A stretch of DNA of 64,000 nucleotides from a virus (taxonomy: Duplodnaviria; Caudoviricetes). A model generated the notes under the pieces. It was not told the DNA's origin and ran no database searches. It worked only from the letters and a program-made list of their open reading frames with translations. The number at the start of each line of letters is the position of its first letter. Positions within the stretch are counted from its first letter, which is position 1. Where the stretch lies: the IMG/VR virus record IMGVR_UViG_3300027286_000002; one strand, given 5' to 3'. A program made the position numbers and the translations under genes. Positions 1 to 64,000 of this stretch are shown piece by piece.

Positions 1-2296
1 TCGCAGATTCGATAATATTGCTTGCATATAAATCACCTTGAACAGTAATATTACCTACAGTTTCAATATTACCTGTATCAGAATTTAGAACAAAAGTTTG
101 ATTTGTATCGTGGATAGTTTGAAATAAATATCCAACAGGTGATGTACTATTAATCTCAACATCTTTTAAATTAACAATATCATTAAAAGTGATTGCACTA
201 TCTACAGTAAGTTGAGCATCTGCACTAAGAGATAAAGTACTACCTGTAATCGCATTAGCATAAAGAGTATTTAACTTTAAATCAGCATAAGATAAATTAC
301 TTGCTTGATTTACGATATTAGTAGTAGATGAACCAATACTATCAGCTGTGACAATAGCAAAACGAGAATCGTTTTCATCCCAAAAGAGAGATGCTGATTG
401 TTCTGTATTTCCTCTTTCAATAATAAAACCTGCATCATTGACAGCATTAGCAAGAACATTAGTACCTTTACCTAAAAGAACAATGCTATCTACAACATCA
501 AGATTTACTGTATTAATAGAAGTAGTAGTACCATTAACAATAAGACTGCCACCTATTGTCAAATTACCTTGAATTTCTACATCGTTTGCCAAACCTACAT
601 TGACTTCACCATTTAAAACAAAAACAGAAGTTTCATTAGCTACACCTAAGAAGGATAATGTACCACCTAAAGTAATATTCTCTGAACTGTCATTATCTGC
701 AACAGTGATAAAGTTAGAAGATAATTTAGTTGTGCTAATAGTACCAAGACCAACAGTCAAAATACTTGTATTTTCATCAAGACTAATAGAAACACCATCA
801 GCACCAACGACATCAAGATTATCACTTAAATGTAATTGAAAGTCATTTACAGAGATAAAATCATGTTCAAGCATAGCATTAGTGATAGTGCCAAGAGTAA
901 CATTTAAAGTAACACTAGCCAAAGCATTATTTAAACTAACTGATCCTGTAGCATTGCCTGCAAGATTAATAGTTTTAGCTAAAGCGACAGCACTTGTGGC
1001 AACGATAGTACCTGCTAAACCAATAGTGTAGACACCTGCATTATGTGCAACAGAAATTTCACCATCAGTACCATTAATAGTAACACCTTCACCTAAATGA
1101 ACTTCATGGTTATTAAAAGCGATAAAGTCATGTTCAAGTTTAGCATTAGTAATAGTACCATCTGCAATCATACCATTTGTAATAGATTCAGGTGTAACAT
1201 CAGCAATAATTTCTACTGATTGAGAGCCATCAAAAGAAACAGAACCTGTGATAACACTTCCACCAAGACTTAAAGTGACAGCTGTAAATAATTTAGTAGC
1301 AGTATCTACATTACCAACAGATAAGGTATTGCCTGTGATAGCAAGACCACCTGTCAAATTAACAGTACCACCTAAAGCAATAGGACTGCCACCAATATTA
1401 ATAGTACTATTAATAAGTTTAGCATTATCGATGGCATTGAGAATTAGAGTACCTGTGGCAGATAAAGTGGCATCACCAGATACAACATGATTTTCCCATA
1501 TACCATTATTATAAATGAGAACATTACCATCAGCAGGTAGATTAATATTTACATCTGTGAGATCAGAGATAGCAGTAGCACCTCCACCACCTACAAGAGA
1601 TAAAGTTCCACCTGTGATTTGAAAATCATTAGATAAAGCTAAAGTTCCACCTAAAGCTAAATCATAAGATCCAAATCTAACAGAAGAGTTTTCAAGTTTA
1701 GCATTTGAAACACTAGCATCATTTAAACTAGCATTTAAATTTACTGATTGAGAACCATCAAAAGCAACAGAGCCTGTGAGAACAGTACCTGTTAAATTTA
1801 AAGTCATGGCAGAAATCCAAGCAGTAGATGTTACTGCATTACCATCAAGGTTAGCAGTAATAGTACCACCAACCATCATAGGAATATCAAGACCATCTTG
1901 TAAATCAGCAGTAGAGATAGTAGTATTTATCCATTCTGTACCTGAGTATTTGAGAAATTCTCCTGTATCTACACCAGCTACATCAACATCACTTAATGTA
2001 GCTAAAGATCCACCACCACCTCCACCATGTGTATCGACATAATTTTTAGTAGCAACATCTTGTGGATCAACAGGATCACCTGCATTAACAATCCTGTACT
2101 CATCAAAATCTAAATTTTGAGTAGGTAAAACATTGCTTAGGTTAGCTAAAGCAGTTTCAGAACCACCAAGTGTAGCACCATCATGTACACGAATAGAATT
2201 ATTAGTAGTATTGACAGTGATTTCACCAACTGCACCTGTAAAGGCATCGTTTTCAGCACCTGTGCCTCTTCTTAATTGAACTTTACGAACAGACAT
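1..2296 (-). CDS. Fibre/tail-associated structural protein with Mtd_N-like N-terminus (partial, runs off the window start)
   Basis: Not in the ORF track. My translation: ATG at 2296 after a GGAG SD, MSVRKVQLRRGTGAENDAFTGAVGEITVNTTNNSIRVHDG..., later DPVDPQDVATKNYVD, GGGG linkers and an IIERG motif; frame open to position 2. Confidence 0.75.
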   Translation of the reverse strand, partial: MSVRKVQLRRGTGAENDAFTGAVGEITVNTTNNSIRVHDGATLGGSETALANLSNVLPTQNLDFDEYRIVNAGDPVDPQDVATKNYVDTHGGGGGGSLATLSDVDVAGVDTGEFLKYSGTEWINTTISTADLQDGLDIPMMVGGTITANLDGNAVTSTAWISAMTLNLTGTVLTGSVAFDGSQSVNLNASLNDASVSNAKLENSSVRFGSYDLALGGTLALSNDFQITGGTLSLVGGGGATAISDLTDVNINLPADGNVLIYNNGIWENHVVSGDATLSATGTLILNAIDNAKLINSTINIGGSPIALGGTVNLTGGLAITGNTLSVGNVDTATKLFTAVTLSLGGSVITGSVSFDGSQSVEIIADVTPESITNGMIADGTITNAKLEHDFIAFNNHEVHLGEGVTINGTDGEISVAHNAGVYTIGLAGTIVATSAVALAKTINLAGNATGSVSLNNALASVTLNVTLGTITNAMLEHDFISVNDFQLHLSDNLDVVGADGVSISLDENTSILTVGLGTISTTKLSSNFITVADNDSSENITLGGTLSFLGVANETSVFVLNGEVNVGLANDVEIQGNLTIGGSLIVNGTTTSINTVNLDVVDSIVLLGKGTNVLANAVNDAGFIIERGNTEQSASLFWDENDSRFAIVTADSIGSSTTNIVNQASNLSYADLKLNTLYANAITGSTLSLSADAQLTVDSAITFNDIVNLKDVEINSTSPVGYLFQTIHDTNQTFVLNSDTGNIETVGNITVQGDLYASNIIESA

Positions 2297-2367
2297 ATAA
2301 GAATCTCCTATTTTTTATTGAAACATAATCATCAATAAAATAAGAGATAATAGATATATTAAAAATC

Positions 2368-4131
2368 TTATCCGATTAGGCAACCATAATCTTCAAGAGA
2401 ATAATACACTGTTGTGATAAATAAATCTTCTGCATTTAAAGGTGTTTCGCCTGTTCCATTAGCATCTTGAAAATCCATACTAGAACCTATAACATTATCC
2501 GTGACAGCACCATAATCAATACTTTCAATAAATCTACCTTGATCATCCACTAAACCTAAATTTACTTTAGCTGTATTTTGACTGGATACATTACCTAAAA
2601 TCTCATTAAATAAATTAGCAATTTGAAAAAAGTTAGCAGGATTTACATCATTACTTAAATTTCCCAATGCAATATCTAAAGTAGATAAAGCATTACTAAA
2701 ATCAGTAGCACCATCTAAATAATTAGTACCATTTGGTTGTACCCAATCTCCATTACCATCTACATATCCACCTAAAGTAGTTTCAATCGCATTCAATTCA
2801 TCTTGAATAGCTTGACCATCAAGATCATGTGGAATAAACTTATTATTTAAGGCATCCCAAACAATAGTTTGTCCATTTGTAATGGCATCTATATCTACAT
2901 TATTAAGTGTATGTAAAGATGACCCTAAAGCAGTAACATACCAATAGCTATCAATACCGTCATTCATATATCTAAATTGATATAGACCTGTAGTATTGTT
3001 TGAGAGTACTAGATTGTTAGGATTAGAATAGATTTGACCTTTATATAAAACAGAGGCAAAAGTAGTGTTTACAGTAGTAGAACTAAAATCATGATTTACT
3101 TGAACAAAAAAGACATCGCCAATATCAGCAATGTTGTGCAAAGTAACAATAAGGTTATCCACATCATCATTTAAGTAAATCTTATTAGATTCAGAAGTAT
3201 AGTTTGTAGTTTTAACGACTACTTCAAGTTTAGGTGTAGTATTATTGCCATCTGATAAGTCAGATAAAGATAATTGAGCATTGATAAAAGCACCACCACC
3301 ATTATATTTTAAGACTTCATAAATTTCTACAGGATTTGTAATCGTAACACCTGCAATATCATTTAAAGCAACAGATACAGATGCTGTGATATTATCATTA
3401 TCTAAAGTAAAAGTAATATCAGTATGGTTGAGATTGTTATCTACAAGATTTTGACCTACTGCATTTATAGCATCAGTATCTGTATAGGTAGCAGGAAAAT
3501 CACTAGCTATAAATTTACTATTGCCATTATCCCATATAAGAGTTTGACCATTAGTAATCCCTGCAATATCTACATCACTAAGATTAGCTATTTGAAAGAC
3601 AGAATTACCATCACTATCTAAAATGCCACCACCAAAAGGTAATCTTAAATTACCATCATTATCAAACCACCAAACATTTCCACCTAAAGTTTCAATATAT
3701 GCACCGTCTAATTCGACCCATACATAGCTACCATTACTCTCAAGTTGAGCATAATTGGATGCTTGTAGATTGATATAGTTATCTACAATGTTAGTAATAT
3801 CACCATTATTAAAAGTGAAATTGCCAACATTATTTCCGATATTAGCAAGTACCCATGCTTTAGTAGCTACATCTTGATTATCTACAGGATCAGCAACATT
3901 AGTAATTCTGACGGAAACATTACCTAGACTATCTAATAAGCTAAATGTACCATCACTACTGATAAGCACATTAGACATATCAGCTTTTAACATTTCATGT
4001 CCACCATTAAGCACATTGTCATGTAATCTTAAACTGTTATTGGTGGTGTTCATTGTCAATTCACCAACAAGACCTGTAAAGGTTTGGTGTTGAACTGCTG
4101 TACCTCTTCTTAACTGAACCTGTCTTGACAT
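2368..4131 (-). CDS. Fibre/tail-associated structural protein, Mtd_N-like N-terminus
   Basis: N-terminal QLRRGT...GELTMNTTNNSLRLHD paralogous to the upstream gene; DPVDNQDVATKAWV; LSDV-type repeats shared with the 2131-aa protein. Confidence 0.7.
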   Translation of the reverse strand: MSRQVQLRRGTAVQHQTFTGLVGELTMNTTNNSLRLHDNVLNGGHEMLKADMSNVLISSDGTFSLLDSLGNVSVRITNVADPVDNQDVATKAWVLANIGNNVGNFTFNNGDITNIVDNYINLQASNYAQLESNGSYVWVELDGAYIETLGGNVWWFDNDGNLRLPFGGGILDSDGNSVFQIANLSDVDIAGITNGQTLIWDNGNSKFIASDFPATYTDTDAINAVGQNLVDNNLNHTDITFTLDNDNITASVSVALNDIAGVTITNPVEIYEVLKYNGGGAFINAQLSLSDLSDGNNTTPKLEVVVKTTNYTSESNKIYLNDDVDNLIVTLHNIADIGDVFFVQVNHDFSSTTVNTTFASVLYKGQIYSNPNNLVLSNNTTGLYQFRYMNDGIDSYWYVTALGSSLHTLNNVDIDAITNGQTIVWDALNNKFIPHDLDGQAIQDELNAIETTLGGYVDGNGDWVQPNGTNYLDGATDFSNALSTLDIALGNLSNDVNPANFFQIANLFNEILGNVSSQNTAKVNLGLVDDQGRFIESIDYGAVTDNVIGSSMDFQDANGTGETPLNAEDLFITTVYYSLEDYGCLIG

Positions 4132-4184
4132 AATAAACTCTCTTTCTTTAAAACATATCTAAGAAAGAGAAAGATATAAAAACT

Positions 4185-5357
4185 TTATTTAAGATTTTTA
4201 AGTTTAGCAAGTCTTAGTTTTAGGTTAGAAGTCTTAATGGATTCACCATTGAGAATAGCTAAAAATTTATCAGCAACTTCTTTATAGGAAGGTCTAACTA
4301 GACCTAAAGTAATTGCAGTAATCATTTCAGCAAACCATTCATCATATTTTGTGCTACCATAACCTGAAGAACAATATTTAGTAGATTGTAGTGATTTTAA
4401 TTGTTCTTCAGTTAATCCAATCGAATGACCATCTGTTACACCTATAAACCAGAAAATCTTTTTTCTCTGTACTTTTTCAACATTTTCTAAAACATAATCT
4501 TGATCTTGAATTGTTGAAAAAGATGAAGAAATTGTCCATGCTGGAATATAAGTATCTTTTGGTAAAACAAAACCAATTTGAGGTTCTATATATTCACATC
4601 TATTACTTTTCCATAATTCTAAAAGTTCTTTATGTTTTTCATGTACTTCATAATCAAATTTATGTCCAAATTCATGAATCACAGTAGATACAGCCCCGGG
4701 ATTATTTAAAGATTTGGTGTAGAAAGCTATGTTTTTTTTAGTGGTATTATAAGATGCCGCCGCACCTCTTTCTGATGTCTGTACACCATATAATTCAAAA
4801 ATGTCTTTTGGTGTGCCTACATAAAGATCACCATATAATGCTTTTTTAAAATCTTTAACAGGTGAGTTCCTTATATAAGTAATTGTTTGTTTCAACACTT
4901 CTTGAAACTTATCAAGAACAGGTTTGGTTAGCTTATTCACATAAACAATATTAAAACCACCTTCTTGCTGAATAAGTTTTTCTTGATTGATCTCTTTTTG
5001 TCTTGTTTTTGAAACTGAAGATGTTTCGTCTTTCAAACTTTTAATAATATCTTTTACAACAGGCACAACTTGTTCTTTTTTTGGTAATGCACCAAAAAAA
5101 ATCTCATTCCATTCTTTTAATTGAGTGATACTTGCAGGTGGATTTTTAATTCCCAAACTATTATATGCCTTAAGAAACTTCTCAACCATACTACTTTTTC
5201 CAATATAGTTGATCAGCCAATGGTTTTGCAGAGCTTGATCCAGCTCCTCATCCCAAGATACACCTTCACCTCTTCGATCGATATACCATCTGTTTTCCAT
5301 TGCATCTAAAAGTTGTTCTGCTTTAGATAAGACCATATTTGTTTTCACGGATGCCAT
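4185..5357 (-). CDS. Zincin-type zinc metallopeptidase (paralogue 1)
   Basis: HEFGH zinc motif plus downstream YG...EWFAEM; C-terminal LKLRLAKLK peptide. Confidence 0.7.
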   Translation of the reverse strand: MASVKTNMVLSKAEQLLDAMENRWYIDRRGEGVSWDEELDQALQNHWLINYIGKSSMVEKFLKAYNSLGIKNPPASITQLKEWNEIFFGALPKKEQVVPVVKDIIKSLKDETSSVSKTRQKEINQEKLIQQEGGFNIVYVNKLTKPVLDKFQEVLKQTITYIRNSPVKDFKKALYGDLYVGTPKDIFELYGVQTSERGAAASYNTTKKNIAFYTKSLNNPGAVSTVIHEFGHKFDYEVHEKHKELLELWKSNRCEYIEPQIGFVLPKDTYIPAWTISSSFSTIQDQDYVLENVEKVQRKKIFWFIGVTDGHSIGLTEEQLKSLQSTKYCSSGYGSTKYDEWFAEMITAITLGLVRPSYKEVADKFLAILNGESIKTSNLKLRLAKLKNLK

Positions 5358-5449
5358 ATTAAAACACCTTTCTTTGTTTAATGATTTTAAACAAAGGTGT
5401 TCTTATAAAATCATTATTGATTTCAAACCAATAATGATTTTTTTGCTTT

Positions 5450-8400
5450 TTAAACAATAAAACCATGATCTAAAGATGCTTCAATAGGCTCATCTGCGAT
5501 TGATCCAAAATCCCATGTCTGTACACCTACTAATAAACCATCTGCACCAAAGACAGGTACATCACCTTCATTACTGCCTATATTAGCAAAAGCCGCCGTG
5601 CCTAAGTTTAAGGCTGTGATCAATTCATTTAAATCTATATTTGATGATGAGATACTCACAAGAGCATTAATAACATTATTCAAATTGTCATTAACAAAAG
5701 AAATCCCACTATGTGTCCCATTCTCTAAAGCTGTACCTACTGCATTCCTAGCTTGTTCATCTGTATATGTAGAAGGGAAATCACTAGATACAAATTTATT
5801 TACATTGCCATCCCATATAAGTGTCTTACCATCACCATTTAAAGTTAAATCTACATCAGATAAATCAGCAATAGCTAATTCACTATTAACAAATTGACCT
5901 GTACCATCTACTCTTAAAGTTTGACCTTCAGTTTTACTTAAAGCATTAATCGTAACATCTGTTAAATCATCTAATTGAGTTACACCACCTGCCAAATTGA
6001 TCAATGCTCTTACAAAAGAAGCATTAGCTACTTCATCACCATTTGCACCTAAATCTGTATTAACTAAAACACTTGTAGATCCTGTGAAATCCAAATCACC
6101 TGTGAAAGTTTTATTGCCTGTAATCGTTTGATCTGCATCTAGCAAGTCAATATTTGCTGAATCACTAAGTTGTTCGGATGAAAGTTGAATTGTGAGATCA
6201 ATACGATCATTTATATTGTTATTAGTAAAAGTAACACCAGCAGTATGTTCACCATTTGCTAATGCAGTACCAACTGCATTCCTAGCATCTTCATCAGTAT
6301 AGGTAGCAGGTGTATCGCTTGGAATAAAGTTAGTACCATTCCATACTAAAATTTGACCTACATCAATACCACCACTTGTATCTACATCGGATAAAGTATT
6401 AATAGAACCTAAAGCTGTTAAATTCGCACCTGAAACAGCAGGCAAACCATTTACACCAAGTTGAACTACATCACCATTATTAGTACCTACATCTAAAGTA
6501 GCACTTGTACCTAAACCTAAGATTGTAATAATAGCATTTGCATCTGCACCACCTATAATAGACCTACCAAATTCTGTGAAAGCAGTAGTAGTAAAACTAT
6601 CAATTCCATTCGCATAAATAAGAGTATCTGCACTCGTGGCAACACTAGCCAAACCTGCAAGTGTATTATCGTATGCTTGAACATCACTACCAATAGATAA
6701 ACCTAAGTTAGATCGAGCATTTGTTTTAGCAAGGTTATTTAATGCTATTTCACTAAAAGCATTTGCTACTAAAAAGACATCTTCTTCATCTAAAAGACTA
6801 GCAGTACCTAATAAATCTAAACTACTTGAATTAGCTTGAATTTGAGCATCTAATTTACCAATCGCAACATGATGACTATCTGTATTAAGGATATAATGAG
6901 TAGATGAGTAATTAGGTAAAGAACCATCTGCATTAAGACCAACAGAAGTTTCAACAGTAGATAATTCTTCATCAGTAGCTAAAAGATTAAGATCACTTAA
7001 ATCTTCAATAGATAAAGTGAAAGCGACAAATTTACCTGTGGCATCATCCCATCGTATTAATTGACCATCTAAAATACCTGCAATATTGACATCAGATAAA
7101 TCAGCAAAACTTAAAGAACCAAGACCATTAGAGATAGCACCATTTACCCATGATGTAGTAGGTACTCTAAAAGAATCATCATTTACTAATGGTACACTTG
7201 CATAAGCCTCAGCTAAATTAGATGAAGTGACAATTTGTAAAGTATCACCAGCTATTTGACCTACTACTTCTAAAGAACTTGCATTAAGTTCACCTTCAAA
7301 AGCATTTAAAAGAGCATCAAGTCTAGGTAAATTATCACTGTCTGTTAAGTCAGTAGATGCCAAAGTTAAACTAGCTTGTAAAGTAGGAACATCAATAAGA
7401 GCAGTGATATTAGAAGTATTTGTTAAAATATCACCTATATTAATGCCACCAATAGAGGTAGCAAGATTTAAGATAGATGGATCAATTGCACCTGTATTAT
7501 CAAGTAATAAAACATTGCCTGCTAAGATGCCTGCATCTCTTGTAGAAGCACTACCTAAACCTAAATTAGTTCTAGCATTAGCTTTGGCAACATTATTACC
7601 TGCAATTTCACTAAAAGCATTCGCTACTAAGAAAATATCAGTATCGTCTAAAAGACTAGCAGTACCTAAAGAATTTAAAGTGTTATTAACATTACCTAAT
7701 TCTGTATCTAAAAGAGTAAGACCTTCAGTGATAGACTCAGCAAGGTTTAAATAATTTGTATCTACAAAGGGAATGAATTGACCATTAGTATTAAGACCAA
7801 TAGCATTTTCCATTGTGTCAATTTCATCTTGTGCTTGAGCAACAGCAAGTTCAGCGGCGCCTAATAATTCCAACCATTGAGTACCATCTGAAATATAAGT
7901 TTTACTTGTACCTGTAACAATATAAACTTGACCATTATTTTCAGGAGCAGGTGCAGGTTTATCACCTTCATTAGCAACTACAGTAACAGAAGTGAAAGTG
8001 ATAGCAGGTAATTGAGATGCTGTTAATTTGCCATCAGCATTTAAAGAGGCAACACCATTAATCGCACCTAATTGAGTAGTCTTTAATACACCTGTTAAAT
8101 TGACACCTGACATTGCAGGTAGAGTGTTATTAACACTAACAAGTAAAACATTACCTGCAAGAGTACCTGCATCTCTTGTAGCAGAATTACCTAAACCTAA
8201 ATTAGTTCTAGCAGTGGCAGTGTTATTTAAATCACTAAGATTATTTGCTACAAGCAAAACATCAGTAGTATTTAAAAATGCAACAGTACCTAGACCACTA
8301 ATCATATTGGCATTGATAGCACTATTAATCCAATTATTGCCATCATACATTAAAAATTCAGTATTGACAGGATCAGTTAAGACAACATCTGCTAAATTAT

Positions 8401-11400
8401 CTATTGTATTAGTAGCAGTAGAAATCTCATTTAAGACCCATTCTGTAGTAGCAACACGAGTAGAACTATTACCTGCTAATGGACTTGTTGCACTAGCTGT
8501 ACCTAAAGAAGATGTAGTAGTGATTGTTAAGCTATTGCCTGCTAAAATACCTGAGCCTGTAATATCATGTGCATTAATATTACCTGTAGTAGTAATGCCA
8601 TGAACACCAAAAGATACTTGACCACCTAAAAGGTTAGAGATTGTACTAGCTGGCTGTAAAACAATATTACTTAAATTAGAAGTACCACTGACTTGTAAAG
8701 TACCTTCTGTTAAAACATTGCCATTTCCACTAACTGTAAATAAAGGAAATATACCATTAAACAAACTTAAGGATTGTGATCCATCACCTGCAATTTTAAT
8801 AGAACCTGTAAAGGTATTAATATTTCTACCTAATAAGGCGACATCTTGAGCCAAAGGAATATGATCATTAGCTGTTCCTATATCATAAGTAGATGCAGTA
8901 CCTAAAGAATTTTCAATATTAGAAATAGCAACATCTAAATCAGATAAAGAAGTATGATGAGAGTGTCCATTGGTAAGATAGTTATTCGTATTATAGTTAG
9001 GTAAAGATCCATCTACATTTAAACCTACAGATGATTGAGTAGTATCTAATTCGTCTTGTAAATTAGATATATCTGTTTGGATATTAGTGATATCAGTTTG
9101 AGATGAAGATAGGTTGCTGTTAATAGTATCTAATTGAGCATCGAGTTTACCAATAGCTGTGTGATGGCTATCTACATTAGCAATATAGTGAGTAGATGAG
9201 TAATTAGATTTAGTACCATTAGCATTTAAACCAACTGATGTTTCTACTGTATTGATTTCAGTTTGAGCAGATGAAAGATCAGAAGTAGTAGTATTAAGTT
9301 GAGTGTCTAGTTTACCTACTGCTACACGGATGGAATCAGCATTAAGAATATAATTTGTAGATGAGTAGTTAGGTTTAGTACCATTAGCATTTAAACCAAC
9401 AGAACTCTCAACAGTATCTAATTCGCTTTGAGCAGAAGATAAGTTATTGGTAGTAGTATTAAGTTGAGTATCAAGTTTACCTAAAGCAGAATTATGAGTA
9501 TCTGTATTTAAGATAAAATTCGTAGATGAGTAAACAGGTCTTGATCCATTAGCATTTAAACCTAAACTAGATTGAGTAGTGTCTAGTTCAGTTTGACTAG
9601 CTAGTGTATTCGCATCACTAAGATCAGAAACAACAAGAGTATGATCAACAAAAGTAGTACCATTCCATTTTAAAAATTGACCATTGACAATACCTGTAAT
9701 ATCCACATCACTAAGATCATTGATACTGCCTACTGAACTACCATCAGCAGGAATCCAATTAGTACCATTCCAAGATAAGAATTGACCATTAGCAGGTGCA
9801 TTAGTAGCAGTATCTACATCAGATAATAAATTAATAGAACCTAAAGCAGTAAGGTTTACACCTGATAAAGCAGGTAAAGTGTTATTAACAGTAAATTTTA
9901 GAACTTGATTAGCAAGAGTGCCTGTATCTAAAATAGCAGAAGTACCAAGACCTAGATTATTTCTAGCAGTAGCAAGATTATTTAAACCAGCTAGATTGCC
10001 ACTCTTTAACAAAATACTAGCAGTATCACTTAAATCAGTAGATGCTAGTTTTGCATTTACATATTGCACACCATTAAATCTTAAAGTTTGACCAATGGCT
10101 TGAGTTAAGTCATCAATCGCAACATCTGTTAATTGATCTAAAGAAGTTGCTCCTCCACCTCCTCCACCACCTTCAGCAATTCGTGCTTTAACCCAAGCAG
10201 TAGTAGCAATTTGAACACTATTGCTATTATTCGCAGGTGCAGGTGCAGTAGGCAAACCTGTAAATGCAGGACTGTTAATAGGTGCATAGATACCATTAAG
10301 ACCTTGAATATCACTAGCTTTTAAAGGTGCATTAGTCCATTGATTTGTAATCACATCATATTGGATAACATCTTTATTTTCAAGGTTTACGAAAGAAACA
10401 TCACTAAGATCAGATAAAGGACTGTTTTTAGTTAAGACATCACTTTCATTTAATGTAGATGCAGTACCTAAACCTAAATTTGATCTAGCTTGTGCAAGAT
10501 TAGTTAATCCTGATAAGTTTTCATTTTTCTTTAATAGACCATCCGTGCCTGTGAGATCAGTAAAGGCAATTTTGGCATTAACAAATTTATTGCCATCATA
10601 TCTTAAAACTTGACCAATTTGTAAAGCACCTATTTGAACATCAGTAAGATCATTTAAAGAAGTTGCTCCACCTCCTCCTCCACCTGCTTGTTGAATGACA
10701 AATCTTACCCAACCTGTAGTAGCAATCGTATTATCATTACTATTTGCCAAAGGTTCAGATGATTTAGCAGTACCTGTGAAAATAGGATTATTGATAGGTG
10801 CATAAATTCTATTAATATCTGGAATATCTGAACTTGTGATTGCACGATTAGTCCACCTGCCTGTTGCATTGTCATAACTTAATACATTTTTACTTTGAAC
10901 ATTAACAAGAGTAACATCACCTAAAGAACCAAGACCTGTACCAACAAGTAAAAAGTCATTCGCATTAGATGTAGAAGCACTACCTAAACCTAAGTTAGTT
11001 CTAGCAGTAGTAAGATTAGTTAGACCTGCTAGATTATCTGATTTTTTCATCAAGGTATTTATATCAGATAGGTTTGTAGAACTTAAAGTACTGTTAATCC
11101 ATTTGCTACCATTATATTTTAAGAAGTGATTATTTTGTAAAGCGATGCCACCTAATTGAACATCACCTAGATTACCAATAGAGAAAGGACTAAGAGAAAC
11201 AGTAGCATTAATTTTGTCTTGTGCATTTGCATTAACAAAAGAGATACCTGTATGGTTGCCTGTTTGTAAAGCAGTACCAACTGCATTTCTAGCATCTTCG
11301 TCTGTATATTGAGTTAAGGTAGTACCAATTTCACCATCAACCAAAGTGATAGGTGCTTCAGCAGAGAAAGCATCTCTTGCTCTTTGGTCTGTGAAATAAA

Positions 11401-11845
11401 GATTATTAATGCCTTCAGGAATGTCATCAGTAGAATTGATATTAGCTGGATCAACAAGACCAAGTAAATTTATTTGTGGATTAGGATCTTCAACAAGACC
11501 TTGATTAACAGGCATAGCAGTAATATAAGGTGTCCAATAGGTATTGATAGATCGTTTATAGCATTTCAATTCCATTTCAGTTTGATCATCTAAAGTGAAA
11601 TTGTAAACCAAGCTACCATGTATGTTTTCAGGTTTATAAGATTTGCCATTAATCATACCAATGGTTTTTTGAGTATCATTTGGATAAGTGAATTTAAGAC
11701 CAATAGTGATCACACCACTTGCTTTAATTTTGATTGTGTTCTTTATAGATGATGCAGGTAAAACAAAAACACTGTCTGCAAAGACTAGGTATTCGGTATT
11801 TTCTTGTGCTTGTATTTCACCACCATTTAAAACTTCAATGATCAT
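5450..11845 (-). CDS. Large repetitive fibre-like virion protein (2131 aa)
   Basis: Repeated LxDLxDV, NLxxLxNxATARxNLGLG, TYTDEDARNAVGTAL and YSSTxYI...AIGKLD modules; rich in G/N/T/S. Confidence 0.7.
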   Translation of the reverse strand: MIIEVLNGGEIQAQENTEYLVFADSVFVLPASSIKNTIKIKASGVITIGLKFTYPNDTQKTIGMINGKSYKPENIHGSLVYNFTLDDQTEMELKCYKRSINTYWTPYITAMPVNQGLVEDPNPQINLLGLVDPANINSTDDIPEGINNLYFTDQRARDAFSAEAPITLVDGEIGTTLTQYTDEDARNAVGTALQTGNHTGISFVNANAQDKINATVSLSPFSIGNLGDVQLGGIALQNNHFLKYNGSKWINSTLSSTNLSDINTLMKKSDNLAGLTNLTTARTNLGLGSASTSNANDFLLVGTGLGSLGDVTLVNVQSKNVLSYDNATGRWTNRAITSSDIPDINRIYAPINNPIFTGTAKSSEPLANSNDNTIATTGWVRFVIQQAGGGGGGATSLNDLTDVQIGALQIGQVLRYDGNKFVNAKIAFTDLTGTDGLLKKNENLSGLTNLAQARSNLGLGTASTLNESDVLTKNSPLSDLSDVSFVNLENKDVIQYDVITNQWTNAPLKASDIQGLNGIYAPINSPAFTGLPTAPAPANNSNSVQIATTAWVKARIAEGGGGGGGATSLDQLTDVAIDDLTQAIGQTLRFNGVQYVNAKLASTDLSDTASILLKSGNLAGLNNLATARNNLGLGTSAILDTGTLANQVLKFTVNNTLPALSGVNLTALGSINLLSDVDTATNAPANGQFLSWNGTNWIPADGSSVGSINDLSDVDITGIVNGQFLKWNGTTFVDHTLVVSDLSDANTLASQTELDTTQSSLGLNANGSRPVYSSTNFILNTDTHNSALGKLDTQLNTTTNNLSSAQSELDTVESSVGLNANGTKPNYSSTNYILNADSIRVAVGKLDTQLNTTTSDLSSAQTEINTVETSVGLNANGTKSNYSSTHYIANVDSHHTAIGKLDAQLDTINSNLSSSQTDITNIQTDISNLQDELDTTQSSVGLNVDGSLPNYNTNNYLTNGHSHHTSLSDLDVAISNIENSLGTASTYDIGTANDHIPLAQDVALLGRNINTFTGSIKIAGDGSQSLSLFNGIFPLFTVSGNGNVLTEGTLQVSGTSNLSNIVLQPASTISNLLGGQVSFGVHGITTTGNINAHDITGSGILAGNSLTITTTSSLGTASATSPLAGNSSTRVATTEWVLNEISTATNTIDNLADVVLTDPVNTEFLMYDGNNWINSAINANMISGLGTVAFLNTTDVLLVANNLSDLNNTATARTNLGLGNSATRDAGTLAGNVLLVSVNNTLPAMSGVNLTGVLKTTQLGAINGVASLNADGKLTASQLPAITFTSVTVVANEGDKPAPAPENNGQVYIVTGTSKTYISDGTQWLELLGAAELAVAQAQDEIDTMENAIGLNTNGQFIPFVDTNYLNLAESITEGLTLLDTELGNVNNTLNSLGTASLLDDTDIFLVANAFSEIAGNNVAKANARTNLGLGSASTRDAGILAGNVLLLDNTGAIDPSILNLATSIGGINIGDILTNTSNITALIDVPTLQASLTLASTDLTDSDNLPRLDALLNAFEGELNASSLEVVGQIAGDTLQIVTSSNLAEAYASVPLVNDDSFRVPTTSWVNGAISNGLGSLSFADLSDVNIAGILDGQLIRWDDATGKFVAFTLSIEDLSDLNLLATDEELSTVETSVGLNADGSLPNYSSTHYILNTDSHHVAIGKLDAQIQANSSSLDLLGTASLLDEEDVFLVANAFSEIALNNLAKTNARSNLGLSIGSDVQAYDNTLAGLASVATSADTLIYANGIDSFTTTAFTEFGRSIIGGADANAIITILGLGTSATLDVGTNNGDVVQLGVNGLPAVSGANLTALGSINTLSDVDTSGGIDVGQILVWNGTNFIPSDTPATYTDEDARNAVGTALANGEHTAGVTFTNNNINDRIDLTIQLSSEQLSDSANIDLLDADQTITGNKTFTGDLDFTGSTSVLVNTDLGANGDEVANASFVRALINLAGGVTQLDDLTDVTINALSKTEGQTLRVDGTGQFVNSELAIADLSDVDLTLNGDGKTLIWDGNVNKFVSSDFPSTYTDEQARNAVGTALENGTHSGISFVNDNLNNVINALVSISSSNIDLNELITALNLGTAAFANIGSNEGDVPVFGADGLLVGVQTWDFGSIADEPIEASLDHGFIV

Positions 11846-11896
11846 TCTATGCTCCTCTGTGATTATATAAAGAGCAAAAATGATTTAATAAATATG

Positions 11897-11925
11897 AAAA
11901 AAGCCACCTATGGAAAGGTGGCTTT
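11897..11925 (-). terminator. Rho-independent terminator
   Basis: Stem AAAGCCACCT / AGGTGGCTTT with 6-nt loop, flanked by an A6 tract (U-tract on minus strand), downstream of 11963-12355. Confidence 0.7.
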
Positions 11926-11962
11926 CTGTGATTGAGTGTGTGCAGTTAAAGGTTTAAGAGAT

Positions 11963-12355
11963 TTATTTCAATCCCAAACTTTCTCTAAGTGATTGAAATT
12001 CACTTATGATCAAATTTGGATTTTCCATAAAATCTTCCCATTTGTATCTGGATTGGAAATCTTCTAAGTTTTCGCCATCACATCCACGAATTGAAAGATG
12101 ATATCCAATGTAGATGTTGTGGTTTTCATAAACACCAATGTCATATTTATCATTTCTACCTGCAAGGATGCAGTTTTCATAGTGTTGATAAAAACTACCT
12201 ACTTTGATTTGGTTTTTGAGAGTAACTTTGCTGTCATTGAGTTTTTCACAAAGTAATGCTGTTGCTTGATCTAATTGATCATCATTCCATTCTTTGGATG
12301 CTTTGAGTTGGTCTATCATTTGAGATAAATCCTTTGTTTGAGTATTGTTTGTCAT
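11963..12355 (-). CDS. Hypothetical protein (probable early gene)
   Basis: Likely start MTNN after AAAGGA SD; promoter motif upstream. Confidence 0.6.
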   Translation of the reverse strand: MTNNTQTKDLSQMIDQLKASKEWNDDQLDQATALLCEKLNDSKVTLKNQIKVGSFYQHYENCILAGRNDKYDIGVYENHNIYIGYHLSIRGCDGENLEDFQSRYKWEDFMENPNLIISEFQSLRESLGLK

Positions 12356-12391
12356 TTTTTTTATTTCCTTTTGATTACTGACATTGTATAA

Positions 12392-12421
12392 AACACTTGA
12401 TGTAGAATAAAATTGCAAGTT
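12392..12421 (-). promoter_or_regulatory. Putative early promoter AACTTGCAA-N14-AAGTGTT
   Basis: Exact motif upstream of an SD and start codon. Confidence 0.75.
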
Positions 12422-12450
12422 CATAAAACTTTTTTAAAGGAAAAAATAAA

Positions 12451-12699
12451 ATGGAATTTAGAGTAGTGCAAACAACATTAGGTAATAGTCATGCAGGTAA
12501 AAAACTAAGATCTTTTATGGAAACTGTAAATCTTAATGAAAATCAGTTTTCCTATACATCAAAGTCTAGTCATGCTGGCAAAATTAAGATTTACGAATAT
12601 TCATGGTATGAAGAAAAAGGACATACACTTTTAGGCGAGTATCTTTATGATTTCATGCTAGAGAATGATACTCTTACTTTAAATAAGCACACCTGCTAA
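12451..12699 (+). CDS. Hypothetical protein
   Basis: AAAGGA SD before the ATG. Confidence 0.55.
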   Translation: MEFRVVQTTLGNSHAGKKLRSFMETVNLNENQFSYTSKSSHAGKIKIYEYSWYEEKGHTLLGEYLYDFMLENDTLTLNKHTC

Positions 12700-13262
12700 A
12701 TAGATTCTTGATTTACAATTTGCATAAACTCATCAGCTATTGCCTGTTGAGATGGTTTTACTAAACCTAAAATAATAAGAGTAAACATCTCAGCAAAAAA
12801 TTCCATATGGTTTTTTGCTCCATATTCACTTGGACAAGGAATATTTTCAAAAACATTACCTTTAAAGCAATATTGTGAACTCTTATATAGAGAGATCAAT
12901 GCTTTGTTTTTAAAACCACCAGCAATCATTTTATGATGGTATCTATGTCCATATTCATGAATGATACTTGGATATACAGGTTCATCACTTAAGCTATAAG
13001 AGAGTATATCTTTCACAGGATAATATGCAAAAGGTTCAGATGAGATAAGACCTTCATCATTTAATGCAGACCAATTGCCTACCATGACAGTAGAGTTTGT
13101 AAGTACTTTTTTAAAAGCTGATCTTTCTATTTTTTTGATAGCAAAAAACAATTGAGATTTCAAAGCTAATACTTTAGGTGTTGTAATCTGTGATAAAAAG
13201 TTAATATTGATGCCATGTAAAGTAATCGTAGCATCCATTTTTGTTTCTAAAGGTAATGTCAT
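12696..13262 (-). CDS. Zincin-type zinc metallopeptidase (paralogue 2, minimal)
   Basis: IIHEYGHRYHH ... CPSEYGAKNHMEFFAEM. Confidence 0.7.
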   Translation of the reverse strand: MTLPLETKMDATITLHGININFLSQITTPKVLALKSQLFFAIKKIERSAFKKVLTNSTVMVGNWSALNDEGLISSEPFAYYPVKDILSYSLSDEPVYPSIIHEYGHRYHHKMIAGGFKNKALISLYKSSQYCFKGNVFENIPCPSEYGAKNHMEFFAEMFTLIILGLVKPSQQAIADEFMQIVNQESI

Positions 13263-13309
13263 TTTCTTATCCTTTGGTTTTATTTATAGATAAGAAAGAT
13301 ATAAAATGA

Positions 13310-14617
13310 TTATTTAGATTCTTGATTTACAAGTTGCATAAACTTATCTGCTATAATTTTTTGAGAAGGTTTCACTTTACCTAAAACAATAAGAGTAAAC
13401 ATTTCTGCAAAAAATTCTTGTACATTTTTTGCTCCATATTGAGATGGACAAGTTATTAGTTTAAGAATGTCTTTCTTTTCAAATTCTTTAATATCACCTG
13501 TAGAGTTAGTGTATGTATATGTATTTTTAAAAATATTTGTTAAAACATAATCATCAGATGACATTCTAACAGTCCACCAATTTTCCCTTAAATTGGATAG
13601 TGGATCACCTATTTTAGGTAATTGGTCTAAATAACATTGCTCTTTAGATTTGATTGCCTCTTGATATAAATCCTTAAAGTCAAAATTATAATATCCACCT
13701 TTAATAAATCGAGAATGATACCTGTGACCAAATTCATGAATCAAAGTAATAAAAGGATCTTTATCTTCTGTATCACTCTTACCTTCTTTATTAATAAAAT
13801 AAGTGATTTTGTCCTGTGACCAATAAAGAGCAATTACTCTTCTGCCTGAGTATGATAAACCTGCTTTAGATAAGTCAGGTTTTGTACCTATTAAGATTTC
13901 AGAATTTGTTAACACTTTTTTAAATGGTGAGTTTTTAATATAATTTATCGTTTTGTAGATAGCACCACGATATTCCAAAACAACACTTTTTGTCACAGGT
14001 GAAAGAAAGGTAGAAGTGATATTTTCATTTTGAATTACTGTTGCTAATTCTTCTGTATTCAAACCTTCAAAAGTTGTTGCAGGTAATTCAACACTTTCTA
14101 GAGTTGTTGCAGGTGTTGAATTACCTGCTAGAGTAGTATCTTCAACTTTAATTTCACTAATTGCTTTTTGACTAGCTGAAAAATAATCAAAAAATTTTGA
14201 GTATGGTGTTCCATTTTCTCTAATCTTTCGCATTTGATCAGAGATCATATTCTTTAATTGAATATGACTTGTATCAGGAATAGTTTTAGTACCATGCTCT
14301 AAAGACAAAAGATATCTTTTAAAATTTACAAGTGGTCGCAATGGTTTTTTTAAAAAAAGGTTTTGTTGATGTGCATCTATAAATGCTATGATTGCATCTG
14401 TTACAGTCATATTTGATTGCATTAGCAGATCATAAAATTCAGTAATTTCTAAAAATCTTTTGCCATTCATAATGATGTTTTGTACATCAGGTGTATCTAG
14501 ATAAAAATTACTCATGGGTATATTTGATCGTACAGTTCTTATTTCAGCAATAAGTTCCATTATTTCGCTTAACATTGGATCAATATACTGCTCTTTGTAC
14601 TCAGCCTGTGTTGTCAT
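13310..14617 (-). CDS. Zincin-type zinc metallopeptidase (paralogue 3)
   Basis: LIHEFGHRYH ... CPSQYGAKNVQEFFAEM. Confidence 0.7.
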   Translation of the reverse strand: MTTQAEYKEQYIDPMLSEIMELIAEIRTVRSNIPMSNFYLDTPDVQNIIMNGKRFLEITEFYDLLMQSNMTVTDAIIAFIDAHQQNLFLKKPLRPLVNFKRYLLSLEHGTKTIPDTSHIQLKNMISDQMRKIRENGTPYSKFFDYFSASQKAISEIKVEDTTLAGNSTPATTLESVELPATTFEGLNTEELATVIQNENITSTFLSPVTKSVVLEYRGAIYKTINYIKNSPFKKVLTNSEILIGTKPDLSKAGLSYSGRRVIALYWSQDKITYFINKEGKSDTEDKDPFITLIHEFGHRYHSRFIKGGYYNFDFKDLYQEAIKSKEQCYLDQLPKIGDPLSNLRENWWTVRMSSDDYVLTNIFKNTYTYTNSTGDIKEFEKKDILKLITCPSQYGAKNVQEFFAEMFTLIVLGKVKPSQKIIADKFMQLVNQESK

Positions 14618-14632
14618 TTTTCATGTCCTTTC

Positions 14633-15712
14633 TTATTTAGACTCTTGTTCTACAATTTGCATAAACTTATCTGCTAGTATCTTTTGAGAAGGTTTCACTA
14701 ATCCTAAAATGATCAGTGTTACCATTTCAGCAAAAAACTCTTCTACATTTTTAGCACCATATTTAGATGGACAGGTAATTCTTTTAAGAATAGATGCTCT
14801 ATTAAATTCAAGAACATTTCCCTGATCAGAAATATAGGTGTAAATATCATTTTCGATTTTAGATAAAACATAATTTTCAGAACCCATTTTAACATTCCAC
14901 CAATCTTCTCTTAAATTAGACAGTGGATCACCTATCTTAGGTAATTGGTCTATATAACACTGCTCTTGAGATACCATTGCTTTGGTATATAAATCTATAA
15001 TGCTTTGGTTCTTATATCCATTGATCATTTGAGTATAATGATACCTATGTCCAAACTCATGTATTAAAGATTGGTAAGGTGGTCGATCACCACTTTTACT
15101 TTCACCTTTAGAATCTATGATATATGTAATATGATCTAAAAGTCGATAATATGATGCCACTGCTTCAGGATCAGAAATTCTAAATCCTTCGTTTTTTAAT
15201 GCAGGTATTGTTCCTATTGACACGGAAGAATTTAAAAGTGCTTTCTTAAATGGTGAGTTTTCGATCTTTTTAAGTGCTAAATGGATTTGAGTTTTTAAAC
15301 TCATGACTTTATCTTTTTTCACAGAAGATAAAATAGTAAAACTCGTATTATGTAAAATCAAAGTCGCTACCATTTCTTCTTCAGGTACATTTTCAAAAAC
15401 AACAATATCTTCAAAAGTAGTGTCCTCAAGTTTAATATTCTCTACTTCTTTTTTTACTTTATTTAGAAGTTTTATAACTCTACTACTTAATTCATAATCA
15501 GGCATATTTCCATCTACTGCTTTTAAATAAGCATCTACTTCCACAATTGAAGGTAGTGGTTTTTTCAATTTTAGTTGTGTTTGGTGACTACTGATAATCA
15601 GATTATAAAGAAAGTCATAAAGTCCCATATTGAAATAATTTAAAAAAGTTTTTAAATTACTAATAAATTTTGCCTTATACTCTTTATTATATTGCTCTTG
15701 ACTTATTGCCAT
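14633..15712 (-). CDS. Zincin-type zinc metallopeptidase (paralogue 4)
   Basis: LIHEFGHRYH ... CPSKYGAKNVEEFFAEM; 3' DNA near-identical to paralogue 3. Confidence 0.7.
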   Translation of the reverse strand: MAISQEQYNKEYKAKFISNLKTFLNYFNMGLYDFLYNLIISSHQTQLKLKKPLPSIVEVDAYLKAVDGNMPDYELSSRVIKLLNKVKKEVENIKLEDTTFEDIVVFENVPEEEMVATLILHNTSFTILSSVKKDKVMSLKTQIHLALKKIENSPFKKALLNSSVSIGTIPALKNEGFRISDPEAVASYYRLLDHITYIIDSKGESKSGDRPPYQSLIHEFGHRYHYTQMINGYKNQSIIDLYTKAMVSQEQCYIDQLPKIGDPLSNLREDWWNVKMGSENYVLSKIENDIYTYISDQGNVLEFNRASILKRITCPSKYGAKNVEEFFAEMVTLIILGLVKPSQKILADKFMQIVEQESK

Positions 15713-15770
15713 TTTACTCTGTCCTTACTCTTAATAAAGTTTCATACAGAATAAAAGTATAAAAGAAATA

Positions 15771-16028
15771 TCAATCTTCTATAAAGAAACCTTGTTGCTC
15801 AATCTCAATTATCAGTTTAGCTATCTTTATTGGATCTCTACCTTTTACTAATATCTTATCTTCCACCATCGTATATTCCACTTCCTTCGATTTTAAATAA
15901 GAAAAAAACTTTTCACCAAATGGTCTGTCCTTTGGATATATCGTAAATGAATATTCTCTTTGCATAGTCTTTTCAATCCATGCTTTAACTAAGTCTTTTG
16001 GGATGATTGTGTTTTTTTCTTCTGCCAT
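15771..16028 (-). CDS. Hypothetical protein
   Basis: Coupled to the upstream gene; normal ORF. Confidence 0.55.
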   Translation of the reverse strand: MAEEKNTIIPKDLVKAWIEKTMQREYSFTIYPKDRPFGEKFFSYLKSKEVEYTMVEDKILVKGRDPIKIAKLIIEIEQQGFFIED

Positions 16029-16029
16029 T

Positions 16030-16593
16030 TCAATATATCGCTTTATATCCTGATTCTTGTTTATGTGTTCCTCTTAATAATGAAATGTTATCTTTGATAT
16101 AAGATAGATTGTCATATATATCTTTTAAATCAGGAATGTGTTTCATTTCATTTAAAGATTTGATTAAAGTATATCTCACTTTACCTTGTGTTTCACCAAT
16201 AAGAGTAGCTACTCTTGATTGACTAGACCATAGATAAATATACACAAGGATTGTTAAAGTTCTACCTGTGTAATATTGAGATAGCCTTTCTTCTAATTCT
16301 TCTTTAGTAAATTTAGTAATGCGAACCATTTTAGATAAACGATCTATACTTTTCTGTATGCGATAATGAATATTAGGCTGTGTAAATCCAAAGATTTTTC
16401 CTAACACTGCTTGTGGAATACCTTTAAGAAAAAGTTCTATAATATCTGCCTCTAATGGACTTATTAAATCCAGCTGTTCTAAAACTATCTTAAATTTTTC
16501 TTCATCTTCTTCAGACATTTCTTTTTGAATAGCAATGTTATCAAAGAAAGAATCTTTATCGGAAAAAAGACTTTCCATTAATCGTGGGTCCAT
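16030..16593 (-). CDS. Sigma-70 region 4-like double HTH protein (putative transcription factor)
   Basis: ISPLEADIIELFLKGIPQAVLGKIFGFTQPNIHYRI and a second HTH SQSRVATLIGETQGKVRY. Confidence 0.5.
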   Translation of the reverse strand: MDPRLMESLFSDKDSFFDNIAIQKEMSEEDEEKFKIVLEQLDLISPLEADIIELFLKGIPQAVLGKIFGFTQPNIHYRIQKSIDRLSKMVRITKFTKEELEERLSQYYTGRTLTILVYIYLWSSQSRVATLIGETQGKVRYTLIKSLNEMKHIPDLKDIYDNLSYIKDNISLLRGTHKQESGYKAIY

Positions 16594-16597
16594 ATGT

Positions 16598-17236
16598 TTA
16601 CTCCAAACAGAAATTATCTAATAAAGTTAAGATCTCAATCGATCTCATTTTGATCATCACAATATAATATTGAACATCATCATTAAGCTGTGTATTTTTT
16701 TTGCTTTTGGTTATCCTGCATCCATTCTCAATCCATTTGCGAACCATTGCTTTTCTTAATTCTAAAACATCAGGTTTTGGATAAGGAAACCAACTTTCAT
16801 CTGCAATATTTAATATGTCTATGATCTCACATTCCATACCTGTGAAATCACCATCTTTAATAGTAACTTTACTGCCTACCTTAAACTTGCCACCTTTATC
16901 ACTAGCTGTCTTTACCATTGCTTTTAAATCATTATCGGTAATCACACCACTGCCTGTTAATCCAGATCTTTCTTCATATTCACTAACTATTCTATAAACA
17001 TAAGATGTTCGTGTAAGCGAGTAATAATTATTAAAAGGATAACAACTTTTAATAAAAATGTATCCCTCTAAAAGATTTGTTGAACATTCACCTGTTTTTA
17101 TGATAGGTATAAAAACATCTGTTGGTTTAAATCTATTGTTTCTACAGATCAAAGAAAGTAGATTGCCATGTCTAGCTTCATCTTCACCTTTTTCTGTGAG
17201 TTCTAAGATCACCCAAGTATCTTCTTTTAATGCCAT
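16598..17236 (-). CDS. nusG: NusG-family transcription elongation/antitermination factor
   Basis: NGN-like WVILELT...VFIP...LLEGYIFI and KOW motif FKVGSKVTIKDGDFTGMECEI. Confidence 0.7.
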   Translation of the reverse strand: MALKEDTWVILELTEKGEDEARHGNLLSLICRNNRFKPTDVFIPIIKTGECSTNLLEGYIFIKSCYPFNNYYSLTRTSYVYRIVSEYEERSGLTGSGVITDNDLKAMVKTASDKGGKFKVGSKVTIKDGDFTGMECEIIDILNIADESWFPYPKPDVLELRKAMVRKWIENGCRITKSKKNTQLNDDVQYYIVMIKMRSIEILTLLDNFCLE

Positions 17237-17255
17237 ATATACATACCTGTGGGAT

Positions 17256-18425
17256 TTATTTGTTTTTTACTTTATCCTTTACTATACTAAAAAAATCAGG
17301 CAAGTTTAGCTTTTCTACCTTTTTTTCAACAATATTATTTTTTTCTTCCACCATAACTTCATTTTTACTAGCTTTGAAGCCTATTTTCCATTTCATTATA
17401 TCACAAATTAACATTGCATTCGTTGGTCTTATAGGTTTTGATGCTAGTTCATCAGCTAATTGTAACAAGGTATTCCCATTCTTTAACCATGCCTGTCTTA
17501 AAATATCCATATTCCAATATGGTGGTACATTCATCAATCCTAAACCTATATTGATTGCTAACATACTTGCTTCTATTAAACGATCATAAGCAACACCAAC
17601 AGGTGTACTTTCTAAAATCTTACTTAATAATTCACTTGCTTGTCTAGCATCTGCATTTAAAACACTTGCTAACAAGTCATTTCTATCTATATGTAAATAA
17701 GATCTGACTGCTTTCATATCAATATGCTTATTAAAACCTGATGAAATACCTTCCACTGCTTTTAAAGCATCTCTAATGTGAAACTCCGTGATATTTGCTA
17801 TTAACTTTAAAGCATCATACTCATAAGTAATCCCTTCTTTATCGCATACATAAACAAGACGATTTGCTATCTGTTCATCACTAGCAGGTTTAATAATGAA
17901 AGACATTGCTCTTGATAAAATGGTTTGTCTTAATTTTTGAATTTCAGTAGTACAGAAAATACACACTAGCTTTTTCTCTAAGCTATTTGGTCGATTATCT
18001 TCTAATGATTTTAAAAGCAAATCCAAAGACTGTGTGGATAAAGCATGGGCTTCATCAAAGCAATATAACCTTCTTCTGCCACTAAAGGTAGTGTAGTCAA
18101 TTTCCTCTAAAACTTTCTTTAAATCTTCTTTACCTGAATTGGTTGCACTATCTACTTCTATATATGAATCAGAAGTACCTTCAATCATAGATATGCAGGA
18201 ATAGCATTTATCACAGGCTTCACCATTGATAGGTGATTCACATAATAAAGCACGAGCAAGGATTCTAGCAGTGGTCGTTTTACCTGTACCATAACCACCA
18301 CTGAAAACATAGCTGGATGTCCAACCTTTGCCATTTGAAACTACACCTTTTAAGACTTGTACAATAGGTTCTTGACCAATTAAGTCTTGATAGGTTTTTG
18401 GTCTATATTTGGTATCAAAAGACAT
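17256..18425 (-). CDS. dnaX: DNA polymerase III gamma/tau-like clamp loader subunit
   Basis: KYRPKTYQDLIGQE, Walker A GGYGTGKTT, zinc motif CES...CDKCYSC, DEAH, SRA; probable start MSFDTK. Confidence 0.9.
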   Translation of the reverse strand: MSFDTKYRPKTYQDLIGQEPIVQVLKGVVSNGKGWTSSYVFSGGYGTGKTTTARILARALLCESPINGEACDKCYSCISMIEGTSDSYIEVDSATNSGKEDLKKVLEEIDYTTFSGRRRLYCFDEAHALSTQSLDLLLKSLEDNRPNSLEKKLVCIFCTTEIQKLRQTILSRAMSFIIKPASDEQIANRLVYVCDKEGITYEYDALKLIANITEFHIRDALKAVEGISSGFNKHIDMKAVRSYLHIDRNDLLASVLNADARQASELLSKILESTPVGVAYDRLIEASMLAINIGLGLMNVPPYWNMDILRQAWLKNGNTLLQLADELASKPIRPTNAMLICDIMKWKIGFKASKNEVMVEEKNNIVEKKVEKLNLPDFFSIVKDKVKNK

Positions 18426-18426
18426 C

Positions 18427-18669
18427 TTATTTCTTATCCTCAAAGATGAATTGACGAGTTGCTCTCATTAAAGCAAAGCAAATGAAGAAAAACATAGCAA
18501 CAGGAAATTCTTTAATCATAGATAATAGGATGATAAAGATAGAGATGGAAAAGACAGCGAAATAAAAAAGACTAGCTTTTAAATCCTTTTGCAATTCATC
18601 TTTATTGTTATATGTGTTTAAGATAACAAAGATGAAATATAAGATAATGTCAATATGAAAGATTGTCAT
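18427..18669 (-). CDS. Small membrane protein
   Basis: Hydrophobic segments; AAAGGA SD. Confidence 0.5.
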   Translation of the reverse strand: MTIFHIDIILYFIFVILNTYNNKDELQKDLKASLFYFAVFSISIFIILLSMIKEFPVAMFFFICFALMRATRQFIFEDKK

Positions 18670-18740
18670 TTATGTTTTCCTTTAAGTGAAGTTAAATGTT
18701 TTTATACAAGTCTTATAAGATTTAAAAGATTTTTTCATTG

Positions 18741-18770
18741 AACTTGCAACAAAACTAAATTTTAAGTGTT
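18741..18770 (+). promoter_or_regulatory. Putative early promoter
   Basis: AACTTGCAA-N14-AAGTGTT. Confidence 0.75.
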
Positions 18771-18801
18771 TAGACAGCAACTCAAACAAAAGGATAACCA
18801 A

Positions 18802-19122
18802 ATGACTATTCAAGTCGAACATCCAAATCCACAAATGACTGTTCAAAGTTATTTCCACCACCTAATCGAAACCTATAATTTTGAAAAGGTACATGAAGAT
18901 TACTACCTAAGCATGAAAGGTAAATCTAAAGGTTGCACTATTCAATTCATCAATGATGAAATGATCATGGTAAATCATAAGTACATGGTGATTGGCAAAC
19001 AAGATTTGTTTCATACACCTTTAACAATCATCCAAATCAATAGAGATGGTTCAACAGAACAAAAGTTTTGCAGTTCAAGACCACATCACTTATGTTTTAT
19101 GATCGAACTTATGTTTAAGTGA
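18802..19122 (+). CDS. Hypothetical protein (probable early gene)
   Basis: Promoter motif plus AAAGGA SD. Confidence 0.6.
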   Translation: MTIQVEHPNPQMTVQSYFHHLIETYNFEKVHEDYYLSMKGKSKGCTIQFINDEMIMVNHKYMVIGKQDLFHTPLTIIQINRDGSTEQKFCSSRPHHLCFMIELMFK

Positions 19123-19152
19123 ACTTGCAATAATAAACAAAGATAAAGTGTT
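19122..19152 (+). promoter_or_regulatory. Putative early promoter
   Basis: AACTTGCAA-N15-AAGTGTT. Confidence 0.7.
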
Positions 19153-19184
19153 TTATTTATGTAATCAAAAAAAGGAAAAACAAA

Positions 19185-19472
19185 ATGATTTACATAAATG
19201 ATACCTATGCAGATACTTTAATCACTAAACTTTCAAATGACTTGAAAGTTGCATCTGTTGAAATTGATTTTTTCACTTGTCATCTCAAATTTGATAGTCA
19301 TATTTTGACAATCAGATTTAATGAAAACACAGATGCAAGTGGTTGTAGTCAAAGATCAGAATTTTATCTTGATCACAAATTTTTAATCAATGGCATTAAA
19401 AATCCCTGTGATTTACAAGATGCAATGAATGATTCTTATGAGTGTCTTAAAGAAGTAAGATTTAGTCTTTAA
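19185..19472 (+). CDS. Hypothetical protein (probable early gene)
   Basis: Promoter motif plus AAAGGA SD. Confidence 0.6.
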   Translation: MIYINDTYADTLITKLSNDLKVASVEIDFFTCHLKFDSHILTIRFNENTDASGCSQRSEFYLDHKFLINGIKNPCDLQDAMNDSYECLKEVRFSL

Positions 19473-19608
19473 AGAAAGCAATATAACAAGTTGCATAAAG
19501 ACTAATTGTTGCTAAGGGATAATTTAGCAATAACCAGCCTGTTGCATAAAGAAAAATACTGCAAGCTGATAATAGGAAAAGAAAAAAGAGAAGTCGTTCA
19601 GAAAACAT
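19462..19608 (-). CDS. Small membrane protein
   Basis: Hydrophobic ORF directly after the MazG-like gene. Confidence 0.35.
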   Translation of the reverse strand: MFSERLLFFLFLLSACSIFLYATGWLLLNYPLATISLYATCYIAFFKD

Positions 19609-19612
19609 TTTT

Positions 19613-19951
19613 CTACCTATTATCACCACTGCCTTGAATAACACCACGATTTAAACGATCTAGTAGCTTATTCATGTTATATGTAGCAATATCTTCAAGA
19701 TTAATTCCAAGTTCATCTGCAAGTCTTGCTACATACCATAACACATCACCAATTTCTGCTTTCATATCTGCTTTGAAAGCATCATCCACAGGTCTGTTAT
19801 CTCTAATAACTTTTTTAACTTTATTTGCGATTTCACCTGCTTCACCTACTAAACCTAAAGTGCAGTAGTTCATCCCTTGTTCTTTTGGATACTTTGCAGT
19901 CAATGCTGTCTGTTGTTGGTATTCATTAAAGTTCATCTTAAAAAACTCCAT
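19613..19951 (-). CDS. mazG: MazG-like nucleotide pyrophosphohydrolase
   Basis: LGLVGEAGEIANKVKK ... EIGDVLWY ... GSGDNR. Confidence 0.85.
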   Translation of the reverse strand: MEFFKMNFNEYQQQTALTAKYPKEQGMNYCTLGLVGEAGEIANKVKKVIRDNRPVDDAFKADMKAEIGDVLWYVARLADELGINLEDIATYNMNKLLDRLNRGVIQGSGDNR

Positions 19952-20020
19952 TTGTGAAAAAAACTTCGTAAACTTAATACAAGAAACTTATAAGATTCTT
20001 GCAACTGAAAGGCAAAAAAA

Positions 20021-29628: not shown

Positions 29629-31065
29629 TATATGTTTTATTTACTCATACTTATACATTTTGTCATTTTCATTTCAACATCTTATGCACAGGATGTTCAA
29701 AATTTCTCTTTGGCGAATGATAAATTTAAATACTTTAGTGTAGATCATGCAGATGTCTTAGAAAAAGGCGAACTCAATCTTAACAACTCTTTAAGCTATG
29801 GAAAAAATCCTTTAATCCTAACCAATCCTAAAGAATACCTTGTAGACCAAATCACAACTTACCAAATAGCAGGTGCTTATGGCATCTTGAATAATAAGTT
29901 TCAACTAAACTTTGATTTTGGTTATGGTTTTACTACAGGTAGAAAGCCTGCCTCTTTAGACAGTGGATCAGGTTTTAATAACTTTAAGATTGCATCTAAA
30001 GTGAAAATCTATGATCAAAATAAACTTAAAGTTTCTTTACTTATGCCTATTGCTATTCCTTTAAAAGATAGCAAATCACTTGGATCAAGTTCTTTTCTTA
30101 TTTCATTTAAAGGTATCGCAAGCTATCAAATCACACCTGTCTTAAATGTTTCCCTTAATCTAGGTTATCGCTATCGTTTAAATAAATCTAATGACTACTC
30201 GCTGGATGATGCTATTCTTTATGGTCTAGGCTCTCAATATAAAATACTAGATGATTTTAGTATTAAAGCTGAAGTCTTTGGCAGGTACTTTTTTGTTGAT
30301 AGTATTAATCCTTTAGAGTTTTTACTTGGTGCGAAAAGAAATGAAAAAACATGGTTTGTAGAACTTGCTATTGGTAGAGGCATCACATCTGATTACTCAT
30401 CTGTCAGTTTTAGATTTCTTTTTAACTTTGGTCTTATTTATGGTTTAGATACAGATAAAGATGGTTTGCCTGATTCAGTAGACCAATGTCCAAATCACTC
30501 AGAAGATAAAGATGAACATTTAGATGAAGATGGTTGTCCTGATACAGATAATGATAAAGATGGCATTTTAGATAATGCAGATAAATGTCTAAATGATGCA
30601 GAAGATAAAGATAACTTTGAAGATCAAGATGGCTGTCCTGATTTAGATAATGACAAAGATAATTTAGCTGATGCTTTAGATCAATGTCCTTATTCATCTG
30701 AAATCATAAATGGTATAGAAGATCATGATGGTTGTCCTGATGGTGTAGCAAAGACAATAGAAACTTTAGAAATGAAGAATGAGATTTATTTTGAAAAAGG
30801 TACATCTGTGATTATGCCAATGAGTTATCCATTTGTATATGATTTAGCACAAGTGATAAACAAAAACGAGGCAATTACTGAAATTGTTATAGAATCCACA
30901 AGTGAAAATATTCAAATGTCATTTGATCGTGGTGAAGCAGTAAAGAAAGCATTAAAGAGTTTAAATGTGAAAGCGAATATAGTAGTTAAAGGTGTTCAAG
31001 GTACAGAAGAGAAATTTGAATTTAAAGTAGTATTGGTTTCAAAGGTATTACTTCTTAGTCCCTAG
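29629..31065 (+). CDS. OmpA-family outer-membrane protein with thrombospondin type-3-like repeats
   Basis: Signal peptide, beta-barrel-like alternating pattern, repeated DxDxDGxPDxxDxCP...EDxDxxxDxDGCPD, degenerate OmpA C-domain (IYFEKG). Confidence 0.75.
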   Translation, partial: YMFYLLILIHFVIFISTSYAQDVQNFSLANDKFKYFSVDHADVLEKGELNLNNSLSYGKNPLILTNPKEYLVDQITTYQIAGAYGILNNKFQLNFDFGYGFTTGRKPASLDSGSGFNNFKIASKVKIYDQNKLKVSLLMPIAIPLKDSKSLGSSSFLISFKGIASYQITPVLNVSLNLGYRYRLNKSNDYSLDDAILYGLGSQYKILDDFSIKAEVFGRYFFVDSINPLEFLLGAKRNEKTWFVELAIGRGITSDYSSVSFRFLFNFGLIYGLDTDKDGLPDSVDQCPNHSEDKDEHLDEDGCPDTDNDKDGILDNADKCLNDAEDKDNFEDQDGCPDLDNDKDNLADALDQCPYSSEIINGIEDHDGCPDGVAKTIETLEMKNEIYFEKGTSVIMPMSYPFVYDLAQVINKNEAITEIVIESTSENIQMSFDRGEAVKKALKSLNVKANIVVKGVQGTEEKFEFKVVLVSKVLLLSP

Positions 31066-32343
31066 TGCTTTTTCAATAAATACCATTGGATCAAATTTTA
31101 AAGTTTGCTTTTTATTTAAGACAATATCTTCTAGTTTATCTGCCACTTCACCTGTCGCAAGGAATGACAATAAGACCTGTGGATTGATATAGGAATTGAT
31201 AGTAGTGTTTTTACTTTCATGATTTAATGCTTTCTCTGATTCTTCAAATGCACCTTTAACCATAGATAAAACCTTATCTACAATTTCTTCTCTTGTGCTT
31301 TCTAATTCCAGATCTTCTAGCTTTTGTATTTCATCATATAGCTTATCTTCCCTTTTCTTTAAACTGTCTAGCAAGACTTGAGATGCTTTTAATTTTCTAA
31401 AGTCAGTTAGGTTTAAGATTTGACCAGATGCTTGTCTTAAATACTTGGATAAAACATCATTTGGGATAACAGAACCATCTTCTTTTAAAGTAGTACCACC
31501 AATCTCTTTAAGAACTTTAATAAGATTAGGATCATTAACAACAGCTTTATTGATAGTGCCTTTCTTTCCTCTAAATTTAAGTTCTACTCTATTCCTGCTA
31601 AGAAACTTAATATGTCCTTCTTCTAAAGTAGATGCACCATAGGTTTCCTCTAAATCTTTACTTTCAAGGTTGCCGGGACGGATGCCTGTTTCTAGCATTA
31701 AAGAAATAATGACAGCACATAGCTTTTTATCTTCATCTTTAGATTTAAGATCTTTGGATAATTGTTTTTTCAAATCGTCTATGCAGTTTAATAATTTCTT
31801 TTGTCTGTCCATCTTAGCTTTCATGTCATTGATTTGCTCTGCATAGACAGTTTTCATTTCTTTGATTTTGCCATTTTCACCAACATTAACAACAAGACTT
31901 TTAGGCAGGTATGTTAAGAAAGATTTAGGTATAATCTCTGTAAGTTCTTTTCTTTCCCTTTGTAAAACTTTCTTTTTCATGCCATTAATAACTTTATTCT
32001 TAATGTTATCTTCCCATACATCATCTACATCACTACCTTTAAGAACTTCAACAATACCATTGATTAAACTTTTAGGTGTCATGTTATGTCTATCTAGGAA
32101 TAATTGAATGGCATCAGCTTTATCGTCTTTAAGTGCTTGTTTAATTTCTAGGTAAAATGATTCTTGATCTTGTTTAACTGCATTCCAAAGACCTTTTAAA
32201 GATCCTTTACCTTTGGTTAAACCTGTAGCAGATGAAAGTAATGCTTTAAAATCTTTTTTACCTTCTGTGCATTTTCTACTTTGTCTTCTTTTTTGTTTAA
32301 GAAGTTCTGCATCTTTATCTTCATCAGCATATCTTGAAAACAT
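31048..32343 (-). CDS. Type IB DNA topoisomerase-like protein (paralogue 1)
   Basis: Candidate catalytic pentad: IRPGN, GKKG, DFRK, ALNH, NSYIN. Confidence 0.75.
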   Translation of the reverse strand: MFSRYADEDKDAELLKQKRRQSRKCTEGKKDFKALLSSATGLTKGKGSLKGLWNAVKQDQESFYLEIKQALKDDKADAIQLFLDRHNMTPKSLINGIVEVLKGSDVDDVWEDNIKNKVINGMKKKVLQRERKELTEIIPKSFLTYLPKSLVVNVGENGKIKEMKTVYAEQINDMKAKMDRQKKLLNCIDDLKKQLSKDLKSKDEDKKLCAVIISLMLETGIRPGNLESKDLEETYGASTLEEGHIKFLSRNRVELKFRGKKGTINKAVVNDPNLIKVLKEIGGTTLKEDGSVIPNDVLSKYLRQASGQILNLTDFRKLKASQVLLDSLKKREDKLYDEIQKLEDLELESTREEIVDKVLSMVKGAFEESEKALNHESKNTTINSYINPQVLLSFLATGEVADKLEDIVLNKKQTLKFDPMVFIEKALGTKK

Positions 32344-32355
32344 TTTTATTACCTT

Positions 32356-34083
32356 TTAACCATTAGCAATAGCTTGTTCTAATAAAATTTGTGGATCAAA
32401 TCTTAAAGTAGTTTGACCACTAACAACAATATCATCTAGCTTATCTGCCATTTTACCTGTGGATAAGAAAGAAAGCAAGACTTGAGGATTGATATAAGAA
32501 TTGATGGTAGTGTCTGCACTGCCATATAAATGTTGATGGTTTAAAGCAATACTAGCATCCAAATATGCTTTACTTACAGCATCTAATGTTAAACTAATAA
32601 TTTGATCTTTTACATCCGTGACTTTAGCTTTATGTAATTCTACAATTTTCTTATATATTTCTTTTTGACTAGCTTTAAGACTATCTAAAACTGTTTGACT
32701 AGCTTTAAGTTTTCTAAAGTCAGTAAGTTTAATAGCAAAACCTGCAATGCCTACTAAATATTCTGTGAGTTTTGCTTGTGTAAATAAAGCACCACTATCA
32801 TTTTCAAAAACATATTTATTTTCGCCTGTGCTTTCTATAATCTTTTCAAGAATTTTCACAAGCTGTGGATTGGTAATCTGTGCGATATTTAAAGATCCTT
32901 TTTTCCCAATAAAATTTAATTCAAGACCACCATCTCTTAGTTTTTTAAAATGTTGCTTTAATAATGTAGATGCACCATAGGTTTGAACTTTCTCTAATTC
33001 ATTTCCTTCTTCATCTATTTCATCAGTAGGCACACCCATACCTTCATTGCCCGGGCGAATACCTGTTTCTAACATAATGGATATAATCAATCCCATAATT
33101 TTCTTATTATGGTTTGATCCTGCTATGTCTTTATCTAATGCTGATCTAATTCTACTATATGCAAGTAATAACTTCTTTTGTCTTTCTATCTTTGCTTCCA
33201 TATCATTCATTTTTTCAGCAAACATAGTCTTAATACCTGTGATCTTTTTATTGTTATCTACCTGCACAATCAGTGTATCAGGCAAAAACTTTAAAAAACT
33301 TTCAGGTATTGTTTCTATTAAAGTTTGTCTTTCTGTATCTAGCTTTTGTACTTTATATGATGATTTTAAACCATTTTGAATCCTTGTCCATACATCATCT
33401 AAATTGGTTGAACTCACCATAAAGTAATCTCTAATTGCATAATAAAAAGCTACAGGTGCATCACCAGCAAAATACTTTTCTACAAATAGCTTTACTTGAC
33501 TACTATTTTCACCTGCTAGGTCTTTTATTCTTTTCACAAATAAAACTTTGTTTTTACCTACTGCATTCCATATATCTTCAAATTTACCTGCTTCACCATA
33601 TACATTTCTAAACAAAGATCTAAAATCTTTTTTTCCTTGCTCTAAATGCTTCTCTTGTTGTTTCTTTTCCTGTTCTACTCTTTTTGCTTTATCTTCTCTT
33701 AAAGTATCTTTAATCGGTGGATATGATTCAAGATAGAGTACTTTTAATAAAGTTTCTTTCTCTGCCATCAATTGTTCTATATTGCCACCTGCAAAATACT
33801 TATCTCTTATCATATATGCAAAAGTATTCGTTCTTGAATCCTTGTTATCTTTATTAGTGCCTGTGTATTTACTAATAAATGCTTTAAATGCTTTATTCGT
33901 CAATATCCGTGCTTTATATTCTCTTGCTGTTTCACTTTTTTTAGGTGGCAAACCATCTGCTACTGCTTTCAATTCATCTGTAGCATTACTCTTATATTCT
34001 GTTAAAGATATTGACGATGTACTACCTGTCTTGACAAATGCTAATGCTTTCTTAAGCCAATAATTAAAATCTTTTCTTAACAT
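32356..34083 (-). CDS. Type IB DNA topoisomerase-like protein (paralogue 2, longer N-terminus)
   Basis: IRPGN, FIGKKG, DFRK, ALNH, NSYINP. Confidence 0.75.
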   Translation of the reverse strand: MLRKDFNYWLKKALAFVKTGSTSSISLTEYKSNATDELKAVADGLPPKKSETAREYKARILTNKAFKAFISKYTGTNKDNKDSRTNTFAYMIRDKYFAGGNIEQLMAEKETLLKVLYLESYPPIKDTLREDKAKRVEQEKKQQEKHLEQGKKDFRSLFRNVYGEAGKFEDIWNAVGKNKVLFVKRIKDLAGENSSQVKLFVEKYFAGDAPVAFYYAIRDYFMVSSTNLDDVWTRIQNGLKSSYKVQKLDTERQTLIETIPESFLKFLPDTLIVQVDNNKKITGIKTMFAEKMNDMEAKIERQKKLLLAYSRIRSALDKDIAGSNHNKKIMGLIISIMLETGIRPGNEGMGVPTDEIDEEGNELEKVQTYGASTLLKQHFKKLRDGGLELNFIGKKGSLNIAQITNPQLVKILEKIIESTGENKYVFENDSGALFTQAKLTEYLVGIAGFAIKLTDFRKLKASQTVLDSLKASQKEIYKKIVELHKAKVTDVKDQIISLTLDAVSKAYLDASIALNHQHLYGSADTTINSYINPQVLLSFLSTGKMADKLDDIVVSGQTTLRFDPQILLEQAIANG

Positions 34084-34132
34084 CCTTATATGCTCCTTAT
34101 TCTTAATTTAAAGAAAGCATATAAATTATTTA

Positions 34133-34420
34133 TTAAGGCATCTTGCCTGTGTTTATATACCTAAGCACACCTTTACATTCACTATATTTACTAGCTGATT
34201 CAATTGCCTGCTCTATCATCCATTGATGAAAATCAGGATCACTTTCCTGTCTTGCCTGTTCAATCCATTCTGCCATCCTGTCATTATGGTATTTCATTTC
34301 CATAATCAAGTGATGTAATTTCTCTTCTTTAATTTTATCTTTGTCTACACTTTCCACTCTAAGGTAAATAAGATAACCAAGATTTAAGAAGAGTAAAAAC
34401 GATAAAGTAAAATACTTCAT
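34133..34420 (-). CDS. Small protein with N-terminal TM/signal segment
   Basis: Hydrophobic N-terminus. Confidence 0.5.
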   Translation of the reverse strand: MKYFTLSFLLFLNLGYLIYLRVESVDKDKIKEEKLHHLIMEMKYHNDRMAEWIEQARQESDPDFHQWMIEQAIESASKYSECKGVLRYINTGKMP

Positions 34421-34461
34421 TTAAAAAACCTTTCTTTTGTATGCTATTCTTATAAGAATAG

Positions 34462-34560
34462 AAACCATAGTTTCATTTTCAAGGTCAATTTTTCAGTGCA
34501 TTTTCAATATGGCTATTTTGACTGCAAAGAAACCTTTTGGAAATTTAATACAGCATTTCT
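34462..34560. repeat. Dispersed ~99-bp non-coding element, copy A
   Basis: Gapless colinear match to 49193-49291. Confidence 0.75.
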
Positions 34561-34577
34561 AGGATAAAGAACTTTTT

Positions 34578-35129
34578 ATGACAAAAGAAGATTTAATAAA
34601 ATTATTAAATGAACATGGCAAAGCTAAAACCATATCTACAATCACAGGCTTGTCTTTAACTCAAATTTATAAATACATGAAACGATATGACATCAAATTG
34701 CCAAGTAAACAAATACCTAAAGAAAAACTACTTGAGATGTATCAAAATTTAAGTAGCAGGCAAATTGCTAAAGAACTTGATACATCTCATCAAACGATTG
34801 TGAATTGGCTGGATAAATACGAAATACAAAAAAAAGATCGTGGAATGCCTGCACACAAAAACAAATATCAGATCAGTAAAGACTTATTAAGTGTTTATGT
34901 AAAAGAACACAGATCATTAAATCAGATCAGTAAACATAGCAATATACCTTTAAGAGTAGTAAAGACTTTAATGCAGGAATATGGACTAAGTAAAATTGTA
35001 ATCGATAAAGCATATTTAGAAAGAGAATTTATATGTAATCAGAAATCAGTAAAGCAAATTGCAGATGAATGTAAAGTTTGTGATAAGACCATTTATTTCT
35101 ATCTTAAGAAATTTGATGTAAAGAATTAA
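34578..35129 (+). CDS. Tandem multi-HTH protein
   Basis: Repeats of the form LY...S.RQIAKEL..S...I..WL.KY.I. Confidence 0.65.
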   Translation: MTKEDLIKLLNEHGKAKTISTITGLSLTQIYKYMKRYDIKLPSKQIPKEKLLEMYQNLSSRQIAKELDTSHQTIVNWLDKYEIQKKDRGMPAHKNKYQISKDLLSVYVKEHRSLNQISKHSNIPLRVVKTLMQEYGLSKIVIDKAYLEREFICNQKSVKQIADECKVCDKTIYFYLKKFDVKN

Positions 35130-35704
35130 TCTAATGCAATTGGGATATAGGTATCAGTGAGTGCAAGATAACCATGTTTGTTTAAAAGATACTCTTCTAA
35201 AAGAAAGAAAATATCACTATCATCATTTGTATCACAATCATAAACTTCATCATCATTTTCAGGATTGACTACTAATTTAATGGTATCTACAATGTTTTCT
35301 ACCATGACAGGTGGAAGTTGGTTTTCTAAATCATGAAAAGGTAAAACTTCATGATTGACAAATGAATTTACATTTTTGATTTCTTTAAGAACATTCTTAT
35401 GTGGATACTTATCCAACCAAAAAGTAGTTTTAATAGTTTTATCAATGGTATCATCAAAAGTTTTGAGTAGGTAAATATCTTCTGTATTGAAAGTCCATAC
35501 AGTTTCTTTATTGCCTACTGAAAAATCACCATTAGAGTCTTGCTCAAAATTTTGCATGATGAAAGTGATGTCATCACCTTCAATAGATACAAGACTAAAC
35601 AAATTGTTAAAAGTCAATGCTGTTAACATATCATCTTGATTAACAAGTACAAGTGCAGATCCTGCTAATAAACTTTCGAGAAAGTATTCTTTTTTACTTT
35701 GCAT
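35126..35704 (-). CDS. Hypothetical protein
   Basis: Coupled ORF. Confidence 0.55.
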   Translation of the reverse strand: MQSKKEYFLESLLAGSALVLVNQDDMLTALTFNNLFSLVSIEGDDITFIMQNFEQDSNGDFSVGNKETVWTFNTEDIYLLKTFDDTIDKTIKTTFWLDKYPHKNVLKEIKNVNSFVNHEVLPFHDLENQLPPVMVENIVDTIKLVVNPENDDEVYDCDTNDDSDIFFLLEEYLLNKHGYLALTDTYIPIALD

Positions 35705-36174
35705 TAGTTTTTTCCTTTTCTAATTGCAGTGAAAAATTGTTTGACATTGAAATCTAAACCTTTGATGTCTAATTTAGAACTGAAATCTAAATAGATCATC
35801 AACAAATCGCAATATGCTGGATGTTCTACATACTCACTTGTTTGGTTGAAACTATAAAGTGAATCTCTAAAATTTGTTTTTTCTTCTGCATTTAAAGACA
35901 GTAGATGTGGTGCAACAAATTTATGAAATCCACTAAAAAAGAACACTACATCTTCTAAACGATCTGTTCCTTTTTCTACAAGTGTTGCTATTTCTTTTGG
36001 TGCTGTGTCTAAACACATTTTACCTTCAAAATAAAAACAATACATTGCAGGGATTTGAATTGGTCGACCACCAAATGTTGTGTGAATGATGCCATTCTCA
36101 TTTATTTCTAATGGTCTATCTGTTACAAGTCTTAAAATGCCATATGGTGGCATATTGAAATAATAAAGGTTCAT
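35704..36174 (-). CDS. Hypothetical protein (probable early gene)
   Basis: Promoter motif plus AAAGGA SD. Confidence 0.55.
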   Translation of the reverse strand: MNLYYFNMPPYGILRLVTDRPLEINENGIIHTTFGGRPIQIPAMYCFYFEGKMCLDTAPKEIATLVEKGTDRLEDVVFFFSGFHKFVAPHLLSLNAEEKTNFRDSLYSFNQTSEYVEHPAYCDLLMIYLDFSSKLDIKGLDFNVKQFFTAIRKGKN

Positions 36175-36205
36175 TTGCTTTTCCTTTGTTGAAGTCATAA
36201 GCATA

Positions 36206-36235
36206 AACACTTTGATTTTAATTTTATTGCAAGTT
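36206..36235 (-). promoter_or_regulatory. Putative early promoter
   Basis: AACTTGCAA-N14-AAGTGTT. Confidence 0.75.
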
Positions 36236-36240
36236 CATAT

Positions 36241-36825
36241 TTATTTTTTTACAATTACACTAAAGGTATATTTCCCATCTTTGTGATTTAAAACAATCTC
36301 TTCTAATTCATTCGTTGAGATGATGTCCAATAACTGCATTGTTACTGCATTAAACACTTTGTTTTTTAAAGTTGTATTTTCTTCCTGTAGCTTTTTAGCT
36401 TTCTCTACATTGATTTGGGATAACTTCTTAAAAACCTCAAATTCTTCTTCTTTATCTTTGAGCTTCTTTTCTAGTTCTTCTATCTTTGTTGTCAATGGCT
36501 TACTGATTTCTTTATTATAATCAGTAAACATACCATCCCACCTATGAAACAAATCACCTAACTTTGTCATAGGCATATATGCAGGTGTAGACACTTTCTT
36601 TACAATATTTTCATCAAATGAAAATCCCTGTCTTAAAAGTTCAATCACTTTCTTTTGACCTTCAGGATTATTTTCAAGAATAATCTTTTTAAGGTTGCCT
36701 GCACTATTATATAAGTATGCCACCTTGTTTGGCACTTTATATCCTGATTGTAATTTCGCAAGTATCTCTTGAGGCAATACTCTTTCTTTCATGCCTTTAA
36801 GATTTATTAAAGTTTTTCGTTGCAT
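36241..36825 (-). CDS. Hypothetical coiled-coil protein
   Basis: Probable start MQRK after AAAGGA. Confidence 0.55.
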   Translation of the reverse strand: MQRKTLINLKGMKERVLPQEILAKLQSGYKVPNKVAYLYNSAGNLKKIILENNPEGQKKVIELLRQGFSFDENIVKKVSTPAYMPMTKLGDLFHRWDGMFTDYNKEISKPLTTKIEELEKKLKDKEEEFEVFKKLSQINVEKAKKLQEENTTLKNKVFNAVTMQLLDIISTNELEEIVLNHKDGKYTFSVIVKK

Positions 36826-36938
36826 CTCTTTTTCCTTTTTTGAGAAGTTCAAAACTCTTATATTTTTTTTCATCAAACTTACAATCTTTTTTCATCCTTT
36901 AGTGTTTCTATCTAAACACCAAACCAAAGGATTAAAAA

Positions 36939-37247
36939 ATGTTAAATATCATCTCTGCACTTCAAAACAAAGACTTAACCATCACCATGTCCACTGATGT
37001 AGAAAACACAGGCATCATTTCTTTTAAAGAGATTTATCTTGATTTCTATCTTACACCTTCCCATTTTACTCTTGTTGAGTTCTTTTATGATCATTCTGTA
37101 GATTTCTATAATGAAGTAGAAATCTTATCTCTTGATACTGCAATGGATATCGACCTTCTTTCTGAACAAGTGAAAAACATTTTTCTTATTAGAGATTATG
37201 AGAAAACTGCATTTAATATTTATATGAGTGATCTTAGGAATTATTAA
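36939..37247 (+). CDS. Hypothetical protein
   Basis: Variant promoter motif; AAAGGA SD. Confidence 0.55.
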   Translation: MLNIISALQNKDLTITMSTDVENTGIISFKEIYLDFYLTPSHFTLVEFFYDHSVDFYNEVEILSLDTAMDIDLLSEQVKNIFLIRDYEKTAFNIYMSDLRNY

Positions 37248-37286
37248 AACTTATAATATAAGTCCTTTCAAAAAAAAGGACTTGAA

Positions 37287-38399
37287 ATGAATAAAACTCT
37301 ACTCTTAAAACTCTATCTTGAAAAACCTGCCACTGATATTGCCAAAGAACATAATCTTAAACCTGTTCAAATTCAAAAACTCTTAAGACTTTATAATATA
37401 CCTAAACCTTATCGTAATAAAGATGGCAAAGCACTTGATGTAAATCACATCCTTGATCTCTACCATAACCAAAAGAAATCTATTAAAGAAATCAGCTCTA
37501 TGCTCAACTCTACTTTAGATATGATCACTAATCTCTTATATGACAGAACACCTACACCTAAACCTACCTGCGACCAGCTTAAAGCCTGCTTAAACCTTTC
37601 CAAAAGACAAATTGCTCTCAAATTCAATCTTAAAGAATATGATGTGCATAGACTATTACTTGAATATAAACTTAGCTACAATCCTTTTAACCTGTCTAAA
37701 GAAGAATTACAGAAAGAATACCAATCACAAACCATTTCACAGATAGCTAAAAAATATCATGTAGATGCTATCTATGTTTCTGTTAAACTTAAAGAATATG
37801 GCATCCTTAATGAAATCAATATAGAAGAACTTAAAAGACTTTATTGTGATGAAAGAAAAACCATTAAAGAAATCATTTATTTGTTAAATTCATCTGAAAC
37901 TACTTTGTGGCGACTTATTAAAAAACATAAACTGCAAAGACCTTTCAATCCTAATCCACATGAATTTTTTAAGCTGTGGCATGACAAGACCAAAACAGTA
38001 GATGAGAATATACGATATATGGCAGAATATTATAAAGTGTCTATAGGTATTATTCGCTTGACTGCTAGAAAATTAAATATCAGTAAAAAGACCACACCTA
38101 TCAAAATTAAATATACACAAGAGCAATTACAGGAACTTTATGACAAGCATGACTTATTTGGTTTATCTGTTATTCTTAAAATGAATGTTGCTAATGTAAA
38201 ACGAGCATTAGTAAGACATGGCATCACTATTAAAAAGCCACCTGTTAAACCAATGGATTTAGATCGGATTACACAGCTATATAAGACAAAATATTTAGAT
38301 TTAAAAAACTTGTATGCTATTCAAGAAATTGCAAAAGAACTAGATGTTGCACCTACAACACTTCACAGGTTTATTCGTTCACATAAAATTACAAGATAG
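37287..38399 (+). CDS. Tandem multi-HTH protein
   Basis: About 7 HTH-like repeats; paralogue of 40012-41154. Confidence 0.65.
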   Translation: MNKTLLLKLYLEKPATDIAKEHNLKPVQIQKLLRLYNIPKPYRNKDGKALDVNHILDLYHNQKKSIKEISSMLNSTLDMITNLLYDRTPTPKPTCDQLKACLNLSKRQIALKFNLKEYDVHRLLLEYKLSYNPFNLSKEELQKEYQSQTISQIAKKYHVDAIYVSVKLKEYGILNEINIEELKRLYCDERKTIKEIIYLLNSSETTLWRLIKKHKLQRPFNPNPHEFFKLWHDKTKTVDENIRYMAEYYKVSIGIIRLTARKLNISKKTTPIKIKYTQEQLQELYDKHDLFGLSVILKMNVANVKRALVRHGITIKKPPVKPMDLDRITQLYKTKYLDLKNLYAIQEIAKELDVAPTTLHRFIRSHKITR

Positions 38400-38672
38400 T
38401 TCGTATGCTATTTTTTTCAAATCCTTTGGTTGCTGGTATTTTTTGTTTTGCATGATTTGTTGATTATCTTTATACTGATAAAGACCAATTTCTGTATGAC
38501 TATCAAATTTTTCCAAAACCAACTTATATTGACTACTACCTTTTTCAAAGGCTACAAAAAAGAAGTCTTGTTTTGGATTAGTCCAAACATCATGTAATGC
38601 AATGCAGTGATTTACTGCTAAAATCTCAAGTGCAAGTTTACTCATTGGATGAGTTTTATTTAAGTATGCCAT
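38379..38672 (-). CDS. Hypothetical protein (probable early gene)
   Basis: Promoter motif upstream. Confidence 0.5.
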   Translation of the reverse strand: MAYLNKTHPMSKLALEILAVNHCIALHDVWTNPKQDFFFVAFEKGSSQYKLVLEKFDSHTEIGLYQYKDNQQIMQNKKYQQPKDLKKIAYELSCNFM

Positions 38673-38711
38673 ATTCGTTTTTCCTTTTTCATCAGTATTG
38701 GCAAATGATAA

Positions 38712-38741
38712 AACACATAAGATAAACTTTTATTGCAAGTT
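38712..38741 (-). promoter_or_regulatory. Putative early promoter (overlaps a divergent variant copy at 38737-38767)
   Basis: AACTTGCAA-N14-ATGTGTT. Confidence 0.7.
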
Positions 38742-38812
38742 GCAATTTATTTTTATTGATAAATGTTTAGCTAATATCTGTAATTTCAAACTCTTTAAAA
38801 AGGAAAAACATC

Positions 38813-39031
38813 ATGTTAGAAATGCTTATTGACTACACAGACCACTTATCATTCATGGTAGATGAAACCTACTTAGATTTTCCCAACCACATGATTGCAT
38901 TTGAAGAAGATCTTTATGGCAATCTTTATCTTATTCAAAAGGATTGGATCTTTAGCAAAACACCTGTAGAATTTGAAGAAGCAGTAGAAATTGTTAAGAA
39001 CTTGCCTGAACCTATTTATTATCTAGATTAG
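38813..39031 (+). CDS. Small acidic hypothetical protein
   Basis: AAAGGA SD. Confidence 0.55.
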   Translation: MLEMLIDYTDHLSFMVDETYLDFPNHMIAFEEDLYGNLYLIQKDWIFSKTPVEFEEAVEIVKNLPEPIYYLD

Positions 39032-39248
39032 GTGCAAGGTAAAGATCACTTGAATTCTGCCACTCTGATTTATGTAAAGATTTAGCTATACTTAAAGATA
39101 GTGAACATCTAAAATATTCAGGATATACATAAAAACCTCTTGTACCACCATCTAATCTACAAGACCTTGAACTTATAGAAGACAAAGCAAATTTAAAAGT
39201 CTTAGAATTTAAAACTTCATCTGATGATATTTCTAACCAATAGATCAT
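39012..39248 (-). CDS. Putative stand-alone MTase target-recognition module C4
   Basis: IYWLEISSDEV...GFYVYPEYFRCSLSLSIAKSLHKSEWQNSSDLYLAP. Confidence 0.6.
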   Translation of the reverse strand: MIYWLEISSDEVLNSKTFKFALSSISSRSCRLDGGTRGFYVYPEYFRCSLSLSIAKSLHKSEWQNSSDLYLAPNLDNK

Positions 39249-39249
39249 T

Positions 39250-39489
39250 TTATATTTCACCACACTTTCCTATATACCTATCTGAATTATTTATCCAAGT
39301 AGGTTTAGACAACACTCTAGCACCAAATAAAGCAATTGCTAGTCTAAAGTTATCTGTGTATAGGTAATGTCCTATTCCTTTTATTGCCAGCTGTTTTGTT
39401 GGTGAGGTGGATGATGTTATATAAACACCTTGTAATGTATGACATACATCATTACTGTCATTGCTAAAGAAACCATAATGACTACTCAT
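39250..39489 (-). CDS. Putative stand-alone MTase target-recognition module C3
   Basis: HYGFF...NDV...GHYLYTDNFRLAIALFGARVLSKPTWINNSDRYIG. Confidence 0.65.
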   Translation of the reverse strand: MSSHYGFFSNDSNDVCHTLQGVYITSSTSPTKQLAIKGIGHYLYTDNFRLAIALFGARVLSKPTWINNSDRYIGKCGEI

Positions 39490-39719
39490 TTATCTTTTCC
39501 TATATACCTATCTTGATCGTTTATCCAATTATGTTTGGATAAAACCCTTGCACTATATAAAGCAATACAATGCCTTATGTTGCTTTGGTGTATATATGTT
39601 CCCATTCCTTTAATATCTCTGATAGTACCTGCTGTTGTAGATGATGCTAGATAAACAAGTTGACCAGAAAACTGTACATTATTTCCATATGATGCAAGGA
39701 AGCCATAGTGATTACTCAT
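39486..39719 (-). CDS. Putative stand-alone MTase target-recognition module C2
   Basis: HYGFL...NNV...GTYIHQSNIRHCIALYSARVLSKHNWINDQDRYIG. Confidence 0.65.
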   Translation of the reverse strand: MSNHYGFLASYGNNVQFSGQLVYLASSTTAGTIRDIKGMGTYIHQSNIRHCIALYSARVLSKHNWINDQDRYIGKDK

Positions 39720-39956
39720 TTATATTTCTTTTCCTATGTAAACATCATTGTTATTTAACCCTGATCTCTTAATAAGAGATCTTGCACCAAACAGTCCTAT
39801 GGACAACCTAAAGTTATCTTTATACATATATGTACCAAAACCTTTAATATCTTTAGTAGTGGCTGGTGAAGTAGATGATGTTAGATACGCCCCAGATGCA
39901 GAATGACATACATCATTACATCCATTGTGAAAAAAACCATAAGGTGTTTTAGTCAT
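39720..39956 (-). CDS. Putative stand-alone MTase target-recognition module C1
   Basis: PYGFF...NDV...GTYMYKDNFRLSIGLFGARSLIKRSGLNNNDVYIG. Confidence 0.65.
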   Translation of the reverse strand: MTKTPYGFFHNGCNDVCHSASGAYLTSSTSPATTKDIKGFGTYMYKDNFRLSIGLFGARSLIKRSGLNNNDVYIGKEI

Positions 39957-40011
39957 GTTAATTCCTTTTCAATATCTTATAAGATTTCTACAAGAAAGGA
40001 CTGCAAAAAAA

Positions 40012-41154
40012 ATGACAAAAGAATTATTAAATGATCTTATCCAAACCATGTCACATACTGAAATGGCATCTCATCTTAATATCTCGCTTAACCATTTAAG
40101 AAGACTATTAAGAGTTCACAATATCAAAAAACCTTTAAAAGATAAAGCAGGCAATCCTATTAATCTTAAATATGTTGAAACCTTGTATGATGCAGGACAT
40201 CCTGTTTCTAAAATCCATATTATGGTTAATGCTTCTTTTGATGCCATCTCTAACTACCTCAACCTAAATAAAATTCGTATTAGTAAAAAACTACTACAAC
40301 ACTACTTTATTGATGAAAAACTTTCCCTTACACAAATAGCTGATCGTTTTGGATCATCTCTTTCTACTATTAAAAAATACCTACTACTCTATGAAATCAT
40401 AAAACCTGATATTCATATTGAGAAACACGATTTAGAATCACATCCTAATATACTTGTTTCCGAACTAGCTATTCTCTTTAACACAGATAAAGAAACGATT
40501 AGCTACTTTCTTAAAAAATATGACTTGTCTAAAAAAGGCAAAGTCAATCAAGAAAAACTACAACAGCTTTATTGTGTTGAACATAAATCACTACAAGAGA
40601 TTGCAGACCATTTTAAAATCTCACATATAACTCTTTGGCGAAGGATTAGACAATATAAACTCACTAGAGAATTTAATCCTGATATAGACCTCTTTGAGCA
40701 AAAACTCTCTGAATATAGAGACCTACCTATGCACAAGGCTAAACAAAACCTTGCGAAATATTATAATGTTTCTGTTGGTGAAATTGAAATCTTTTTTAAA
40801 AAGCACAATCTACTTAAAAAAAGAAAAAGAAGAAAGGTTACCTACACAAATGACCAGCTAAGAAAGATGTATGAAAGACTTGGGATTAAAGGTCTTATGA
40901 AGAAACTAGATATGACTGAATATAATGTTAAAAGAGCATTAAAGAGAAATGGTATCTTGCCATATAGCAAACCAAATAAAAGACTTGTCTTATCTATTCC
41001 TAAAGACCATATCAAATATCTCTACCATAAGAAATATGAACATTATAATGCACCTAGTGCAAGACAAGCAATGGCAGATGAATTAGGTTTATCTTTATAT
41101 GCAGTTACAAGGTATATTCAAATGTATAATCTAAACAGACCAAGAATTTTCTAA
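40012..41154 (+). CDS. Tandem multi-HTH protein
   Basis: About 7 HTH-like repeats; paralogue of 37287-38399; start after AAAGGA. Confidence 0.65.
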   Translation: MTKELLNDLIQTMSHTEMASHLNISLNHLRRLLRVHNIKKPLKDKAGNPINLKYVETLYDAGHPVSKIHIMVNASFDAISNYLNLNKIRISKKLLQHYFIDEKLSLTQIADRFGSSLSTIKKYLLLYEIIKPDIHIEKHDLESHPNILVSELAILFNTDKETISYFLKKYDLSKKGKVNQEKLQQLYCVEHKSLQEIADHFKISHITLWRRIRQYKLTREFNPDIDLFEQKLSEYRDLPMHKAKQNLAKYYNVSVGEIEIFFKKHNLLKKRKRRKVTYTNDQLRKMYERLGIKGLMKKLDMTEYNVKRALKRNGILPYSKPNKRLVLSIPKDHIKYLYHKKYEHYNAPSARQAMADELGLSLYAVTRYIQMYNLNRPRIF

Positions 41155-41167
41155 AAGGACACTTCTT

Positions 41168-41440
41168 ATGAAACCATTAAATCAAAATGTGATTATCAAA
41201 CCATCACCTGTAGAACCACAATCCCAATCAGGTTTATTTATTCCAGATACTGCTAAACAAGACCAATCTATTGCTACTGTGATTGCAATAGGCACAGGTT
41301 ATCCAAATGGCAAACCTTTAACAGTAAAGGTTGGCGATAAGGTAGTTTATTCCAAGTATGCAGGTGTAGAACTTAATTATGAAGATCAAGAGTATTTGGT
41401 CTTATCTGAATCGGATCTTTTGGCTGTGATTAAAAATTAA
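41168..41440 (+). CDS. groES: Co-chaperonin GroES
   Basis: MKPLNQNVII...SGLFIPDTAK...VIAIGTG...VKVGDKVVYSKYAGVE...YLVLSESDLLAVI. Confidence 0.93.
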   Translation: MKPLNQNVIIKPSPVEPQSQSGLFIPDTAKQDQSIATVIAIGTGYPNGKPLTVKVGDKVVYSKYAGVELNYEDQEYLVLSESDLLAVIKN

Positions 41441-41494
41441 TATTTTATTTATATGCAAGTCTTTATAAAACAACTTTGAAAAGGTAAAGATAAA

Positions 41495-41758
41495 ATGAGA
41501 AGATTTGCAAATACAGAATCATCAGAAATGCAAGCTAAAGTAATCCAAAAAATTCTTGAAAACCAAATTGCAGATAACTTTTATATAAATGATGAAATGA
41601 AAAAAAAAGTTAAACAGCTTTTAGCAACTATGGATATGGAAGCTATCGATGAAGATCTTATGGATGATATTGATTATGCTTTTGATGCTTATGCTAAAGC
41701 CATGCAGAATTTCTTTTATTATGCAGAGAAATTAGAAGATCTTATTAAACTTGTTTAA
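41495..41758 (+). CDS. Small acidic hypothetical protein
   Basis: AAAGG SD. Confidence 0.55.
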   Translation: MRRFANTESSEMQAKVIQKILENQIADNFYINDEMKKKVKQLLATMDMEAIDEDLMDDIDYAFDAYAKAMQNFFYYAEKLEDLIKLV

Positions 41759-41937
41759 AAAACCATTTTAGAAAAGAATGGTTTAAACCAAGTTAGCATT
41801 ATTGTACTTCCTATTCCACAACCTAATGCAGTTCCTATAAAGCACAGACAAAAAGTTAAGATTGCTTTATTTCTTATCTTATTATCACTCGCATCTACAT
41901 ATCCTGTTCTCTTTAAGAAAAACTCTAACTCATTCAT
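41755..41937 (-). CDS. Small membrane protein ending module block B
   Basis: ATGA-coupled to module B4; one TM segment. Confidence 0.5.
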   Translation of the reverse strand: MNELEFFLKRTGYVDASDNKIRNKAILTFCLCFIGTALGCGIGSTIMLTWFKPFFSKMVF

Positions 41938-42158
41938 TTATCTTCCTTACATGGTGCTAAATACCTATTAGGATTTAATATCCAATTTCCTCGTCCAATA
42001 ACTTCTCTATTTCTTGCAGTGGACAAGGCTACAAACACTCTAAAATTAATAGGAAAGATTTCAATACCTGATTTACTTGATGCTATGCTAGATAAGGTAA
42101 AAACACTATGCTCGTTTCTAGTAACTTCATTACTACTTGTTTCAAACCAACAGATCAT
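41934..42158 (-). CDS. Putative stand-alone MTase target-recognition module B4
   Basis: ICWFETSSNEV...GIEIFPINFRVFVALSTAR...GNWILNPNRYLAP. Confidence 0.65.
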   Translation of the reverse strand: MICWFETSSNEVTRNEHSVFTLSSIASSKSGIEIFPINFRVFVALSTARNREVIGRGNWILNPNRYLAPCKEDK

Positions 42159-42364
42159 TTTTCTTCATCCTTATTAGGTGCTAGATACACATTTTCATAT
42201 TTTATCCAATCATCTTGTATAATTCTTTTTGCCACAAATAAAGATATTCTTTTCTTATCATATCCATTTAAAAAAGCACTATGTCCTATTTTAGGTATGC
42301 TACTTAATACAGTAGTGCCTTGTGCATACAAATGCACAATATTACTATCAAATACAAAATACAC
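42155..42364 (-). CDS. Putative stand-alone MTase target-recognition module B3
   Basis: YFVFDSNIV...RISLFVAKRIIQDDWIKYENVYLAP (GTG start). Confidence 0.65.
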   Translation of the reverse strand: MYFVFDSNIVHLYAQGTTVLSSIPKIGHSAFLNGYDKKRISLFVAKRIIQDDWIKYENVYLAPNKDEEK

Positions 42365-42366
42365 TT

Positions 42367-42582
42367 TTAGTTATCCTTATTAGGTTTTAAAAACCTGTCT
42401 TGATCATTTATCCTAGTATGTTTAGGTAAAATTCGAGCATTAAATAATCCTACACTTTCTCTAAAATTACTGTCCTGTACATATAAGCCTCCACTATGAG
42501 AATAAAATTTACAGGATTGCAAATAAACAAGTTGCTGTCCTTGCCATACATTATTTGAATCACTTATGAAATAAAATCTCAT
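42367..42582 (-). CDS. Putative stand-alone MTase target-recognition module B2
   Basis: FYFISDSNNV...GLYVQDSNFRESVGLFNARILPKHTRINDQDRFLKP. Confidence 0.65.
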   Translation of the reverse strand: MRFYFISDSNNVWQGQQLVYLQSCKFYSHSGGLYVQDSNFRESVGLFNARILPKHTRINDQDRFLKPNKDN

Positions 42583-42583
42583 A

Positions 42584-42796
42584 TCATTTCTTTCTTAAAG
42601 CTAGATAAACATCATCTCTATTTATAAAGCTGGCTGTACTCACTAACCTTCTACTCATATATAAACAGACAGATCTTCTTATATTAAAAGGCTCTACATA
42701 TAGACCATGATTTACAGATGATACACCACTTAATAAAAATACATCCTGTATGTTTTTTCCTATGTTGTTATTATTGTTCTCAAACCAATAAACCAT
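42584..42796 (-). CDS. Putative stand-alone MTase target-recognition module B1
   Basis: VYWFENNNNNI...HGLYVEPFNIRRSVCLYMSRRLV...FINRDDVYLA. Confidence 0.65.
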   Translation of the reverse strand: MVYWFENNNNNIGKNIQDVFLLSGVSSVNHGLYVEPFNIRRSVCLYMSRRLVSTASFINRDDVYLALRKK

Positions 42797-42862
42797 AAGC
42801 TATCTTCCTTATATATAGAAATCGTGATTTTTTACCTATATTGTAAAAACATAGGTAAAAAC

Positions 42863-43102
42863 TTATATTGTTTTACCTATATAGACATCGTTACTGTTTA
42901 TCCAATTTGATTTTATTAATGATCTAACACTATATAAAGTAATACATCTTCTCATATTATTCTTATACATATATAAACCATTTCCCTGTACCTCTCCCCT
43001 ATTCATATGACCCGGGGATGTGAAAGATGTCATATAAGCACCTTGAGTAGCTCCTGTAATGTTATTTTCTTTAGATGTGAAAAAACCATAGTGATTACTC
43101 AT
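42863..43102 (-). CDS. Putative stand-alone MTase target-recognition module A4
   Basis: HYGFF...NNI...GLYMYKNNMRRCITLYSVRSLIKSNWINSNDVYIG. Confidence 0.65.
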   Translation of the reverse strand: MSNHYGFFTSKENNITGATQGAYMTSFTSPGHMNRGEVQGNGLYMYKNNMRRCITLYSVRSLIKSNWINSNDVYIGKTI

Positions 43103-43340
43103 TTATCTTATCCTCTCTTCCCATGTACCTATCTTGGTCGTTTATCCATGTGTGTTTTGATAACACCCTTGCACCATATAAAGCAATGACTTGCCGTATG
43201 TTACTTTGGTGTATATATGTTCCAAATCCTTTTAAGTGATGTTTTCCACCATCGGATGTTGAGGACATTAAATAAGCACCTTGAACAGACCACTGTACAT
43301 TATTACCTTCACTGATAAAGAAACCATAGTGATTACTCAT
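43095..43340 (-). CDS. Putative stand-alone MTase target-recognition module A3
   Basis: HYGFF...NNV...GTYIHQSNIRQVIALYGARVLSKHTWINDQDRYMG. Confidence 0.65.
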   Translation of the reverse strand: MSNHYGFFISEGNNVQWSVQGAYLMSSTSDGGKHHLKGFGTYIHQSNIRQVIALYGARVLSKHTWINDQDRYMGREDKINE

Positions 43341-43573
43341 CTTATCTTATCCTTACCTATATAGGCATCATTACTGTTTATCCATTGTGATTTTATAAGT
43401 GTCTTTACTACAAATAAACTCACTGTCTGTCTTATATTATTTTTCTCTACATAATAACCAGCTTGCCCCATTAAACCTATACCACATCTAGGATAAGACC
43501 TTGTACTTAATAAATAACAATCCTGCATACCATGCTGTATGTCATTCCCATTACTATTAAAATAACAAATCAT
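43337..43573 (-). CDS. Putative stand-alone MTase target-recognition module A2
   Basis: CYFNSNGNDI...GYYVEKNNIRQTVSLFVVKTLIKSQWINSNDAYIG. Confidence 0.65.
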   Translation of the reverse strand: MICYFNSNGNDIQHGMQDCYLLSTRSYPRCGIGLMGQAGYYVEKNNIRQTVSLFVVKTLIKSQWINSNDAYIGKDKIR

Positions 43574-43575
43574 TC

Positions 43576-43791
43576 TTATCTCTTTGGTGCTAAATAAACA
43601 TCATCATGCTTTTCCCATGATGATTTAATAACTGATCTACATACAAATAAAGATATTCTTTTTCTGTCATATCCTCTTAAATATGCACAGTGTCCTATCT
43701 TTGGCTCACCACTAAAAAGTAAAACCCAAGAAGTATTCGTCCTCACTATATTACTATCAAATACAAAATACATTCTATTACTTCGGATCAT
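43576..43791 (-). CDS. Putative stand-alone MTase target-recognition module A1
   Basis: ATGA overlap with the MTase stop; YFVFDSNIV...RISLFVCRSVIKSSWEKHDDVYLAP. Confidence 0.65.
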   Translation of the reverse strand: MIRSNRMYFVFDSNIVRTNTSWVLLFSGEPKIGHCAYLRGYDRKRISLFVCRSVIKSSWEKHDDVYLAPKR

Positions 43792-45350
43792 TCTTTTAAA
43801 AATCCATATTCATATACACCCGGTCTTAACTTATCACCTAAAACCTTATGCAATTCTTTTAACTTCTTAAAATCTGCATTATACTCTTTTTCCCAAAATC
43901 CCTTTAACTGATACCACCCACAATCCCAACATAATAACTGCAACTCAGGATTCGCTTTAGCATATGCCTCTCTTGTTGCCAATGACTTTAACCATAATTC
44001 TGTAGCATGAACTAATAATGCCACTGCCTCTTCACTTAATGTCAATTCTGCTATTAATGTAGACACATAAGATTCTTCATAATACTTCTCATAATCTGCT
44101 AACATCAATGCACTATGCTCTTCTATTGCACCACGAATGCCATATCTCTCTAACCAAAAGAAATGATTCTTAATTTGCCAAATCTCACCACCCCATGATA
44201 CATCTCTCATAGATGTACAATTATTCTTCGTTTCAAAAATAGAATAAATATGTCCATCATCCACCCACTGCTCATAGCCTGTCTTTACTTCACTTGATGT
44301 ATGCTTATATTTATTCCCTTCGTCTAACCACCTCTGTGTAAATGGTATCGATGGATATGCAATATATTCAATTTCTTTTTCAGGTGCTTTTTTAATTGGA
44401 CCCGTCTTTTCCCTTTCCTTGATTTTAAGACCACTTGTCATAATTGGATATTCATAGGTTTCCATATCTTTAATAGGTTCTCTAACCCACTCACTAGCTG
44501 GCATATGGTTATCGCAATTATAAATCTGTTTCCATCCATAATGACTTGCATCAAGATTTTTAATTTCTAACTTTGGATCTGTCTTAGTTTTCCCTTCACT
44601 CCAAATCGTAAAGCCTACTCCCCATTCAGATGAAACACCTGCAAATGCACTCGCATTAAAGAAAAATCCTGCTTTAAATTCAAAGGCATTGTAATACCAT
44701 TCTCTAAATTTCTTTGCTGTTTCCTGAATCATAAACTTGATTGGTGAAAAGAAACATAAACTGACTTTCTTATATCCAAAATACTTTGCCTGTCTTGCAC
44801 ATTCAAAAATAAATTGAAAATATAAATTAGAACGACAAGCACCTAAATGCAACATCTTTTCTTTAACAAGTGTATTACTCACACCTTCTTTATTTTCTTC
44901 ATCATCTGCAAGTGTACCTGCCGCCGCATATGGTGGATTAATAAAGAACACAAGTCTTTTACCTGCCTTTGCTCCTGCATATAACTGATCTTGCACTGCA
45001 TCTGGAATAACATTGCTTTCATCACCTAAGCTAAACAAACATCCATCTGTATCTGTTGGATTTAAGAAATCATACTTAAAAGCATTTTTAAATCCTTGCT
45101 TATGTAGTAAATCCACTTCAGGTTGCTCTAATGTAGATAAGATTAAATTCTTAAAATCATATTCTCTAATCAAATTGCCTGAGCCTGAACAACAATCCCA
45201 TACAAGACTTTCTTCTTTCCAAGTTTCACCTAAGACATTACTTGTTAAGGTATGTGCTTGATCCACCCATAAAGCTGGTGTAAAAAATGCACCTTGTCTT
45301 GTTCGGATTTCATTCTCTAAGGTTTCATCATATCTGTGATGTTCACTCAT
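43788..45350 (-). CDS. Gamma-class N6-adenine DNA methyltransferase (Type IIG-related, no nuclease domain) with an apparent internal deletion of the target-recognition segment
   Basis: GAFFTP (motif X), VWDCCSGSGNL (motif I), FINPPY (motif IV), long helical C-terminus ending YEYGFLKE. Confidence 0.85.
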   Translation of the reverse strand: MSEHHRYDETLENEIRTRQGAFFTPALWVDQAHTLTSNVLGETWKEESLVWDCCSGSGNLIREYDFKNLILSTLEQPEVDLLHKQGFKNAFKYDFLNPTDTDGCLFSLGDESNVIPDAVQDQLYAGAKAGKRLVFFINPPYAAAGTLADDEENKEGVSNTLVKEKMLHLGACRSNLYFQFIFECARQAKYFGYKKVSLCFFSPIKFMIQETAKKFREWYYNAFEFKAGFFFNASAFAGVSSEWGVGFTIWSEGKTKTDPKLEIKNLDASHYGWKQIYNCDNHMPASEWVREPIKDMETYEYPIMTSGLKIKEREKTGPIKKAPEKEIEYIAYPSIPFTQRWLDEGNKYKHTSSEVKTGYEQWVDDGHIYSIFETKNNCTSMRDVSWGGEIWQIKNHFFWLERYGIRGAIEEHSALMLADYEKYYEESYVSTLIAELTLSEEAVALLVHATELWLKSLATREAYAKANPELQLLCWDCGWYQLKGFWEKEYNADFKKLKELHKVLGDKLRPGVYEYGFLKE

Positions 45351-46177
45351 TTTTTTTCTTTCACATGGTCTAAATGGTTAAAAAAAGTTTTCACTAAATC
45401 TGCTCTTGAAATTTTATCTTCCAACTCTTTTCTTAAAAAGAAACACTTGATCTTTGAATCATATTTATGTGTTTCCACTGATGCAAACTCTGCATCATCT
45501 TTTAAGATATATGTTGTCTTTAACTTCCCTGCAAAATCCAATACTATTAAATACAAACTCTGATCTTTAAATCCTAAAGAAAATACTTTGCTCGCTTTTC
45601 TTGATGCACCTTCTGCAATCTGATGCCACATCAAATTGCCTATTAATTCTACACCTAAATCTTTGGCATCAAAATTTGAGATATTTGCATATCTATTTGT
45701 ACGAAAGACTGCTCTCTTATCATCTAATGTTAGTCCTCTTAATTCTTGATTGCTCGCATCTACATGATAAGTATTATAGATATTAATCATATCACTTAAA
45801 ATCCCTGCCTTTTTCATCAGCTCAATCTTATTTTGCAAAATCCTTTTTGAACCATATTCCAAATCAAATTTTTGCCTGTATAAAACATCTCTTTGCTTTT
45901 CTAGTTCTAACATTTCTTTTTCTAATGTTGAATTAATTGCAACTGCCTCTTCTGTATGTTTTTCATATATATGACTATAATCATTCGGATATGATGTCAT
46001 TTGCTTTAATGGCTTTAATACTGCTCTACTCGCAAGCACTGCTTTATGCACACCATCATATTTATTTGATGCCTCTCGATATTCTTTATCAAGAGTTTCA
46101 TATCTTTTTTGTATAGATGCTAAAAACATCTCACACTGCTCTAAATATGTCATTTCTGCTTTCTCCTTTGTAAGCAA
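45347..46177 (-). CDS. Hypothetical protein with N-terminal coiled coil, coupled to the MTase
   Basis: ATGA overlap at 45347-45350. Confidence 0.6.
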   Translation of the reverse strand: MLTKEKAEMTYLEQCEMFLASIQKRYETLDKEYREASNKYDGVHKAVLASRAVLKPLKQMTSYPNDYSHIYEKHTEEAVAINSTLEKEMLELEKQRDVLYRQKFDLEYGSKRILQNKIELMKKAGILSDMINIYNTYHVDASNQELRGLTLDDKRAVFRTNRYANISNFDAKDLGVELIGNLMWHQIAEGASRKASKVFSLGFKDQSLYLIVLDFAGKLKTTYILKDDAEFASVETHKYDSKIKCFFLRKELEDKISRADLVKTFFNHLDHVKEKK

Positions 46178-46192
46178 GCTACTTATATTTTT

Positions 46193-46477
46193 TCACTTAA
46201 AGGTTTCCACTATTTCTTCTACTAAAGCACCTAAATTTTTCCTTAACACTTCTACTTTTACCAACCTGCCTGTGTTTAAACATATATATATCCGATCTGT
46301 TAACTCATCTGACTTGTCTAACACAACCTCTGCTTTCTCATTCACTATATATATTTCCTGCCCATTATCCACTACCATTGCTAATCTTGTCTTTATAAAA
46401 TAATCTCTTATCCTATTATATAATATCCGTCTCGGTGTTTCAAATGCAGGAAATACTCTATCCCTCTCATTATACAT
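46193..46477 (-). CDS. Hypothetical protein
   Basis: Coupled ORF; GAGG SD. Confidence 0.55.
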   Translation of the reverse strand: MYNERDRVFPAFETPRRILYNRIRDYFIKTRLAMVVDNGQEIYIVNEKAEVVLDKSDELTDRIYICLNTGRLVKVEVLRKNLGALVEEIVETFK

Positions 46478-47075
46478 TTTTACAAAAACTCCTCAATACA
46501 CATGGTTTTAATACCTTTCCCTTATATAATCCACCTTCACATATCACCATTGGTATTTTACCATATCCACCATAACATCCACCTTCTGCTTCGCAATAAT
46601 ATCCACCCATGTCTTTAATCGCTTGTGCTAACACTGACATCCCTTTTAAAGACACTTGATTTAATAAATGCTTTTCTTCCACTGTTAACACACTCTCACC
46701 TGCTGTCTTAACTTCTTCTTTAATCACTTCCTCTACTACCACTTCCTCTTCTATCACTTCCTCTACTTCTTCTACTAATTCTTCTACAAATAAACTTTCT
46801 TGTCTTGCAGGTCTTGACCAATGTAATGGTTTCGGTACTACCAATACTCCTTTTTTCTTTAACTCAAATACCACTGATGATAAATTATTCGTAAATACTG
46901 ATACACCTCTATCATACACGCCCCAATGATTCTCATCTACTACTCCTAACTTCGATAAAACTAATGCTTTACCTTCTTTACCTGAATGTATCATTGCTCC
47001 TTCAGGTAACTCTAAAATCACCTGCTGAACTACTACCTTTAATGTCTTTCTTAAATCTTTTGCACTGCAAATCAT
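46470..47075 (-). CDS. Putative winged-helix + acidic linker + Cys-cluster protein
   Basis: Same architecture as 52098-52895; CEAEGGCYG...C...C. Confidence 0.5.
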   Translation of the reverse strand: MICSAKDLRKTLKVVVQQVILELPEGAMIHSGKEGKALVLSKLGVVDENHWGVYDRGVSVFTNNLSSVVFELKKKGVLVVPKPLHWSRPARQESLFVEELVEEVEEVIEEEVVVEEVIKEEVKTAGESVLTVEEKHLLNQVSLKGMSVLAQAIKDMGGYYCEAEGGCYGGYGKIPMVICEGGLYKGKVLKPCVLRSFCKNV

Positions 47076-47111
47076 TTTCTTTTCTCCTGTCTGTTGGTTT
47101 GTTTACTTAAT

Positions 47112-47141
47112 AACACTTGCTCTAAACCTTTATTGCAAGTT
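47112..47141 (-). promoter_or_regulatory. Putative early promoter heading the operon that contains the split MTase and module array
   Basis: AACTTGCAA-N14-AAGTGTT. Confidence 0.75.
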
Positions 47142-47752
47142 CATTCAAATTTTACAAAATTCTGTAATGGTAGCTTTTTCACTTTCCCTTCAGAATTTTC
47201 CACTACTACTATATAACACACATACTGCTTATATACACTCTGTACTGATACCAACCTTAATAACTCTTCCTGCTTTACATCTTTTATATCAAAACCATAC
47301 TCATCTACACCTATATCTAATCCCATACCATAATACTCTTCTTCATATATCCTGCTATTCTCTAATAGTCCTTTAAATAACCTGTCATACTCACCTACCT
47401 TTGCTACTCTTGATTTTATGATATTCTCATTCCCTTTCGTTATCGTATATAACTTGTACTCACCTGTCATTATATAATGCACTTCAGATACTCCTAATAA
47501 ATTGTCTTTCTCTAAATAATACCCATCTCCTATGCCTATCATCTGCACAGGTGATAAAAATCTCAAATCACCTATATCCACTAAATACTTCTTTCTCAAC
47601 CTCTCATTAAATACCTTCTTCAACTCTAAATACTTTTCTTTGCCTATATACTGCTCTACTTCATTCTCTTTTACCTTAAATAAATTATCCGATGAATAAT
47701 CCATCTTCACATTTAATGTCTTTAATAATGCAAAATACATCTGCTCTATCAT
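47141..47752 (-). CDS. Hypothetical protein (paralogue of 47749-48327)
   Basis: EQYIGKEK...KKYL...L.P shared; coding strand extremely C-poor. Confidence 0.55.
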   Translation of the reverse strand: MIEQMYFALLKTLNVKMDYSSDNLFKVKENEVEQYIGKEKYLELKKVFNERLRKKYLVDIGDLRFLSPVQMIGIGDGYYLEKDNLLGVSEVHYIMTGEYKLYTITKGNENIIKSRVAKVGEYDRLFKGLLENSRIYEEEYYGMGLDIGVDEYGFDIKDVKQEELLRLVSVQSVYKQYVCYIVVVENSEGKVKKLPLQNFVKFE

Positions 47753-48327
47753 TCACTATCTCCTATTAACTTCTTTAAATCCCTTCCATTATAATACACA
47801 ATTTCACCTGTCCTTTTTTTTCTTAATACTACTTTTTTGTACTCACCTGTCATTTTTCCTATTCTCTCTATTCCCATATACTCATACTCTTTATATATGC
47901 TTTTCCTTTTCCTTATCCCTTCTTCATTTTCCTCTATAAACTTTCTGTAGTCATCTATTTCTCCTGCTACTGCTATTCGCTTTATACATTCCTTTTCCAT
48001 TACCATCTCTAAATCATAATTCTTTCCCATTAATACCATTAAATACCTGTGTTCACTTATCGTGTACATATATCCTTTTTCTTCTAATACTAATCCTGCT
48101 TTCCCTTTTATATATATTGGCTGTAAATATTCCCAGCTACCTTCTCTTAAATATTTCTTTTCCATTTCCCTTTTATGATTTCCCATTATTTCCTGTGCTT
48201 TTTCCCTGCCTACATACTCACTTATCTCTTCTTCTGTTAATCTTCCACATATTCCATCTGATGCAGGTAAGATCTCTTCTAATCCTATTTGCTTTCTGAT
48301 GCTGTTTATATAATTCAAAATTTCCAT
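47749..48327 (-). CDS. Hypothetical protein (paralogue of 47141-47752)
   Basis: SEYVGREK...KKYL...LQP; ATGA coupled. Confidence 0.55.
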   Translation of the reverse strand: MEILNYINSIRKQIGLEEILPASDGICGRLTEEEISEYVGREKAQEIMGNHKREMEKKYLREGSWEYLQPIYIKGKAGLVLEEKGYMYTISEHRYLMVLMGKNYDLEMVMEKECIKRIAVAGEIDDYRKFIEENEEGIRKRKSIYKEYEYMGIERIGKMTGEYKKVVLRKKRTGEIVYYNGRDLKKLIGDSE

Positions 48328-48331
48328 TTTC

Positions 48332-48859
48332 TTAAATCGTCTTCACAAGACCATTCTCTAAAATCTCTACTACATAATCATCTGTGCATACTCTAACCCA
48401 TTTGCTACACTCTAATCCTAATTTACTCTTCATCAAATCCTTTACTCGATTTACTATTCCTTTTGGTGTAAATCCTAAATCCATTCTGCCACTTTCTAAT
48501 TTACCATTAATGTAAATTTTGCCTGTGTTCTTATCTCTTAATAATCCGTGTAATTCTAAGTACTCAATATGATCTTCTGCAATCTTATCTTTGTTTTCAC
48601 CTAGTGAACTTTGCATTAAAGAAACTCGTAATCCTTTTCTGCCAAATGATTCACCAAAGATCGCATCATTCACATCTGTTGAACTTGCTTTAATCCCTTC
48701 CTTGTTTACCAACTTCACTGCTACATCTAAAGATACTTTTTCTAAAAAGGTATCTAGTCTTTTCAAGTCTGCTACACAATCACTCTTATAGTCATTGTCT
48801 AATCTTACTACCAAAACTTCGTTTGCATTCTTCTTGCTTGTTAATCTTGCTACGATCAT
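48332..48859 (-). CDS. Hypothetical protein, family of 49548-50072
   Basis: DYK...DL, G..GR.GL..SL, TG.(I/L)Y..G shared. Confidence 0.6.
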   Translation of the reverse strand: MIVARLTSKKNANEVLVVRLDNDYKSDCVADLKRLDTFLEKVSLDVAVKLVNKEGIKASSTDVNDAIFGESFGRKGLRVSLMQSSLGENKDKIAEDHIEYLELHGLLRDKNTGKIYINGKLESGRMDLGFTPKGIVNRVKDLMKSKLGLECSKWVRVCTDDYVVEILENGLVKTI

Positions 48860-48903
48860 TTTTTTACTCCTAAAAAGGTTTTTGTCTTTATTGACACTAT
48901 ATA

Positions 48904-48933
48904 AACACTCACCATTCAGATTAATTGCAAGTT
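48904..48933 (-). promoter_or_regulatory. Putative early promoter
   Basis: AACTTGCAA-N14-GAGTGTT. Confidence 0.7.
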
Positions 48934-49099
48934 CACTTAAAAAATCTCATCTCATTTTTTAAAATAAATTATAGTTTCATTTTCAGTTCTATTTTTTCCC
49001 ATACCAAAAAATACTGCAAATCACTTTTTAGCTTTCCTAAATAGATTTTACCTTTTTATTTCTCATCTCTTTTTTGACCTTAACCTTATATAGACATAT

Positions 49100-49175
49100 A
49101 GACAGGCATATACACATTAAGACAGATATGGATAAATAAAGACAGGTATGGATTAAAACAGGTATGGATAAAATA
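49100..49175. repeat. Short imperfect direct repeats (ACAGGTATGGATAAA-like) in a non-coding gap
   Basis: gacagatatggataaataaa / gacaggtatggattaaa / acaggtatggataaaataa. Confidence 0.65.
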
Positions 49176-49192
49176 ATACAACATGGTTTGCC

Positions 49193-49291
49193 AAACCATA
49201 GTTTCATTTTCAGGATGCCATTTTCAATACACTTTCAATATGGCTAATTTGGTCAAGTACCTTTAAAGGCAATGTTTTAATGAGCATTTCT
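49193..49291. repeat. Dispersed ~99-bp non-coding element, copy B
   Basis: Gapless colinear match to 34462-34560. Confidence 0.75.
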
Positions 49292-49310
49292 ATAATAGAG
49301 AAATCTAAAC

Positions 49311-49532
49311 CTATGATTGATCTAGGTATGTATTGATAAATTGTATAAGGTATGCTTTTTGTTTATGGTTAGTATTAGGCAGGGAATTAAGAAAGTCAGT
49401 GAAAGCCATTTGGTTAGAGATAACATTCTTAATGCTAGTATTTAAAGCTATTAAATCAGGATCATGCTTAAAGGTAAAAAAACTAGAGCATTGTTTATTA
49501 GTATATGTCATACCAGCAAGATAAATAAGCAT
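49311..49532 (-). CDS. Hypothetical protein
   Basis: 73-aa ORF following 49548-50072. Confidence 0.45.
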   Translation of the reverse strand: MLIYLAGMTYTNKQCSSFFTFKHDPDLIALNTSIKNVISNQMAFTDFLNSLPNTNHKQKAYLIQFINTYLDQS

Positions 49533-49547
49533 ATGGGAAAAGAACCT

Positions 49548-50072
49548 TTAGATGATTTGGTAGGTGTCAAGATTTTCAAGTTTATAGGTTCTGATTTTAT
49601 CTTTTTCAAATTTTGCAATTTTAGAAATCATATTCTTTAATTGCACAACAATGGTAGAGTTCACAGGTTTTTTGATTTCAGGATTAGGATCTTTTTCTAA
49701 AACGATTTCTTCAAGGATTAAACCTGTGCAGTAGAGATCACCTGTCTTGGTAGAAATCTTAACACCTGCAATGGTAGGATGATCATTATAAACTTGAGTT
49801 TTAGTAGGATCATCAGTTAAAGAATTTTGAAGAGAAGTAATAAGACCTGTTCTGCCATGCTTTACACCTGTTAAAGTATCTTCGCAATCTTGCATATTGC
49901 AGGTAATGCCATGTTCTACTGCAAGTTGGAAAACTTGATCAGGTGTAAATGCTTGTGCTTTTGCAAGATCATTTAGGATAATGGTTTTGTAGTCAAATGC
50001 AAATTGAAGTTTAACTTGAACTTTATCTTTGCAAGTGCCTGTCTTTGTAGTAATGAATAATGCTGTATCCAT
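49548..50072 (-). CDS. Hypothetical protein, family of 48332-48859 and 61724-62179
   Basis: Promoter motif; AAAGGA SD; shared motifs. Confidence 0.6.
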   Translation of the reverse strand: MDTALFITTKTGTCKDKVQVKLQFAFDYKTIILNDLAKAQAFTPDQVFQLAVEHGITCNMQDCEDTLTGVKHGRTGLITSLQNSLTDDPTKTQVYNDHPTIAGVKISTKTGDLYCTGLILEEIVLEKDPNPEIKKPVNSTIVVQLKNMISKIAKFEKDKIRTYKLENLDTYQII

Positions 50073-50115
50073 TTTAGAAGTCCTTTGTTTAGGTAGTCAT
50101 TATTGACAATATAAA

Positions 50116-50146
50116 AACACTAAGTAGCATAAGCATATTGCAAGTT
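50116..50146 (-). promoter_or_regulatory. Putative early promoter
   Basis: AACTTGCAA-N15-TAGTGTT. Confidence 0.7.
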
Positions 50147-50163
50147 AAAATAAAATTTATAAT

Positions 50164-50250
50164 GAAGATGCTTAATGCCTGTGTAGAAGATGGTTAGAAT
50201 GCCTGTGTAGAAGATGTTTAATGCCTATGCTGTATATAAATAAATGCCTT
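50164..50250. repeat. Tandem direct repeats AATGCCTGTGTAGAAGATG
   Basis: Two full copies plus AATGCCT partial copies in the intergenic gap. Confidence 0.7.
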
Positions 50251-50266
50251 ATCCCTGCCTTAAATC

Positions 50267-51814
50267 CTATTCATTTAAATCTTTAATCTTTAAACCATTT
50301 GAGATATATGGTCTAAATTCTAAATTCTTAATCATTTTATCAAATTGTTTTTGAAATGCTTTCGCAATATCGTTCGGATCAATTTGATCTTCAAGGTTGA
50401 GTTCTGCATTTTTATCAAAACTTTGATTATTGCCTGCACTACTTTCATTTGAACTTTCAGATTGATCATCATCTGTGATTTGATCATCATCATCACCATC
50501 ATCAATTTGATCATCATCAATTTGATCATCATCAATTTGATCATTACCATCAGTTTGATCATCACCATCAGTTTGATCATCATCAGATTGATCATCATCA
50601 GATTGATCATTACCATCAGATTGATCTTCCTTGCTGTCATCATCATCAGAAGGATTTTGATCATCACCATCAGTAGTTTGATCTTCTTTATCAGATTGGT
50701 CTTGATCATCCTTATCTTGATCATCCTTATCTTGATCATCCTTATCTTGATCATCCTTATCAGATTGATCATCATCATTCTTATCGGATTGGTCTTGATC
50801 ATCATCATTATCATCATCACCACCTTGACCACCATCACAATCATCATCCTGATCATCATTAGGTTGGTCTTGATCATCATTAGGATCATTAGGTTGTGGA
50901 TTTTTCTGTTGTGGTGGTTGTGGTTGTTGATCTTCTTTAGGTAACTGCAATGCCATAAGGATTTCCATTGCAATGGTTAAAGGTAAATGAACAGTTTTTT
51001 CAATTTCCTTTTCCATATCTGTTTTCTTTTTGAAAGTAGTATATTCATCAATACTTACTTGTAATTGTTGCCAAAGATGTTTAACAGATAATGCTACTTG
51101 CCAAAGTTTAGGATAAAGAGTTGCATACTCTTTAAAAACTCTTTGTTGAGATTTTGATTTGTGGTCTTTACCTAAATCTCTAATCATAAGAGAAATGCAA
51201 TTAGAAGGATTTTTTGCCATTTCACCAGATGTTCTTGCTTTACTTTCTAAGTCATTCCAAATCCATTCTTGAATAGAATGAAATCTAACTTCACTTTCAG
51301 GATAAAGTTTAGACATCATTTTTTCTAAACGAATATCTGCACAGACATTAGACCATCTGCCTAGAACTTTTAAAAGATTGAATTTCTTATCCACAAATTC
51401 TTTAAACACAGGAATGATTTTTTGTTGAGTAGTAGAAGATAAATCACTACCTGCCATATCACAAAGGATATGTCCAACTTCATGACTGCCACCACCTAAA
51501 CCTATTGCACGATCAATAGAAACTAATTTACTTGCTTCAACACTAGGTAAAATCAATTTCACTTTACTAGAGTATTGCATTCTCATAGATGCTACATATT
51601 CAGATACAACCTTATTAAGATCAGTAGTATCTTTACTGAAATTTACTCTTGAACCAATATGTGCAATGGATAACACAGGGAAAAATGCACCTACTGCAAA
51701 AGTAGTACCTGAACGAACGATTTCAACACCCTTTGAATCACACAATGCTTGGAATGCACCACGACCCATTTCAAGAGTATCTGCCTTATATAAAGAATTT
51801 TGACTAGCAACCAT
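50267..51814 (-). CDS. CobT-like N-terminal half (HExxH domain + Asp-rich linker) lacking a vWA domain
   Basis: SHEVGH, NVCADIRLE, very long D/Q-rich tract, ends FRPY... Confidence 0.6.
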   Translation of the reverse strand: MVASQNSLYKADTLEMGRGAFQALCDSKGVEIVRSGTTFAVGAFFPVLSIAHIGSRVNFSKDTTDLNKVVSEYVASMRMQYSSKVKLILPSVEASKLVSIDRAIGLGGGSHEVGHILCDMAGSDLSSTTQQKIIPVFKEFVDKKFNLLKVLGRWSNVCADIRLEKMMSKLYPESEVRFHSIQEWIWNDLESKARTSGEMAKNPSNCISLMIRDLGKDHKSKSQQRVFKEYATLYPKLWQVALSVKHLWQQLQVSIDEYTTFKKKTDMEKEIEKTVHLPLTIAMEILMALQLPKEDQQPQPPQQKNPQPNDPNDDQDQPNDDQDDDCDGGQGGDDDNDDDQDQSDKNDDDQSDKDDQDKDDQDKDDQDKDDQDQSDKEDQTTDGDDQNPSDDDDSKEDQSDGNDQSDDDQSDDDQTDGDDQTDGNDQIDDDQIDDDQIDDGDDDDQITDDDQSESSNESSAGNNQSFDKNAELNLEDQIDPNDIAKAFQKQFDKMIKNLEFRPYISNGLKIKDLNE

Positions 51815-51862
51815 TTGGCTACACCTTTCAAAAAAAGAGATTGACGATATGTCATAAGCATA

Positions 51863-51892
51863 AACACTTTGGACTAAGATTTATTGCAAGTT
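51863..51892 (-). promoter_or_regulatory. Putative early promoter
   Basis: AACTTGCAA-N14-AAGTGTT. Confidence 0.75.
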
Positions 51893-52021
51893 CACTTATA
51901 ATTAATTTTTTTTATTTTTTTCTGCATTTCTCTAGAGAAAAGCAGAAAATTTAGAAAATTTTTAGCCAGCGAAAAAAAGTATTAAAAAAGTTATTAGGAA
52001 AGTTATTAAAAAATATAAGTG

Positions 52022-52051
52022 AACTTGCAATAAAAGAAAAGCTCAAGTGTT
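52022..52051 (+). promoter_or_regulatory. Putative early promoter
   Basis: AACTTGCAA-N14-AAGTGTT. Confidence 0.75.
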
Positions 52052-52097
52052 TCTGACTACACAAACAAACCAAACCTAAAAAAAGGATGTAATCCAA

Positions 52098-52895
52098 ATG
52101 GATATTACAGCACAAATTCGCAATACAGTTCGCACAGCATTACCTGCATTTTTAGATGCAAATGCACCTATCAGAAACATTGAAGCAAAAGCAGGTCTTT
52201 TAAAGCAACTTGGTTTTACAAGTGATCAATTTGGTTTCACTGACTCAGGTGTTAGCAAGATTGAAATTCTCATCGGTAATGAATTTTTCAGATTAAAGAA
52301 GATGGGTCAAGTTGAACAAGATGGTTGGATTTGGAAAGTATGTAAAGATCAATCTGTTCAACCTGTCATTGAAGAAGTAGAACCTGTGATTGAAACTCAA
52401 CCTGTGATTGAAACAATGGTAGTAGACATACAAGAAGAAACACAACCATCAAATGATGAGTTAGTAAATCCTGCATTAAGCAATCCTTTATTGAGATGTG
52501 ATGGATTTAGAAACTCATTGATAGAAAGTATGCAGTGTTATGGCAACTATGACAAAAAAGAATGTAATGGTTGTTTACTAGCATTTTGGTGTAATTCATT
52601 TACCAATTTCAGAAAAGAAGAAAAGAAAGCAGATAGACAGGCAAAAAAACAAGCAAAGAGTGCAAAAGAAGCATTACTAGAAAAGTATGCAGATAAAAGT
52701 GTTTCTTTGACAAACCTATTAAACTTGATAGGCAATGCAGTAGAAGTAACAAATACAAGTGGTGGTCAAACCTATTGTATGTTTAACACCACAATAGAAA
52801 TTGCAAAAGATGCACCTTGTTTTTTTGTTAAGAACTTTGGTCTTATTTCAGTAGAAATCTACAATGAGATGAAACAAGTAGTAGTACAAAAATAA
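52098..52895 (+). CDS. Putative winged-helix + acidic linker + Cys-cluster protein
   Basis: QCYGNYDKKECNGCLLAFWC; architecture like 46470-47075. Confidence 0.5.
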   Translation: MDITAQIRNTVRTALPAFLDANAPIRNIEAKAGLLKQLGFTSDQFGFTDSGVSKIEILIGNEFFRLKKMGQVEQDGWIWKVCKDQSVQPVIEEVEPVIETQPVIETMVVDIQEETQPSNDELVNPALSNPLLRCDGFRNSLIESMQCYGNYDKKECNGCLLAFWCNSFTNFRKEEKKADRQAKKQAKSAKEALLEKYADKSVSLTNLLNLIGNAVEVTNTSGGQTYCMFNTTIEIAKDAPCFFVKNFGLISVEIYNEMKQVVVQK

Positions 52896-52900
52896 ATACC

Positions 52901-52930
52901 AACTTGCAATAAACCTAAATCCTAAGTGTT
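52901..52930 (+). promoter_or_regulatory. Putative early promoter
   Basis: AACTTGCAA-N14-AAGTGTT. Confidence 0.75.
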
Positions 52931-52972
52931 ATAGCTTATAACCAATCCAATCCTAACAAAAGGAAAATCCAA

Positions 52973-53998
52973 ATGGCAGTAGTAAGAACTCCAATTTTAA
53001 ATCTCAATAATGGTTTCACCAAGTCTTTCTCAGGCATCAATGCAAAGGTCAATCCTTTAACAGATGCAGATTTAAAGAAAGCAAATTGTTTTGCACCATC
53101 TGTTAAGCATTATGTACCTACAACAGATAGATGGGTTCAACTTGCAGTCATGACAGCATTGAAATCCAAAAAACATTTATATGTACACGGTAAAGCAGGT
53201 TCAGGTAAAGATGCACTTTTCCAACAAGTAGCAAATCAATACAGAATTCCATTCATCAATCTTTCTTTTAAAGAAGGTGTAGATGTGAATGAATGGATTA
53301 TCAGAAGAGAAATCAAGGCAGAACAAGGTGGTTTTTCTACCAAGATTGAAGAAGGTGTATTACTCAAGGCAATAAAAGGTTTTGAATGTGAAGATGGCAG
53401 TAGAATACCATATATGATTTTGATTTCAGATATGGATAGAGCATTACCATCACAACTTGAAGTATTAAGACAAGCATTGCAAGAAGGTACATCTGCATAC
53501 TTGATCAATCCTATTGATGGTGAACCTATCAATGTATTAGAAGGTACATTGTTTGCATTAACAGGCAATAGTGCATTAGATGGTGATTTAAGAGGCAATA
53601 TGGTTAGCAATAGACTAGATGCAAGTATCTTGAATAGACTTGTCTGTGTTCGTGCAAACAATCCAACTGATGAATTTTATATCAAGATACTTGCAAATGA
53701 GTTTCCTACCTTGACAAAAGATCAATGTCAATTGTTAATCACTTGCATGAATGCAACCAGCAAAATGGCAGAAGATTTAGCATTACCTATTGAGATCAGT
53801 ATCAGAACTACTAAGGCATGGGCAAGACTTGCAATAGATGCACTAGAATGTGGACTAGCAAAGAACTTTAAACAAGCAATCCAATTTGGATTTGATGGTG
53901 TTATAGATGGTTTCTTTAGTAATCCTGTGCAAGCAGAATCAATTAGAGGTGCAATTGATAATTTAGTAGGTGGCAGTGCAGAAGCAATTTTATATTAA
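52973..53998 (+). CDS. MoxR/CobS-type AAA+ ATPase
   Basis: Walker A GKAGSGKD, degenerate Walker B ILISDMDRA, TGN...G...LDASILNRL. Confidence 0.8.
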   Translation: MAVVRTPILNLNNGFTKSFSGINAKVNPLTDADLKKANCFAPSVKHYVPTTDRWVQLAVMTALKSKKHLYVHGKAGSGKDALFQQVANQYRIPFINLSFKEGVDVNEWIIRREIKAEQGGFSTKIEEGVLLKAIKGFECEDGSRIPYMILISDMDRALPSQLEVLRQALQEGTSAYLINPIDGEPINVLEGTLFALTGNSALDGDLRGNMVSNRLDASILNRLVCVRANNPTDEFYIKILANEFPTLTKDQCQLLITCMNATSKMAEDLALPIEISIRTTKAWARLAIDALECGLAKNFKQAIQFGFDGVIDGFFSNPVQAESIRGAIDNLVGGSAEAILY

Positions 53999-54005
53999 TC
54001 GGATC

Positions 54006-54035
54006 TACTTGCAATAAATTTAAATTCTAAGTGTT
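54006..54035 (+). promoter_or_regulatory. Putative early promoter
   Basis: TACTTGCAA-N14-AAGTGTT. Confidence 0.75.
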
Positions 54036-54069
54036 TAGCTAATATCTCTAATCCAAAGGATAAAAACTC

Positions 54070-54906
54070 ATGTATCTAAATCATTTTAAAAATGTTCAAG
54101 AAGAATTAAGAAAATATGCAGTCGTTAAGACAAACGAACTTCGCAGGATTTTACTTGATGACCAAAATAAGAAATCATTTACAAAGAATGGTTTAAGTTT
54201 AAATGGTCGTGGCATTGTCAATACAGCAATTGCAATTGCAAATGGCAGGGAAAATTTAGATAGGTATAAGACCTTCCAGCAAAAGCAAACTACTCTTGCA
54301 GGATTTTCATTTGCATTTGATTTCTCAGGCAGTATGGCAAATGGTGGCATCACAGGCAGTTGTTCTTTTTTACCTAGATACCATGCACTTGTTTTAGCAA
54401 TGGAAAGTTTATTAAATGTCATTACTCCATTTGGCATAAAATCTTATATTGGTGGTGTCTTATTTGAACATAGTAGAAGAGATCAACACCAATTCCAAAC
54501 AAGTACTGATAACTTGCAAATCTCTTTAAAGGTTATTAAAAAAGATACTGAAAGATTTGATATCAATCGTGCATTTACAGGTACTCAACCTAAATCAAGT
54601 ACATACCTTTGTGCATATGCACAAGGTGCAATTGAAATGGCAAAAAGAATAAAAGGTGTAGATAAGCGAATAGCAATCTATATGACAGATGGTGAAGATT
54701 GGACTTCTTTACCTTATCTCAAATCAATTCAAGAACAAGCAAAATCTGAAGGCATTGATTTGATCTGTGCAGTTTTAGACCTTGATTTAGATCAAAGAAT
54801 GATTTCAGAATTGAAAGCAAAAGAAATAAATTTAGCAGTGTTTAAAACACCTCAAGAATTTATATCATCATTAACAGAAGTATTAAAAAACATCTACATA
54901 GGATAA
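54070..54906 (+). CDS. vWA (MIDAS) domain protein, CobT-like C-terminal half
   Basis: FDFSGSM (DxSxS), conserved T, MTDGE. Confidence 0.75.
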   Translation: MYLNHFKNVQEELRKYAVVKTNELRRILLDDQNKKSFTKNGLSLNGRGIVNTAIAIANGRENLDRYKTFQQKQTTLAGFSFAFDFSGSMANGGITGSCSFLPRYHALVLAMESLLNVITPFGIKSYIGGVLFEHSRRDQHQFQTSTDNLQISLKVIKKDTERFDINRAFTGTQPKSSTYLCAYAQGAIEMAKRIKGVDKRIAIYMTDGEDWTSLPYLKSIQEQAKSEGIDLICAVLDLDLDQRMISELKAKEINLAVFKTPQEFISSLTEVLKNIYIG

Positions 54907-54908
54907 AA

Positions 54909-55760
54909 ATGACTTCCTTCTCATTCAAAACTTTATTGAAAGTTGTTAGCAAAGAAGAACTACAGGCTATTGCTACTTCTTCTTTGAATATCGATGATCT
55001 ATGCACAAAACTTAATCTCAATAAAATGCAGATTAGATACCTTTACTCTAAAGCAGGCATTGAACTGTCTTTATTTAAATCCAAAAAACTTATTCCTAAT
55101 CCAGCACAGATATTCTCTAAAGAAGATCTCATTGTGCATATAGGCAAACCTTTACAGGTTGTCTGTAAAGAACTTAATCTGAAACCTAAAAAAGTTATTA
55201 AACTCTTTACTGAAAACAATTTACCTGTTCCTGTTCGTTCTAATAACTTTGCATCTAAATGTCCTGTTAGTAAACAAGACCTAGAACATGATTATATCAC
55301 TTTAAAGAAGTCTTTAAGTTTTATAGGTGAAAAATATGATGTCAGTAAACAGCAAGTTTCTAATTGGCTGTATTTCTATCAAATACCTGTAAGGTCAAGA
55401 GGCACTATACCTGAAATTCCTAGAAAGACTAGAAAACATCCCATGTGGTCTTGGACAGATGAAGAGTTCTTAAATAAAGTTAAGAGTTCTATCAGTTCGC
55501 AGGACTTCTGTAAAAAAGAAAATATCTCTTATGCACTCTTTAATAATTTCATTAAAGAAAGAGGTCTTAAACCACCTTTCCCAAAGCAAAAATTTCTTTT
55601 TACCAAAGAATATATAATAGATCTGTATCTGGTCAAGAGCATGACTATTAAAGAAATAGCAGAACAGGAAGGCTGTCATTGGCAAACCATTAATAGATGT
55701 TTAAAAGCATTTGGTCTTACAGGCAGTAAACCTAAAAGAAAAAGAAAGAACTTGCAATAA
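54909..55760 (+). CDS. Tandem multi-HTH protein
   Basis: Repeats such as DYITLKKSLSFIGEKYDVSKQQVSNWLYFYQI. Confidence 0.6.
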   Translation: MTSFSFKTLLKVVSKEELQAIATSSLNIDDLCTKLNLNKMQIRYLYSKAGIELSLFKSKKLIPNPAQIFSKEDLIVHIGKPLQVVCKELNLKPKKVIKLFTENNLPVPVRSNNFASKCPVSKQDLEHDYITLKKSLSFIGEKYDVSKQQVSNWLYFYQIPVRSRGTIPEIPRKTRKHPMWSWTDEEFLNKVKSSISSQDFCKKENISYALFNNFIKERGLKPPFPKQKFLFTKEYIIDLYLVKSMTIKEIAEQEGCHWQTINRCLKAFGLTGSKPKRKRKNLQ

Positions 55761-55779
55761 ATTTATATGGTTTAGTGTT
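55749..55779 (+). promoter_or_regulatory. Putative early promoter
   Basis: AACTTGCAA-N15-TAGTGTT. Confidence 0.7.
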
Positions 55780-55805
55780 TTAGATAGTGAAAGGAAAGAT
55801 GAAAA

Positions 55806-56150
55806 ATGAAAAATATTCTCACTATCAAAGATTATACCTGCACTAGAACAGTTAGTGCAAATGGCAATGCAACCTACCTTTGTACCTGTCCTGCATGGGA
55901 TATGGCAATGAAAAGAGGTGTACCTTGTAAGCATATCTTATCAATCTTGTTTACAGGTTGTGATGTAACAAAATGGGAAACCATTCGTACAGCATTCGCA
56001 AAACAATTTAATATGTTACCTAGTAAAGCAGAAGTCATTTTAGGTAAAGGATTGAGATATAATGAACCTTCTGTTATTGAATGGTATGCAGATTATCAAA
56101 AATCACAAATCAAAAACATACCTAAAGAATTTGTTATTGGCGACATTTAG
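55806..56150 (+). CDS. SWIM zinc-finger protein
   Basis: YLCTCPAW...PCKHI (CxC...CxH). Confidence 0.7.
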   Translation: MKNILTIKDYTCTRTVSANGNATYLCTCPAWDMAMKRGVPCKHILSILFTGCDVTKWETIRTAFAKQFNMLPSKAEVILGKGLRYNEPSVIEWYADYQKSQIKNIPKEFVIGDI

Positions 56151-56976
56151 ATAAAATATATAAATAAGCAACTCTTTGAATACTGCTTCTTCGTAGACTA
56201 GCTACTCTACCTGTTGTATAATTACAGACACCTACATCTAAAATATGCTTTCCATCAGGATAAGCAGTAATAACTTTTAAAGTATTAAACCTGCTCAAAT
56301 ATGGTTTTTTCTTTTTTTCTTGCTCTAATGTTTTAATATCATCTTCTTCTTGTTTCTTCTTATCTTCTTTTTCTTTTTCTGTTAATGGTTTCTTATCGTC
56401 TTCATCAAAATGTTCTTTCGACACTTCTACATTAGATTGGTTTTCTGCTAAAAACACATACCAATAACCACTAATTTTCATTTCAAAAGGTTCTGTGCCT
56501 GCAGGATAATTTTTACCACTTGCTTTAGCCATACCTGTTGGATACCAAGTATCACCACTTCTCTTGAATCCCTTTTTATAGTTATTTTCCATATACCTTT
56601 CATAATTATTTAAAAATTTCCTAACAGCAGATTGAACAAAACTTAATGGCATTCCTCTGTAATCTAACATCATTTGACAATGTGGTTCAATAAAGATTTG
56701 TTTAAAAAATCTTTTTTCATTAAGATCTAAGGTACACACTTTTCGTGGATAGATATGCCACTCCCAACCTTTATCAGTATTTATCTTTGGTAAATTTGCT
56801 AAAGCATCTTCAAGTTTGTTATTCTGATTTGCCATCTCATCTTGAAATTCTTTAAACTTAGCTTGATTGAAGTCCAAAACTCTCTTATGTGTTAAACACC
56901 AGCCTGCTCCTCTGCCTACACTACCATAAGGTGGATTTAAATCCTTCAGTCTAAATGCTCTTTTTCTTAATCTCAT
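56134..56976 (-). CDS. Hypothetical protein with basic termini
   Basis: MRLRKRAFRLK... and ...SIQRVAYLY; AGGAG SD. Confidence 0.6.
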   Translation of the reverse strand: MRLRKRAFRLKDLNPPYGSVGRGAGWCLTHKRVLDFNQAKFKEFQDEMANQNNKLEDALANLPKINTDKGWEWHIYPRKVCTLDLNEKRFFKQIFIEPHCQMMLDYRGMPLSFVQSAVRKFLNNYERYMENNYKKGFKRSGDTWYPTGMAKASGKNYPAGTEPFEMKISGYWYVFLAENQSNVEVSKEHFDEDDKKPLTEKEKEDKKKQEEDDIKTLEQEKKKKPYLSRFNTLKVITAYPDGKHILDVGVCNYTTGRVASLRRSSIQRVAYLYILSKCRQ

Positions 56977-57013
56977 TTTCTTATACTCCTGTAATCCTTT
57001 AATCAGATGTTTC

Positions 57014-64000: not shown

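What the first reader, a model, noticed from the sequence alone, without database searches (positions are those of the whole stretch)
39012..45350. Split DNA methyltransferase with an array of 12 free-standing, interchangeable target-recognition modules
Seen: a 520-aa N6-adenine MTase (GAFFTP, WDCCSGSG, NPPY; no nuclease domain) is followed on the same strand by 12 paralogous 69-83 aa ORFs. Each has its own start, and most are coupled by overlapping or adjacent start/stop codons and carry SD-like sequences. They share a scaffold (Y/W/F)xF...(N/S)N(V/I)...(V/A)Y(L)xS...G(L/T)Y...N(F/I)R...(A/S)L(F/Y)xxR...WIN.xD.Y(L/I)(A/G) with highly variable loops. Knowledge: in gamma-class/Type IIG MTases the target-recognition region lies C-terminal to the catalytic domain. 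As I recall full-length members of this family, a segment with this scaffold (...GYF...NN...SS...G......NF....LF.AR..I...WINDKDEYLAP) lies between the ...P.M.S.L.(V/I)K and Y.Q(F/W)VND..(V/I)YSLF motifs. In the 520-aa protein those flanks are present (PIMTSGLKIK ... YEQWVDDGHIYSIF, about 44250-44440), but the intervening segment is a short linker that keeps only possible remnants (EYIAY and WLDEGNKY vs WINDQDRY). It is about 45-50 aa shorter than the modules. Inference: the catalytic scaffold is completed in trans by any of 12 specificity subunits, so one enzyme methylates up to 12 different sequences and protects the phage from many host restriction systems. This is unlike multispecific Bacillus phage MTases (TRDs in one polypeptide), two-chain MTases such as M.AquI (one partner) or Type I HsdS switching. 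Alternative: the modules act as decoys or inhibitors of host Type IIG enzymes.
Basis: partly seen in the sequence, partly recalled or inferred. Interest (0 to 1): 0.95.

Follow-up and report, generated by a model that had tools for sequence, protein, structure and literature searches.

The report
Phage methylase with detachable DNA-reading modules
A giant phage carries a DNA adenine methylase whose variable DNA-reading segment has been cut out of the enzyme and re-encoded as 12 different 70-83-residue mini-proteins, which probably plug back in one at a time so that one enzyme can mark many different DNA sequences and escape many host restriction systems.

Summary
A 520-aa gamma-class N6-adenine MTase (43788-45350, minus strand) is followed by 12 paralogous 69-83-aa genes. 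They lie in two blocks (8 + 4), separated by a 2-kb opposite-strand insert.

- A profile of full-length homologues matches the MTase at positions 262-579 and 637-831. All 12 mini-proteins match positions ~583-652, which is the piece the MTase lacks (hhalign 99.1%, E 1e-18).
- That piece is the most variable part of the whole family. It shows swap-like mosaicism between otherwise near-identical enzymes.
- It lies in the region that aligns structurally with the target-recognition domains of CamA, M.BseCI and M.TaqI.

Other family members carry one module in cis, or 2-5 tandem modules in cis, or are split into two genes. All nine loci with a gapped MTase and downstream sequence have free modules; about 95 loci with an ungapped MTase have none.

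A predicted MTase+module complex scores ipSAE 0.90, against 0.00 for the best of 3 controls. That mark was reached by 58 of 80 solved complexes and 2 of 110 mismatched pairs. Module types are under purifying selection, and their type-defining residues lie mostly off the docking surface.

Binding and distinct specificities are inferred, not shown. I found no description in the literature searched. An earlier scan note reports an analogous C5-methylase case in another phage.

The parts
43788..45350 (-). Catalytic scaffold: a 520-aa gamma-class N6-adenine DNA methyltransferase. It has no N-terminal nuclease-like domain and no internal module core.
   Evidence: ORF and motifs. About 330 homologues. 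The family HMM matches residues 8-317 (HMM 262-579) and 339-519 (HMM 637-831). The fold of homologue P0118 matches DrdV, LlaGI, MmeI, M.TaqI, M.BseCI and CamA at Z 15-19. No Pfam, PHROG, NCBIfam, PADLOC or PDB-sequence hit.
44277..44414 (-). Linker (residues ~313-358) that replaces the module core. It keeps conserved edge elements (EYIAY; W341-x6-Y348).
   Evidence: About 40 residues shorter than homologues. Residues 318-338 are not aligned to the family HMM. In the AF2 model of the MTase alone, pLDDT is below 50 over 323-342 and 346-352 with almost no secondary structure; the homologue has a folded module there.
43576..43791 (-). Module W01 (71 aa). Its start overlaps the MTase stop (ATGA).
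   Evidence: Orthologue L001_13 is 83% identical, dN/dS 0.16.
43337..43573 (-). Module W02 (78 aa)
   Evidence: Orthologues in L001, L004 and L006 are 77-89% identical, dN/dS 0.17-0.20.
43095..43340 (-). Module W03 (81 aa). This is the module used in the complex prediction.
   Evidence: Complex ipSAE 0.90 against 0.00 for the best of 3 controls. Orthologue L006_03 is 89-90% identical.
42863..43102 (-). Module W04 (79 aa)
   Evidence: Orthologue L001_07 is 73% identical, dN/dS 0.13.
42797..42862 (-). 66-nt intergenic gap with an inverted repeat (hairpin) between W04 and W05. It is the only sizeable gap in the first block.
   Evidence: Sequence read. Not found by the terminator scan. Function unknown.
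42584..42796 (-). Module W05 (70 aa). It has no close counterpart in the four relatives compared (best 41-44%).
42367..42582 (-). Module W06 (71 aa)
   Evidence: Orthologue L001_12 is 75% identical, dN/dS 0.26.
42155..42364 (-). Module W07 (69 aa, GTG start). It is of the W01-like subtype that lacks the N-x-R anchor.
   Evidence: A free-standing protein in the representative library (P0135) is 98.6% identical.
41934..42158 (-). Module W08 (74 aa)
   Evidence: Orthologues L001_14 and L005_03 are 74-77% identical, dN/dS 0.14-0.19.
41755..41937 (-). 60-aa predicted membrane ORF, translationally coupled (ATGA) to the end of the first module block. Not a module.
   Evidence: A 114-aa orthologue sits at the same place in L001. 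It does not match the module HMM. Role unknown.
39720..39956 (-). Module W09 (78 aa), the first of the second block
39486..39719 (-). Module W10 (77 aa)
   Evidence: Orthologue L006_04 is 72% identical, dN/dS 0.12.
39250..39489 (-). Module W11 (79 aa)
   Evidence: Orthologue L006_01 is 77% identical, dN/dS 0.19.
39012..39263 (-). Module W12 (83 aa from GTG; 78 aa if the ATG at 39248 is used)
   Evidence: Orthologue L001_06 is 84% identical, dN/dS 0.23.

Best explanation
This is a split, multispecific phage DNA adenine methyltransferase. The 520-aa protein supplies the SAM-binding and catalytic domain and most of the C-terminal target-recognition region. The ~57-position hypervariable core of that region has been deleted and replaced by a disordered linker.

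Twelve co-transcribed, translationally coupled mini-genes each encode a different version of the missing core. Earlier notes report seven more elsewhere in the genome. Each mini-protein has two parts:
- a conserved C-terminal half (N-x-R...L-F/Y-x-A-R...W-I-N-x-x-D-x-Y), which docks into a conserved pocket of the scaffold;
- a type-specific N-terminal half, which is left free to read DNA.

One scaffold molecule binds one module at a time. The infected cell would therefore hold a mixture of holoenzymes with different recognition sequences, and the phage genome would receive m6A at many motifs, protecting it from many restriction systems.

What is shown:
- homology and exact nesting of the modules in the gap;
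- strict co-occurrence of gapped MTases with free modules;
- purifying selection on each module type;
- hypervariability and mosaicism of the segment in the cis family.

What is predicted: docking of a module on the scaffold.

What is inferred: dependence of activity on a module, a distinct motif per module, and the anti-restriction role.
For: 1. Nesting. The family HMM matches the MTase at 262-579 and 637-831 and all 12 modules at ~583-652. hhalign of modules against 32 full-length homologues gives 99.1%, E 1.3e-18, at the gap. A complete 316-kb relative shows the same pattern.

2. The segment behaves like a specificity determinant.
- It is the highest-entropy stretch of the whole family (2.0-2.4 bits).
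- In enzyme pairs with 80-90% identical catalytic domains, mean identity is 55% in the module N-half, against 77-79% in the module C-half and C-domain.
- Some pairs are mosaic: 84/91/25%, 91/91/38% and 81/95/23% for catalytic domain, C-domain and module N-half.
- It lies in the part of the model that VIA-align superposes on M.TaqI 21-402 and on CamA 17-575. The CamA TRD is residues 320-577 (PMC8187626).

3. The family tolerates modularity. Relatives have 2-5 tandem modules in one chain: P0123 four, P0122 three, P0121 five, and P0127, P0018, P0022, P0212 and L090 two. Two-gene splits just upstream of the module recur.

4. Co-occurrence. All nine gapped-MTase loci with downstream sequence carry 2 to 14 free modules (WIN, L001-L006, L038, L112). 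About 95 loci with cis modules carry none within 6-10 kb.

5. Docking. ipSAE is 0.90, 0.90 and 0.89, against 0.00 for the best of 3 controls. That mark was reached by 58 of 80 solved complexes and 2 of 110 mismatched pairs. There are about 210 confident contacts, involving family-invariant scaffold residues such as W288, Y359, W362, N376, N377, T379, N395, Y428, L508, V512, F517 and L518. The MTase alone is predicted disordered at the gap.

6. The modules are real genes of distinct, conserved types.
- dN/dS is 0.12-0.26 between orthologues, against 0.13 for the MTase.
- The 43 modules from 5 phages fall into 29 types at 70% identity.
- Positions 9-39 differ between types but are conserved within a type.
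- Nine of the 13 type-defining positions are among the 13 residues not named as touching the scaffold (Fisher p 3.7e-6).

7. Context. The window is phage DNA. Related phages place this locus among other DNA MTases.
Against: - No biochemical or methylome data exist. Binding rests on one structure-prediction method. Its alignments were my own and included full-length homologues, so a high score may partly reflect recognition of a fold split into two chains.
- I had no model coordinates, so the claim that the type-specific surface faces DNA is indirect. The tool also warns that residues it does not name are uncertain, not shown to be free.
- All gapped MTases belong to one clade (67-91% identical), and free modules are compatible with a single origin. 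The co-occurrence is therefore one evolutionary event, not many independent ones.
- The MTase keeps conserved copies of both module edges (EYIAY; W-x6-Y, conserved in P0001-P0012). These are redundant with the modules and are unexplained.
- With 12-19 modules competing for one scaffold, each holoenzyme would be a small fraction of the pool.
- A ~35-residue variable region may tune only part of a recognition sequence, so the number of distinct motifs could be well below 12.
Confidence: 0.62

Rival explanations
1. The modules complete the fold of the MTase in trans but do not set sequence specificity. In this reading they are isoforms that stabilise, time or regulate a single-specificity or non-specific adenine methylase, for example under different conditions or in different hosts.
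For: Docking is predicted, and the gap is disordered without a module. No data on specificity exist. The MTase retains most of the C-terminal domain, which could hold the main DNA contacts.
Against: This does not explain 12-19 co-expressed versions, each conserved as a type across phages. It does not explain why the variable positions avoid the docking surface. It does not explain why the same segment is the swap-prone hypervariable region of the cis enzymes.
Confidence: 0.15
2. The MTase works alone, as a shortened enzyme with its own or relaxed specificity. The mini-proteins have an independent function, for example as small DNA-binding proteins derived from a TRD fragment.
For: The catalytic motifs are intact. 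Some modules in relatives lie far from the MTase gene (three sites in a 316-kb genome).
Against: The scaffold residues that contact the module are family-invariant despite loss of the cis segment. The conserved half of the modules matches the cis consensus that packs against the scaffold. Free modules were never seen without a gapped MTase in the loci examined. A 70-aa excised sub-domain is unlikely to fold alone.
Confidence: 0.1
3. The modules are decoys or dominant-negative inhibitors of host Type IIG-like restriction enzymes of the same family. They would compete for the docking pocket, particularly in two-gene or multi-module host enzymes.
For: Bacterial and archaeal homologues of ~830 aa carry an N-terminal D...ExK nuclease-like domain and a single cis module. 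Split forms exist.
Against: A covalently attached cis module should outcompete a free one. This reading leaves the precise gap in the phage's own MTase unexplained. The best identity of any window module to any cis module is only 35-44%. The free modules form one radiation rather than copies of host modules.
Confidence: 0.06
4. The mini-ORFs are silent cassettes, or decaying duplicates, used for recombinational switching of the MTase's internal segment. They are not expressed proteins.
For: The copies are tandem paralogues with 60-85% DNA similarity. Their order is shuffled between phages.
Against: Every copy has its own start codon, an SD-like run and coupled junctions. dN/dS is 0.12-0.26. 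No gapped MTase in nine loci has a cassette inserted. No long identical recombination repeats flank the gap.
Confidence: 0.03

Closest known systems
Multispecific C5-cytosine methyltransferases of Bacillus phages (SPR, phi3T, rho11s; Trautner et al. 1996, EMBO J 15:1434, cited through PMC12707154 and from my own knowledge)
   Same: Both are phage-encoded protective methylases in which one catalytic core serves several short, independent, interchangeable target-recognising units. Relatives of the window enzyme (P0123, P0122, P0121) have the same beads-on-a-string layout, with 3-5 units in one chain.
   Different: Those enzymes are C5-cytosine methylases with all TRDs in one polypeptide. The window enzyme is an N6-adenine (NPPY) gamma-class methylase with no unit in cis and 12 units as separate polypeptides.
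Type I and Type IIB restriction-modification systems with a separate specificity subunit (HsdM/HsdS; BcgI and BsaXI RM + S)
   Same: DNA specificity resides in a separate polypeptide that assembles with a gamma-class adenine methylase. Alternative S subunits can re-target the same catalytic subunits.
   Different: HsdS-type subunits are 400-aa proteins with two TRDs and coiled-coil spacers, and bind two M subunits. Here the modules are 70-83 aa, give no Pfam hit, replace an internal sub-domain of a monomer-type TRD, and 12 or more appear to be co-expressed rather than switched.
Single-chain Type IIG/IIL/ISP enzymes and gamma-class orphan MTases with C-terminal TRDs (DrdV, MmeI, BpuSI, LlaGI/LlaBIII, M.TaqI, M.BseCI, CamA)
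   Same: These are the best structural matches of the family (Z 15-19). They share the motif order, the NPPY motif and a TRD downstream of the catalytic domain. The bacterial ~830-aa homologues add an N-terminal D...ExK domain, like MmeI-type enzymes. AFDB labels a close fold relative as an Eco57I RM methylase domain protein.
   Different: There is no significant sequence-family match. In the known enzymes the TRD is always in cis and single. None is known to me to use free-standing TRD fragments.
Two-chain DNA methyltransferases (M.AquI, M.EcoHK31I; from my own knowledge)
   Same: A methyltransferase is split into two polypeptides near the variable region, and they must assemble for activity. 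Two-gene forms of the present family exist too (L008, L099, L100, L102, L103).
   Different: Those are C5 enzymes with exactly one partner, and the split does not create a choice of specificity.
   Same: The concept is the same: the DNA-reading part is removed from a phage methylase and spread over many tiny genes.
   Different: The chemistry and fold family differ (C5, permuted core), and gating by poly-G tracts is reported there. No such tracts are seen here. If both hold, the architecture arose at least twice.

Membership tests
Gamma-class N6-adenine DNA methyltransferases (Eco57I/MmeI/TaqI-like) | Motif order X (FxTP) - I (D/E-x-x-x-G-x-G) - IV (NPPY), with the recognition region C-terminal to the catalytic domain | tested here: met
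   GAFFTP at residues 20-25, WDCCSGSGN at 51-59 and NPPY at 138-141. All are invariant across 47 homologues.
Gamma-class N6-adenine DNA methyltransferases (Eco57I/MmeI/TaqI-like) | Class I MTase fold superposable on solved gamma-class enzymes | tested here: met
   The AF2 model of homologue P0118 (pLDDT 86.6) matches DrdV at Z 18.9, LlaGI 17.3, MmeI 16.5, M.TaqI 16.4, M.BseCI 16.4 and CamA 15.7. This was tested on the homologue. The window protein is 41% identical to it.
Gamma-class N6-adenine DNA methyltransferases (Eco57I/MmeI/TaqI-like) | Match to curated sequence models (Pfam N6_Mtase or Eco57I, NCBIfam) | tested here: not met
   No Pfam, NCBIfam, PHROG or PADLOC family at significant E for the window protein or for P0020, P0057, P0118 or P0074. 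The only trace is a 'faint' PF02384 hit on P0121. The family is an unmodelled branch.
Gamma-class N6-adenine DNA methyltransferases (Eco57I/MmeI/TaqI-like) | Produces N6-methyladenine in DNA | not testable with these tools
   Needs an enzymatic assay or SMRT/nanopore sequencing.
Multispecific phage DNA methyltransferases | Several target-recognising units served by one catalytic core | tested here: inconclusive
   There are 12 homologous units and one core in the window, and relatives with 2-5 units in cis. Whether each unit confers its own target was not testable.
Multispecific phage DNA methyltransferases | All units lie within one polypeptide; C5-cytosine chemistry | tested here: not met
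   There are no cis units in the window MTase. NPPY indicates an amino-methyltransferase, not the PCQ/ENV motifs of C5 enzymes.
Type I R-M specificity subunits (HsdS) | About 400-aa protein with two TRDs and conserved helical spacers (Pfam Methylase_S) | tested here: not met
   The modules are 69-83 aa and give no Pfam hit. They are homologous to an internal segment of a single-chain enzyme instead.
Type IIG/IIL single-chain restriction-modification enzymes | A nuclease domain fused to the MTase-TRD chain | tested here: not met
   The window MTase starts at family-HMM position 262 and lacks the ~260-aa N-terminal D...ExK-like domain of the ~830-aa homologues. No such domain occurs elsewhere in the window.

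The most novel reading that the evidence does not exclude
This would be a natural plug-and-play methyltransferase: one catalytic scaffold and a large, evolving library of exchangeable ~75-residue DNA-reading subunits.
- There are 12 subunits here and reportedly 19 in the genome.
- Five phages yield 29 types.
- About 100 free-standing sequence clusters appear among the best 150 metagenome representatives.

Each subunit would give a different m6A motif. A jumbo phage could then pre-empt many restriction systems at once, and modules would be traded between phages faster than the scaffold evolves.
Probability: 0.5. Interest if true: 0.95.

Novelty: new variant of a known kind. Interest (0 to 1): 0.88.

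Why it matters
If the model holds, it is a third solution to the problem of giving one methylase many specificities. The other two are tandem TRDs in one chain and recombinational switching of S subunits. This one puts the smallest known detachable specificity unit on a monomer-type adenine methylase.

It would explain how very large phages with broad exposure to restriction systems protect themselves with one enzyme.

It would define the specificity-determining element of a large, completely uncharacterised family of Type IIG-like enzymes found in Clostridium, Treponema, Gastranaerophilales and archaeal MAGs.

It would also offer a compact natural chassis for programmable DNA adenine methylation, where a 75-residue subunit is swapped instead of a whole enzyme being re-engineered.

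Module repertoires differ and are shuffled between phages whose scaffolds are 70-90% identical. That makes the locus a readable record of the arms race with host restriction.

Tried and rejected
**Family and sequence searches that found nothing**
- Pfam, PHROG, NCBIfam and PADLOC searches, and a PDB sequence search, of the MTase, the modules and full-length homologues gave nothing significant.
- tblastn of the MTase against 50,697 GenBank phage records gave no match.
- No whole genome is held for this window. I could therefore not verify the seven further modules reported beyond the window, nor look for an N-terminal-domain homologue elsewhere in this genome.

**Hypotheses considered and dropped**
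- Recent capture of host TRDs. The best cis relative of any window module is only 35-44% identical. A tree of 60 cis and 70 free modules is compatible with a single origin of the free modules (3 label changes; the constrained tree has higher likelihood; AU p 0.92). The alignment has only 70 columns, so resolution is poor.
- Silent recombination cassettes. Rejected on start codons, SD-like runs, coupling and dN/dS.
- A role for the upstream 276-aa gene as an obligate partner. It is not conserved upstream of the MTase in L004, L005 or L006.

**Other**
- The promoter and terminator scans gave nothing above shuffles.
- Four literature searches found no description of free-standing TRD arrays for an adenine methylase. 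This covers only the held open-access library.
- I could not obtain model coordinates, so I could not check the geometry of the module relative to DNA.

Full report
**1. Observation**

The window is phage DNA: it encodes tail and tail-fibre proteins and a GroES homologue, and its GC content is about 31%.

On the minus strand, a 520-aa ORF (43788-45350) carries GAFFTP, WDCCSGSGN and NPPY. Downstream on the same strand lie twelve ORFs of 69-83 aa. They align as one family, with 42% mean column identity and shared anchors.

The junctions are tight:
- ATGA overlaps at MTase/W01, W02/W03, W07/W08 and W08/next ORF;
- gaps of 0-2 nt or short overlaps at most other junctions;
- purine-rich SD-like runs upstream of nearly every start.

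The array is not contiguous. Eight modules (41934-43791) are followed by a coupled 60-aa membrane ORF. Then comes a 2-kb plus-strand block (39955-41758) with a 399-aa HTH-repeat/HNH-like protein, GroES and an 87-aa ORF. Four more modules follow (39012-39956). A 66-nt hairpin-containing gap separates modules 4 and 5.

**2. What the large protein is**

No curated family model and no PDB sequence matches it. A search of 5.8 billion proteins gave 330 homologues:
- twelve close ones of 510-557 aa (67-91% identical);
- hundreds of ~810-860-aa proteins (35-40% identical over 98% of the query);
- a few of 520-600 aa.

The long forms add a ~260-aa N-terminal domain with a D...ExK pattern. They occur in bacterial and archaeal genomes, including Clostridium, Treponema, Gastranaerophilales and MAGs of several phyla, as single ~820-aa genes.

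An AF2 model of the 521-aa homologue P0118 (pLDDT 86.6) superposes on solved gamma-class adenine methylases: DrdV at Z 18.9, LlaGI 17.3, MmeI 16.5, and M.TaqI, M.BseCI and CamA at about 16. In AFDB the nearest cluster is labelled an Eco57I RM methylase-domain protein (TM 0.91).

The family is therefore an unmodelled branch of the gamma-class Type IIG-like enzymes. The phage protein is its methylase-only form.

**3. The gap and the modules are complementary**

In the multiple alignment, the phage-type proteins lack about 40 residues between PxM(S/T)SGLK(V/I)K and GYEQWVDD.

A profile of the 12 mini-proteins aligns to a profile of 32 full-length homologues with probability 99.1% and E 1.3e-18, at template columns 598-664 of 886. 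That corresponds to P0118 residues 310-379.

An HMM of the full-length family (832 positions) was run on all window ORFs. It matches the MTase at 262-579 and 637-831, and every one of the 12 modules at about 583-652. The same nested pattern is seen in a complete 316-kb relative.

In P0118 the segment is folded into three short strands and a helix. In the AF2 model of the window MTase alone, residues 323-342 and 346-352 have pLDDT below 50 and almost no secondary structure.

The scaffold keeps both edges of the segment (EYIAY, and W341-x6-Y348), and these are conserved among its close relatives. Only the core was removed. This redundancy with the modules is unexplained.

**4. Is the segment a specificity determinant?**

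- It is the most variable stretch of the whole family: 2.0-2.4 bits, against 0.3-1.9 elsewhere.
- Among 222 full-length homologues, pairs with 80-90% identical catalytic domains average 55% identity in the module N-half, against 77-79% in the module C-half and C-terminal domain.
- Some pairs are mosaic. Identities in catalytic domain, C-domain and module N-half are 84/91/25%, 91/91/38% and 81/95/23%. This is the pattern of TRD swapping.
- VIA-align carries the superposition through the segment onto M.TaqI (model 13-377 to chain 21-402), and over the full length onto M.BseCI and CamA. The CamA TRD is residues 320-577 (PMC8187626).

I had only alignment ranges, not coordinates. The equivalence therefore holds at domain level only.

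**5. The family is modular in nature**

A profile search of 1.84 billion representatives found 400 hits. Most are free-standing proteins of 65-85 aa. The rest are internal to methylases. Among the internal ones:
- P0123 has 4 tandem modules.
- P0122 has 3.
- P0121 has 5 and is circularly permuted.
- P0127, P0018, P0022, P0212 and P0199 have 2 each. L090 also has 2.

These are adenine-methylase counterparts of the multispecific Bacillus-phage C5 enzymes.

Two-gene forms, split just before the module, recur. They pair a ~500-aa nuclease-like + catalytic protein with a ~300-aa module + C-domain protein: L008, L099, L100, L102, L103, L106 and L110.

**6. Co-occurrence**

I scanned 111 loci.
- Every gapped MTase with downstream sequence has free modules: 12 in the window, 14 in L001, at least 6 in L002, at least 2 in L003, at least 9 in L004, 3-4 in L005, at least 6 in L006 and 7 in L038. 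L112 has 5 small ORFs after a 510-aa gene.
- About 95 loci whose MTase has a cis module have no free module within 6-10 kb.

All gapped enzymes form one clade, so this is one evolutionary event, not independent replication.

In the complete relative there are about 12 modules at three sites and a single gapped MTase. I could not test this, because no genome is held.

**7. The modules are expressed-looking, selected and typed**

Orthologous modules in different phages have dN/dS of 0.12-0.26, against 0.13 for the MTase. The order of types is shuffled between phages, and some types are private.

Two types are 89-90% identical between the window and L006 (dS 0.25-0.30), although the MTases are only 74% identical with saturated dS. 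This suggests module exchange between phages.

The 43 modules from five phages fall into 29 types at 70% identity. Positions 9-39 vary between types (up to 3.6 bits) but are conserved within a type. Positions 41-64 vary within types as well.

**8. Docking**

The predicted complex of the MTase with module W03 scored ipSAE 0.90, 0.90 and 0.89. The best of 3 controls scored 0.00. The mark was reached by 58 of 80 solved complexes and 2 of 110 mismatched pairs, and these counts hold only roughly because I supplied my own alignments.

There are about 210 confident contacts. They bury nearly the whole module against scaffold residues 203-210, 230-244, 263-325, 359-381, 393-397, 428-432 and 505-519. 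Many of these are invariant in the family.

Nine of the 13 type-defining positions are among the 13 module residues not named as touching the scaffold (Fisher p 3.7e-6). The tool's caveat applies: unnamed residues are uncertain.

The model supports binding; it does not show it. Part of the score may come from recognition of a split fold.

**9. Origin**

The best cis relative of any window module is 35-44% identical. A 130-row tree needs 3 changes of the free/cis label. Constraining the free modules to one clade gives a better likelihood (AU p 0.92).

The free modules are therefore compatible with one excision followed by a radiation inside phages, rather than repeated theft of host TRDs. With only 70 alignment columns, this conclusion is weak.

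**10. Interpretation**

The best explanation is a split, multispecific adenine methylase. The conserved half of each module docks in the scaffold's conserved pocket. The type-specific half reads DNA. A population of holoenzymes then methylates many motifs and protects the phage genome.

Related phages embed the locus among other DNA methylases: three C5, Dam-like and N6_N4. This fits an anti-restriction role.

The rivals are listed separately with their evidence: fold completion without a change of specificity, an independent function for the mini-proteins, decoys for host enzymes, and silent cassettes.

**11. Novelty**

I found no paper describing free-standing TRD fragments for a gamma-class methylase. 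That search covers an open-access library only.

The concept combines two known kinds: multispecific phage methylases, and methylases with separate specificity subunits. I therefore rate it a new variant of a known kind, although it sits in a family with no characterised member.

An earlier scan note (e1-3597928) describes an analogous C5 case in another phage. If both hold, detachable TRDs may be a recurrent phage strategy.

Noticed in passing
window 1-64000: GCNGC is strongly depleted: 6 sites against 52 +/- 6.5 expected from shuffles. All six are GCSGC, so GCWGC is absent from the whole window.
   Followed up: partly
window 39955-41154 (+) and 37287-38399 (+): Two paralogous 399-aa and 370-aa proteins made of repeated HTH units, with PHROG hits to HNH endonuclease and DNA-binding families. 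One of them interrupts the module array. In relative L001, a 378-aa HTH/NUMOD1-like gene on the opposite strand interrupts the array at the same relative place. They may be homing-type mobile genes that move module blocks.
   Followed up: partly
window 41168-41440 (+): A phage-encoded GroES co-chaperonin homologue (phrog_3188, E 6e-23) sits inside the insert that splits the module array.
   Followed up: no
window 41755-41937 (-); L001 13436-13780; L006 11517-11864: A small membrane protein is translationally coupled to the end of the first module block. It is 60 aa here. Its 114-aa orthologue in L001 has an extra internal segment. An unrelated-looking 115-aa multi-TM protein sits within the array of L006. 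Role unknown.
   Followed up: partly
G001 (IMGVR_UViG_3300046779_001841) 43239-43769, minus strand: The complete 316-kb relative encodes a 341-aa ORF that matches positions 6-189 of the family profile. That is the N-terminal D...ExK nuclease-like domain of the bacterial ~830-aa enzymes, here as a stand-alone gene far from the MTase. No counterpart lies in this window.
   Followed up: no
P0121 / L009 698-3712: A 1004-aa relative is circularly permuted: the C-terminal helical domain comes first, then the catalytic domain, then five tandem repeats of ~110 aa. Each repeat comprises the upstream hairpin plus a module. The gene sits next to a terminase-like gene.
   Followed up: partly
L008, L099, L100, L102, L103, L106, L110: Naturally split two-gene forms of the family recur: a ~500-aa nuclease-like + catalytic protein followed by a ~300-aa module + C-terminal domain protein. 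AFDB also holds stand-alone C-terminal halves.
   Followed up: partly
L004 1-9913; L006 449-3323; L005 2944-3837: In related phages the gapped MTase lies in a methylase island: three PF00145 C5 methylases in L004, two Dam-like and one C5 in L006, and an N6_N4 methylase inside the module array of L005.
   Followed up: no
window 44277-44414 (-), MTase residues 313-358: The scaffold keeps conserved copies of both edges of the excised segment (EYIAY, and W-x6-Y followed by HT). These are also present in every module. The first resembles the inter-module linker plus first strand of the four-module relative P0123. A placeholder role is possible but untested.
   Followed up: partly

What the first reader, a model, noticed from the sequence alone, without database searches (positions are those of the whole stretch)
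39012..45350. Split DNA methyltransferase with an array of 12 free-standing, interchangeable target-recognition modules
Seen: a 520-aa N6-adenine MTase (GAFFTP, WDCCSGSG, NPPY; no nuclease domain) is followed on the same strand by 12 paralogous 69-83 aa ORFs. Each has its own start, and most are coupled by overlapping or adjacent start/stop codons and carry SD-like sequences. They share a scaffold (Y/W/F)xF...(N/S)N(V/I)...(V/A)Y(L)xS...G(L/T)Y...N(F/I)R...(A/S)L(F/Y)xxR...WIN.xD.Y(L/I)(A/G) with highly variable loops. Knowledge: in gamma-class/Type IIG MTases the target-recognition region lies C-terminal to the catalytic domain. As I recall full-length members of this family, a segment with this scaffold (...GYF...NN...SS...G......NF....LF.AR..I...WINDKDEYLAP) lies between the ...P.M.S.L.(V/I)K and Y.Q(F/W)VND..(V/I)YSLF motifs. 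In the 520-aa protein those flanks are present (PIMTSGLKIK ... YEQWVDDGHIYSIF, about 44250-44440), but the intervening segment is a short linker that keeps only possible remnants (EYIAY and WLDEGNKY vs WINDQDRY). It is about 45-50 aa shorter than the modules. Inference: the catalytic scaffold is completed in trans by any of 12 specificity subunits, so one enzyme methylates up to 12 different sequences and protects the phage from many host restriction systems. This is unlike multispecific Bacillus phage MTases (TRDs in one polypeptide), two-chain MTases such as M.AquI (one partner) or Type I HsdS switching. Alternative: the modules act as decoys or inhibitors of host Type IIG enzymes.
Basis: partly seen in the sequence, partly recalled or inferred. 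Interest (0 to 1): 0.95.

Follow-up and report, generated by a model that had tools for sequence, protein, structure and literature searches.

The report
Phage methyltransferase with detachable recognition modules
A huge phage encodes an adenine DNA methyltransferase that has lost the core of its DNA-reading domain, followed by 12 small genes that each encode just that missing piece, so one enzyme probably takes interchangeable recognition subunits and marks many different DNA sequences against host restriction.

Summary
On the minus strand, a 520-aa gamma-class N6-adenine methyltransferase (43788-45350) is followed by 12 paralogous 69-83-aa genes. Eight are contiguous. Four more lie beyond a 1.8-kb opposite-strand insert.

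Every small protein aligns to one internal ~70-aa segment of full-length homologues. The 520-aa protein and its 12 closest relatives lack exactly that segment and keep a conserved linker in its place.

Among about 168 fetched loci, free-standing modules occur only beside these module-less enzymes, 4 to 14 per locus. All other homologues carry the module in cis, some in 2-5 tandem copies and one as a circular permutant.

The modules are under purifying selection (dN/dS 0.12-0.29), but the repertoire is shuffled and replaced between related phages. A complex prediction docks a module into the scaffold (score 0.84, best control 0.00).

A model of a homologue has the M.TaqI/CamA/M.BseCI architecture, and the module lies in the target-recognition domain.

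Trans-completion is well supported. A different DNA specificity per module is inferred, not shown. No library names the family, and five literature searches found no description. I rate it a new variant of known kinds (multispecific phage methyltransferases, separate specificity subunits), of high interest.

The parts
43788..45350 (-). 520-aa gamma-class N6-adenine DNA methyltransferase scaffold. It has the catalytic domain and the fixed C-terminal part of the recognition domain, but no N-terminal nuclease-like domain and no module core.
   Evidence: Fold of homologue P0083.
44928..44939 (-). NPPY catalytic motif IV (residues 138-141).
   Evidence: Read from the sequence. Invariant N138, P139, P140 in A3.
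44277..44417 (-). Conserved linker (residues ~312-358) that replaces the module core. It keeps remnants EIEYIAY and FTQRWLDEGNKY.
43576..43791 (-). Module 1 (71 aa). Its start overlaps the MTase stop (ATGA).
43337..43573 (-). Module 2 (78 aa).
43095..43340 (-). Module 3 (81 aa).
42863..43102 (-). Module 4 (79 aa).
42584..42796 (-). Module 5 (70 aa).
42367..42582 (-). Module 6 (71 aa).
42155..42364 (-). Module 7 (69 aa, GTG start).
41934..42158 (-). Module 8 (74 aa).
41755..41937 (-). 60-aa hydrophobic ORF coupled to module 8 by a 4-nt overlap. It is not a module and its role is unknown.
39955..41758 (+). Opposite-strand insert that splits the array: multi-HTH protein (39955-41154), Cpn10/GroES homologue (41168-41440), and an 87-aa ORF (41495-41758).
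39720..39956 (-). Module 9 (78 aa).
39486..39719 (-). Module 10 (77 aa). This one was used for the complex and for the module-only model.
39250..39489 (-). Module 11 (79 aa).
39012..39263 (-). Module 12 (83 aa from the GTG start). By alignment with the other modules, the internal ATG at 39248 may be the real start.

Best explanation
The 520-aa protein is the constant scaffold of a gamma-class N6-adenine DNA methyltransferase. It holds the catalytic domain and the fixed helical and beta part of a TaqI/CamA-type target-recognition domain (TRD). A conserved deletion has removed the ~45-residue core of a beta-alpha-beta-beta-alpha sub-domain of that TRD.

The 12 downstream genes are co-transcribed and translationally coupled. 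Each encodes a complete copy of that sub-domain. One module at a time docks non-covalently into the vacant slot. Docking uses the module's conserved C-terminal helix and WINxxDxY tail, and completes the TRD.

The variable N-terminal half of the module (short helix plus a loop of variable length) stays exposed and reads the DNA. The cell therefore holds a mixture of holoenzymes with up to 12 specificities. The phage genome is methylated at many motifs and escapes many restriction systems.

Shown here:
- the nested homology;
- the exclusive genomic linkage;
- purifying selection on the modules, with turnover of the repertoire;
- predicted docking.

Inferred:
- that the exposed face contacts DNA;
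- that specificities differ between modules;
- that the enzyme needs a module;
- the anti-restriction role.
For: 1. Nested homology. All 12 modules align by BLASTP (E 4e-7 to 3e-14, 35-44% identity) to one internal position of 560-870-aa homologues. The module profile finds the same.

2. Conserved deletion. The window protein and P0001-P0012 (67-91% identity) share a deletion of exactly this segment, with a conserved linker in its place.

3. Exclusive linkage. Module-less enzymes are followed by 14, 9, 8, at least 7 and 4 free modules in L001, L085, L005, L086 and L004. None of 79 other viral loci or 80 bacterial loci has a free module within 6-10 kb.

4. The small ORFs are real genes. dN/dS is 0.12-0.29 for orthologous module pairs, against 0.13 for the MTase. 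SD-like sites are present.

5. Repertoire turnover. Against L001 (MTase 91% identical), six of 12 modules have 73-84% orthologues, in a different order. Against L005 (MTase 82%), no module reaches more than 50%.

6. Relatives multiply the module in cis. There are 2-5 tandem copies per protein, and their N-halves are 36-44% identical while their C-halves are 62-100% identical. P0121 is a circular permutant with five modules behind one scaffold.

7. Fold. The AF2 model of P0083 (pLDDT 91.3) aligns over its whole length with CamA (Z 16.9, rmsd 5.5, 373 aligned) and M.BseCI (Z 16.7, rmsd 5.7, 367 aligned). It aligns with M.TaqI over model residues 26-415 (Z 16.8, rmsd 4.6, 312 aligned). The module (residues ~325-398) falls in the part that matches their TRDs.

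8. Complex prediction. The score is 0.84 (runs 0.89, 0.00, 0.84) and the best of 3 controls is 0.00. The mark was reached by 58 of 80 solved complexes and 2 of 110 mismatched pairs; these counts hold only roughly because my own alignments were used. The runs agree in at least 0% of contacts, and the partner's pLDDT is at least 54. The interface joins conserved scaffold residues (W288, W362, V512, F517, L518) to the module's conserved helix.

9. Variable exposed face. Exposed module positions are more variable than buried ones (mean entropy 2.72 against 2.31, p=0.04).

10. Methyltransferase islands. In relatives the gene sits next to three C5 MTase genes (L085) or two Dam-like genes plus one C5 gene (L086).
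Against: - There is no experiment, and no DNA was modelled.
- The module alone has no fold match in the PDB, so its variable face could not be placed on a DNA complex.
- The entropy contrast between exposed and buried positions is weak (p=0.04). Among free-standing modules the N-half is not significantly more variable than the C-half (p=0.11).
- One of three complex runs found no interface. The pass is the kind expected for pieces of a split domain: it shows likeness to the cis arrangement, not binding in a cell.
- The scaffold keeps a conserved copy of the module tail (FTQRWLDEGNKY), and its place in a holoenzyme is unexplained.
- In CamA, base contacts come from many TRD loops (PMC8187626). 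A module may therefore change only part of the recognition sequence.
- The window protein itself matches no Pfam, NCBIfam or PADLOC methyltransferase model.
Confidence: 0.6

Rival explanations
1. The modules do dock and complete or activate the methyltransferase, but sequence specificity is set by the constant parts. On this view module diversity serves another purpose, for example escape from host proteins that sense or inhibit the enzyme, or different stability or timing.
For: Docking is supported by nested homology, linkage and the complex prediction. Nothing here shows DNA contact by the module. In CamA, many base contacts come from TRD loops outside the first TRD segment (PMC8187626). The variability contrast is weak.
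Against: The N-half of the module is the longest variable stretch of the whole family (P0083 residues 317-365). It is the part that diverges between tandem cis copies while the C-half stays 62-100% identical. The module supplies three of the five strands of the beta cluster in the part of the model that matches the TaqI/CamA TRD. Multiplying a purely structural piece 12 to 14 times has no evident benefit.
Confidence: 0.15
2. The small proteins are decoys or inhibitors aimed at host enzymes of the same family, which are probably single-chain nuclease-methyltransferase enzymes. The phage methyltransferase works alone, perhaps with relaxed specificity because its TRD core is missing.
For: Long homologues carry an N-terminal domain with a nearly invariant D-x12-E-x-K (97-98 of 98) and a weak HSDR_N lead (score 0.88-0.89). 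They are widespread in bacterial genomes as solitary genes. A free module could in principle compete with a resident one.
Against: Those enzymes already hold the module in cis, so they have no open slot. The only proteins with an open slot are the phage's own. The slot-bearing enzyme and the arrays co-occur without exception in the loci seen. The genes are translationally coupled to the methyltransferase. The linker of the module-less clade is conserved rather than decaying.
Confidence: 0.1
3. The small ORFs are silent cassettes that recombine into the methyltransferase gene to switch its recognition domain, as in hsdS shufflons.
For: DNA repeats with a period of ~230-244 nt are best conserved at module ends and could support recombination. 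Module order differs between relatives.
Against: None of 13 clade members has a module in the would-be expression site. Each cassette has its own start codon, and 9 of 12 have an SD-like site. dN/dS of 0.12-0.29 indicates translated proteins. No recombinase or inverted-repeat system was seen in the locus.
Confidence: 0.03

Closest known systems
M.TaqI / M.BseCI / CamA (gamma-class N6-adenine DNA methyltransferases with a C-terminal target-recognition domain)
   Same: The motif order is the same (GxFxTP, DxxxGxG, NPPY). The model of homologue P0083 aligns with them over its whole length: CamA Z 16.9 (rmsd 5.5, 373 aligned), M.BseCI Z 16.7 (rmsd 5.7, 367 aligned), M.TaqI Z 16.8 (rmsd 4.6, 312 aligned). 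All have a nine-stranded catalytic domain followed by a TRD made of a beta cluster and helices.
   Different: There is no sequence match to any solved chain, and the window protein has no Pfam hit. In those enzymes the TRD is one piece of one chain. Here its core sub-domain is deleted from the enzyme and encoded 12 times separately.
Multispecific cytosine-5 methyltransferases of Bacillus phages (SPR, phi3T, rho11s) (from my own knowledge)
   Same: In both, one catalytic core on a phage serves several alternative recognition modules, presumably to evade several restriction systems. Relatives of the window enzyme with 2-5 tandem modules in one chain (P0121, P0122, P0123, P0127, P0022) are a direct adenine-methyltransferase counterpart.
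   Different: Those are C5 enzymes with unrelated TRDs, all inside one polypeptide. Here the class is N6-adenine gamma and, in the window clade, the modules are separate ~75-aa proteins.
Separate specificity subunits: Type I HsdS (including phase-variable multi-hsdS loci) and the S subunits of Type IIB enzymes such as BcgI and BsaXI (from my own knowledge; BsaXI and HsdM appear among the fold matches)
   Same: A gamma-class adenine methyltransferase takes its DNA specificity from a separate polypeptide. Several alternative specificity genes can serve one enzyme.
   Different: HsdS-type subunits are ~400 aa, with two TRDs and a coiled-coil, and form the Pfam Methylase_S family. The modules here are ~75 aa, matched no Pfam family in the ten scanned, and complete a TRD that remains mostly on the enzyme. 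Multi-hsdS loci express one variant at a time through recombination. Here all 12 have their own translation signals.
Single-chain Type IIG/IIL restriction-modification enzymes (MmeI, BpuSI, DrdV)
   Same: DrdV gives the best fold score for the catalytic part (Z 18.4, rmsd 4.1, 265 aligned). The ~830-aa homologues have an N-terminal domain with a near-invariant D-x12-E-x-K and occur as solitary genes, as these enzymes do.
   Different: The window protein lacks that N-terminal domain. The TRD part of the model matches the TaqI/CamA/BseCI chains over its full length rather than the MmeI-type TRD. Nuclease activity of the long forms is untested.
Two-chain methyltransferases such as M.AquI and M.EcoHK31I (from my own knowledge)
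   Same: The active enzyme is assembled from separately encoded pieces of one fold. The family studied here also has natural two-gene splits (L064, L075-L079, L081-L084).
   Different: Those have one fixed partner. Here there are 4 to 14 alternative partners per genome.

Membership tests
Gamma-class N6-adenine DNA methyltransferases (Pfam N6_Mtase / Eco57I; M.TaqI-like) | AdoMet-binding motif I (D/E-x-x-x-G-x-G), preceded by motif X (G-x-F-x-T-P). | tested here: met
   GAFFTP at residues 20-25 and VWDCCSGSG at residues 50-58. G20, F22, T24, P25, D52 and G56 are at least 90% conserved in A3.
Gamma-class N6-adenine DNA methyltransferases (Pfam N6_Mtase / Eco57I; M.TaqI-like) | Catalytic motif IV (N/D)PP(Y/F), located after motif I. 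| tested here: met
   NPPY at residues 138-141. N, P and P are invariant in 26 and in 111 homologues.
Gamma-class N6-adenine DNA methyltransferases (Pfam N6_Mtase / Eco57I; M.TaqI-like) | A match to the family's sequence profile above its curated cut-off. | tested here: not met
   The window protein has no Pfam hit at E<=1 and only an E=0.16 NCBIfam hit. Homologue P0121 does pass N6_Mtase (33.5 bits, cut-off 20.4) and Eco57I (28.1 bits, cut-off 25.3). Membership by profile therefore holds only through a relative.
Gamma-class N6-adenine DNA methyltransferases (Pfam N6_Mtase / Eco57I; M.TaqI-like) | Class-I Rossmann-like methyltransferase fold with a C-terminal target-recognition domain. | tested here: met
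   This was tested on homologue P0083 (38% identical in alignment A3; 36% by BLASTP), not on the window protein. The model has pLDDT 91.3. Foldseek gives E 1.5e-7 to M.TaqI. VIA gives Z 16-18 to DrdV, CamA, M.TaqI and M.BseCI.
Gamma-class N6-adenine DNA methyltransferases (Pfam N6_Mtase / Eco57I; M.TaqI-like) | Transfers a methyl group to N6 of adenine in a specific DNA sequence. | not testable with these tools
   This needs expression and methylome reading.
Multispecific phage methyltransferases (SPR / phi3T type) | Cytosine-5 methyltransferase core (Pfam DNA_methylase). | tested here: not met
   There is no PF00145 hit. The motifs and fold are those of adenine gamma-class enzymes.
Multispecific phage methyltransferases (SPR / phi3T type) | Several TRDs in tandem within one polypeptide. 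| tested here: not met
   The window enzyme has no module in cis. Relatives P0121-P0123, P0127 and P0022 do have tandem cis modules.
Type I HsdS / Type IIB S specificity subunits (Pfam Methylase_S) | Two TRDs separated by conserved coiled-coil regions, with a match to PF01420. | tested here: not met
   Nine modules were scanned against Pfam at E<=1 and none hit PF01420. The modules are 69-83 aa with one beta-alpha-beta-beta-alpha unit.
Type IIG/IIL single-chain restriction-modification enzymes | An N-terminal PD-(D/E)xK nuclease domain fused to the methyltransferase and TRD. | tested here: not met
   The window protein starts 7 residues before the region aligned with the methyltransferase part of the long forms. 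The long forms have D-x12-E-x-K; that they are nucleases is a lead only.

The most novel reading that the evidence does not exclude
This would be a combinatorial DNA methyltransferase. One catalytic scaffold has an empty slot in its recognition domain. A genome-encoded library of 4 to 14 micro-subunits of ~75 aa fits that slot, and each reprograms the enzyme to a different DNA sequence. All are expressed together, so a huge phage writes a dozen methylation motifs with one enzyme. The library is shuffled and replaced between related phages as hosts change their restriction enzymes.
Probability: 0.55. Interest if true: 0.9.

Novelty: new variant of a known kind. Interest (0 to 1): 0.85.

Why it matters
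If each module sets a specificity, this would be the smallest known portable DNA-recognition unit for a methyltransferase, and it comes as a natural plug-in system.

- It would explain how huge phages can cover many host restriction specificities at the cost of ~230 bp per specificity instead of a whole gene.
- It would give a direct sequence-to-motif training set: hundreds of natural modules on one constant scaffold.
- It would offer a simple chassis for programmable adenine methylation.

It also brings to light a large family that no source names. There are 330 hits in one search, more than 560 matches in bacterial genomes, and every source name seen was 'hypothetical protein'. Its long members look like single-chain restriction-modification enzymes.

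Tried and rejected
**Searches that found nothing**
- Pfam, PHROGs, NCBIfam and PADLOC scans of the MTase, and Pfam and PHROGs scans of nine modules, gave nothing meaningful.
- A sequence search of the MTase against PDB chains (E<=10) found nothing.
- tblastn of the MTase against 50,697 phage records found nothing.
- A word-indexed search for longer proteins with the 12-module alignment found nothing. The tool itself calls this weak evidence.
- No whole genome is held for this window, so more copies outside it could not be looked for.
- Five literature searches found no description of such an arrangement. The library lacks most subscription journals.

**Module-only model**
- I made it to map the module onto DNA-bound TaqI/CamA. 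It folded with confidence (pLDDT 85.7).
- It has no match in the PDB. The best VIA score is Z 3.3 against an unrelated chain, and the best Foldseek E-value is 4.9. The mapping therefore failed.

**Other checks**
- The promoter/terminator scan of the operon was uninformative: 26 promoter-like sites against 44.7 in shuffles, and 3 terminator-like sites against 2.5.
- Two viral homologues looked module-less by HMM (L068, L070). On inspection both have divergent cis modules.
- About a dozen bacterial long forms also scored 'no module' at E<=0.01. Their full lengths suggest a divergent module rather than a deletion, but I did not inspect them.
- No window module has a cis counterpart above 45% identity in the sampled proteins, so I dropped the idea of recent capture of host modules for lack of evidence.

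**Readings rejected**
- Gene-call artefact or decaying duplicates: dN/dS 0.12-0.29 argues against this.
- Read-through fusion to the MTase: the MTase ORF already contains the part that lies downstream of the module.

Full report
**What is there**

The window is part of a huge phage. It has about 31% G+C, two Mtd_N tail-fibre genes, a clamp loader and two topoisomerase IB genes, and a 2131-aa ORF with weak matches only to large phages. Near-identical copies of the methyltransferase lie on contigs of up to 350 kb.

On the minus strand, a 520-aa ORF (43788-45350) carries GAFFTP, WDCCSGSG and NPPY. Twelve ORFs of 69-83 aa follow it. They form one family, 21-55% identical to the first, with a shared scaffold.

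Eight modules are contiguous. They are followed by a coupled 60-aa hydrophobic ORF, then a 1.8-kb insert on the other strand (a multi-HTH protein, a Cpn10 homologue and an 87-aa ORF), then four more modules.

Neighbouring genes overlap by 4-14 nt or lie 0-2 nt apart, with one 66-nt gap. Nine of 12 modules have an SD-like site. The figures for comparison are 17 of 25 large ORFs and 7.7% of random positions (p=1.7e-8).

**Nested homology**

No curated library recognises the large or the small proteins. A search of 5.8 billion proteins found 330 relatives of the 520-aa protein. Twelve are close (67-91% identity, 510-557 aa). Many others are about 37% identical and 800-870 aa or 560-610 aa long.

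Pairwise alignments with P0057 and P0083 show full colinearity except for one gap at residues ~312-345 of the window protein. At that gap the relatives carry a segment of the type LG-F-N--NN------V-L-S---------G-----N-RR--ALY-ARKLV---W-NDKDEYL-P, which is the scaffold of the small ORFs.

In a 26-sequence alignment, the window protein and all 12 close relatives share this deletion. They have a well-conserved linker in its place (TGPIKKAP-K-I-Y--HP-IPFTQKWLD--G-Y).

A profile of the 12 small proteins was searched against 1.84 billion representatives and found 400 matches. Most are free-standing proteins of 65-85 aa. The rest are single internal matches in 560-870-aa relatives, for example residues 595-662 of 828, or several tandem matches in one protein. 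Each of the 12 window modules aligns on its own to that internal position (E 4e-7 to 3e-14).

**What the family is**

An AlphaFold2 model of the 568-aa relative P0083, built on 111 sequences, has mean pLDDT 91.3. Foldseek and VIA-align place it among gamma-class adenine DNA methyltransferases:

| Structure | Z | rmsd | Aligned residues | Model range vs chain range |
|---|---|---|---|---|
| DrdV | 18.4 | 4.1 | 265 | 1-339 vs 149-786 |
| CamA | 16.9 | 5.5 | 373 | 9-564 vs 10-575 |
| M.TaqI | 16.8 | 4.6 | 312 | 26-415 vs 20-411 |
| M.BseCI | 16.7 | 5.7 | 367 | 17-564 vs 9-572 |

BrxX, MmeI and HsdM rank lower.

CamA is described as a catalytic domain (residues 1-320) plus a target-recognition domain (320-577). 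That domain is a beta cluster flanked by helices, and many of its loops contact bases (PMC8187626).

In the model the module is residues ~325-398: strand, short helix, two strands, long helix, then a loop. It supplies three of the five strands that follow the catalytic domain. It therefore lies inside the recognition domain.

One relative (P0121) passes the Pfam N6_Mtase and Eco57I cut-offs. The window protein itself passes none, so its membership rests on motifs, on homology and on the fold of a relative.

The long relatives have about 250 extra N-terminal residues with a nearly invariant D-x12-E-x-K and a weak HSDR_N lead. In bacterial genomes they are solitary genes among housekeeping genes, sometimes two or three in tandem. 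They may be single-chain restriction-modification enzymes. This is a lead, not a finding.

**Comparative genomics**

I built HMMs of the module and of the enzyme and ran them on the six-frame ORFs of all fetched loci.

- Every member of the module-less clade with enough flanking DNA is followed by free-standing modules: 12 in the window, 14 in L001, 9 in L085, 8 in L005, at least 7 in L086 and 4 in L004.
- None of 79 other viral loci or 80 bacterial loci has a free-standing module within 6-10 kb. In those loci the module is in cis.
- Two apparent exceptions have divergent cis modules.
- About a dozen bacterial long forms were not detected by the module HMM. Their full lengths point to a divergent module, but I did not inspect them.
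- About ten viral loci are natural two-gene splits, with the catalytic half in one gene and the module plus C-terminal part in the next.
- In L085 and L086 the gene lies in an island of other DNA methyltransferase genes.

**Evolution**

Orthologous module pairs between the window and L001 or L004 have dN/dS of 0.12-0.29, and the methyltransferase has 0.13. The small ORFs therefore encode proteins under purifying selection.

The repertoire is nonetheless unstable. Against L001 (enzyme 91% identical), six of the 12 window modules have 73-84% orthologues, in a different order. The others have none above 63%. Against L005 (enzyme 82% identical), no window module finds a match above 50%.

In relatives with 2-5 tandem modules in one chain, the N-terminal halves of the copies are 36-44% identical and the C-terminal halves 62-100% identical. 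P0127 is an exception.

P0121 lies between the terminase genes of a phage and is a circular permutant. Its order is the fixed C-terminal part, the catalytic domain, then five linker-plus-module units. Five modules there share one scaffold without being inserted in it.

Across 111 full-length relatives, the N-half of the module is the longest variable stretch of the protein.

**Docking**

I ran one complex prediction of the scaffold with module 10, each given as an alignment.

- Score and controls: the score was 0.84 (runs 0.89, 0.00, 0.84) and the best of three controls was 0.00.
- Calibration: the mark was reached by 58 of 80 solved complexes and 2 of 110 mismatched pairs. These counts hold only roughly because my own alignments were used.
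- Run agreement: the runs agree in at least 0% of contacts, and the partner's pLDDT is at least 54.
- Interface: in the best run, 205 contacts were confident. They join the module's conserved helix and tail to scaffold residues 282-305, 359-381 and 505-519. These include family-invariant W288, V512, F517 and L518, and near-invariant W362.
- Exposed residues: module residues 9, 11, 14, 17, 18, 20, 21, 32-35 and 39 are left exposed, and these are among its most variable positions.

This is the completion of a split domain. Such a pass is expected if the homology is real, and it shows likeness to the cis arrangement. It does not show binding in a cell.

**Mechanism and its limits**

The best reading is a constant scaffold with an empty slot in its recognition domain, plus a co-expressed library of plug-in modules. 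The conserved half of each module docks, and the variable half reads DNA. This would give up to 12 specificities and broad protection from restriction.

Trans-completion is the well-supported part; I put it at about 0.8. Distinct specificities per module, the need for a module, and the anti-restriction purpose are inferences; I put the whole chain at about 0.6.

Two points remain open:
- The scaffold keeps a conserved copy of the module tail, and its place in the holoenzyme is unknown.
- The module alone matches no solved fold, so I could not place its variable face on a DNA complex.

**Rivals**

- The modules complete the enzyme but do not set specificity (0.15).
- The modules are decoys for host enzymes of the same family (0.10). 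Against this, only the phage enzyme has an open slot, and the linkage has no exception in the loci seen.
- The modules are silent recombination cassettes (0.03). Against this are their own translation signals, the dN/dS values, and the absence of a filled expression site in 13 relatives.

**Comparison and novelty**

The arrangement works like the multispecific C5 methyltransferases of Bacillus phages and like enzymes with separate specificity subunits (Type I HsdS, Type IIB S). It is a member of neither group: the class is adenine gamma, the module is a ~75-aa sub-domain with no Methylase_S match, and all the modules are expressed side by side.

I found no name for the family in any source and no paper describing the arrangement. 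I rate it a new variant of known kinds, of high interest, with a simple decisive experiment.

Noticed in passing
window 37287-38399 (+) and 39955-41154 (+); L001 13777-14913 and 16632-17750: Paralogous ~370-400-aa proteins made of repeated helix-turn-helix units (HTH_23, HTH_7, a faint NUMOD1 hit) lie on the opposite strand. They flank or interrupt the module array in the window and also in the related phage L001. They could be mobile or regulatory genes tied to array rearrangement.
   Followed up: partly
window 41168-41440 (+): A Cpn10/GroES co-chaperonin homologue (Pfam E 5.7e-26) sits in the gap that splits the module array.
   Followed up: partly
window 41755-41937 (-): A 60-aa hydrophobic ORF overlaps the stop of module 8 by 4 nt and has an SD-like site. 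It is not a module and matches no family.
   Followed up: partly
P0057 and 97 other long homologues (alignment A2), residues ~38-53 of P0057: The ~250-aa N-terminal extension of the long relatives has a nearly invariant D-x12-E-x-K (97-98 of 98), plus a weak language-model lead to HSDR_N. The parent family may be an unnamed group of single-chain restriction-modification enzymes.
   Followed up: partly
L170 698-3712 (protein P0121): This is a circularly permuted relative. Its order is the fixed C-terminal part, the catalytic domain, then five linker-plus-module repeats. It is encoded between the small and large terminase genes of a phage.
   Followed up: yes
L064, L075-L079, L081-L084: These are natural two-gene forms of the family. 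A ~505-aa gene encodes the N-terminal and catalytic part, and a ~305-335-aa gene encodes the module plus the C-terminal part. In L081-L084 the two ORFs overlap in what they cover, which I did not resolve.
   Followed up: partly
L124 228-7620 and L152 2477-10178: Bacterial metagenome-assembled genomes carry three full-length paralogues in tandem, each with one cis module. This is whole-gene duplication where the phage clade duplicates only the module.
   Followed up: no
L085 1-9913 and L086 449-3323: In two related phages the module-less enzyme lies in an island of other DNA methyltransferase genes: three C5 genes in L085, and two Dam-like genes plus one C5 gene in L086. L004 has an N6_N4_Mtase gene inside its array.
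   Followed up: partly
window 31048-32343 (-) and 32356-34083 (-): Two adjacent paralogous genes have the eukaryotic-type topoisomerase IB catalytic core (Pfam E 5.8e-20 and 1.4e-11). This is unusual for a phage. L001 has one too.
   Followed up: no
window 44310-44348 (-), residues ~335-347 of the MTase: The scaffold keeps a conserved remnant of the module tail (FTQRWLDEGNKY), although every free module brings its own tail. The confident interface of the predicted complex does not include this stretch.
   Followed up: partly
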